DNA of 32,000 bases from contig OZ252279.1 of the NCBI GenBank assembly GCA_965250005.1, forward strand, positions 720,001 through 752,000, written 5' to 3'. The position numbers and the translations under genes were made by a program. The stretch comes from Demequinaceae bacterium (GTDB lineage: Bacteria > Actinomycetota > Actinomycetes > Actinomycetales > Demequinaceae). Positions 1-32,000 of the stretch are shown here, in pieces. Numbering within the stretch: the stretch's first letter is position 1; each line of letters begins with the position of its first letter. The notes under the pieces are model-generated. The model saw nothing but the letters and a program-made list of their open reading frames with translations, searched no databases and was not told the DNA's origin.

Positions 1-40
1 CCACGTCACGGCGAAACTCCTCAGGAAAAACTTTAGGCAT
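1..40 (-). CDS. IS3-family transposase OrfA, first 13 codons only (gene runs off the left edge of the window)
   Basis: The reverse complement of 1-40 reads ATG CCT AAA GTT TTT CCT GAG GAG TTT CGC CGT GAC GTG = MPKVFPEEFRRDV. This is an N-terminus typical of IS3-family OrfA; compare MPAPRKYPQELRDRAIRF of the IS at 15667-16827. A GGAAGGA Shine-Dalgarno (rc of 48-54) lies 7 nt upstream. Confidence 0.6.
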   Translation of the reverse strand, partial: MPKVFPEEFRRDV

Positions 41-90
41 AACAACATCCTTCCACCAAGACCCTCCCAGGTCCCAGAAGTCAGTTGTCA
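1..90 (-). mobile_element. Terminal part of an IS3-family insertion sequence; outer end inferred near nt 90
   Basis: The rc of 61-90 is TGACAACTGACTTCTGGGACCTGGGAGGGTCT. It starts with TGA and carries the same GGAGGGTCT block, at a similar distance from the OrfA ATG, as the orfA-proximal end of the IS at 16800-16827 (TGAATCGCCTCGGGTTTAGTGGAGGGTCT). The exact end cannot be fixed without the other terminus. Confidence 0.5.
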
Positions 91-145
91 CCTATCCCTG
101 CACCAGCCCCTTGGGACTGGATCCCTGGGGTGGGCCGTTCTCGCT

Positions 146-3112
146 TTGGATGAGGACGGCAAGCCGTTTCGCATTGAGCGCATGGGCTCGCGGATATTTG
201 GCACCGGGCGCAAACCGAAGGACAACACGTCGCTTGCGGCGGATCGCACGCAGGCTCGGTCGATGCGCAGGCGCCGCGATCGCTATTTGCGCCGCCGAAA
301 TATGACGATCAACCAGCTCGTCGCGGCTGGTCTCATGCCTGAAGACAAAGCAGCTCGCAAAAAGTTGGTTTCGCTTCACCCCTTCCGGCTACGTTCTGAA
401 GGTCTGCACAGAGAGCTAACGTTGCATGAGCTGGGCCGGGCGCTCTTCCACTTGCAGCAACGTCGGGGGTTCAAAAGCAACCGCAAGGCGGACAAGGGTG
501 ACAGCGATTCGGGAGCCATGAAGACGGCAATTCTGGACACTCAGTCCCGAATTCCTACTGGGGAGACAGTGGGCTCTTATCTTTGGGCACAGATTCTGGA
601 GGGCGAGAGCGCGCGTGCGAGGCGGCGCGGCGAAGGAGCAAAGGCCACCTATGACTTCTACGTGAACCGCCAGATGGTTCAAGAAGAGTTCGACGCATTG
701 TGGGAGTCTCAGAGACGGTTTCACCCCGAAGAGCTCGACCAAGAAGCGTATGACGCAGTCCACTCCGCCATCTTCTTTCAGCGGGCCCTCAAGCGGGTCC
801 AGGTGGGCAAGTGCTTCTTCGAGCGTGAAGAGGAACGGGCGGCCGATGCGTTGCCGTCATCGCAACTGTTCCGGCTGTATCAGGAGGTCAACAACCTCAT
901 GGTCCGCGATCACGATGACGCAACACTGCGCCTTCGACCTCTCACGCGAAACGAGAGGGATAGGGCCATCGAGTACCTCGGCGCGATCAAGGATTCCACC
1001 TTTGCGAAACTCGGCGAGAAGCTCTTCGGCAGGGCGTCTCGGTTTGAATTCAATCTTCAGGCGGGTGAACGCTCCAAGATCAAGGGAAACGACGTCGCCA
1101 GCACTCTCAAGGGGAAGAAGGCATTCGGGCCTTCCTGGTTCACCCTCCCCTTGGATCAGCAAGATGAAATCGCTCAAAGAATTGAAGACGTGGAGTCTGA
1201 AGCGGACGAGGAGGGCCTGGCGTTCTGGCTCCGCGAAGCCCACGGACTATCCCCCGACAACGCGCATCACGTCGCCACCAAAGTGAACTTGCCCGACGGC
1301 CACCGCCGCCTGAGTTCAAAGGCGATCGGCAAAATACTCCCGCACCTCAGTGACGGTTGGGATGAGGAGCATGGTCGCGCGCTCCGGTACAGCGACGCGG
1401 TGGAGCAGGTTGACGAGCCAAACTACCGGAGCCACAGCGAGCAGCACACCGGGGACCTCTTTGAGCATCTCCCCTACTACGGGAAGATTCTCCACCGGTA
1501 CACCGCAGACGTACCACGGCGTGAAGATGAGGCCGTACAGAAAAACACCGACGCGAACGAGTGGGAGTACGGACGCATCGCGAACACCACGGTCCACATC
1601 GGCCTGAACCAGATCCGCAAGGTGGTCAATGCCCTCATCAACGCGTACGGCCTCCCGGCCGAGGTCCACGTTGAAGTAGCCCGCCACCTGGGACAGAGCC
1701 GCGAAGCGCGCATCGAAGACTCAAAGCGGAGGCGCGAAGGGGAGGAGAACAACGAACGGATCCGCGAGATTCTTGAGGATCTGGGAGTCAAGGACAATTA
1801 TGACAACCGCACGCGCGTGAAGTTGTTTGAGGAGCTTGCACCGCTTAGCCACCGGTGCATATTCACTGGCATCCCAATAGCGCGTGCGCGCATGTTCACC
1901 AACGACTACCAGGTGGATCACGTGTTGCCGTATTCGCGGACTCTGGACGACAGTTACGGCAACAAGATCTTGATTCACCACACCGCGAATCAGTTCAAGG
2001 GAAACTACAGCCCGTTTGAGGCGTATGGCGGCAGCGAGGACTGGGACCAGATTCTGGACCGCGCGGAGGCGCTTCCGAAAAACAAGTACAGCCGCTTCAG
2101 CGAAAACGCCATGGAGCGCTACGAGGCGGGTGCCCAGGACTTCATCGCTCGGCAGCTCACGGACACTGCGTACCTGGCCCGGGTGACCAAGATGTACCTA
2201 GCGAGCATTGTTGACCCGAATCACGTTTTCGCGATGCCCGGCCGGCTCACCGGAATGCTACGAGCCAAGTGGGGGCTCAATGGGATCCTGTCGGATTCCG
2301 GGAAGAAGGAGCGCACCGATCACCGCCATCACGCCATTGACGGTGTGGTTATCGCACTTACCGACCGCAGCATGCTTAAGCGAGTTACGGACGCCAACAA
2401 ACGCGCCAGCGAGCAAGGGATGGACCGGCTACTCAAAGAGTTTGAGCTCCCTTGGGACGGCTTCATGGAAGAAATCCAAGCCAAGACGGACGCCATCGTG
2501 ATCTCTCACAAACCTGACCACGGCGCTGGAGGTCAACTGCACGAGGAGACCGCCTATGGAGTGAATGAAGGTCCGGATATGGAGGGTCGTTACCTTACCC
2601 ACCTCGGAGGCAATGACGCGAAGTGGCGGCGGGTCATTCCCATTTTTCGCGAGAGAGAATCACCGGACTCAGCACCGCCTTTCAAAGCGTATATCGGTGG
2701 ATCAAACTACTGCGTCGAGATTGTTCGGCAGTCAACAGGCAAGTGGTCAGGTGAGGTCATCTCTACATTTCAAGCAAACCAGCGCGAATACCAGGCATTC
2801 ATGACGGACCGGAGCCGCTTTTTGCACCATAGCTTCTCGGGGCTTCCGCTAGTAATGCGCTTGATGGCGGATGATGCCATTGCAATTGAGGAGGATGGAG
2901 AGCGCAGGATTATGCGCGTATGCAAAATTGACTCAGCTGGCCCCATGTACTTTGCGGGCCATCTGGAAGGCAACGTAGCTGCGCGTAGCCGGGACAAGTC
3001 GGACTCGTTCTCAATGTTGAAGAAGAGCGCCAATCCTCTTGCGCTTCTGTCTGCACGCCGGGTATTTGTCGACCCACTGGGAAATATCCTTGACCCTGGG
3101 TTTCACGGCTAG
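146..3112 (+). CDS. cas9: Type II-C Cas9, 5'-disrupted: RuvC-I motif lacks the catalytic Asp and there is no ATG/GTG start; possible pseudogene or RuvC-dead variant
   Basis: 988-aa ORF from TTG146.
- Arg-rich bridge helix: RTQARSMRRRRDRYLRRR.
- RuvC-II: VHVEVARHL.
- HNH: YQVDHVLPYSRTLDDSYGNKILIHHTANQFKGN.
- RuvC-III: RTDHRHHAIDGVVIA.
Homology continues upstream of 146 in the same frame to about nt 110 (PLGTGSLGWAVLAL). It is followed directly by cas1 and cas2, with no csn2 or cas4. Confidence 0.9.
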   Translation: MDEDGKPFRIERMGSRIFGTGRKPKDNTSLAADRTQARSMRRRRDRYLRRRNMTINQLVAAGLMPEDKAARKKLVSLHPFRLRSEGLHRELTLHELGRALFHLQQRRGFKSNRKADKGDSDSGAMKTAILDTQSRIPTGETVGSYLWAQILEGESARARRRGEGAKATYDFYVNRQMVQEEFDALWESQRRFHPEELDQEAYDAVHSAIFFQRALKRVQVGKCFFEREEERAADALPSSQLFRLYQEVNNLMVRDHDDATLRLRPLTRNERDRAIEYLGAIKDSTFAKLGEKLFGRASRFEFNLQAGERSKIKGNDVASTLKGKKAFGPSWFTLPLDQQDEIAQRIEDVESEADEEGLAFWLREAHGLSPDNAHHVATKVNLPDGHRRLSSKAIGKILPHLSDGWDEEHGRALRYSDAVEQVDEPNYRSHSEQHTGDLFEHLPYYGKILHRYTADVPRREDEAVQKNTDANEWEYGRIANTTVHIGLNQIRKVVNALINAYGLPAEVHVEVARHLGQSREARIEDSKRRREGEENNERIREILEDLGVKDNYDNRTRVKLFEELAPLSHRCIFTGIPIARARMFTNDYQVDHVLPYSRTLDDSYGNKILIHHTANQFKGNYSPFEAYGGSEDWDQILDRAEALPKNKYSRFSENAMERYEAGAQDFIARQLTDTAYLARVTKMYLASIVDPNHVFAMPGRLTGMLRAKWGLNGILSDSGKKERTDHRHHAIDGVVIALTDRSMLKRVTDANKRASEQGMDRLLKEFELPWDGFMEEIQAKTDAIVISHKPDHGAGGQLHEETAYGVNEGPDMEGRYLTHLGGNDAKWRRVIPIFRERESPDSAPPFKAYIGGSNYCVEIVRQSTGKWSGEVISTFQANQREYQAFMTDRSRFLHHSFSGLPLVMRLMADDAIAIEEDGERRIMRVCKIDSAGPMYFAGHLEGNVAARSRDKSDSFSMLKKSANPLALLSARRVFVDPLGNILDPGFHG

Positions 3113-3118
3113 ATCGCC

Positions 3119-4042
3119 ATGATCGGCCAGGTTGTCGAGATCGTTGAGTCCGACCGCTACCTGTCCCTGGAATACGGAAACATGCTTGTCCGCTCCAAGG
3201 ATCAGGTGCTGGGCAGGATAGCTCTCGACGACATATTGGCCGTTGTCGTCAACCCTCACGGCGCTACCTTGTCAGCCGGAATCATGGCCGAGTTAGCGAC
3301 TCGCAACATTCCGCTAGTTATTGCCGGGAAACATTTCAAACCGGTGGCCGTGCTGATGCCTCTAGTTGGGAACTTTGAGGTCTCAGCCCGCATCGCAGCC
3401 CAAGCAACGGCCTCCGTCCCCACCAAGAAGCAGGCGTGGAAGCAGGTGGTCCAGAGCAAGATCACCATGCAGGCGATGGCCTTGGAAACCACAGGTGGAG
3501 ATGCTGGGCGAATGTGGGACATGATTCCGCAAGTCAGGTCGGGCGACGTGGGTAACCTTGAGGCGCAGGCGGCTCGCCACTATTGGAAACGGATGTACGG
3601 GGAGTCCTTCCGCCGTGACCGCGACCAGCCGGGTATCAACGCGCTTCTCAATTACGGATACGCAGTGATTCGAGCGGCGACGGCGCGGGCCATCGCGGCG
3701 TCCGGGCTCCATCCCAGTCTGGGGATTCACCATGTGAACCCGCTCGACACGATGCGCCTGGTTGACGACCTCATGGAACCGTATCGGCCTCTAATCGACT
3801 TGCGTGTCTACGGAATCCTCAACACCGGGGTTATTGATGTCGTTCCTGAAACCAAGAAGATGCTCGTGGCAGTCCTCTCCACCGATATAGCGACGGAGGT
3901 TGGGTCTAGCCCGGTCTCGATGGCCATGTTCAGAACTGCACAATCGCTCGTGAAGCTCTTCAAGGGCGAGCGAGAGACTCTGGAGCTTCCAGACCAACGA
4001 ACGCGTGAGTCGCTTCCGGATCTGGCTGAAGCGTTCATATGA
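3119..4042 (+). CDS. cas1: Cas1 integrase (type II)
   Basis: 307 aa. Motifs INALLNYGYAVIRAA, GIHHVNPLDTMRLVDDLMEPYRPLID. Starts 6 nt after the cas9 stop. Confidence 0.93.
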   Translation: MIGQVVEIVESDRYLSLEYGNMLVRSKDQVLGRIALDDILAVVVNPHGATLSAGIMAELATRNIPLVIAGKHFKPVAVLMPLVGNFEVSARIAAQATASVPTKKQAWKQVVQSKITMQAMALETTGGDAGRMWDMIPQVRSGDVGNLEAQAARHYWKRMYGESFRRDRDQPGINALLNYGYAVIRAATARAIAASGLHPSLGIHHVNPLDTMRLVDDLMEPYRPLIDLRVYGILNTGVIDVVPETKKMLVAVLSTDIATEVGSSPVSMAMFRTAQSLVKLFKGERETLELPDQRTRESLPDLAEAFI

Positions 4043-4368
4043 GCGAGTTATCGGGGTATCGACTGATGTGGATCGTGACGCTGTTTGACCTCCCGACTCT
4101 TACAAAAGTGCAGCGCCGGGAAGCGAGCATCTATCGTAAGGAGCTCCTGAAGCGAGGGTTCCAGATGGCCCAATTGTCCGTCTACTTCAAGTATTGTCGG
4201 GACAAAGAGCAAGCTCAGGTCGTCGTAAGCGACGTCGTCTCAATCGTGCCCGCTGGTGGCCGCGTGGACGTATTATTGATCACGGACAAGCAGTACGCGA
4301 ATATTGCGACAATCCGTGGAGATCGGAAGGTCAATCGTGAGAATCCATCGCAACTCAGCCTCTTCTAG
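4039..4368 (+). CDS. cas2: Cas2 (type II)
   Basis: 109 aa. The N-terminus YRLMWIVTLFDLPT is typical of the type II Cas2 beta1 strand. ATGA overlap with the cas1 stop. Confidence 0.88.
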   Translation: MSELSGYRLMWIVTLFDLPTLTKVQRREASIYRKELLKRGFQMAQLSVYFKYCRDKEQAQVVVSDVVSIVPAGGRVDVLLITDKQYANIATIRGDRKVNRENPSQLSLF

Positions 4369-4396
4369 CCGCGTGCGCTACGGTTCTCGAGCGACC

Positions 4397-4440
4397 GATC
4401 TGGTTGTTTACCCTGGTAAACCAGGGTAAACAACCAGATC
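4397..4440. terminator. Perfect 44-nt palindrome (20-bp stem, TAAA loop) between cas2 and the CRISPR array; candidate bidirectional terminator or insulator
   Basis: GATCTGGTTGTTTACCCTGG-TAAA-CCAGGGTAAACAACCAGATC, with no mismatch. It lies 28 nt after the cas2 stop and 1 nt before the first repeat. There is no U-tract on either strand. Confidence 0.5.
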
Positions 4441-4441
4441 C

Positions 4442-5530
4442 AGTCTATCGCTCTGGGAAACGAGCCCTGGCCGCAACCGGGTGGCGACTACTGTGCGTTA
4501 GCGACAAAGTCTATCGCTCTGGGAAACGAGCCCTGGCCGCAACTTCTGGCCTGCCGTTGAAGGTAAAACGCCTAGTCTATCGCTCTGGGAAACGAGCCCT
4601 GGCCGCAACTCGAGGTCGTCGTGCCACCAGGCGCAACCGAGTCTATCGCTCTGGGAAACGAGCCCTGGCCGCAACTCATCCACTACTTCCCCATTCCCTA
4701 TGTGAGTCTATCGCTCTGGGAAACGAGCCCTGGCCGCAACTGATAAACCATCGCGCTCTGGATCCTCGAAAGTCTATCGCTCTGGGAAACGAGCCCTGGC
4801 CGCAACTCATAAGTAGCGGCGGCGGGATGCCGCACAAGTCTATCGCTCTGGGAAACGAGCCCTGGCCGCAACACGCCCGGTTGCGATTGTGTGACGGGCT
4901 ACAGTCTATCGCTCTGGGAAACGAGCCCTGGCCGCAACACACGTCTCCTAGTGTTGCGTTAATCATCAAGTCTATCGCTCTGGGAAACGAGCCCTGGCCG
5001 CAACTGGTTCGACACTCAGGCGAACGTCCTCCAAGTCTATCGCTCTGGGAAACGAGCCCTGGCCGCAACTCAACCATAGGCGGGGGGTGGTACCGCGTTA
5101 GTCTATCGCTCTGGGAAACGAGCCCTGGCCGCAACTTAGGAAAGTCCGTGTGGGACAAGGACCGCAGTCTATCGCTCTGGGAAACGAGCCCTGGCCGCAA
5201 CTTCGAGCGTTGCCCGGCCTTCTGCGTCGTAGTCTATCGCTCTGGGAAACGAGCCCTGGCCGCAACTGGGGACCGTTGTAGCCGCTGGTAAGTTCGAGTC
5301 TATCGCTCTGGGAAACGAGCCCTGGCCGCAACCCTTCGCCATTCACAGTTCCGCACTGATTTAGTCTATCGCTCTGGGAAACGAGCCCTGGCCGCAACTC
5401 CTTCGACACAATGGAGCGCATCGAGAATAGTCTATCGCTCTGGGAAACGAGCCCTGGCCGCAACGTACAAACAGTCATGGCGGAGATTGATTCCAGTCTA
5501 TCGCTCTGGGAAACGAGCCCTGGCCGCAAC
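4442..5530 (-). CRISPR. CRISPR array: 17 identical 36-bp repeats and 16 spacers (13 of 30 bp, 3 of 29 bp)
   Basis: Plus-strand repeat: AGTCTATCGCTCTGGGAAACGAGCCCTGGCCGCAAC. Repeat starts: 4442, 4508, 4574, 4640, 4705, 4771, 4837, 4903, 4969, 5034, 5100, 5166, 5231, 5297, 5363, 5429, 5495. The minus-strand reading GTTGCGGCCAGGGCTCGTTTCCCAGAGCGATAGACT has the canonical type II GTTG... start. The strand call is therefore inferred, convergent with the cas genes as in many II-C loci. Confidence 0.97.
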
Positions 5531-5593
5531 CTTACAAAGGCGCGGAACCCTTGTTGTGCGGTTGCGGCCAGGGCTCGGCGGGCACACCTAAGC
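5531..5593 (-). ncRNA. Candidate tracrRNA (anti-repeat region); boundaries unknown
   Basis: 5561-5577 (GTTGCGGCCAGGGCTCG on the plus strand) is a perfect inverted copy of 17 nt of the repeat. A minus-strand RNA would carry CGAGCCCUGGCCGCAAC, complementary to the first 17 nt of the minus-strand crRNA repeat. Upstream, GCUUAGG (rc of 5587-5593) can pair with repeat nt 22-28 (CCAGAGC), giving a bulge plus upper-stem layout. The 30-nt tail contains the hairpin ACAAGGG-UUCCGCG-CCUUUGU. No other anti-repeat was seen in the window. Confidence 0.45.
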
Positions 5594-5633
5594 CTCCATC
5601 GTGCCTTGCGCTCCAAGTAGAGCGGGGCGAAGG

Positions 5634-5707
5634 TGGGCCAGGTGGGGCTCGAACCCACGACCGACGGATTATGAGTCCGCTGCTCTAACCGGCTGAGCTA
5701 CTGGCCC
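5634..5707 (-). tRNA. tRNA with CAU anticodon (elongator Met, or Ile2 if lysidine-modified); CCA not fully encoded
   Basis: The rc reads GGGCCAGTAGCTCAGCCGGTTAGAGCAGCGGACTCATAATCCGTCGGTCGTGGGTTCGAGCCCCACCTGGCCCA. It folds as a cloverleaf with acceptor GGGCCAG/CTGGCCC, anticodon loop CTCATAA and T-loop TTCGAGC. The anticodon stem lacks the three G-C pairs of an initiator tRNA. Confidence 0.9.
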
Positions 5708-5750
5708 TTGCGTGCAAGGTACAGGCTAGTCGGCTATGCGGTATCCGGTT

Positions 5751-6985
5751 TCACGATGCTGCGATTGGTCCAGGCCGCGCAATCACGACAGTCGCGGTAA
5801 ACGAATAGGCGCCGACGGCGGCCACGGCGAGAGCCTGCTCACCCAAGAGTCCCGCGCCTGCGCCGTCGATGAGTCCGATTCCTTCAGTGCGATCGCCGAT
5901 GATGACCCGCCCGAACACGCCTACGAGCAAGAATCCCACGGCGCCGCTCCACAGATGGATGGCGACTACGTCGCTTGCGTCCTCGTACCCGATCCGGTAC
6001 TTGAGTCGGACCGCTAGGTTCACCGTGACGGCTGCAACCAGGCCCACGAGGAAGGATGCGAAGGGATCAAGGAAGCCTGCCCCTGGCGTCACGGCCACGA
6101 GGCCCGCGATGATTCCGGATACGGTTCCTGCCGAGCTGACGGTTCCCGCGAGGCGCTTCTCGAGCAGCATCCAGCCTGCGCCGCCGCCCACGGCTCCCAG
6201 GTGTGCCGAAAGCACCGCTGAGGCCGCCAGACCGTCCGCCGACATGGCGAAGCCACCGACGAGTCCGAGCCAGCCCACCCACGCGAGTCCCGCGCCCACG
6301 AGCACCAACGGACGGTTGTGGGACGCGGAGGGTGCATCGTGCGGGCCGTTGCGCGGCCCAAGGACCCACGCGAGCGCGAGTGCCGATGCGCCCACGCACA
6401 CGGTGAGGGCTGCGCCCGCGCCGTAGTCGAACACCCCGCGCGCCGCGAGCCACCCTCCCCCGAGTGTCCAGTGAAACGCGACGGGGAGCACCAGCACGGA
6501 CCACGCTGCAAGCACGCCGAGCATCGGCCCAAAGCGCATGCGGCCTGCAGCGACGCCGGTCATTGCGACGGCCGCGACCACGGCGACCATGAGTGTGAAG
6601 ACTACGAACGCAACGGCGGGCAATCCGGCGGGCTCACGTCGGACTCTCCCACGCCCCCGAGGCCAATAAATTGGAAGTCCCCGATGAGCGCGCCGTCGCC
6701 GCCAAAGGCGAACGTGAAGCCCAGTACGATCCAGGTGATTGAAACCACGCCGATCGCGCCAACGGCGAACATCATCATCGCGACAGCGCTCGTCGCTCGG
6801 CTCCGGCTGGCATTGATCGCGCCCAGCCCCACCGCAAGCAACAGCACGAGGAACGCGGAGCCAAGCACCCACGCGGTGGCAGCGAGGTCGGTCTCCACGG
6901 CTGCTCCAGGTGGTCGGTGCCGCCATAAGGCGGCGGCTTCGGGACTGATGAGTCTATCCCTGGGACTCTCGCAATCGAGTGGCAA
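5751..6985 (-). pseudogene. Amt/MEP-family ammonium-transporter-like gene split by a frameshift near 6630-6650
   Basis: The N-terminal Amt-like part (DLAATAWVLGSAFLVLLLAVGLG...WIVLGFTFAFGG) is in the frame of ORF 6602..6985. The rest is in the frame of ORF 5751..6926: HWTLGGGWLAARGVFDYGAGA, SHNRPLVLVGAGLAWVGWLG, IIAGLVAVTPGAGF, DVVAIHLWSGAVG. The likely true start is GTG near 6899. Confidence 0.6.
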
Positions 6986-7067
6986 GGCCGGACTGTTCGT
7001 CGAAGATTCAGTTCCCGTTTTAGCTGTTCAGGCGCGGTGCTCAATCGGGTACAGTTATCACTCGCAA

Positions 7068-7143
7068 TCCCTCATAGCTCAATTGGCAGAGCAGCCGACT
7101 GTTAATCGGCAGGTTGTTGGTTCGAGTCCAACTGAGGGAGCCA
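7068..7143 (+). tRNA. tRNA-Asn (GUU), CCA encoded
   Basis: TCCCTCATAGCTCAATTGGCAGAGCAGCCGACTGTTAATCGGCAGGTTGTTGGTTCGAGTCCAACTGAGGGAGCCA. Acceptor TCCCTCA/TGAGGGA, anticodon loop CTGTTAA. Confidence 0.93.
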
Positions 7144-7156
7144 CCGCCATTACACC

Positions 7157-7189
7157 CCAGCCGGTCCGCTCATCGGGCTGGCTCTTTTT
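7157..7189 (+). terminator. Possible intrinsic terminator after tRNA-Asn
   Basis: CCAGCC (7157-7162) pairs with GGCTGG (7176-7181) and is followed by CTCTTTTT. The stem is short (6 bp) and the loop is large (13 nt). Confidence 0.4.
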
Positions 7190-7307
7190 GCTCTCGCTGC
7201 GTGCCCAGTTTGCTGAAGAGGTATACAAAACGAACGGTCGTGCTATTGTGTGGCTGTGAGGTTCGGCGGTTTGGCCCGGACTCACGCCACAATTTCGGAG
7301 AAAGACC

Positions 7308-7451
7308 ATGACACACACCATCGCCTCAGCACCCGCTACGCATCCCGCGCCACTTGTTCGGCCGGGCAAATGGAATCTCGACCTCACCGACCTCGACATC
7401 GATCTCACTGATGACGACCTTGAGGGCGACCTGAACTTCGGCAGAGACTAA
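7308..7451 (+). CDS. Small acidic protein, 47 aa, unknown function (below the ORF-track size cut-off)
   Basis: ATG7308 is preceded by GGAGAAAGACC. Translation: MTHTIASAPATHPAPLVRPGKWNLDLTDLDIDLTDDDLEGDLNFGRD, stop TAA 7449-7451. It ends 5 nt before the TetR gene start. Confidence 0.4.
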   Translation: MTHTIASAPATHPAPLVRPGKWNLDLTDLDIDLTDDDLEGDLNFGRD

Positions 7452-7456
7452 GAACC

Positions 7457-8059
7457 TTGACCGCAGTCGCGACCCCCAAAGGTCAAGGCACCCGCAGAGC
7501 GGTTATCAACAAGGCCCTCGACCTAGCGAGCACGCTCGGTCTCGAGGGCTTGACCATTGGGGTGCTCGCCAAAAAGGCAGGCCTGTCCAAGAGCGGCCTC
7601 TATGCGCACTTCAAGTCCAAGGAAGACCTCCAGTTGGCCGTACTCGACCGTGCGGCCGAGCGATTCGTTGAAGACGTCATCTCCCCCGCCATTGCCCAGC
7701 CGCGCGGGCTACCGCGAATTGAGCGCCTCTTTGAACTGTGGATCAAGTGGGATACGGGCGAGCTCAGCGGTGGATGCCCCTGGGTGGCCGCCGCCGCGGA
7801 CTTCGACGACCGACCCGGTCCGGTCCGTGACGTGCTCGTGTTCCACATCAACCACATCCTGAGCGTGGTCGCGCGCGCCGCGTCCATTTCGGTAGACGAG
7901 GGCCACCTCGCCGCCGACCTCGACACCAAGCAGTTCGCCTACGAGTACTGGGGCATTGTTTTGGCGCACCACCACACGCACCGGCTGCTGGGTGCGCCCG
8001 ACGCCAACGCGCTGGCCACCACGGCGCTAGCGAATCTGATTGAGCGCTCGCGCGGCTAG
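7457..8059 (+). CDS. TetR/AcrR-family transcriptional regulator
   Basis: 200 aa. N-terminal HTH: LTIGVLAKKAGLSKSGLYAHFKSKEDLQLAVLD. TTG start. Confidence 0.85.
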   Translation: MTAVATPKGQGTRRAVINKALDLASTLGLEGLTIGVLAKKAGLSKSGLYAHFKSKEDLQLAVLDRAAERFVEDVISPAIAQPRGLPRIERLFELWIKWDTGELSGGCPWVAAAADFDDRPGPVRDVLVFHINHILSVVARAASISVDEGHLAADLDTKQFAYEYWGIVLAHHHTHRLLGAPDANALATTALANLIERSRG

Positions 8060-8556
8060 GCGCCGACCGTCAGCACAACGCCGATGAGCGCAACGCCCGT
8101 CGCGACAATCGCTCCGCGGGTCCACAACTGAGGCGCCTCGACCTCTATGCCCAGCACGCTCATCGCGATGGCGCCATCCGCGGGCTTGTTCGGGTAGTAC
8201 CCAACGATCACGGCGGCGCCCTTCTTCGTGTTCCGCGCCAGCGCGTCCCACTGCTCGAGTGCGATGTCAACCCGGTTGACCGCGATTTCGGTGACGTGGC
8301 GTCCCTGATCGGATTCGTACGTCACCTCCACGTGGCGGACATCCACCGGCACATCGGCGCCGTCCGGGCCGGACTCTAACGCTGTCTCCGTCGCGCCCTT
8401 GACCACAACACCTGGCACCTCGATCATCGCTTTGCGGCTCGCGCGCCACATCATCCAGTGGCCAAGCGGCCCCCGAAACAGATAGACGAAAGCGCCAAAG
8501 ATGAGCGCAAGCCCCAGGAAAAACGCGCCTCCAAAGAAGGCTCCGAAAAAGTCCAC
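8056..8556 (-). CDS. Membrane protein, unknown function (TM - soluble beta-rich segment - TM; DUF3592-like layout)
   Basis: 166 aa. Hydrophobic N-terminus (FFGGAFFLGLALIFGAFVYLF) and C-terminus (AIVATGVALIGVVLTVGA). The family assignment is from memory only. Confidence 0.6.
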   Translation of the reverse strand: MDFFGAFFGGAFFLGLALIFGAFVYLFRGPLGHWMMWRASRKAMIEVPGVVVKGATETALESGPDGADVPVDVRHVEVTYESDQGRHVTEIAVNRVDIALEQWDALARNTKKGAAVIVGYYPNKPADGAIAMSVLGIEVEAPQLWTRGAIVATGVALIGVVLTVGA

Positions 8557-8558
8557 GA

Positions 8559-10502
8559 CTAATCCTCTCGCAATGCTCGACGCTCGCCCTCAAACGCGAT
8601 GAGTTCCGCGAAGGCGTCCTGGTAGCCCTCGCCGCCTTCGCCGATGCGCTGCATGCGCCCGCGAACGTCGGCGATCTGACGCGTGAGGCTCAGATCCCAC
8701 ACGCGCCCGAGCACGCTAGTCGCGTACGTCGCAACCTCTGCGGGCTTGTGATGCGGCAGCGGCGAGACAGCGAGCTGGGAAACCACGCCGGCAAGCGTCT
8801 CGCCCACTTCCTCGACCACGCGGTTAGTCCAGTCGCTACCCGCGCCGGCGATACCGCCCGCCGCGAGCACGCCCTCAAACACGGCGCGGTACTGCGGAAC
8901 AGTGAAGGTGTCGGCCGACAGTTTTGCGATCAGCTCGGCGGTAATCTCCGCGGGGATCTGAAGGATCACCTCGAGAGCGAGGCGCTCGGCACGCACCACG
9001 GGGTCGCGCGAATCGGGGCCAGCCGTGGCGGCTCCGGCGTCGGCTTCGGGGTCCGCTCCGGGATCCGGGGGCGGGTACTCGCCGCCCTGCGGAGGCGCGG
9101 ATGATCCGCTGCGGGAAGCGGAGGACGGGCGCTGCTGCTGCGTCGCGGGGCGCGAGCGGGCGGCACTGCCCACGGCCCGGCGCACCTCCTCGTGATCCAT
9201 GCCGAGCCAGCCCGCGAGCAGCCGAGCGTACTCGGGCTGCAACGCGCGGTCCTTGATCCCGGCGACAACGGGGGCGGCGGCACGCAACGCGGCGACTCGA
9301 CCCTCGGCGCTCTCAAGGTTGTTGCCCGCCAGCGCCGCCTTGATCACAAACTCGAACAACGGCACGCGCGACGCGACCAGCGCCGCTACGGCCTTGTCGC
9401 CCTGCTCCTGGCGCAGGTCGCACGGGTCGAGCCCGTCAGGCGCGACAGCGACGAATGTTTGCGACAGGAACTGCGACTCAAGCTGGAAAGTCTTGAGCGC
9501 GGCATTCTGTCCCGCCTCGTCGCCGTCGAAAGTGAAGATGACCTCGCCGCTGCCTACGCCAACCTTTTGCGGCGCGCCAGAGGCACCGCCCATGAGCCGT
9601 CGGATCACCTTTGCGTGGTCCTCGCCGAAGGCCGTGCCGCATGTGGCGACGGCGGTGTCGACGCCCGCAAGGTGGCAGGCCATCACATCGGTGTAGCCCT
9701 CGACCACCACCACCTGCCGTTTCCCAGCGATCTTCTTCTTGGCCAGGTCCAGGCCGTAGAGCACCTGTGATTTCTTGTAGATCGCCGTTTCGGGGGTGTT
9801 GAGGTACTTGGGCCCCTCGTCGTCCTCGTAAAGCTTGCGCGCGCCAAACCCGATCACCTCGCCCGTCACGGCGCGAATGGGCCACACTAGGCGGCCGCGA
9901 AAGCGATCGTAGATGCCTCGCTGGCCCTCAGAGACCAGCCCGGACGCCTTAAACTCCGGCTCCGTGAATCCCTTGGCACGCAGGTGTTCGAGCATATTCG
10001 ACCAGCCCTTGGGCGCGTATCCCACTCCGAACGTCTCTGCGGCTTCCTTGCCGAACCCGCGCCCCTGTAGAAAATCTCGGCCCGCCTTAGCCTCGGGTGT
10101 CTCGAGCTGGGCCACGAAGTACTCGGCTGCCACCCGGTGGGCCTCCAGAAGGCGCTTGCGCATCCCGGGCTCGCCACCAGAGGAGCGCTGCCCGCCCGCC
10201 TCGTAGCGCAGCGTCACGCCCGCGCGGTCGGCGAGGTACTCGACAGCCTCGGCGAACGGCAGCCCGTCCGCTTTCATTACGAATGCGATGACGTCCCCAC
10301 CCTCTCCGCAACCGAAGCAGTGCCAGTGGCCCTGCCCTGGACGCACGTGGAACGAGGGCGTCCGTTCGTCGTGGAAGGGACACAGGCCCTTAAGCGAGCC
10401 CACCCCGCCGCTCTTCAGGGCTACGTGCGCGCCGATGATCTCTTCGATTGGGGCGCGCTCACGGACCGACGCAATGTCGTCGCGATTGATGCTCCCAGCC
10501 AC
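8559..10502 (-). CDS. dnaG: DNA primase
   Basis: 647 aa. Zinc-ribbon CPFHDERTPSFHVRPGQGHWHCFGCGEGGDVIAF; TOPRIM segment VVVVEGYTDVMA...FDGDEAG. Confidence 0.95.
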   Translation of the reverse strand: MAGSINRDDIASVRERAPIEEIIGAHVALKSGGVGSLKGLCPFHDERTPSFHVRPGQGHWHCFGCGEGGDVIAFVMKADGLPFAEAVEYLADRAGVTLRYEAGGQRSSGGEPGMRKRLLEAHRVAAEYFVAQLETPEAKAGRDFLQGRGFGKEAAETFGVGYAPKGWSNMLEHLRAKGFTEPEFKASGLVSEGQRGIYDRFRGRLVWPIRAVTGEVIGFGARKLYEDDEGPKYLNTPETAIYKKSQVLYGLDLAKKKIAGKRQVVVVEGYTDVMACHLAGVDTAVATCGTAFGEDHAKVIRRLMGGASGAPQKVGVGSGEVIFTFDGDEAGQNAALKTFQLESQFLSQTFVAVAPDGLDPCDLRQEQGDKAVAALVASRVPLFEFVIKAALAGNNLESAEGRVAALRAAAPVVAGIKDRALQPEYARLLAGWLGMDHEEVRRAVGSAARSRPATQQQRPSSASRSGSSAPPQGGEYPPPDPGADPEADAGAATAGPDSRDPVVRAERLALEVILQIPAEITAELIAKLSADTFTVPQYRAVFEGVLAAGGIAGAGSDWTNRVVEEVGETLAGVVSQLAVSPLPHHKPAEVATYATSVLGRVWDLSLTRQIADVRGRMQRIGEGGEGYQDAFAELIAFEGERRALRED

Positions 10503-10628
10503 GTGCCCAGCCTATTCCGTATTGGCCAGCCCTCCGCGTCGTGCAATTGCCGTGCGCCCAGAGCGAAAACTGTCCTGGACTCGGCGTCCGCCGCCAGTAG
10601 GCTGGGGCCCACAGGGAAAGGGCAGGCG

Positions 10629-11081
10629 ATGCGAGTCGATGCGTTCTTGGCGGATTCCGCCGAGGTGATTAACAACAAGATCTATGCGCTGGGTGGGGGC
10701 TGGAACACCATCTACGTGCGGGCGTTCCCCGCCATGCACCGGCGGCTTGCGGTAGCTGCGACGGTCCATGTGCCGTTTACAGCGACCAACAGTGCGCACA
10801 AGTTGGACTTGCGCCTGGTCACGGAGGACGGCGCCGACCACGCGATCGGGCTGCGCCCAGACGACGAGGGCAAACCCGTCGCCGTGCACGCCTTAGGCGG
10901 AGAGTTCACCTTGGGCCGGCCACCAAACCTTGTTGACGGCGACGAGCAAATGGCGTGCTTCGGCTTCACGATCGACGGCATGCGCTTCACCGAAGCCGGC
11001 ATGTTCACGTGGACCATCTCGATCGACGGCGACGAAGTCGCGCGGCTGCCGATGCGTGTCCAGCCGGCCAAGCCACAGTAG
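10629..11081 (+). CDS. Hypothetical protein (151 aa)
   Basis: An in-frame ATG at 10629 follows GGGAAAGGG. The upstream part of ORF 10137..11081 is antisense to dnaG and Arg/Pro-rich, so it was discarded. Confidence 0.6.
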   Translation: MRVDAFLADSAEVINNKIYALGGGWNTIYVRAFPAMHRRLAVAATVHVPFTATNSAHKLDLRLVTEDGADHAIGLRPDDEGKPVAVHALGGEFTLGRPPNLVDGDEQMACFGFTIDGMRFTEAGMFTWTISIDGDEVARLPMRVQPAKPQ

Positions 11082-11089
11082 GGCCAGAC

Positions 11090-11524
11090 GTGGAGTGGTT
11101 CAGCGAGGGCTTCGTCGTTGGTGCGTACGTGACATATGGCTTCCTCTTTCTATTCGGCGTGGCCGCGCTAATCGCGCCCAGCCCGCGACTGCACATGACT
11201 CTGCTGCGCGTCACCACCGCTGTGTGGATCATGGTTCTGCTCCAAACCATCAGCGGGTTCATCGTGCTGATCTGGGGTCAGGGTCCGTTCAGCTGGATCA
11301 CCGGGACCGGATACCTCGTCGCAGCGATCGTGATGTTGCCGCTGCTGGGGATCGGCAGGCTCGGCGAGCCCGCTGCTCCGGGCGTCGACCGCAACCCCGA
11401 TGCGCCCGTACTCAGCCCGCGCCAGATCGCCAAGGTTGATGGGATAGCGGCGATGGTGATCGGCGCCGGACTCATCGTGATCGCGTGGCGCCTCGGCGAT
11501 GTGCTCGCGCCGGTCGTCGGGTAG
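11090..11524 (+). CDS. Membrane protein, unknown function
   Basis: GTG11090. About 4 hydrophobic segments (FVVGAYVTYGFLFLFGVAALI, VTTAVWIMVLLQTISGFIVLI, and others). The start is uncertain. Confidence 0.55.
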   Translation: MEWFSEGFVVGAYVTYGFLFLFGVAALIAPSPRLHMTLLRVTTAVWIMVLLQTISGFIVLIWGQGPFSWITGTGYLVAAIVMLPLLGIGRLGEPAAPGVDRNPDAPVLSPRQIAKVDGIAAMVIGAGLIVIAWRLGDVLAPVVG

Positions 11525-11530
11525 CACCGT

Positions 11531-11923
11531 ATGAATGCACTCGCCCGCGTCGGCCTCATGCTCGCCTACGCCGTGCTCTTTCTCGCGGCCGCTGGTCGCT
11601 CCGGCGTGCAGCTCTCGACCAAGGCGGCCGACGCGCCGCTCCCCTACGCGCTCAGCGCTGCCGCCGCGGTGCTATACGGGGTCATCGCGTTTGCGCTGTG
11701 GCGCGGAGGCGAACGGTGGAGGCGGGTCGCGCTCATCGGAACGTCGATCGAGCTCGCGGGGGTCCTCGCCGTAGGCACGTGGGGCATCCTCGAACCTGAC
11801 GCTTGGCCGGACGAAACCGTGTGGACGGGGTTCGGCTCCGGCTACGTGTGGGTGCCGCTCCTGCTACCGATCGCGGCGTTCTGGGCGCTACTGCGCGCGC
11901 GGCGAGCCCGTCCCCAAGGCTAA
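11531..11923 (+). CDS. Membrane protein, unknown function
   Basis: 130 aa, 4 hydrophobic segments. Lies in tandem with the preceding gene. Confidence 0.55.
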   Translation: MNALARVGLMLAYAVLFLAAAGRSGVQLSTKAADAPLPYALSAAAAVLYGVIAFALWRGGERWRRVALIGTSIELAGVLAVGTWGILEPDAWPDETVWTGFGSGYVWVPLLLPIAAFWALLRARRARPQG

Positions 11924-11942
11924 GAGCTTCCCTCCTCGGGGC

Positions 11943-13208
11943 CTAGTTGCTGGGCCCGCAGTACTTGTGATGCCAGTCGTGCGCGGACTTGTCCGTGAGC
12001 GACGCGACCTGGTCCACGGCGACGCGCAGACGGCCGGCGTCGTCCGACGCGGCTCTCCACGCCTCAGCAAAGTGAGTGTCGAGCGCCTCCTCGCCGCGGT
12101 CAATGATCGCGGGAACCAGCGCCGCGAGCCGCTCGCGCTGCTGCCGGTAGACGGGCGACTTCTCGCGTGGCGCCATCAAAAAGTGAACTGCGATTCCTTT
12201 GAGCACCAGGATCTCAGCGGCAGTGTCGGCGGGAATCACCAGTGAGGCGTGATGCCGCGTGAGCGGCCCGTCGCCGTGCTCTTCGCGGGTCGCATCAATG
12301 ACAGCCCCGCAAAAGCGCCCGATCAGTTGGCTCGTGAGGTCCTTGAGGCCCGCGAGCGCGCGATGGGATCCGTCGTACTCATCCATCCATGACGACTCGG
12401 ACCGCAACCGCTCGAGCGCCTCGAGCAGCTCGGCCTCGTCCCCCCGGCCGTACCATTCGCGTGCGTGCGCGGCGATTTCTCGCCCTTGGCCGGCGTCGCG
12501 GAGAACGCTCAGCGAAACGTGCCGGTGCACCACGGAATCCTCAACGTCGTGCACAGAGTAGCTAATGTCGTCGGCAAGGTCCATCACTTGCGCTTCAAAC
12601 GCGACGGATTTCTCCGCCGTGCCCCCTCGGAGCCACGCGAACACGGGCAGGTCGTCGTCATAGACTCCGAACTTTCGCGTCGCGCGCCCGTCAGGCCTGC
12701 TGGGCGCGTCCGGTTCTCCCCACGGATACTTGAGGCTCGCGTCCAGGACAGCACGCGTCAGGTTAAGGCCGACGCTCTCCCCCGTGTCAGGATTGACGGA
12801 TTTGGGCTCAAGACGAGTCAGCAGGCGCAGCGTCTGGGCGTTGCCCTCGAAGCCGCCAATGGCCTTGGCGACCTCGTCGAGCGCGATCTCACCGTTGTGC
12901 CCGAAGGGTGGGTGGCCTAGGTCGTGAGCGAGGCACGCGGCGTCCACCACGTCCGGGTCGGCGCCTAGGGTCTTGCCCAGCCCGCGTCCCACCTGCGCCA
13001 CCTCAAGCGTGTGCGTGAGGCGGGTGCGGACAAAGTCGCCGGTGCCGGCGCCAAGCACTTGCGTCTTGGCGCCCAATCTTCGCAGCGCGCTCGAGTGGAC
13101 GATCCGAGCCTGGTCCCGCTCGAATGGAGTTCGATTGGCGCGCTTGGGCGGTTCGGGGACCCAGCGCTCAACATCTGCTTCGGTGTATCCGGGGGGCGCT
13201 GTGGTCAC
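11943..13208 (-). CDS. dgt: dGTP triphosphohydrolase-like HD-domain protein
   Basis: 421 aa. Motifs RTPFERDQARIVHSSALRRLGAKTQV, RLTHTLEVAQVGR, LAHDLGHPPFGHNGE. Classic position next to dnaG. Confidence 0.9.
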   Translation of the reverse strand: MTTAPPGYTEADVERWVPEPPKRANRTPFERDQARIVHSSALRRLGAKTQVLGAGTGDFVRTRLTHTLEVAQVGRGLGKTLGADPDVVDAACLAHDLGHPPFGHNGEIALDEVAKAIGGFEGNAQTLRLLTRLEPKSVNPDTGESVGLNLTRAVLDASLKYPWGEPDAPSRPDGRATRKFGVYDDDLPVFAWLRGGTAEKSVAFEAQVMDLADDISYSVHDVEDSVVHRHVSLSVLRDAGQGREIAAHAREWYGRGDEAELLEALERLRSESSWMDEYDGSHRALAGLKDLTSQLIGRFCGAVIDATREEHGDGPLTRHHASLVIPADTAAEILVLKGIAVHFLMAPREKSPVYRQQRERLAALVPAIIDRGEEALDTHFAEAWRAASDDAGRLRVAVDQVASLTDKSAHDWHHKYCGPSN

Positions 13209-13240
13209 AGTCCGATGCTATCGGCCTGGGAGCACCCGCC

Positions 13241-13642
13241 CTAGTTGCCGGCTTCGGTCGGGCGCGGTGGCGCCACCTCGACCGTGGCGGTCTCGAGCGA
13301 CCAACTCAGGTATCCCTCGACGTCGCCGACGATCTCAGAATGCTTGCCCTGATACTCGGCCTGGGCGAGCACGGCAGTGAACAGTTGCGCCGTAGGCAAC
13401 ACGTCCTCGTCCCCGCCGAGAGCGCTGAGCTGCTGCGCGATCACGTGCCCGACCTCGTTCATGGCGGCCACGTTGGCGAATGCCTGGTCCGGGTCCGCAA
13501 GCTGATCGGGCGCCATGTACATACTGCGCGTGGCAAGCGTGTGCGCGTGCATCAGCGCAATGAGGAAGCGCGCGGGATCCTTCTCATAGGCCGCCAGGAT
13601 CGCGGTCATGTCGATTTCGCGTACGTCAGGTTCGTTGGCCAT
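13241..13642 (-). CDS. Hypothetical protein (133 aa)
   Basis: An ORF with ordinary coding-like composition. No motif recognised. Confidence 0.5.
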   Translation of the reverse strand: MANEPDVREIDMTAILAAYEKDPARFLIALMHAHTLATRSMYMAPDQLADPDQAFANVAAMNEVGHVIAQQLSALGGDEDVLPTAQLFTAVLAQAEYQGKHSEIVGDVEGYLSWSLETATVEVAPPRPTEAGN

Positions 13643-13666
13643 CGCGGTTCCTCTTTCGCTTCGGCT

Positions 13667-14365
13667 TCAGCCTAGCTTCACTAGCGCATCGCGGTCGGTG
13701 ACGCTGATCGATCGATACTCGAGCGTGACCAGTCCGTCGTCTTCAAGACCGCGCAGGATCTTGTTGACCGATGGCCTGCGGGCGCCAAGCATTGCGGCGA
13801 CCGTACTCTGGGTGAGTTGCACGGGTCCGTCGGCGCTCTCGTCCAGCAGCAGGCGTGCCACCTGCTTGGTGAGGCTCTGCCCCAGCAGTCCGCGCACGCG
13901 GTTCTGGCTGGTGGCGAGCCTCATGGCGATGGACGACATCCACTGACGTGCGAGGTTCGGGTTGCGCTGGATGAGTTTCTGGAAGGCTGCGTCGCTAAGA
14001 TACAGGTACTGAACGTCCGTGAGCGCGCGCGCCGTGTAGGGCATGGGCATGCCGAGCAGCAGCTGGATGTCGCCGTCCACGTCGCCGGCCCTGAGCACGT
14101 GAATGATTGCCCGGGCGCGACCCGCCCCCACCGACAGCGCGACCGTGCCTTCGCGCAGAATCCACACGCCGTCGAACGTCTCTCCCTCGCGGCAAATGAC
14201 ACCGTCGCGGTCGATGGTTCGCGGCTCGAGCACGTCGGCAAACGCCGCTACATCCTCGGGCCCGAGCGGCGCGCCCTCTCCCCTACCGACGCAACGTGCG
14301 ACCCAGGCTGCCTCGCGCATCGTCCCCGCGGAGCCATCTGTCATTTGCATCGCGGTCATATCCAT
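13667..14365 (-). CDS. Crp/Fnr-family transcriptional regulator
   Basis: 232 aa. cNMP-binding-like beta-barrel segment (GETFDGVWILREGTVALS...LRAGDVDGD) and a C-terminal HTH (LTQSTVAAMLGARRPSVNKILRGLEDDGLV). The start codon is uncertain; several in-frame Met codons are available. Confidence 0.8.
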   Translation of the reverse strand: MDMTAMQMTDGSAGTMREAAWVARCVGRGEGAPLGPEDVAAFADVLEPRTIDRDGVICREGETFDGVWILREGTVALSVGAGRARAIIHVLRAGDVDGDIQLLLGMPMPYTARALTDVQYLYLSDAAFQKLIQRNPNLARQWMSSIAMRLATSQNRVRGLLGQSLTKQVARLLLDESADGPVQLTQSTVAAMLGARRPSVNKILRGLEDDGLVTLEYRSISVTDRDALVKLG

Positions 14366-14392
14366 ATGTCAATCATGTCATCTTGCTGACAT
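14366..14392. promoter_or_regulatory. ATGTCA hexamer triplet including an 18-bp palindrome ATGTCA-N6-TGACAT; candidate Crp/Fnr-type operator
   Basis: ATGTCA at 14366-14371 and 14375-14380; inverted TGACAT at 14387-14392. It lies in the divergent intergenic region between the Crp/Fnr regulator gene and the membrane-protein gene at 14455. The layout matches the TGTGA-N6-TCACA class of sites. Confidence 0.4.
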
Positions 14393-14454
14393 TTGCGGAA
14401 CGGCGCACGGCAGGCGATGTTGCACTGGCTACACCTCTACAAAGGAGTTCAGCG

Positions 14455-14919
14455 ATGGATATAAAGACAATCAAGGCCGGCGCAATTGCCGGGGCGATCG
14501 GCGGCATGGTCATGGCCATGTTCGCGATGGTCGCACTGTGGCTTGCCGACGTGGGCTTCTGGGCTCCGCTCAACCTGATCGCGCACACGGCCTGGTCGGA
14601 CGCACCGCTCGACGGCGAGTTCAGCGGCGGAGCGGTCGCAATCGGCCTCGTCATCCACATGGCAATCTCCATGATGCTCGGTGCGGCAATCGCCGTGGTC
14701 CTATCCAAGATGGCGGCCCTTAACAGCAGCACCGTAGTTGCAGCCATCACCGGCATGGTCATCGGCCTGATCGCATGGGTTCTCGTCCAGTACGTCGCAT
14801 GGCCTGCCATCGACCAGGAGGCTGCGGACGCGTTCACGCCGTGGGTCTTCGGAGCCGCGCACGCCATGTTCGGTGTTGTCACCGGCGCGCTCGCTCACCG
14901 CAGCCTCGCCAAGTCCTAG
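14455..14919 (+). CDS. Membrane protein, unknown function (154 aa)
   Basis: ATG14455 lies 8 nt after AAAGGAG. 4 hydrophobic segments. The upstream part of ORF 14296..14919 was discarded. Confidence 0.65.
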   Translation: MDIKTIKAGAIAGAIGGMVMAMFAMVALWLADVGFWAPLNLIAHTAWSDAPLDGEFSGGAVAIGLVIHMAISMMLGAAIAVVLSKMAALNSSTVVAAITGMVIGLIAWVLVQYVAWPAIDQEAADAFTPWVFGAAHAMFGVVTGALAHRSLAKS

Positions 14920-14939
14920 CCCGCACATAGGTTAGACAC

Positions 14940-15650
14940 ATGACCTCCGGTTCGCTTCCCGTTGTTAGTGCCAAGCAAATGCGGGAAGTGGACCGGATCA
15001 TGGTCGAAAATCTAGGCATCACGCTGCTCCAGATGATGGAGAACGCCGGACGCAACCTCGCAGACTTCGTCCAGCAGCGCCACCATCCAACCTCCGTGGT
15101 GGTGCTGGCTGGAGGCGGGGGCAACGGAGGCGGAGGCATGGTCGCCGCGCGACACCTGTCCAACCGAGGCGTCAACGTGACGGCGGTGTTGTCCAAGCCC
15201 GCCGACGCGCTAGTGGGCGCGGCCGCCACCCAACTCGGGATCCTGCAGGCCATGGAGGTCGCCGTCTCCACAGACTTCCCCGCGGACTATGCTCCCGCTG
15301 ACCACGTCGTCATCGACTCCCTCGTGGGCTACAGCCTGCGGGGTGCGCCTTCCGGCCGGACCGCCGAGCTCATCGCGTGGGCCAACGGCCAGAACTCCCC
15401 GGTCATCAGTCTCGACGTTCCCAGCGGCCTCGACTCCACGACGGGCGAGACGCCGGGCGCCGTCGTCACCGCGGAGGCGACCCTCACCATCGCCGCGCCC
15501 AAGACTGGGCTGCGCGACGCCTCGTCCGCGGGCGAAGTTTACCTGACGGACATCTCCGTTCCGACTGCTGTCTGGCGCCAACTCGGCTTCGACGTCGCCA
15601 CGCTATTCGTGGATGGCCCGCTGCGGAAGTGGGAGCTAGCCTCCAAGTGA
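14940..15650 (+). CDS. NAD(P)H-hydrate epimerase (YjeF N-terminal domain family)
   Basis: 236 aa. Motifs VVVLAGGGGNGGGGMVAARHL and DSLVGYSLRG are typical of YjeF_N. Confidence 0.75.
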   Translation: MTSGSLPVVSAKQMREVDRIMVENLGITLLQMMENAGRNLADFVQQRHHPTSVVVLAGGGGNGGGGMVAARHLSNRGVNVTAVLSKPADALVGAAATQLGILQAMEVAVSTDFPADYAPADHVVIDSLVGYSLRGAPSGRTAELIAWANGQNSPVISLDVPSGLDSTTGETPGAVVTAEATLTIAAPKTGLRDASSAGEVYLTDISVPTAVWRQLGFDVATLFVDGPLRKWELASK

Positions 15651-15681
15651 ACCGTCTACGGTTTCTTGAATCGCCCCGGGT

Positions 15682-16449
15682 TTAGTGGAGGGCGGGTTCT
15701 CCCAGGAGCGGTTGCTCGTGGGGTGTGTTCTCACGGTAGTACAGGTCTTCCTTCTCGATTGGTGTGAGGTATCCAATCGAGGAGTGGAGGCGGTTGTCGT
15801 TGAACCAGTGGACCCACGACAGCGTCGCGAGTTCGAGCTCGTCGCTGTGATGGATCACGCTATCGATGTTCTCGCCGGCGCGGGAGCGGACCCATAACGC
15901 CATCTCGAGGGCGTCGAGTGGCAGTTCGGTGGGCATTCGGTTCGTGGTGCGCCAGCCGACGATTCGCCGGGAGAACACGTCGGTCACGAACGCAGTGGAC
16001 GCCATCCCAGACCAGGTCGGCACGTAGGTGAAGTCCACGACCCACAGCTCATTGGGACATTCGGCACGGAAGTTGCGCTTCACGTGATCCGGTGCTCGGT
16101 TTGCTGCCGGATCGGGACGGGTCGTGACGAACTGTTTGCCGCGACGCACCCCGCGAAGCCCCTGAGCCCGCATGAGACGCTCCACCGTGCAGCGGGCGGT
16201 CACGACACCGTCACGCTTGAGTAGGCGCCACACCTTTCGCGCACCCGAGATCCCGCGACCCTTCGTGCGGTCCCAGAAGACCCGCTCAATGTGTTCGCGC
16301 AACTCTTGATCACGCACCGTCCGCTGCGAGATGGCACGCGTTTTGAACGCGTAGTAAGTAGACGGGGCGATCTTGACTCCGTGCTCGGTGAGCACCCGGC
16401 AGATCGGCTCGACCCCGAAACGAACACGATGCTCGTCGATGAAGTTCAC
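15682..16449 (-). CDS. IS3-family transposase OrfB, truncated catalytic core (in-frame internal deletion)
   Basis: 255 aa. It has the first D (WVVDFTYVPT) and second D (VIHHSD). HHSD then joins directly to ELELATLSWVHWFNDNRLHSSIGYLTP. The roughly 70-aa segment that normally carries the DDE glutamate (RGSQY...DN..ES) is missing. Confidence 0.85.
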   Translation of the reverse strand: MNFIDEHRVRFGVEPICRVLTEHGVKIAPSTYYAFKTRAISQRTVRDQELREHIERVFWDRTKGRGISGARKVWRLLKRDGVVTARCTVERLMRAQGLRGVRRGKQFVTTRPDPAANRAPDHVKRNFRAECPNELWVVDFTYVPTWSGMASTAFVTDVFSRRIVGWRTTNRMPTELPLDALEMALWVRSRAGENIDSVIHHSDELELATLSWVHWFNDNRLHSSIGYLTPIEKEDLYYRENTPHEQPLLGEPALH

Positions 16450-16784
16450 TAAAACGGAAGTCGCGGGTCGAGCTCCCGCGCGAAGAAACTTGACGCCGCC
16501 AACAAAATATCGTTGGCACGCTTCAACTCACGATTCTCACGCTCGAGATCTTTGATACGGGCCGCGCCGACCGTGGCGATGCCCCTGACCTCGCCGGCGT
16601 CAATGCGCGCCTGTTTCACCCACCCACGCAACCTGTCCGGAATCACCCCCGTGCGATGACCGATACGGATCACCGCCGCATTCAACGACAACGACACCTC
16701 CTGGCTCATCGCCTCACTTACGAACCGAATGGCCCGATCCCGCAACTCCTGCGGATACTTCCTCGGTGCTGGCATGACTCCCAT
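16449..16784 (-). CDS. IS3-family transposase OrfA (HTH)
   Basis: 111 aa. MGVMPAPRKYPQELRDRAIRFV..., with leucine-zipper-like IKDLERENRELKRANDILLAASSFFA before the frameshift region. Confidence 0.88.
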   Translation of the reverse strand: MGVMPAPRKYPQELRDRAIRFVSEAMSQEVSLSLNAAVIRIGHRTGVIPDRLRGWVKQARIDAGEVRGIATVGAARIKDLERENRELKRANDILLAASSFFARELDPRLPF

Positions 16785-16848
16785 CCTTTCGGGAAATCAG
16801 ACCCTCCACTAAACCCGAGGCGATTCAATGCGCTCCCCCAGGGTTGCG

Positions 16849-18030
16849 CTAGCCCCCGGAGACGCTGAGCTCGGCCTCAAGCAGCCGCTTCTGGATGTCT
16901 GGCGTGGTCTCCTGCGAATCGAGCCAGCCCTCGGGGACAGCGGGCCGCTTGGGACTGCCCTTCCGCCCGCGCTGACCCTCGGCGAGCTTTCCGGGGTACG
17001 GCGCGTCCATGTCCATGCCGTCCAGGATCTCTCGCAGTTCCGCCAGCGACGCGACCAGGCCAAGTCGCTTCCGCGTCTGACCACCCACCTCGTAGCCCTT
17101 GAAGTACCACGCCATGTGCTTGCGGATTTCCTGCATCGCCTTGAATTCGCGGTCGCCAAAGTGCGACGCTATCAACTCGCCGTGCCGGTAGACCACGTCT
17201 GCGACGGCGCGCAGGTTTGGGCGCACGCGCTCCGGACGGCCCTCAAACGCCGCCTGCAGGTCCGCGAACAGCCACGGTCGGCCCATGCATCCGCGGCCCA
17301 CCACCACTCCGTCGCAGCCGGTCTTCTCGATCATCGCGAGCGCGTCCTCAGCCACCCATATATCGCCGTTGCCCAGCACCGGGATGGTCTTGACGGCGTC
17401 CTTGAGCCGCGCGATCGCCTCCCAATCCGCCTTGCCCGAGTAGTACTGCGCCGCCGTGCGCGCGTGCAAAGCCACGGCCGCCACACCCTCGGACTCCGCC
17501 ATGGTCGCCGCGTCGATGTAGGTGAGGTGGTCGTCGTCGATGCCCTTGCGCATCTTCACAGTGACGGGGATGTCGAACTTGCTTGCCTCGCGCACAGCCG
17601 CCCTGACGATGTCGCGAAACAGGTCGCGCTTCCAGGGCAACACTGCTCCGCCGCCGCGTTTGGTGACCTTGGGGACGGGGCAGCCGAAGTTCATATCGAT
17701 GTGGTCGGCGCGGTCCTCCTCCACGAGGAGCTTGACCGCGGCGCCAATGGTGGCGGGGTCCACACCATAGACCTGGACCGAGCGCGGGGTCTCGTCCGGG
17801 TCGTGGTGGATGATCCGCATGGACTCGGGCGTGCGCTCCACGAGCGCGCGGGACGTCACCATCTCCGCCACGTAGAGCCCGCCGCCGTGCTCCCGGCACA
17901 AGCGCCGGAACGCCGCGTTAGTGATCCCCGCCATCGGCGCGAGGATCACCGGCGTCTCGACCACGATGGGGCCGATGTGCAAGGGCGGGAGCGCGGGAGC
18001 GCCCGCCGGGGTTGTGGGCATGGTGTCCAT
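16849..18030 (-). CDS. dus: tRNA-dihydrouridine synthase
   Basis: 393 aa. Motifs ILAPMAGITNAAFRRLC, DMNFGCPVPKVTKRGGGAVL, VTVKMRKG. Confidence 0.9.
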   Translation of the reverse strand: MDTMPTTPAGAPALPPLHIGPIVVETPVILAPMAGITNAAFRRLCREHGGGLYVAEMVTSRALVERTPESMRIIHHDPDETPRSVQVYGVDPATIGAAVKLLVEEDRADHIDMNFGCPVPKVTKRGGGAVLPWKRDLFRDIVRAAVREASKFDIPVTVKMRKGIDDDHLTYIDAATMAESEGVAAVALHARTAAQYYSGKADWEAIARLKDAVKTIPVLGNGDIWVAEDALAMIEKTGCDGVVVGRGCMGRPWLFADLQAAFEGRPERVRPNLRAVADVVYRHGELIASHFGDREFKAMQEIRKHMAWYFKGYEVGGQTRKRLGLVASLAELREILDGMDMDAPYPGKLAEGQRGRKGSPKRPAVPEGWLDSQETTPDIQKRLLEAELSVSGG

Positions 18031-18139
18031 TGTCGCCGATGCCGCGGCCAGCGAATGCGTTTCTCAGGACCCTCACAGCAATCTCTCAGGTTGGCGTGGT
18101 CGGATATCAGTGAGAGTTCACCAACCGAGAGGACCTTTC

Positions 18140-19474
18140 ATGTTCACGATCACCCGAACCCCCGTGGGGGTGTCGGCGTTGGCCGTGTCGTTCAGCTTCT
18201 TGGCAGCAGCGTGCTCACCCGTCGAGGCGGCATCCGAATCTCCGGACGCGCCCGCCCGCGCAACCCCGCAGTCTGACGCCCCTGTGGCAACTAGCGACCC
18301 GGTCGCCGCCGGCTCGTACGCGATCGTGGACACCGGCCAGGCGGCGACCTACGGAACAGTGACCGACGTCCTGGCTCCTGCCGCAGGCGAGCTGTACTTC
18401 GGTCAGGACGCGCAGCACGACGGCAACCAACCGTCCTACAACGACAACGGCGACGGCACCATCACCGACAACGTGACGGGCCTCACCTGGACTCAGACAC
18501 CCGACCTCAACAGCGACGGCACCATCGACGCGCGCGACAAGCTCACGTTTGCCGAGGCCATCGCATCAGCGGACGCCGTGAACGTCGGCGACTACGACGA
18601 CTGGCGGCTTCCGACGGTCAAGGAGCTGTACTCGCTCATCCTGTTCGCCGGGGAGGACGTCGGCAACGGAAGCGCGAACGCCAACGGCTACATTCCGTTC
18701 ATCGACGCAGACTACTTCGACTTTGGGTATGGCGACCTGAGTGCGGGAGACCGGATCATCGACGCGCAGGTGGCGAGCAGCACCACCTACGTTGACACGG
18801 CCGGCCCGCCGCTGATGTTTGGGCTTAACTACGCCGACGGCCGCATCAAGGGCTACCCAACGGAGGCGATGCCCCACGAAGCCGAGGCGAAGGGCTACTA
18901 CGTCTACTACGTGCGCGGCAACCCGGACTACGGAATGAACGCCTTCGCGGACAATGGCGACGGCACCGTGACGGACGCGGCCACTTCTCTCATGTGGGCG
19001 CAGAACGACAGTGGCTCCGGCATGAACTGGGAGGATGCGCTCGCTCACGCAGAAGAGGCCAACGCCACCGCGTACTTGGGCTTCACCGACTGGCGCGTCC
19101 CGAACGCCAAGGAGCTCCAGAGCATCGTCGATTACTCGCGTTCGCCCGGCACGTCGGGATCGGCCGCTATCGACCCAGTGTTCAATACCACCGCGATCAC
19201 GAGCGAGGCGGGCCAACAGGACTATGCGATGTACTGGACGTCCACCACGCTCCTCTCCCCATCGGGGCCGAGGCCAGCCGGTGCCGCGGTGTACATCGCG
19301 TTCGGTAGTGCGTTGGGGTACATGAACGGCCGGTGGGTGGACGTCCACGGCGCTGGCGCCCAGCGCAGCGACCCCAAGGTAGGCGACGCGGCGGACTACC
19401 CTGAGGGCCACGGCCCCCAGGGCGACGCGATCCGGATCGAGAACATGGTCCGGCTAGTTCGCGACGCCAGCTAG
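18140..19474 (+). CDS. Secreted lipoprotein with DUF1566-like repeats
   Basis: ATG18140 follows GAGAGG. Signal peptide plus lipobox FLAAAC. The motifs DWRLPTVKELYSL and DWRVPNAKELQSI are characteristic of DUF1566/Lcl-C. The upstream part of ORF 17921..19474 is antisense to dus and was discarded. Confidence 0.7.
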   Translation: MFTITRTPVGVSALAVSFSFLAAACSPVEAASESPDAPARATPQSDAPVATSDPVAAGSYAIVDTGQAATYGTVTDVLAPAAGELYFGQDAQHDGNQPSYNDNGDGTITDNVTGLTWTQTPDLNSDGTIDARDKLTFAEAIASADAVNVGDYDDWRLPTVKELYSLILFAGEDVGNGSANANGYIPFIDADYFDFGYGDLSAGDRIIDAQVASSTTYVDTAGPPLMFGLNYADGRIKGYPTEAMPHEAEAKGYYVYYVRGNPDYGMNAFADNGDGTVTDAATSLMWAQNDSGSGMNWEDALAHAEEANATAYLGFTDWRVPNAKELQSIVDYSRSPGTSGSAAIDPVFNTTAITSEAGQQDYAMYWTSTTLLSPSGPRPAGAAVYIAFGSALGYMNGRWVDVHGAGAQRSDPKVGDAADYPEGHGPQGDAIRIENMVRLVRDAS

Positions 19475-19493
19475 CCGTCAACGGGCCACTGTC

Positions 19494-20006
19494 TCACTCG
19501 CTCGGTTCGTCCATACGCCAGTGGTCCCGGTGATCGACGGGAACACTGGAGAAATTCCATGCGCGCGTGGCCCTGCCTTCACTTAGCGCTATCCACTTGT
19601 GAGGAAGCCCGTTGTCAAAGTACGGGCCCTCGTCGTAGAGCGGAGTCGCGGAAAGCAACACACCTCCCACCGACCCGAGGCGCAGCTTGCGCCGCCATGG
19701 GAATGCGGGAAGCCACGAGAACGTCTCCGCCCCCGACTCGTCCCGAGTGATCCGCGCGACTGGGATAGACCTGAACTGCTGTAGCGCCTGTGACGACACC
19801 CACGGCAGGAATGCCGCTACCGCAAGCGCGAAAACAATCGCCAAAGCGGAACCCGCGATCGAATCTTCCTCGCTGCGAGGCCACACGCCGACGGCAGCCA
19901 CTACCAGGGCCACGACCACAAACACAATTCCAAGCAGGTAACTGGCAATGGCCACTCGGGCCCACACGGACGGTTCTGAGTAGATCTCGCGGTTGTCGCT
20001 CGCCAC
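19494..20006 (-). CDS. Membrane protein, unknown function (170 aa)
   Basis: Two TM segments (VAIASYLLGIVFVVVALVVAAVGV, ALAIVFALAVAAFLPWV) followed by a soluble C-terminal part. Confidence 0.55.
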   Translation of the reverse strand: MASDNREIYSEPSVWARVAIASYLLGIVFVVVALVVAAVGVWPRSEEDSIAGSALAIVFALAVAAFLPWVSSQALQQFRSIPVARITRDESGAETFSWLPAFPWRRKLRLGSVGGVLLSATPLYDEGPYFDNGLPHKWIALSEGRATRAWNFSSVPVDHRDHWRMDEPSE

Positions 20007-20079
20007 TTGTGCTCCAATCTGGAATAGTCGCCCATACCAAACTGATCTTCATCGCAGCCGACTGAGCGACACTCTCCTC

Positions 20080-21465
20080 TTAAGCCCCGACGAGCCTCTC
20101 AGCCAGGTAGCCCTGCACCTTGTCCAGCGACACGCGGTCCTGCGCCATGGTGTCGCGGTCGCGGATGGTGACGGCCTGGTCGTCCTTGGTCTCAAAGTCG
20201 ACGGTGATGCAGTACGGCGTGCCGATCTCGTCTTGACGGCGGTAGCGCTTGCCGATCGCCTGCGTCTCGTCATAGTCGACGTTCCACGCGCCGCGCAGCT
20301 CGGCCGCAAGGGCGCGCGCCGTCGGCTGGAGTTCCTCGGACTTGGACAGCGGCAGCACAGCAGCCTTGATGGGCGAGAGGCGGTGGTCCAGGCGCAGCAC
20401 GGTGCGCTTGTCCACTCCGCCCTTGGTGTTGGGCGCCTCGTCCTCGGCATACGCCTCGACGAGGAACGCCATGAGCGAGCGCGTCAGGCCGGCGGCGGGC
20501 TCGATTACGTACGGGAAGTACTTCTCGTTGCTGATCGGGTCACGGTAACTGAGGTCCTTGCCCGAGTGCTCCGTGTGCGTCTTGAGGTCAAAGTCCGTGC
20601 GGTTGGCGATGCCCTCGAGTTCGCCAAATTCGCTGCCTTGGAAGCCGAACCGGTACTCGATGTCGACGGTGCGCTTGGAGTAGTGCGACAACTTGTCCTT
20701 GGGGTGCTCAAACAGGCGCAGGTTGTCTGGGCTTAGCCCCAGGTCCGTGTACCAGGCCATGCGCGCGTCGATCCAGGTCTGGTGCCATTCCTCGTCGGTC
20801 CCGGGGACCACGAAGAACTCCATTTCCATCTGCTCGAACTCGCGGGTGCGGAAGATGAAGTTTCCGGGCGTGATCTCGTTGCGGAAGCTCTTGCCGATCT
20901 GGGCGATGCCGAACGGCGGCTTCATGCGCGACGTGCCGACAATGTTCGCGAAGTTCACAAAGATGCCCTGCGCGGTCTCGGGGCGCAGGTAGTGCAGGCC
21001 CGTCTCGTCCTGTGTGACGCCCAGGTACGTGCTGAGCAGGCCGTTGAACATCTTGGGCTCGGTCCACTGGCCGCGCGTGCCGCACTCGACGCATGCGATC
21101 TCGTCTAGGCCACCTTTGGGCTCGCGGCCCTTTTTCTCCACGAACGCTTCAATGAGGTGATCCTCACGGAAGCGCTTGTGGCAGTTGAGGCACTCCACTA
21201 GCGGGTCCACGAAGGCCTTGAGGTGGCCAGATGCCTCCCACACGGGCGTGGGCAGAATCACGGAGGAGTCGATCCCCACGATGTCGTCGCGCGAGTTCAC
21301 CATGGAACGCCACCACTGACGCTTGATGTTCTCCTTGAGCTCCACGCCAAGCGGCCCGTAGTCCCACGCGCTGCGTGTTCCTCCGTAGATCTCCCCCGCG
21401 GGAAAGACGAACCCGCGACGCTTCGCGAGTGAGGTGACGTTGTCGAGACGGCTGGCTGCGGCCAC
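20080..21465 (-). CDS. glyQS: Glycine--tRNA ligase (dimeric class II type)
   Basis: Motifs [40 protein letters not shown] and [25 protein letters not shown]. The start was moved to GTG21465, which is preceded by AGGAG with an 8-nt spacer. ATG21516 of the ORF track would add 17 His/Lys-rich residues. Confidence 0.92.
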
Positions 21466-21572
21466 GGCGGGGACTCCTATTTTGTGAGTGTTGGGGTGGT
21501 GCTTGTGCTGACGCACAGTCTATCCGCGTAGCGACGACGCACCGTGCGGGGCCCGCGGCCGTCGGCCGCTTC

Positions 21573-21601
21573 TTGACAATGATTATCATTAGCGCGAGAA
21601 T
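21573..21601 (+). promoter_or_regulatory. Predicted znuA promoter with embedded Zur box
   Basis: TTGACA (21573-21578), 17-bp spacer, GAGAAT (21596-21601). The perfect palindrome AATGAT-T-ATCATT (21578-21590) sits in the spacer. The GTG start of znuA at 21608 lies 7 nt after the -10 element, which suggests a leaderless mRNA. Confidence 0.6.
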
Positions 21602-21607
21602 CGCCTG

Positions 21608-22519
21608 GTGACGACTTCCCGCGCCCTCCCCGCGGCCCTCGCTGTGGTGTCGGCCGTGGCACTCTGCGCCTGCACCGCCGAACCGAGCACCGGCAACACC
21701 GACCTCCGCGTGGCCGCCGCCGTTTACCCGCTCGCCTTCGCCGCCCAAGAGGTAGCGGGCGTGCACGGCGAGGTGCTCCTGCTCACGGCCCCAGGGGTCG
21801 AGCCGCACGACCTCGAGCTCTCCCCTGCCGTAGTCAAGCAACTACGTGACATGGACGTGGTGTTCTACCTCGAGCGATTCCAGCCCGCGATCGAGAAAGC
21901 CGTGGACTCCACGGGTGCCTGGGCCCTGGGCGTCGAACAGATGGTAGAGATTCACGACCACTCCGACGGCGATCACGACGGCCACCCTGACATAGCCGAA
22001 AACGAGCACGACTCCCACTTCTGGCTGAACCCACTGCTGCTCGCAGACTTCGGCTTCGCGATCGCGAACGAATTCGGGCGATTGGATCTGACCCACGCCG
22101 ACGGCTACCTGCGCCGCGCCCGCAGCCTCGAGTCCGACCTGCTTGCGCTCGACGCGGAATTTTCCGCGGGCCTGGCCGCGTGCGAGCGTGACACCATTTT
22201 GGTGAGCCACGAGGCATTCGGCTTCCTCGCCACGCGCTACGGCCTGACCCAGGTGGGATTGGCAGGACTCAGCCCCGACGCCGAGCCGTCCCCTGCTCGC
22301 GTCCGCAAAATACGTGCAATCGCCGCGCAAACCGGCGCCACCACCGTGTTCAGTGAAACTCTCGTGGATCCCTCGGTGGCCCAGGCGCTCGCCTCGGACG
22401 CAGGGCTCGAGGTCGCCGTGCTGGACCCAATCGAGGGGCTCTTCGATGATGACGACGACTACTTCACCGTCATGCGCCGCAATCTCGCCGCATTGGAGGA
22501 CGCCCTTGGCTGCCGCTAG
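21608..22519 (+). CDS. znuA: Zinc ABC transporter substrate-binding lipoprotein (ZnuA/TroA family)
   Basis: 303 aa. Lipobox ALCAC. His/Asp-rich loop HDHSDGDHDGHPDIAENEHDSHFWLNP, typical of ZnuA. Confidence 0.8.
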   Translation: MTTSRALPAALAVVSAVALCACTAEPSTGNTDLRVAAAVYPLAFAAQEVAGVHGEVLLLTAPGVEPHDLELSPAVVKQLRDMDVVFYLERFQPAIEKAVDSTGAWALGVEQMVEIHDHSDGDHDGHPDIAENEHDSHFWLNPLLLADFGFAIANEFGRLDLTHADGYLRRARSLESDLLALDAEFSAGLAACERDTILVSHEAFGFLATRYGLTQVGLAGLSPDAEPSPARVRKIRAIAAQTGATTVFSETLVDPSVAQALASDAGLEVAVLDPIEGLFDDDDDYFTVMRRNLAALEDALGCR

Positions 22520-22628
22520 TTCAAAGCGCAAGAGGCGCGGGACAGGCACGAGCGCGCGCGCGGTCACGTCAGTCGCGTCAGCATCCGATGGCACCGCGAC
22601 GCCGAGCCTCGCGAGCGCGCTCGGCCCG

Positions 22629-23411
22629 GTGATCCGTGCGCGCGGCGTCAACGTGTCGCTTGCAGGCTCGGAGATTCTCCACGGAGTTGACCTCGACGTC
22701 ACGGCCGGCGAGGCCGTCGCCATCATGGGCGGCAACGGATCGGGCAAGACCACCCTGGTCCGCGCGATCATCGGCGCCGTCCCGGTGGCGTCGGGCGAAA
22801 TCGAGGTGTTTGGCAGGCCCGTCAAGCGCTCGCCACGCCAACGCGTCGGGTACGTGCCGCAGAGAGCAACCGCGGCGTCCGGCGTGAGCGCGACCGCTCT
22901 CGAGGTGGTCAGCTCTGGTCTGCTCCACGCGCGCCGTCTGGTTCTCCCCCGCGACTCGCGCGAGCGCGCGCTCGCAGCCCTCGACGCCGTCGGCCTCGAC
23001 CAGATCGCTAGCCACGCCGTCGCGACGCTTTCGGGCGGCCAGCAGCAGCGCGTCCTTATCGCGCGCGCCATGGTTCGCCAGCCCGACCTCCTCCTGCTCG
23101 ACGAGCCCGCCGCCGGGGTGGACCTGCCCAGCCAGCAGGCCTTCGCGTCGGCACTGGGAACGCTCAAAGAGGCGGGCGCGACCATCGTGATCGTGCTCCA
23201 CGAGCTCGGCGTCGTGGGCCAACTCGTCGACCGCGCCATCGTGCTTGAGGCGGGCTGCGTCACTTTCACGGGCGAGCCTCCCGCGGCCCAGGGCGCCCAC
23301 GCCCTTCCCGGCCACGACCACATTCACCCGCACGGCGCGGACCCGCATGAACCAACGCTTCCGGGAACCGGCACAGCCAGCTTCGACTTCAGGAAGGCGG
23401 GCCGCAAATAA
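22629..23411 (+). CDS. znuC: Metal ABC transporter ATP-binding protein
   Basis: Walker A GGNGSGKTT, signature LSGGQQQRV, Walker B LLLLDEP. The start was set at GTG22629 and is uncertain. The upstream part of ORF 22314..23411 overlaps the znuA 3' end. Confidence 0.8.
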   Translation: MIRARGVNVSLAGSEILHGVDLDVTAGEAVAIMGGNGSGKTTLVRAIIGAVPVASGEIEVFGRPVKRSPRQRVGYVPQRATAASGVSATALEVVSSGLLHARRLVLPRDSRERALAALDAVGLDQIASHAVATLSGGQQQRVLIARAMVRQPDLLLLDEPAAGVDLPSQQAFASALGTLKEAGATIVIVLHELGVVGQLVDRAIVLEAGCVTFTGEPPAAQGAHALPGHDHIHPHGADPHEPTLPGTGTASFDFRKAGRK

Positions 23412-23416
23412 TCCAG

Positions 23417-24268
23417 ATGCTCAACGACCCGCTCATGCAGCGCGCGCTCCTCATCGCCCTGCTCGTAGGCCTGGCTGCGCCGGTGATCGGCACGTATCTG
23501 GTGCAGCGCCGCATGGCGCTGCTGGGCGACGGCATCGGCCATGTCGCGCTCGCCGGAGTCGCGGCCGGTTGGCTTGCCGGATCTGCCGCCGACCTCGCCC
23601 AGCGGGACGCCCTCGCCGTGCCCGGAGCTATCATCTTCGCGCTCTTCGCCGCCGTCACCATCGAGCAGATGCGCGCTCGCGAGACAGCTGCCGCAGACGT
23701 CGTGATGGCCATTCTCTTCTACGGCGGCATCGCCAGCGGCGTGCTGCTCATTGGCATCGCTGGCGGCTCGGGCGCCAACCTGCTGGGCTACCTGTTCGGA
23801 TCCATCTCCACGGTGACGTGGGGCGACGTGTGGGTGACGGCCGCGCTCGCGGGAGTCATCCTGCTGGTAGGCGTCGGCCTGCGCAACGCGCTGTTCGCCG
23901 TCACCCACGACCAAGACTTTGCCGTCGCCTCAGGGTTGCCAGTCCGCTGGCTCAACCTCACCGTCGCGGTTCTCGCCGCCGTCACCATCACGGTGTCCAT
24001 GCGTGTGGTGGGCGTTCTGCTGGTTTCGGGACTGATGATACTGCCCGTCGCTATCGCCCAACTGTTCTCTCAGTCGTTCTCGCGAACCATGTACACGGCG
24101 ATGGGCGTAGGCGCGGTGCTGTGCATCACCGGATTGTCGATCACCTACTTCCGGGACCTCCAGCCCGGCGCGCTCATCGTCGTCCTCGCCGTGGGTGTCT
24201 ACGCAATCACGGCCACCGTTCGCGGGATCTCCCGCAACGCGCGCCGCCGAAAGGCGGCGTCCGCGTGA
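23417..24268 (+). CDS. znuB: Metal ABC transporter permease
   Basis: 283 aa, polytopic. N-terminus MLNDPLMQRALLIALLVGLAAPVIGTYLVQRRMALLGDGIGH is typical of ZnuB/TroD. Confidence 0.85.
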   Translation: MLNDPLMQRALLIALLVGLAAPVIGTYLVQRRMALLGDGIGHVALAGVAAGWLAGSAADLAQRDALAVPGAIIFALFAAVTIEQMRARETAAADVVMAILFYGGIASGVLLIGIAGGSGANLLGYLFGSISTVTWGDVWVTAALAGVILLVGVGLRNALFAVTHDQDFAVASGLPVRWLNLTVAVLAAVTITVSMRVVGVLLVSGLMILPVAIAQLFSQSFSRTMYTAMGVGAVLCITGLSITYFRDLQPGALIVVLAVGVYAITATVRGISRNARRRKAASA

Positions 24269-24717
24269 CTACCGAGACGTCCACCACGAGCACCACCCCC
24301 ACCAAGGGCTCTGACCAGCCCCTTCCGCAACAGCGCAAAACCAAGCAGCGCACGGCCGTCTTGAGCGCCCTCGCGAGTGTGGACGACTTCCTTTCCGCAC
24401 AGGCGTGGCACGACCACCTGCGCCAAGACGGCTCGAGCATCGGCCTGGCGACCGTGTACCGGACGCTCCAGTCACTGGCCGATTCCGGCGACGTCGACAG
24501 CGTGCTCAACGACGCCGGGGAGTCCCTCTACCGCCGCTGCGGTGACAATGGCGGACACCACCACCACCTTCGTTGCCGCAACTGCGGCGCGGTCGTAGAG
24601 ATCGAAGGCCCGGGGGTCGAGGCGTGGGCGTCGGCCGTCGCCGCCGAGCACGGGTACGCTCGCATCGAGCACACCATCGAATTGACCGGCATCTGCGCGG
24701 ACTGCGCGCAGGCCTAG
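24265..24717 (+). CDS. zur: Zinc uptake regulator (Fur family)
   Basis: GTG24265 overlaps the znuB stop (GTGA). Motifs ATVYRTLQSLADSG and GHHHHLRCRNCGAVVEI...ELTGICADC (two CxxC pairs). Only the last 150 codons of ORF 23245..24717 are used. Confidence 0.85.
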   Translation: MTTETSTTSTTPTKGSDQPLPQQRKTKQRTAVLSALASVDDFLSAQAWHDHLRQDGSSIGLATVYRTLQSLADSGDVDSVLNDAGESLYRRCGDNGGHHHHLRCRNCGAVVEIEGPGVEAWASAVAAEHGYARIEHTIELTGICADCAQA

Positions 24718-24728
24718 GGGAGGCGAGC

Positions 24729-25223
24729 ATGGCGGGGGTACCCGACTTCATCGCCGACGGGCCCCTCTGGGGGCTCTTCATCTTTCTGCTGATCGTGGTG
24801 TTCCTGCGGGCGCAGGCCACATACTGGCTGGGCCGCGCGGTGCGCGCCGGGCTGCTGTCCTCGCGCTGGCGCACGCGCTTCGACGGCCCTGGCATGGACC
24901 GCGCGCACGCGTACCTGGAGCGCTGGGGGCCCATTGGCATCCCCGTCTCGTTCCTGACCATCGGGTTCCAGACCCTGGTGAACGCCGCCGCCGGCTTCGC
25001 CAAGATGCGCTGGCCGCTGTACACGATCGCGATGATTCCTGGCTGCCTCGCGTGGGCCGCGGCCTACACGCTCGTAGGGCTGTCGCTATGGGCCGGGGCA
25101 CTGCGCCTGGGCCAGGAGTCCCCGTGGCTTCTCGCCGGCGTGCTCGCCCTGCTCGCCGCCGTTGTCGCGGTCGCTATTCGGCTGCGCCGAAACGCCGGTT
25201 CCTCCGCGCGTACTCCTCGATAG
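24729..25223 (+). CDS. DedA/VTT-domain-like membrane protein
   Basis: ATG24729, 164 aa, hydrophobic. The segment [31 protein letters not shown] resembles the DedA core. The 3' end overlaps the convergent uppS by 50 nt. Confidence 0.55.
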
Positions 25224-25947
25224 CCCGCCACAAGTCGCGCCGGTCCACATCCGGCCACAGCACGTTGCTGAAAACCAGCTCGGCGTACGCCGCCTGCCAC
25301 GGCAAGAAGTTGCTGGTGCGCTGCTCCCCACTTGATCGCCAGAACATGTCAACGTCTGGCATATCGGGCTCGTCCAGGTGCGCGGCCACCGTCTTCTCTG
25401 TGACCTTCTCGGGCTTGAGCTTCCCGGCTGCGGCCTTGATCGCGATGGCGCGGGCGGCGTCGGCGATTTCGGCGCGACCCCCGTAGTTGATGCACATCGT
25501 CAGGGTCAACACCTTGTTGTGCTTGGTGAGTTCTTCGGCCTCTTCAAGCTCGTCGATCACTGACTGCCAGAGCTTGGGGCGGCGGCCCGCCCAGCGCACG
25601 CGTACGCCCCAGTCGTTCATCTGATCGCGACGGCGGCGCAGCGTCTGGCGGTTGAAGCCCATGAGGAAGCGGACTTCTTCGGGTGTGCGCTTCCAGTTTT
25701 CGGTGCTGAACGCGTAGGCGCTCAGATGTGTGACGCCCGCCTCGATCGCGCCAGCAACCACATCGAACAACACCCGCTCACCGCGCTCGTGGCCCACGGT
25801 CCGCTGGAATCCGCGCTCCCTTGCCCAGCGGCCGTTGCCGTCCATTACGACGGCCACATGCTTGGGAATCATCTCGGGCGCTAGGTCCGGAGGCGTCTCC
25901 CCGCTCGGGTGTTTGTCCGGGGCCTTGGGCAGTTCGGCGTCGGTCAT
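25174..25947 (-). CDS. uppS: Isoprenyl transferase (undecaprenyl-diphosphate synthase family)
   Basis: 257 aa. Motifs [45 protein letters not shown]. Confidence 0.93.
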
Positions 25948-26711
25948 GCGGGACGTGCCTCCTTGGCGTGCGGTGAGTCTTCAGCGCGATCAACCATACC
26001 GAGACTGCGCACCTTCCTCTCCAGGTGAAACTGCGTGTACGCGGCGACCAGCCCGGCAGCTTCGCGGCGGTGTCGCTGATTGCTCGCATCGGCCACGGGC
26101 CAGTCTCCTGCTACCAACGACTGGAGCAGCAGGAACGTCTCGGGCGCAGGGGCTGCGGCGCCAGACGGCCGATGCTCCTCGCACACCGCACCTCCCCCGG
26201 CCGCCACAAACGCCCGGTGGGGACCGGCCTTCCCGCAGGTGGCGCAATTGTCGAAGCTAGGCGCCCACCCCTCGACCGCGAACGCGCGCAGCAGATAGGC
26301 GTCCAGAACGAGGCCGTGGTTGTGCTCGCGGTTGGACAGCGAGTTGAGGCCACCCCGCAGCAGCCGGTATTGCTGGAGTGCGGGCTCGCGCTCATGCGTG
26401 ACCAGCTTGTCCGCAGCCTCGACCATCGCCGTCGCGGCCGTGAAGAGCTGGTAGTCCTTCGCCATCTCCTTGGCGAACGGCTGGATGGTCTCCACCTGAT
26501 TCACGATGTCCAGGTTGCGGCCCTCGTAGAGCTGCAGATCCACCACCATGAACGGCTCCAGGCGCGAGCCGATCCGGCTGCTCGTGCGGCGCACGCCCTT
26601 CGCCACCGCGCGCACCTTGCCGTGGGCGCGCGTGAGCATCGTGATGATGCGGTCGGCCTCGCCCAGCTTGTGCGTGCGAAGCACGATGGCTTCGTCGCGG
26701 TAGGTGGGCAT
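25944..26711 (-). CDS. recO: DNA repair protein RecO
   Basis: 255 aa. N-terminus [39 protein letters not shown]; zinc motif CATCGK...CEEH. 4-nt overlap with uppS. Confidence 0.92.
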
Positions 26712-26781
26712 CTATCCATTGTCGCGCGGCCCGGGCCAAGAGTGCGCCGCGCATCGCTAGCGCCCAAGATTCCGTTGAGCG

Positions 26782-27372
26782 TCAGGCACCGAGCTTCGGC
26801 AGGACTTCTCCGAGTGTCAGTGGCGCGCGATCTGACTGCCGAAGGACTTCCCATGAAACGTCATCGGTTCCCCAAACCACCATGGCGTCCAGTCTGAAGT
26901 CCTCAATACTGTCCATCCAGTCGGGTTCATTGCCGCGTCGAGTCCAAAGACGAAACCTCGGTCTTTGGATGTCAAAGAGTTCGTCATCAATGTCGCTGGA
27001 CATATAGGCGGTCGCGCGAATCGGCGCGATCGCTAGGTGGCTGGGCTCCAACCGCGCCATCGCCTTGAGAGCACCTGACAGCCCTCGGACCAGGCCGCCC
27101 AGTACGACGTCTTCGCGCGATCGTGCGTGAGCCGCAATGTCATCGATTTCGAACAACCAATAGTCGTCATACTCGTCAACGCCGTTGGGAGGTTCGTCAT
27201 TCGGCAACGCAGGCATCGACGCCGAGTCACTGCCAACGACCGCCAACTCCCCTCGAGCGTTAACCATCCATCCCGCGTCGATTGCGTGTTCAATGTCGTC
27301 CGCAAACGTGGTCTCGAGCTGCGAATCCGCAAGAGTTGGCAGCAACCGGCGAGCCGCGCTGTTCAGTTTCAT
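26782..27372 (-). CDS. Acidic hypothetical protein (196 aa)
   Basis: Clean ORF, Asp/Glu-rich, with no TM segment or signal peptide. G+C is lower than the flanking core genes (spot count 34/60 for 26881-26940). Confidence 0.55.
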   Translation of the reverse strand: MKLNSAARRLLPTLADSQLETTFADDIEHAIDAGWMVNARGELAVVGSDSASMPALPNDEPPNGVDEYDDYWLFEIDDIAAHARSREDVVLGGLVRGLSGALKAMARLEPSHLAIAPIRATAYMSSDIDDELFDIQRPRFRLWTRRGNEPDWMDSIEDFRLDAMVVWGTDDVSWEVLRQSDRAPLTLGEVLPKLGA

Positions 27373-27469
27373 TGAGTATCCCGTCGGCCTATTCGTCTAG
27401 CACAGCGCCCTTGATCTTTCGGTTTCGACGACGAGTCGCGCGTCGCACGCCGAGTTTGGTCTCGTGGAT

Positions 27470-27856
27470 CTACTGCGCGCCAGAAGAGCCGCCGCCTCTC
27501 GACCCCCGAATCATGCGGTCAAAGGCAGCAGCATCCATCACGGGCAGCACAGCAAGCGCGCGCGCCCTCTCGTCCGAAGTGGCGTGCGTCCCAATTCTGA
27601 CTTCGACTGAACCTGGCTCCAGTTGGACAGACGGACTGAGGTTCATGAAGTCGATGGAGTGTTCGCTCAGTTCGGCAAACTCGGTCATGAGCCTCGCAAG
27701 GTACCGAAAGCCCTGAGGGTTCGCAAAAATGGCAGAAGCTCCGTGGTTCTCGTAGGTCTCGACCACAGCGTCATCGGACACATTAAATACAATGCCACGC
27801 GTGACGAGACGTCGAGTGAATTCGTCATCCATTGAGTCTCCATTCATCGGCCACAA
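27470..27856 (-). CDS. Small hypothetical protein (128 aa or shorter)
   Basis: ORF with alternative starts (MNGD..., MDDEF...). The segment ANPQGFRYLARLMTEFAEL...LEPGSVEVRIG is reminiscent of small immunity-type proteins. That resemblance is unverified. Confidence 0.5.
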   Translation of the reverse strand: MWPMNGDSMDDEFTRRLVTRGIVFNVSDDAVVETYENHGASAIFANPQGFRYLARLMTEFAELSEHSIDFMNLSPSVQLEPGSVEVRIGTHATSDERARALAVLPVMDAAAFDRMIRGSRGGGSSGAQ

Positions 27857-28006
27857 CCATCAGATCGACTCCCCGTGGACTCGCGCCACCCTGTCAACAC
27901 CGCGCATGATCTAGTGCGCACTAGTTCGGTCGCTCCGATGCGTCTGGCGCGAGAACCTTCCTCGAGCTCGAGACCCGAGGGTGCGGGCTAGATCGGTCGT
28001 CGAAAG

Positions 28007-28441
28007 CTACCGGTCAGGCTCGTCCTCGCCCAGCACGTCGCGGCCGATCTCGTCGATCTCCATCCACATCTCGGGGCTTGCGACACTCGTGCCAGCTTCG
28101 CCTTTGGCGTCGCCCTTGGCCTCAGCCCGGTAGGTCTCGACGTGCCGCCTCCACGCGGCGAACGCCGCGCGCATGTCCGCGTCGGACGTGACCCACTCCT
28201 GCCAGTGATCGATGACCTCGCGATGCTCGGTCCGCCCGGGGCGCGTCTCCACCAGCGTCATCGCGTGAAGGTACTGCATCCCCATGGTGACCGGTTGCGC
28301 GTATGTATCGCTGTCCTCGGCGAACATCATGGCCTCAGCCCACGCGTGCGCCTCAAAGCGCGTCTGCGTCCCCGCGAGCACCGCCTCGAAGCGGTCCGCG
28401 GTCTCATCGAGCAACGCGTCGTCAAGGTCCATCTGCTCCAA
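28007..28441 (-). CDS. Acidic hypothetical protein (144 aa)
   Basis: Clean ORF, predicted helical, very acidic at both termini. No motif recognised. Confidence 0.5.
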   Translation of the reverse strand: MEQMDLDDALLDETADRFEAVLAGTQTRFEAHAWAEAMMFAEDSDTYAQPVTMGMQYLHAMTLVETRPGRTEHREVIDHWQEWVTSDADMRAAFAAWRRHVETYRAEAKGDAKGEAGTSVASPEMWMEIDEIGRDVLGEDEPDR

Positions 28442-28464
28442 GCCTAGCCCGGCACGGCCGTTCG

Positions 28465-28905
28465 CTACAGCGCGCGGCCCATCCCGACGGTCTCTTCGAC
28501 CGCGAATCCCAGGCTGCCGTAAAACGCGATCACCGCATCGTTGTGGGTGCGCACCTGGAGGTTCACCTTGGGGTCGCCGCGCGCGGTGAGCTCCGCGACG
28601 GCGACCTCCACGAGCGCCGTTCCTACTCCCCCGCGCCGATGCTCAGGCGCCACCGCCAGATGATAGATCCACCCACGGACGCCGTCGTACCCGGCCGCCA
28701 CACCACCGACGATCGCGTCGCCGGCCTCCACCACTCACAGGAGTCCGTCGCCCATCGCGGCCTTGCGGTCCACGAACGCATTCGGCTCGTTGCGCGGCGG
28801 ATCGTCGGGGAACACCCGCGCGAATAGGGCTACCAAGGCGTCGCGGTCCGCGGCGACATACAACCGCGCTTTCAGCGGCTCGCGGGTTCTTGGGTCCGCG
28901 GTCAT
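28465..28905 (-). pseudogene. GNAT-family N-acetyltransferase interrupted by an in-frame TGA
   Basis: ATG28905 gives MTADPRTREPLKARLYVAADRDALVALFARVFPDDPPRNEPNAFVDRKAAMGDGLL. A TGA stop follows (rc of 28735-28737). The same frame then continues VVEAGDAIVGGVAAGYDGVRGWIYHLAVAPEHRRGGVGTALV... (acetyl-CoA motif R-R-G-G-V-G). Confidence 0.75.
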
Positions 28906-28971
28906 GTGCACATTGTGTCGCGCCTGACGCGTCGCTAGTCGATAGACTCGCTCACTGACAAGCCAGGAGGC

Positions 28972-30825
28972 ATGATGACCAGATTGGGCGCGATTCCCCG
29001 AGACCGCGCGCTCGCCTCCGCCGCTATGGGGTCGGCGGCAGTCGCGAGCGCTGTAGCCGCCACGTATGGATTGCCGTTCTGGGCAGTCACGCTGATTGTC
29101 GCAGTTCCGTGGGTGCTCGCCATTCGTGCACGCCGCGGTACCGTGTTCGCGCTTGTCGAGATAGTCCTTGGATGGATGCTGGCAAGTGTGCTGGTGATGC
29201 TCGTGGCCGATGTGCTTCCTCTCGCGCTCGATACAACCACACTGACTGCCGCCGCGGCGATTGGCCTTGCTGGCTCCGCCGCGTGGGCGCTTGGGCCTCT
29301 GGTCGCGCCGAGGTCATCTACGCCAGTTTCTGTCTGGCTGGCCTCAGCCAGCGGTGCAGTCGTGTGGTTGTCCACCCTGGCCGTGCTGGCGCTCACTCCC
29401 GGGCGGTCGCCGATCTCATGGGCAATCTGGGGTGACGCCACCAACAACATGAACGAGACTCGTCGGCTCCTGGCCGAGGGGGGCCTCTCCGTGGGCGACC
29501 ACCTGCCCGTCGTGCCTCTGGTGCACTCCGTGCTGGCGACCTCAACCTCACCGGGCCGCGCAGGCCTGTCGTCGGGCGACGTTCTTGAACATGACCTCGC
29601 CGCTCAGGCCGCGGTGTGGGCGCTCCTGATCGCCGCAACGTGCGTGCTCTTCGGGGCCGTGGCCGCGCGAATCTCCGCGCTGAACGAATCGACCCCGCGC
29701 CAACTTCCCATCGTTGTGGGCGCAGCGGCGTCGCTCGTCCCGTTGACGTGGCCCGTTTCGGGATTCCCTTTGCTGTCGGGATTCATCAACACTCACTTTG
29801 TACTCGCTATCGTCCTCGCCGGAGTCCTGGTCCACTTTGAGGCAAGGCAACGCCCTCTCGCCAGTCTCACGGTCCAAGCGTGTGCGGTCCTGCTGACCGT
29901 GATGACATGGCCACCGATGGCCGCGGTGCCTGCCGCTCTCGCGTTCTTCACCATCGTGATCGAGTGGCGCACGTTGCGCGCGTCCCGCAAACGCGCGCTG
30001 GCCGGCCCCTTAACGTTCGGTGCGCTCACCATCGCGGCGATCGCGTTGTTCACTCTCCCAGCCCTCGCTAGGACAGCTAATGTTCCCTCAGCTGCAGGCA
30101 CAGTGCTCGATCTCTCGCACAATGCGTTTGTAGTCGAGTGCATCTTGGTTGCAGGCGGAGCTGCCGTACTGCTGCGCAGAAACCGCGCAGCCTCGCTGGG
30201 ACTGATCTCAATCGTGGCTTCGCTCGCGGCGGTTCTTCCGATTCTCATACTCGCCAGCGGCTCCACGTGGTCGACGTTTTCGTATTATCCCGCGAAGCTC
30301 CTGTTGTTTGCGGCAGTCGTTATCGGCCTGCTCGGCATAGGGCTTGCGGGCTTTGCGGTTGGGCTGCTGCCTTGGCGGGTTCTGTCTCGCCGTGCGCGCA
30401 CGGCCACGCTCGCGGCAGCGATGCTCGCGGCGATTGCTGGAGTCGTCCTCACGCCAGTTGGGCACGCATTCGCGACTGGCCCGGTCTTTCGGATGCTGAA
30501 CTCAGAGTTCTACGGCTCCGAGGAATTCATCGAGAGGACTTTCGAGTACACCGACGACGACGTGCTCCGGCTTGCTTGGCGCATCGACGGCGACCACGAG
30601 TACTACTCCAACTTCATCCTGATCAACCTCAGCCCAGGCGCGAGCGTCGGGGCTGGCGGATTGCGCTGGATTGCTGTTGCTCAGAAACCGGGGACCGTCG
30701 CGAGCCTGTGCGACATCGCCCGAGAATCAACGCTGCCCGTCATCGCCATGACAGACGACCCGGCACTGGCCAGCGAGGTCGCTGCCGAGTGCCCTGAGTT
30801 CGGCATCACTGTCGAACGGCGCTAA
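28972..30825 (+). CDS. Large polytopic membrane protein (617 aa) with a C-terminal soluble domain, unknown function
   Basis: At least 12 hydrophobic segments, followed by a roughly 120-aa hydrophilic tail (FYGSEEFIERTFEYTDDDVLRLAWRIDGDHEYY...). The architecture is reminiscent of GT-C-type glycosyltransferases or polymerases, but no diagnostic motif was identified. Confidence 0.7.
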   Translation: MMTRLGAIPRDRALASAAMGSAAVASAVAATYGLPFWAVTLIVAVPWVLAIRARRGTVFALVEIVLGWMLASVLVMLVADVLPLALDTTTLTAAAAIGLAGSAAWALGPLVAPRSSTPVSVWLASASGAVVWLSTLAVLALTPGRSPISWAIWGDATNNMNETRRLLAEGGLSVGDHLPVVPLVHSVLATSTSPGRAGLSSGDVLEHDLAAQAAVWALLIAATCVLFGAVAARISALNESTPRQLPIVVGAAASLVPLTWPVSGFPLLSGFINTHFVLAIVLAGVLVHFEARQRPLASLTVQACAVLLTVMTWPPMAAVPAALAFFTIVIEWRTLRASRKRALAGPLTFGALTIAAIALFTLPALARTANVPSAAGTVLDLSHNAFVVECILVAGGAAVLLRRNRAASLGLISIVASLAAVLPILILASGSTWSTFSYYPAKLLLFAAVVIGLLGIGLAGFAVGLLPWRVLSRRARTATLAAAMLAAIAGVVLTPVGHAFATGPVFRMLNSEFYGSEEFIERTFEYTDDDVLRLAWRIDGDHEYYSNFILINLSPGASVGAGGLRWIAVAQKPGTVASLCDIARESTLPVIAMTDDPALASEVAAECPEFGITVERR

Positions 30826-30829
30826 CTCC

Positions 30830-31344
30830 CTACTCGTCCGCGCGCACGAACGCGTCGGGGGGCGGCTCCTGGATCAGCGCGAGGTGCATGGCGACGTCGC
30901 CCTCGACCGCGTAGACCACGTAAGTCGCGAACCACCCCAGGTAGCCGTCGACGGAGAAGTAGAGGTAGCAAACCGGCACAGCAACCTGATCGAGGTCGGC
31001 ATCGCAGTACGTGCCGAGACCCTCGACGCCGTCGATTGCGAAGTAGTCAGCAACCGCAACAGCCAAGCCGGGCACCCCCTGCGCGTCGCCGTCGTCGTAG
31101 CACGCGAGGAAGTTGAACGGGACGGCGTCTTCGCCTACAGCCGCGCTCTGCGCGCAGTCGATGTCCTCGACGTCGAGCGAGCCTGTTCCCGGGTTCACCA
31201 GGAGTTCGGTCGCCGCAAAATAGAGGTCCGACGGCGGCACTACCTGATCGAGCGCGGGATTGGACGAGGACAACTGCTGGCAGCCCGCGCCGCGAGCGCG
31301 CCCGCGATCAACAAGCCCGCGCCGCGGGCAACTCCAGCAAACAT
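30830..31344 (-). pseudogene. Putative lipoprotein gene with signal peptide and mature part in different frames
   Basis: ATG31344 lies 5 nt after the leuA stop and follows AGGGA. It encodes MFAGVARGAGLLIAGALAARAASSC and then runs into a stop at 31240. The 147-aa ORF 30830..31273 (SSSNPALDQVVPPSDLYF...) is in another frame. Removing one nt in GCGCGGGCTGCC would give ...LAAGCQQLSSSNP, a canonical lipobox. Confidence 0.5.
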
Positions 31345-31349
31345 GTTCC

Positions 31350-32000
31350 CTAGGACCTTTCCGAACGGTTGACGGCCGAGACTATCGCGCGCAGCGTCGC
31401 GGTGGTGGTCGAGGGGTCGATGCCGACGCCCCACAGGATCCGGTCGCCAATCTGGCACTCAACGTACGACGCGGCCACCGCGTCGGCGCCCTCGCTCATC
31501 GCGTGCTCCGCGTAGTCAAGCACCTCGAGTTTCACGCCGCGCATTGCGAGCGCTTGCGTGAACGCATCGACCGGGCCGTTTCCCTCGCCCGAGACCTGAA
31601 CGGCCTCGCCGCCGTCCACGAGGTCAGCCTCCAGCGTGTCCGGCCCGTCGTCTGAAGACGAGGACCGCGTCCCTGTGAGCTTGAACCGGCCCCACTGCTC
31701 GGCGCCTTCTGCCCCGGGGAGGTACTCGTCCTGGAAGATGCGCCAGATGTCGGCCGACGTAAGCTCGCTACCCTCGGCCTCCGTCACCCGCTGGACCACG
31801 CGCGAGAATTCAATCTGGAGCCTGCGCGGCAGGTCCAGGTGATGGTCGGCCTTCAGAAGGTAGGCGACGCCGCCCTTGCCGGACTGCGAGTTCACGCGAA
31901 TAACGGCCTCGTAAGAACGCCCCACATCGCGCGGGTCGATCGGCAGGTACGGGACTGCCCAGAGCAGGTCGTCCACGTCCACGCCCTTCTTGGCGGCGCT
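31350..32000 (-). CDS. leuA: 2-isopropylmalate synthase, C-terminal part (gene continues beyond the right edge)
   Basis: Motifs VPYLPIDPRDVGRSYEAVIRVNSQSGKGGVAYLL, and a C-terminal regulatory domain ending ...GVGIDPSTTTATLRAIVSAVNR. The frame is open to nt 32000. Confidence 0.88.
   Translation of the reverse strand, partial: SAAKKGVDVDDLLWAVPYLPIDPRDVGRSYEAVIRVNSQSGKGGVAYLLKADHHLDLPRRLQIEFSRVVQRVTEAEGSELTSADIWRIFQDEYLPGAEGAEQWGRFKLTGTRSSSSDDGPDTLEADLVDGGEAVQVSGEGNGPVDAFTQALAMRGVKLEVLDYAEHAMSEGADAVAASYVECQIGDRILWGVGIDPSTTTATLRAIVSAVNRSERS

Follow-up and report, generated by a model that had tools for sequence, protein, structure and literature searches.

A type II-C cas9 gene that starts at the left edge of the 32-kb window (the whole stretch of DNA analysed here) seems to have a mutated RuvC-I motif without its catalytic Asp, which raises the question of how that residue was lost and whether the remaining gene could still yield a nickase. 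Our analysis indicates that one IS3-family insertion very probably interrupted cas9 at RuvC-I, i.e., a plain gene disruption, and that the seemingly mutated motif is a junction of transposon and gene. The gene is a Cas9 member by descent, but it is disrupted. This is an ordinary finding that matters little beyond annotation.

Translation of frame +2, which is open from nt 2 (HVTAKLLRKNFRHNNILPPRPSQVPEVSCHLSLHQPLGTGSLGWAVLALDEDGKPFRIERMGSRIF), reads ...CHLSLHQP-LGTGSLGWAVL and has no Asp before LGTGS. Its first possible start codons are TTG-146 and then ATG-182, with no ATG or GTG before them, and both readings bear out the original prediction. A RuvC-I motif including the catalytic Asp (..LGLD[LVI]GT[GN]S.GWA) is not present in the frame, in which only LGTGSLGWA is left. 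As it stands, the ORF thus has neither the D10-equivalent Asp nor a native start, and inactivation of the gene, as already proposed, appears likely from its sequence.

We compared this N terminus with those of homologous proteins. An Asp two residues before G-T was found in 74 of 75 scored sequences, the sole exception being P0001, the database copy of the window's own cas9. All 74 homologues follow the pattern xYR-LGLD-[LVI]GT[GN]S, in which the Asp never varies, and the closest ones begin with KYRLGIDLGTGSLGWAVLEL and RYRLGLDLGTGSLGWAVLEL. The protein P0029, at first a candidate for an Asp-less orthologue, was rejected since its start had been mis-called and the DNA encodes MMKYRLGLD-MGSDS in frame. 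An N terminus of the form P-LGTGS, which the original prediction had considered among close orthologues, occurs in none of them. The closest proteins are the metagenomic P0002 (1,048 aa, intact, 62% identity with 100% of the query covered) and Cas9 of Demequina sediminicola (P0013, 54% identity). The locus of P0002 is syntenic (cas9-cas1-cas2 ... dnaG), and the 5' end of its cas9 is uninterrupted.

The following features were assigned around the cas9 5' end:

1 to 110, minus strand: left (orfA-proximal) end of an IS3-family insertion sequence, from blastn and alignment A1; the remainder lies left of the window
1 to 40, minus strand: 5' end of orfA (ATG at nt 40-38, MPKVFPEEFRRDV...), by direct reading
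48 to 54, minus strand: Shine-Dalgarno-like GGAAGGA upstream of orfA, in a block (ACATCCTTCC) kept in 7/7 aligned IS copies
86 to 110, minus strand: terminal inverted repeat (IRL) TGTCACCTATCCCTGCACCAGCCCC, 25 nt, outer tip 5'-GGGGCTGGTGCAGGGATAGGTGACA, by comparison with relatives
111 to 113, no strand: probable 3-bp target-site duplication TTG, judged solely from the 3-bp duplication of one relative (L007); its second copy would be outside the window
111 to 3112, plus strand: type II-C cas9, 5'-truncated, uninterrupted to its stop, from translation, Pfam, and homologues

In blastn searches, actinobacterial IS3 elements of Rhodococcus, Frondihabitans, Micrococcus, Streptomyces, and Mycobacterium matched the window up to nt 110-115. 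An alignment of seven sequences, the window and six actinobacterial IS3-family elements (A1), shows invariant columns to nt 110 and no similarity past this position. The block at nt 86-110 is the most conserved one in common with these six elements from other genera, differs from the consensus TGTCACCTATCCCTGCAGCAGnCCC by one mismatch, and matches the IRL of all six as well as the IRR of three. This partner repeat, GGGnCTGCTGCA...GGTGACA, is present in L002, L005, and L007, which are full copies of 1.27-1.30 kb, and the matching ends adjoin genes annotated as IS3 family transposase. A 3-bp TCA duplication borders the copy in L007 (M. avium pMAH135) and sets the tips of the element at GGG/CCC; no clear target duplication was found for the other two of the three full relatives. 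This comparison puts the outer boundary of the IS at nt 110. Elsewhere in the 32-kb window, no second copy of this end was found.

The original prediction of an IS3 OrfA on the minus strand, with its start at nt 40, agrees with the sequence: its first residues (MPKVFPEEFRRDV) can be read directly, and nt 1-57 share 80-84% identity with genes annotated as IS3 family transposase (blastn, H35-H39). The portion inside the window comprises 13 codons, too short for Pfam. The conserved GGAAGGA block ahead of it is a putative ribosome-binding site of orfA. In having the putative orfA start ~70 nt inside the end and a conserved Shine-Dalgarno block ahead of it, the element resembles other members of the IS3 family (IS911, IS2, IS3, and IS150). 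It shares the 25-nt terminal repeat with six relatives, of which full copies measure 1.27-1.30 kb and one has a 3-bp duplication. In contrast to the textbook IS3 tips, TG...CA, those of this element read GGG...CCC. The element is known from 110 nt only, its orfB, programmed -1 frameshift site, DDE (rve) catalytic domain, and right end being expected left of the window, and the identity of this end to that of the closest plasmid-borne relatives is only 70-80%.

Given an IS end at nt 110 and the xYRLGLD of the homologues, cas9 is cut between the Asp and Leu codons. By the alignment, the apparent Pro (nt 107-109), the residues before it, and C110 of the CTT Leu codon are IS sequence, and cas9 restarts at nt 111 with (C)TT GGG ACT GGA TCC, i.e., [L]GTGS. 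Since the antisense strand of the IS has no stop in frame +2, the ORF seems to extend leftward as ...SLHQP-LGTGS, and the last IS base, C110, would complete the CTT codon by chance. In the account we favor, the IS transposed into the 5' end of cas9, within the RuvC-I codons ...Y-R-L-G-L-D / L-G-T-G-S-L-G-W-A-V..., with the breakpoint in the Leu codon after the catalytic Asp. The Asp would then be absent from the ORF because the insertion separated its codon from the remaining gene. The M..YRLGLD codons with that of the D10-equivalent Asp, together with the promoter, ribosome-binding site, and start codon, would lie beyond the ~1.3-kb IS and outside the window, or be lost, leaving cas9 as an insertion-inactivated gene. 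No stretch encoding YRLGLD, the missing 5' piece, was found elsewhere in the 32-kb window. Searches for the left junction gave no record of proteins identical to Cas1, Cas2, or the 1,058-aa P0001, only a 42%-identical Roseovarius locus among contigs, no megablast match among plasmids, and no match in metagenome contigs for the exact 26-mer just right of the junction.

The 1,058-aa "Cas9" P0001 of the protein databases is a chimeric gene call, its first ~58 residues representing IS antisense. Enzyme mining in this Cas9 clade should rebuild the N terminus with the sequence beyond the IS.

The remainder of the CRISPR-Cas locus is complete:

3119 to 4042, plus strand: cas1 (Pfam Cas_Cas1, E = 4.9e-26)
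4039 to 4368, plus strand: cas2 (Pfam CRISPR_Cas2, E = 1.2e-11)
4442 to 5530, no strand: CRISPR array, 17 identical 36-nt repeats and 16 spacers of 29-30 nt
5554 to 5577, no strand: anti-repeat (inverted repeat), 24 nt, putative tracrRNA element

In cas9, Pfam detected HNH_4 (E = 3.3e-17), RuvC_III (E = 9.4e-23), and Cas9_a, in line with the original prediction that HNH and RuvC-III are intact. HNH and RuvC-II/III occur in one protein of ~1,000 aa that aligns over its full length with more than 100 Cas9 homologues. The anti-repeat, a candidate tracrRNA element, shows 92% complementarity to the 3' portion of the last repeat and the bases next to it. No csn2 or cas4 ORF was found between cas2 and the array; the plan is that of a type II-C locus, in which cas9, cas1, and cas2 are the only cas genes and are joined by 36-nt repeats and a putative tracrRNA anti-repeat. 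Known type II-C loci likewise have HNH_4, RuvC_III, and Cas9_a in proteins of ~1,010-1,050 aa, adjacent cas1/cas2, 36-nt repeats, and an anti-repeat beside the array. Every homologue examined retains the first ~10-15 codons with the RuvC-I Asp, whereas here they are cut off. The intact state of the cas9 body, cas1, cas2, and the 17 identical repeats suggests that the insertion is recent. This locus would then add to the cases in which a mobile element has silenced a CRISPR-Cas system, here apparently a short time ago.

In Mycoplasma arthritidis and other Mollicutes, cas9 is frameshifted, and such knock-outs were linked to the toleration of self-targeting spacers (PMC6882279). As in those species, cas9 is disrupted here in an otherwise complete locus. 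In contrast, the gene is disrupted here by an IS at its very 5' end, and a search of the 32-kb window with the 16 spacers gave no match at up to 5 mismatches. Self-targeting spacers as a selective reason for the knock-out were therefore rejected as far as this window is concerned.

Frame +3 reads LGLD at nt 111-122, which could hint at a second lesion and speak against a single insertion. The IS would then have inserted four codons further upstream (..YR / LGLD), and a separate 13-nt deletion would have collapsed a tandem quasi-repeat, TTGGGACTGGATC-TTGGGACTGGATC, encoding LGLD-LGTGS, with the Asp codon GAT kept at nt 120-122, out of frame with the remaining cas9. We regard this course of events as improbable. 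It is true that TTG GGA CTG GAT (nt 111-122, frame +3) encodes LGLD where frame +2 (nt 110-124) encodes LGTGS, and that the chance of obtaining LGLD from L-G-T-G-S codons is ~7e-4 under the codon usage of cas9 itself. In addition, the orthologue L011 has the near-tandem pair TTGGGACTAGATC / TGGGGACTGGATC at the same spot (11 of 13 positions identical), which makes a slippage-prone repeat plausible here. However, two independent events would be required where one is sufficient, and an insertion between ancestral copies of the 13-mer gives an identical right junction, so that the LGLD reading does not discriminate between the two. Moreover, in the shifted frame the intact orthologues L010 and L011 yield LVLD and WGLD, and the LGLD coincidence thus appears to be mostly inherited codon choice (ACT GGA TCN).

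A different question is whether the insertion converted the gene instead of killing it. In this case, transcription out of the IS would give a RuvC-dead product that, loaded with crRNA, acts as an HNH-only nickase or programmable DNA binder. The product could be the 1,058-aa fusion of IS antisense and Cas9, whose ORF has its ATG 64 nt beyond the left edge of the window, or a protein starting at TTG-146 or ATG-182. SpCas9 D10A is a nickase, and the present gene resembles it in that the first RuvC catalytic Asp is absent and the HNH motif intact. Also, the long frame is open through the junction, a gene caller predicted the 1,058-aa protein (P0001), and the ~1,000 codons that remain are intact, as are the HNH and RuvC-II/III motifs, cas1, cas2, and the array. 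Yet, a recent insertion equally predicts an intact body, and cas9 lies next to the orfA-proximal end and faces away from it, and its transcription would need to be antisense to orfA. A consensus scan, which covers actinobacterial promoters poorly, gave no sigma-70-like promoter on either strand of nt 1-600. While D10A is a point substitution in a folded and expressed protein, the N-terminal strand, start codon, and promoter are removed here: the whole first beta-strand of RuvC (YRLGLD) is gone or replaced, not one side chain, and misfolding is likely as a result. Nothing supports expression of an HNH-only nickase, and the IS-borne promoter that the original prediction had allowed for it is very unlikely to drive one.

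There is equally little probability that the organism's cas9 is intact and that a repeated IS copy caused a mis-join of the contig. Mis-assembly is a classic problem at IS elements, and at least one further IS3-family element lies within 16 kb. However, the ends of this second IS in the window are unrelated, the junction coincides exactly with the tip of the IS, as a real insertion predicts, and the database copy sits on a 2.0-Mb contig; a mis-join would still need an IS copy adjoining this cas9 position in the reads.

The original prediction correctly placed cas9 beside an IS3 end, but its version of the junction, in which the IS ends at nt 90 and nt 91-109 are cas9 or leader carrying a D-to-P substitution or a four-codon in-frame deletion of L-D-L-G, is almost certainly wrong: although the reverse complement of nt 61-90 begins with TGA like many IS3 ends and frame +2 is continuous through the region, the supposed ~20-nt gap between IS and motif is filled by the terminal repeat at nt 86-110, which is conserved in the six IS3 elements, loses all similarity after nt 110, and matches right-end repeats of those same elements, and LSLHQP shares only 1 of 6 positions with the family sequence YRLGLD.

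Returning to the single insertion, a possibility still weaker than the nickase is that the IS was drawn to this exact site by the likeness of the RuvC-I codons (GGGACTGG) to its own tip (GGGGCTGG). If true, RuvC-I of cas9 could be a recurrent target for this IS group. Relatives of the element annotated as IS3 family transposase are found on plasmids of Frondihabitans, Rhodococcus, Micrococcus, and M. avium.

Translated in frame +2, which is open from nt 2, the window gives ...VSCHLSLHQPLGTGSLGWAVLALDEDGKPFRIERMGSRIF. Up to nt 200, this frame has just two start-type codons, TTG-146 and ATG-182, and no ATG or GTG upstream of TTG-146. The minus strand carries an ATG at nt 40 that begins MPKVFPEEFRRDV, part of the first IS3 transposase frame (orfA). 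These direct readings agree with the original prediction, as does the identity of the long ORF as a Cas9 with HNH and RuvC-III content (HNH_4, RuvC_III, and Cas9_a in Pfam). The remainder of cas9 runs for about 1000 codons without a stop, with all other catalytic motifs present.

In blastn searches against plasmid records, IS3-family matches of nt 1 to 110 and nt 1 to 200 reached nt 110 to 115 and no further. The matched elements (Rhodococcus, Frondihabitans, Micrococcus, Streptomyces, Mycobacterium, and others) lie on Actinomycetota plasmids throughout. Alignment of the window with six of them (seven sequences) revealed an invariant block, TCAGnTGTCACCTAnCCnTGCAnCAGnCCC, and a final conserved column at window nt 110, to the right of which the seven sequences are unrelated to each other. 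A pattern search located a 25-nt terminal repeat at window 86 to 110, with one mismatch to the consensus. The same search detected its counterpart at the right end, GGGnCTGCTGCA...GGTGACA, in three full copies:

L002, 796 to 2063, full IS copy, Micrococcus luteus
L005, 1309 to 2604, full IS copy, Frondihabitans
L007, 1263 to 2530, full IS copy, M. avium pMAH135

The Frondihabitans pair was recovered independently by a repeat search. A 3-bp target duplication is typical of the IS3 family, and the M. avium copy carries TCA on both flanks, so the IS tips were set at GGG...CCC. Together, the stop in similarity at nt 110, the repeat at 86 to 110, and these tips indicate that the IS occupies nt 1 to 110. 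Membership in the IS3 family could be judged within the window by one feature, the terminal repeats, which are homologous to those of annotated members. The predicted adjacency of an IS3 end and cas9 thus holds, but the terminus lies at nt 110 and not at nt 90, a difference of 20 nt. The apparent Pro codon (107 to 109), every preceding residue, and the initial C of the CTT (Leu) codon at 110 to 112 are accordingly transposon sequence translated from its antisense strand, and the D-to-P substitution or in-frame deletion first proposed for the loss of the Asp is not supported. No further copy of this IS end was found elsewhere in the window. On a Streptomyces plasmid record (L003, 1987 to 2031), right- and left-end-like inverted repeats of this IS group overlap head-to-head without a transposase gene between them, which may represent a remnant solo end or a relic that resembles a circle junction.

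A protein search with the window Cas9 returned 2537 homologues. The 100% identical entry, P0001 (1058 amino acids), is the database copy of the window's own gene; its first ~58 residues (MRDPEILGNLLLRRLTAPGNRNHVTAKLL...) are antisense IS read-through that begins at an ATG lying 64 nt beyond the left edge of the window, and it is a chimeric gene call. The next-best relatives (62 to 54% identity) have the N termini M..KYRLGIDLGTGSLGWAVLEL, M..RYRLGLDLGTGSLGWAVLEL, and MRYRLGLDVGTGSLGWAVLEI; named relatives include Demequina and Cryobacterium. The host of the window is probably an actinobacterium. Among the 120 matches listed, 75 could be scored automatically, and in 74 of these an Asp precedes the motif's G-T by two residues. 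The sole exception is P0001, so the orthologue N termini, proposed as a check, do not share the Asp-less start. The unscored matches mostly read ..YRLGLD.G.. by eye, while a few calls are N-terminally truncated and start well downstream of the motif. One seemingly Asp-less homologue, P0029 (MGSDSLGWAA...), was rejected as a miscalled internal ATG: its DNA (L013, 1477 to 1503) reads MMKYRLGLD-MGSDS in frame. The family N terminus can be written as (M)x-Y-R-L-G-L-D-[LVI]-G-T-[GN]-S-L-G-W-A, and the window keeps exactly [L]GTGS onward, from the first base past the IS tip. In the intact Cas9 P0002, the 5' end is uninterrupted (ATG AAG TAC CGG CTC GGC ATT GAC CTG GGC ACC GGT TCG). The RuvC-I motif of a type II-C Cas9 is incomplete in the window only because the gene is split.

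Since the kept part of the family N terminus begins at the first post-IS base, the simplest reading is a single IS insertion into the Leu codon right after the catalytic Asp. M..YRLGLD, together with its start codon, would then lie beyond the element's other end, or may have been lost; no YRLGLD-coding stretch was found elsewhere in the window. IS-disrupted cas genes are commonplace, and the disruption is therefore nothing new in kind.

A two-lesion history is suggested by nt 111 to 122 (TTG GGA CTG GAT), which encode L-G-L-D in frame +3 and LGTG in frame +2, so that LGTGS and LGLD share the same 13 to 14 bases (111 to 124). An ancestral tandem TTGGGACTGGATC-TTGGGACTGGATC (LGLD-LGTGS) would have received the IS ahead of LGLD, and slippage would have deleted 13 nt, shifting the Asp codon out of frame. 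Judged by the codon usage of cas9 itself, such an overlap has a chance of ~7e-4, and the intact orthologue in L011 carries a near-tandem 13-mer, TTGGGACTAGATC/TGGGGACTGGATC, at the homologous spot. However, the ACT-GGA-TCN codons are shared by the intact orthologues in L010 and L011 and give LVLD and WGLD there when the frame is shifted, and a real tandem with the IS between its two copies would produce an identical right junction. The coincidence is thus needed under both models, parsimony favors one lesion, and we consider the second lesion very improbable. The near-tandem in L011 marks the RuvC-I codons in this clade as a potential slippage site.

The cas9 flank GGGACTGG (113 to 120) and the IS tip GGGGCTGG agree in 7 of 8 positions (window 103 to 120), with the flank inverted relative to the tip and 2 nt from the IS end. 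This arrangement resembles an IS3-family circle junction, in which the ends abut. Such 8-mers occur four times on the plus strand of cas9 and not on its minus strand, and the flanks of the related IS copies lack such a tip-like match. For IS911, a preference for targets that carry the element's own ends is reported in the absence of OrfA (PMC3299598, citing Rousseau 2007).

Another IS3-family element, apparently complete and with 38-nt imperfect terminal inverted repeats, lies at 15666 to 16828; its termini bear no relation to those of the IS at nt 1 to 110:

15682 to 16449, rve/HTH_21 ORF
16363 to 16490, minus strand, ALIL frameshift pseudoknot (Rfam)

The cas9 gene adjoins the orfA-proximal IS end, oriented away from it, and as it stands has no native start, ribosome-binding site, or promoter. 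No sigma-70-like site was detected in nt 1 to 600 by a scan that covers actinobacterial promoters poorly. A product from TTG-146, ATG-182, or an IS-antisense fusion would have the whole first RuvC beta-strand missing or replaced, and not one side chain. For these reasons we regard cas9 as likely inactivated, the first of the outcomes originally envisaged. No match to the 32-kb window was found among the 16 spacers; self-targeting as a motive for cas9 knockout has been discussed for disrupted Mollicutes cas9 (PMC6882279).

Downstream of cas9, the locus continues as follows:

3119 to 4042, plus strand, cas1 (Pfam)
4039 to 4368, plus strand, cas2 (Pfam)
4442 to 5530, CRISPR array with 17 identical 36-nt repeats
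5634 to 5707, minus strand, tRNA gene directly after the anti-repeat region
7068 to 7140, plus strand, second tRNA

By domain content and the order cas9, cas1, cas2, array, this is a standard type II-C locus. The intact cas9 body, cas1, cas2, and 17 identical repeats argue for a recent insertion rather than retained function. A perfect 21+21-nt palindrome (GATCTGGTTGTTTACCCTGGT/ACCAGGGTAAACAACCAGATC) at 4397 to 4440, between cas2 and the first repeat, could be a terminator or leader element. In the region 5514 to 5707, an anti-repeat at 5554 to 5577, complementary to the last repeat, may be part of a tracrRNA. The GC content is 64% for the window and 58% for cas9. Neighboring genes (dnaG, a dGTPase-like HD protein, a class II aminoacyl-tRNA synthetase, and a Fur-domain ORF) identify the region as chromosomal. 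The P0002 locus (62% identity) has the same cas9-cas1-cas2 ... dnaG order, with the dnaG primase downstream in both (window 8559 to 10502; L009 6459 to 7284), so that the chromosomal position of the cas locus is conserved.

Follow-up and report, generated by a model that had tools for sequence, protein, structure and literature searches.

[quoted passage not shown] Does this copy belong to a tracrRNA, the headline reading of the initial annotation, or does it pair in cis with the neighboring repeat? The second reading, that of a cis-pairing leader element acting in processing, is favored by a conserved geometry, by covariation of the stem and by its match to the published concept of a leader:extra-repeat hairpin. 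The inverted half-repeat is probably a cis anti-repeat that folds onto the spacer-less first repeat and silences it.

The window, meaning the whole 32,000-nucleotide stretch analyzed, opens with the end of an IS3-family element (1–109, minus strand), whose boundary is set at the onset of cas9 homology. An IS3-like orfA start (MPKVFPEEFRRDV) lies at ~41 and reads leftwards. The element abuts a 5'-truncated cas9 of type II-C (110–3112, plus strand). The IS3-like insertion cost this gene its first ~13 codons and with them the RuvC-I Asp; relatives begin M..YRLGLDLGTGSLGWAV, and the window reads ..LSLHQP|LGTGSLGWAV. Since cas9 is disrupted, any function of the inverted half-repeat is probably no longer exercised in this genome. 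The genes for cas1 (3119–4042) and cas2 (4039–4368), both on the plus strand, agree in size and order with the Pfam-annotated Cas1 and Cas2 of relatives. A perfect 21-bp palindrome at 4397–4440, assigned to neither strand, adjoins the cas2-proximal repeat; its position is kept in relatives, its sequence is not. The locus thus has type II-C organization, with a minimal cas9–cas1–cas2 set, an array opposite to the cas genes and repeat-embedded promoters predicted by sequence.

The array itself (4442–5530) comprises 17 identical 36-nt repeats spaced 65–66 nt apart, with GTTGCGGCCAGGGCTCGTTTCCCAGAGCGATAGACT as the crRNA sense. Repeats are reversed relative to cas9 in all 60+ loci compared, and the crRNAs are placed on the minus strand because the anti-repeat polarity of the relatives' tracrRNA requires it. 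Each repeat in the window is closed by a −10-like TAGACT, and TANNNT stands at the 3' end, in crRNA sense, of 54 of the 62 distinct repeats of this Cas9 family, which fits the repeat-embedded promoters of II-C systems (PMC12080349). Read on the minus strand, repeat 17 (5495–5530) becomes the first-transcribed and oldest repeat, an extra repeat without a spacer of its own (concept from PMC12080349), and the cas2-proximal repeat becomes the last-transcribed one, at the acquisition end. In this sense the inverted half-repeat precedes repeat 17 by 30 nt. Further upstream is a tRNA-Met gene (5632–5707, minus strand) that is co-oriented with crRNA transcription and ends 54 nt short of the anti-repeat arm; any read-through into the array probably comes from this gene.

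The inverted copy occupies 5561–5577 (GTTGCGGCCAGGGCTCG; CGAGCCCUGGCCGCAAC in minus-strand RNA). As originally described, it matches the reverse complement of the final 17 nt of each plus-strand repeat without a single difference. All 17 positions therefore pair with repeat nt 1–17; the corresponding complementarity in relatives is 20/21. Eighteen matches to the 17-mer occur in the window, 17 of them in the array, and 5561–5577 is the sole plus-strand copy. Chance was rightly regarded as an improbable source, with only ~0.29 matches expected in the 32-kb window even when three mismatches are allowed. Exactly 30 nt (5531–5560, minus strand) separate the copy from the end of the terminal repeat at 5530, and these would serve as the guide of an extraneous crRNA (ecrRNA). 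The description of this distance as exactly one spacer length holds in the window but is only approximate across the five lineages that carry the element, where it measures 27, 30, 30, 30 and 31 nt.

The complementarity runs beyond 17 nt, giving arms at 5514–5537 and 5554–5577 of 24 nt each that are 92% complementary. In minus-strand RNA the cis anti-repeat forms the 5' arm of the hairpin and nt 1–17 of the extra repeat (5530 down to 5514) the 3' arm, and the 30 nt form the apical part. The inner hairpin proposed for the 30 nt (ACAAGGGU/GCCUUUGU) is present in the minimum-energy fold as 8 bp, two of them G-U. A long stem is predicted on either strand, at −59.7 kcal/mol for the minus and −56.7 kcal/mol for the plus strand (z of about −5). 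Across the hairpin lineages, folding gives −50 to −60 kcal/mol and z values of −5 to −7. The bulge and 7-nt upper stem (GCUUAGG:CCAGAGC) that had been drawn next to the arm, by contrast, fall away: this stem contains one mismatch and one wobble, is missing from the minimum-energy fold, and involves sequence 5' of the arm that is not conserved among relatives. In a predicted cofold with the cognate tracrRNA the long hairpin survives, leaving only the distal part of the repeat to the tracrRNA.

Could the element nevertheless be a tracrRNA, whether minimal, non-canonical or fused to the pre-crRNA, with its 17-nt anti-repeat directing Cas9 loading and processing by RNase III? Its complementarity to the repeat segment kept in mature crRNAs is perfect, and, like the canonical II-C tracrRNAs of N. 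meningitidis, C. jejuni and this clade, it carries, on the crRNA strand, an anti-repeat to the repeat's 5' part. The hairpin in the 30 nt also contains an ACAAGG motif, a faint echo of the clade nexus TAACAAGG. A descent of the 30 nt from that nexus was considered and rejected, as the likeness is too weak and the distance from the anti-repeat is wrong. Only 27–31 nt precede the first repeat, and the parts that make up a canonical tracrRNA are absent at the element: an "AAGG" nexus directly behind the anti-repeat is missing, and there are no 3' hairpins, no promoter of its own and no terminator. A covariance model of the clade tracrRNA (R1) gave no match at the element, even with E ≤ 10 and filters switched off, and found no other site in the window; Rfam likewise gave no tracrRNA match. 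The arm matches the repeat exactly, unlike true tracrRNA anti-repeats, which mismatch at fixed positions; the arm therefore derives from the repeat and not from a tracrRNA gene.

Relatives bear most directly on this point. In 10/10 actinobacterial relatives a canonical tracrRNA is found on the minus strand just upstream of cas9, at 24–140 nt, and three of the ten contigs hold cas9 and the element together. This tracrRNA has its own promoter, an anti-repeat of ~30 nt, the TAACAAGG nexus and a terminator with a U-tract. What the initial annotation had named as refuting, a longer anti-repeat with a canonical tail elsewhere, is thus present in relatives that also carry the element; the element itself has a cis rather than a trans geometry and coexists there with the real tracrRNA. 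With this, the reading as a tracrRNA is largely refuted, and we regard it as very improbable. Projected onto the window, the canonical tracrRNA site lies beyond the IS3-like insertion. The initial annotation had also suggested that the real tracrRNA was lost upstream of cas9 when the IS inserted; of this, the location is borne out by the position of the tracrRNA in relatives.

Inverted half-repeats 27–31 nt past the cas-distal repeat occur in five lineages, namely the window, L081, L090, L087–89 and L154, and are absent from the ~40 other II-C loci compared. Predicted pairing between the upstream 100 nt and repeat nt 1–22 reaches ~−40 kcal/mol in the hairpin lineages, against a background of 0 to −24 kcal/mol in those ~40 loci. 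Proteobacterial loci with 33–45% Cas9 identity, the sole relatives among the matches listed in a Cas9-alignment search of genome contigs, served as negative background. A metagenome search with a single Cas9 protein returned no match. The loose DNA pattern CTGGCCGCAAC-N24-40-TTGCGGCC retrieved two genuine cases, L113 and L154, among the at least 120 metagenome stretches listed, and L113 is the same contig as L089.

Such a copy might be no more than a functionless scar: at the array's old end, an ancient inverted duplication or a fold-back would have placed half a repeat on the far side of the oldest spacer, where it simply persisted. A spacing near one spacer length fits such an event, the 30 nt are themselves partly palindromic, and the dnaG neighborhood shared by four of the five lineages means that common descent explains presence. 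Persistence in its present form is harder to reconcile with a scar. Each of the five lineages has kept both arms intact despite Cas9 identities of 51–62%, whereas the loop and outer flank have diverged past easy alignment, and the element is also retained in L087, where the neighborhood is different (recG). The extra repeat is unmutated in the hairpin lineages, although 60% of II-C extra repeats in general are already mutated (PMC12080349). The arm also follows the repeat: position 17 is G in 17/17 window repeats and faces C in the arm, and elsewhere it is A and faces U. Extensions of the stem into the 30 nt covary as well. In the alignment of all five, 91.5% of the cells are paired, and three pairs, that at position 17 among them, are altered on both sides. 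These statistics are thin, given that there are only five lineages, that L081 and L090 are close, and that values as high as those observed came up in 3 to 10 of 500 shuffles. Constraint on the repeat itself keeps most stem positions invariant. Taken with these observations, a scar appears unlikely.

The same alignments bear on whether the inverted half-repeat acts as DNA, for instance as a cruciform or protein site that marks the array boundary, blocks recombination or contacts Cas1–Cas2. The two 24-bp arms do form a near-perfect DNA palindrome, and the second palindrome at the other array end is conserved in position. G-U wobbles, however, preserve pairing in the minus-strand RNA only, by six to one, acquisition in II-C systems takes place at the opposite end (PMC12080349), and no conserved motif is seen outside the repeat-derived arm. 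A role at the DNA level is accordingly improbable.

The surroundings of the element suggest where the RNA would come from. In 5/5 hairpin lineages a co-oriented gene (tRNA-Met, PIN, RecG or a 637-aa ORF) ends 25–75 nt upstream, whereas in lineages lacking the hairpin the next called gene outside the array lies on the opposite strand and points away. The latter lineages rely on a different strategy from among those published: the extra repeat of Demequina L083 is heavily mutated, that of L213 carries G1>C, and Cryobacterium L217 has a hairpin within the guide region. From gene orientation only, we infer that transcription enters the element.

This arrangement would also suit a stem that is mainly a terminator or insulator of the upstream gene, with the first repeat as its descending arm by chance and any blocking of tracrRNA irrelevant. 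The stem is GC-rich and very stable, it is followed by UUUC in the window, and upstream terminators are one published II-C strategy (PMC12080349). But four of the five lineages have no U-tract, the stem running into CCAGAG instead, and a scan for Rho-independent terminators across 4300–5800 returned no site, the stem being present but without a proper U-tract. The upstream gene varies by lineage, but the array keeps its hairpin, whose arm tracks the repeat sequence. In L081 and L090, moreover, a separate GC hairpin stands directly after the PIN gene. Termination as the main purpose is doubtful, and a terminator role of the stem in general is uncertain.

Read on the plus strand, the 30 nt come first and the 5' part of a canonical repeat comes next, as in a mature type II crRNA. 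A scaRNA-like orphan unit of 30 nt plus 17–21 nt of repeat could then pair with tracrRNA and direct Cas9 to a target in the host. Ahead of it on that strand there is neither a promoter nor a −10-like element, the putative guide is self-complementary and differs between lineages, and elsewhere in the window its 13-nt 3' seed matches no better than chance. An orphan crRNA of this kind is hardly credible.

For the cis anti-repeat, we propose the following course. RNA would enter the array from upstream, in the window from tRNA-Met, whose gene lies 54 nt away. Transcribed first, the anti-repeat arm would then snap onto nt 1–17 of the extra repeat as these emerge. The product would be a hairpin of 22–26 bp, with the 30 nt otherwise usable as a guide enclosed in its loop and apical stem. 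Such a hairpin would hide the part of the repeat with which the tracrRNA pairs and that Cas9 holds. No ecrRNA would then arise from flank sequence, the array would be insulated from read-through, or both. The stem may in addition stop read-through transcripts as a terminator, or be cut from them as an RNase III site. Transcription across the region, the hairpin in vivo and the blocking of tracrRNA and Cas9 are all presumed steps; that the hairpin would prevent tracrRNA hybridization and ecrRNA production is a proposal made from thermodynamic modeling.

Should the proposed mechanism hold, ecrRNAs would be suppressed by pairing between upstream sequence and repeat in more than II-A and type VI systems; such suppression would extend to II-C, where it would have arisen as well. 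The sequestered II-C repeat would then be the oldest one, which could simply have decayed; that it is sequestered instead would argue for real selection against ecrRNAs or read-through. Sister lineages offer a natural comparison, since some have the hairpin and others a mutated repeat or a hairpin in the guide, and the difference correlates with the orientation of the neighboring gene. For annotation, an anti-repeat adjacent to an array is not necessarily a tracrRNA, and pipelines that choose the most perfect anti-repeat would mis-call this locus.

Among known systems, the closest parallel is the II-A leader:extra-repeat hairpin, which blocks ecrRNA formation (Liao et al. 2022, as related in PMC12080349 and PMC13187072). 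As far as these accounts describe it, the partner of the first transcribed repeat is in both cases the sequence directly before it; this pairing competes with the tracrRNA and prevents a flank-guided extraneous crRNA, a role that is only proposed here. Judged against the same accounts, the II-C element differs in sequestering the oldest repeat rather than the acquisition site, and prioritizing the newest spacer is impossible at this end of the array. Each repeat has its own predicted promoter, so a classical leader transcript is lacking. What pairs with the repeat is here a literal inverted copy of 17–21 nt of the repeat, set about one spacer length away, so that the would-be guide is looped out too. 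In type VI systems (Cas13), a conserved inhibitory leader–repeat hairpin has been shown experimentally to block effector binding and ecrRNA (Migur et al. 2026, PMC13187072). There, too, upstream RNA pairs with the first repeat (PMC13187072), but the effector and repeat are different, no tracrRNA takes part, and the hairpin described here is predicted only.

Within type II-C, three strategies against ecrRNAs have been described: a mutated extra repeat, an upstream Rho-independent terminator and a hairpin that traps the guide (Feussner et al. 2025, PMC12080349). The present element addresses the same problem, from the same position upstream of the first and oldest repeat, in the same clade of systems (PMC12080349). 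Two of these strategies appear in sister lineages of the window, the mutated repeat in L083 and the guide hairpin in L217, and the window's 30 nt likewise carry an inner "guide" hairpin. The main stem, however, is exactly what was reported absent from II-C: more than 650 systems were surveyed with no enrichment of upstream:extra-repeat hairpins (PMC12080349), whereas here 17–21 perfect pairs are predicted with an extra repeat that is unmutated. We lean, if only slightly, towards the view that an actinobacterial II-C subclade has evolved a fourth way of silencing the spacer-less first repeat, with a literal cis anti-repeat about one spacer length upstream drawing that repeat and its would-be guide into one long hairpin, and that within one Cas9 clade this alternates with repeat decay and guide hairpins according to read-in from the neighboring gene.

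At the left end of the window lies a plus-strand type II-C cas9 (110–3112), followed by cas1 (3119–4042), cas2 (4039–4368) and a CRISPR array of 17 identical 36-nt repeats (4442–5530, in the plus-strand coordinates of the cas genes; repeat read on the plus strand, AGTCTATCGCTCTGGGAAACGAGCCCTGGCCGCAAC). The end of an IS3-family element occupies positions 1–109, with its orfA (MPKVFPEEFRRDV) reading leftwards out of the window. The Cas9 proteins of relatives begin M..YRLG(L/I)DLGTGSLGWAV, whereas in the window ..LSLHQP runs directly into LGTGSLGWAV; this comparison indicates that the first ~13 cas9 codons, including that for the RuvC-I aspartate, are missing. The public gene call P0001 (1058 aa) continues into the IS. 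The insertion also parted cas9 from the tracrRNA and promoter expected upstream of it, and has probably already disabled the CRISPR system in this genome. It looks recent, because all 17 repeats are still identical. A second IS3-like element (15682–16784, minus strand) contains an ALIL pseudoknot, an IS3-family frameshift element, with the Rfam match (16363–16490) positioned between overlapping ORFs of 111 and 255 aa, both on the minus strand.

Adjoining the cas2-proximal repeat, at the last-transcribed, acquisition end of the array, is a perfect 21-bp palindrome (4397–4440). Every actinobacterial lineage has a strong palindrome at this position, differing in sequence (L081, ~12432–12472; L083, 12349–12394; L087, L090, L213 and L217, immediately ahead of the first plus-strand repeat). 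L213 and L217 show a U-tract after it in the crRNA sense, and a short (C)GATC(Y) motif stands beside the repeat in five of seven lineages. The palindrome may be a terminator for transcripts from the last-repeat promoter, which would otherwise run antisense into cas2, or may be part of an acquisition leader. Related loci vary in other ways. The P0027 lineage (L213, L214 and L215; gene 6101–7357 in L213) encodes an apparent Cas1–Cas2 fusion, one 418-aa protein in which Pfam domains of both are present, and cas1 of L212 (9448–10333) is split into ORFs of 202 and 97 aa. The Demequina L083 array (14174–14370) carries spacer CGCGGCGGCATCAGTCACGGGGATGACGT twice, flanking the repeat variant GCTTTGGG, and the third spacer from the cas2-proximal end is duplicated in L089 relative to L087 and L088.

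Past the last repeat, 30 nt (5531–5560) precede GTTGCGGCCAGGGCTCG (5561–5577), a perfect reverse complement of the final 17 nt of the plus-strand repeat. As the initial annotation had noticed, this copy is exact; it is also the only plus-strand one in 32 kb, out of 18 matches in total, with a chance expectation of 0.29 even allowing three mismatches. Complementarity reaches 24-nt arms with two mismatches. Folding of the region, which the annotation had called for, gave a long predicted stem on both strands (−59.7 and −56.7 kcal/mol, z ~ −5); the additional 7-nt upper stem it had drawn does not appear in the minimum-energy fold and lacks conservation. Between the arm and the tRNA-Met gene (5632–5707, minus strand), within 5594–5631, lies a small minus-strand hairpin, CGCTC-TACTTG-GAGCG, which could serve the tRNA itself as a signal for 3′ processing or termination.

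The half-repeat had been read as either a tracrRNA anti-repeat or a cis-pairing leader. Two sets of loci were compared: at least about 60 proteobacterial II-C loci (Cas9 identity 33–45%) and ten actinobacterial loci found by exact protein look-up (46–62%). Among the matches listed, the strongest inverted repeat copy lies within the few hundred bases upstream of cas9 in nearly all loci of both sets. All ten actinobacterial loci have at this site a textbook minus-strand tracrRNA gene, with a TATTGACA-type promoter, a ~30-nt anti-repeat bearing a few fixed mismatches to the repeat, a conserved TAACAAG(G/T) nexus and a GC hairpin followed by a U-tract. This polarity means that crRNAs are read from the minus strand, against the direction of the cas genes, in agreement with the published II-C picture (PMC12080349). 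Read this way, TANNNT (TAGACT in the window) forms the 3′ end of 54 of 62 distinct repeats, which fits repeat-embedded −10 boxes. A covariance model built from the ten actinobacterial tracrRNAs and run over the whole window with filters off matched the array repeats alone, none with a tracrRNA tail, and an Rfam search of the window gave no tracrRNA match. The tracrRNA site of this locus, by these searches, would therefore lie outside the window, beyond the IS.

Searching beyond the cas-distal repeat located the element in at least four further lineages: L081 (Cas9 identity 62%, spacing 30 nt, arm 20/21), L090 (51%, 30 nt, 20/21), L087–L089 (55%, 31 nt, 20/21) and L154, a metagenome fragment with cas9 off the contig (27 nt, arm of 17 plus a G-U extension). 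In the Logan assemblies L082 (5600–5700), L086 (5580–5680) and L216 (~12390), the array is reduced to a single repeat; these have the same cas9 as longer JGI/ENA contigs, and the palindrome and the inverted half-repeat are retained on either side of the remaining repeat. The reduction is almost certainly assembly collapse, not biology. The upstream 100 nt is predicted to pair with repeat nt 1–22 at ~ −40 kcal/mol in element-bearing lineages and at background level (0 to −24 kcal/mol) in about 40 other II-C loci, among them the closely related Demequina (L083), L213 and Cryobacterium (L217). The element is not the tracrRNA, since all three element-bearing lineages with contigs reaching upstream of cas9 retain a canonical one there as well. 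At positions where the true tracr anti-repeat departs from the repeat, the arm follows the repeat exactly, which indicates the repeat, not the tracr gene, as its source or coevolving partner. Of the two original readings, the tracrRNA is rejected and the cis-pairing leader favoured.

Aligning the five lineages, the window included, revealed conserved stems with a divergent loop and outer flank. Pairing holds in 91.5% of the cells of a 26-pair structure, compared with 27–47% when the partner is slid. Three pairs changed on both sides across these lineages, two of which are close. One of the three involves repeat position 17, which is G in 17/17 window repeats, facing C in the arm, and A facing U in the other lineages; stem extensions into the 30 nt covary too (C-G/U-A and A-U/C-G). 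Given the small sample and the two close lineages, these patterns are supportive, not conclusive, of selection on pairing. A neutral scar of inverted duplication would account for a spacing close to one spacer length and for the partial palindrome in the 30 nt, but fits poorly with the compensatory changes and with arms left intact although Cas9 is 51–62% identical among lineages. G-U wobbles that keep pairing number six in the minus-strand RNA versus one in the plus-strand RNA, and the minus-strand fold is the more stable in four of five lineages. The wobble asymmetry, together with acquisition at the opposite array end, disfavours action at the DNA level.

The repeat transcribed first in a type II array is spacer-less and can yield an extraneous crRNA (ecrRNA) with a flank-derived guide (Feussner et al. 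2025, PMC12080349; Migur et al. 2026, PMC13187072). New spacers in II-C enter at the last repeat, each repeat contains a promoter, and the extra repeat is the oldest; three II-C strategies against ecrRNA are described, namely mutation of the extra repeat, a terminator upstream of it and a hairpin within the would-be guide (PMC12080349, PMC13187072). By its position, repeat 17 of the window (5495–5530) is the extra repeat in that published sense. The extra repeat is unmutated in all five lineages with the hairpin, and a co-oriented gene ends 25–75 nt upstream in each: tRNA-Met in the window, a PIN gene in L081 and L090, recG in L087 and a 637-aa ORF in L154. In the three lineages without it (L083, L213 and L217), the next called gene outside the array is on the other strand, pointing away, and each shows another published strategy. 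The first ~12 nt of the L083 extra repeat are heavily mutated with the −10 box kept, that of L213 carries G1>C, and L217 has a 9+6-bp hairpin inside the guide region. Both L083 and L087 have recG and fakA-like genes beyond the array, with a cellulase gene between array and recG in L083. The association of hairpin with co-oriented neighbour (5/5 versus 0/3) is suggestive, the lineages not being phylogenetically independent. A pure terminator or insulator is a plausible reading of the element, yet no U-tract follows the stem in four of the five lineages, and a terminator scan of positions 4300–5800 found none.

We consider it reasonably likely that the element is an upstream:extra-repeat hairpin. 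One arm is repeat nt 1–17/21 copied literally in inverted orientation, and the 27–31-nt loop corresponds to the would-be guide, with an inner stem of its own in the window and L087. A plus-strand orphan crRNA or scaRNA-like unit is highly improbable: it would be without a promoter, its guide is self-complementary and variable, and no seed match occurs elsewhere in the window. As for the upstream:extra-repeat hairpin, it persists in a predicted cofold with the cognate tracrRNA, which is left the distal repeat part alone. Because the arm would be transcribed ahead of the repeat, cis folding should be kinetically favoured; the hairpin would form on the transcript and then block tracrRNA or Cas9. 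Type II-A and type VI systems block ecrRNA by a leader:first-repeat hairpin, and in II-C an upstream:extra-repeat hairpin was reported as not found (PMC12080349, PMC13187072). The window element would be a hairpin of the II-A and type VI kind, present in a II-C subclade and, as such, new for II-C.
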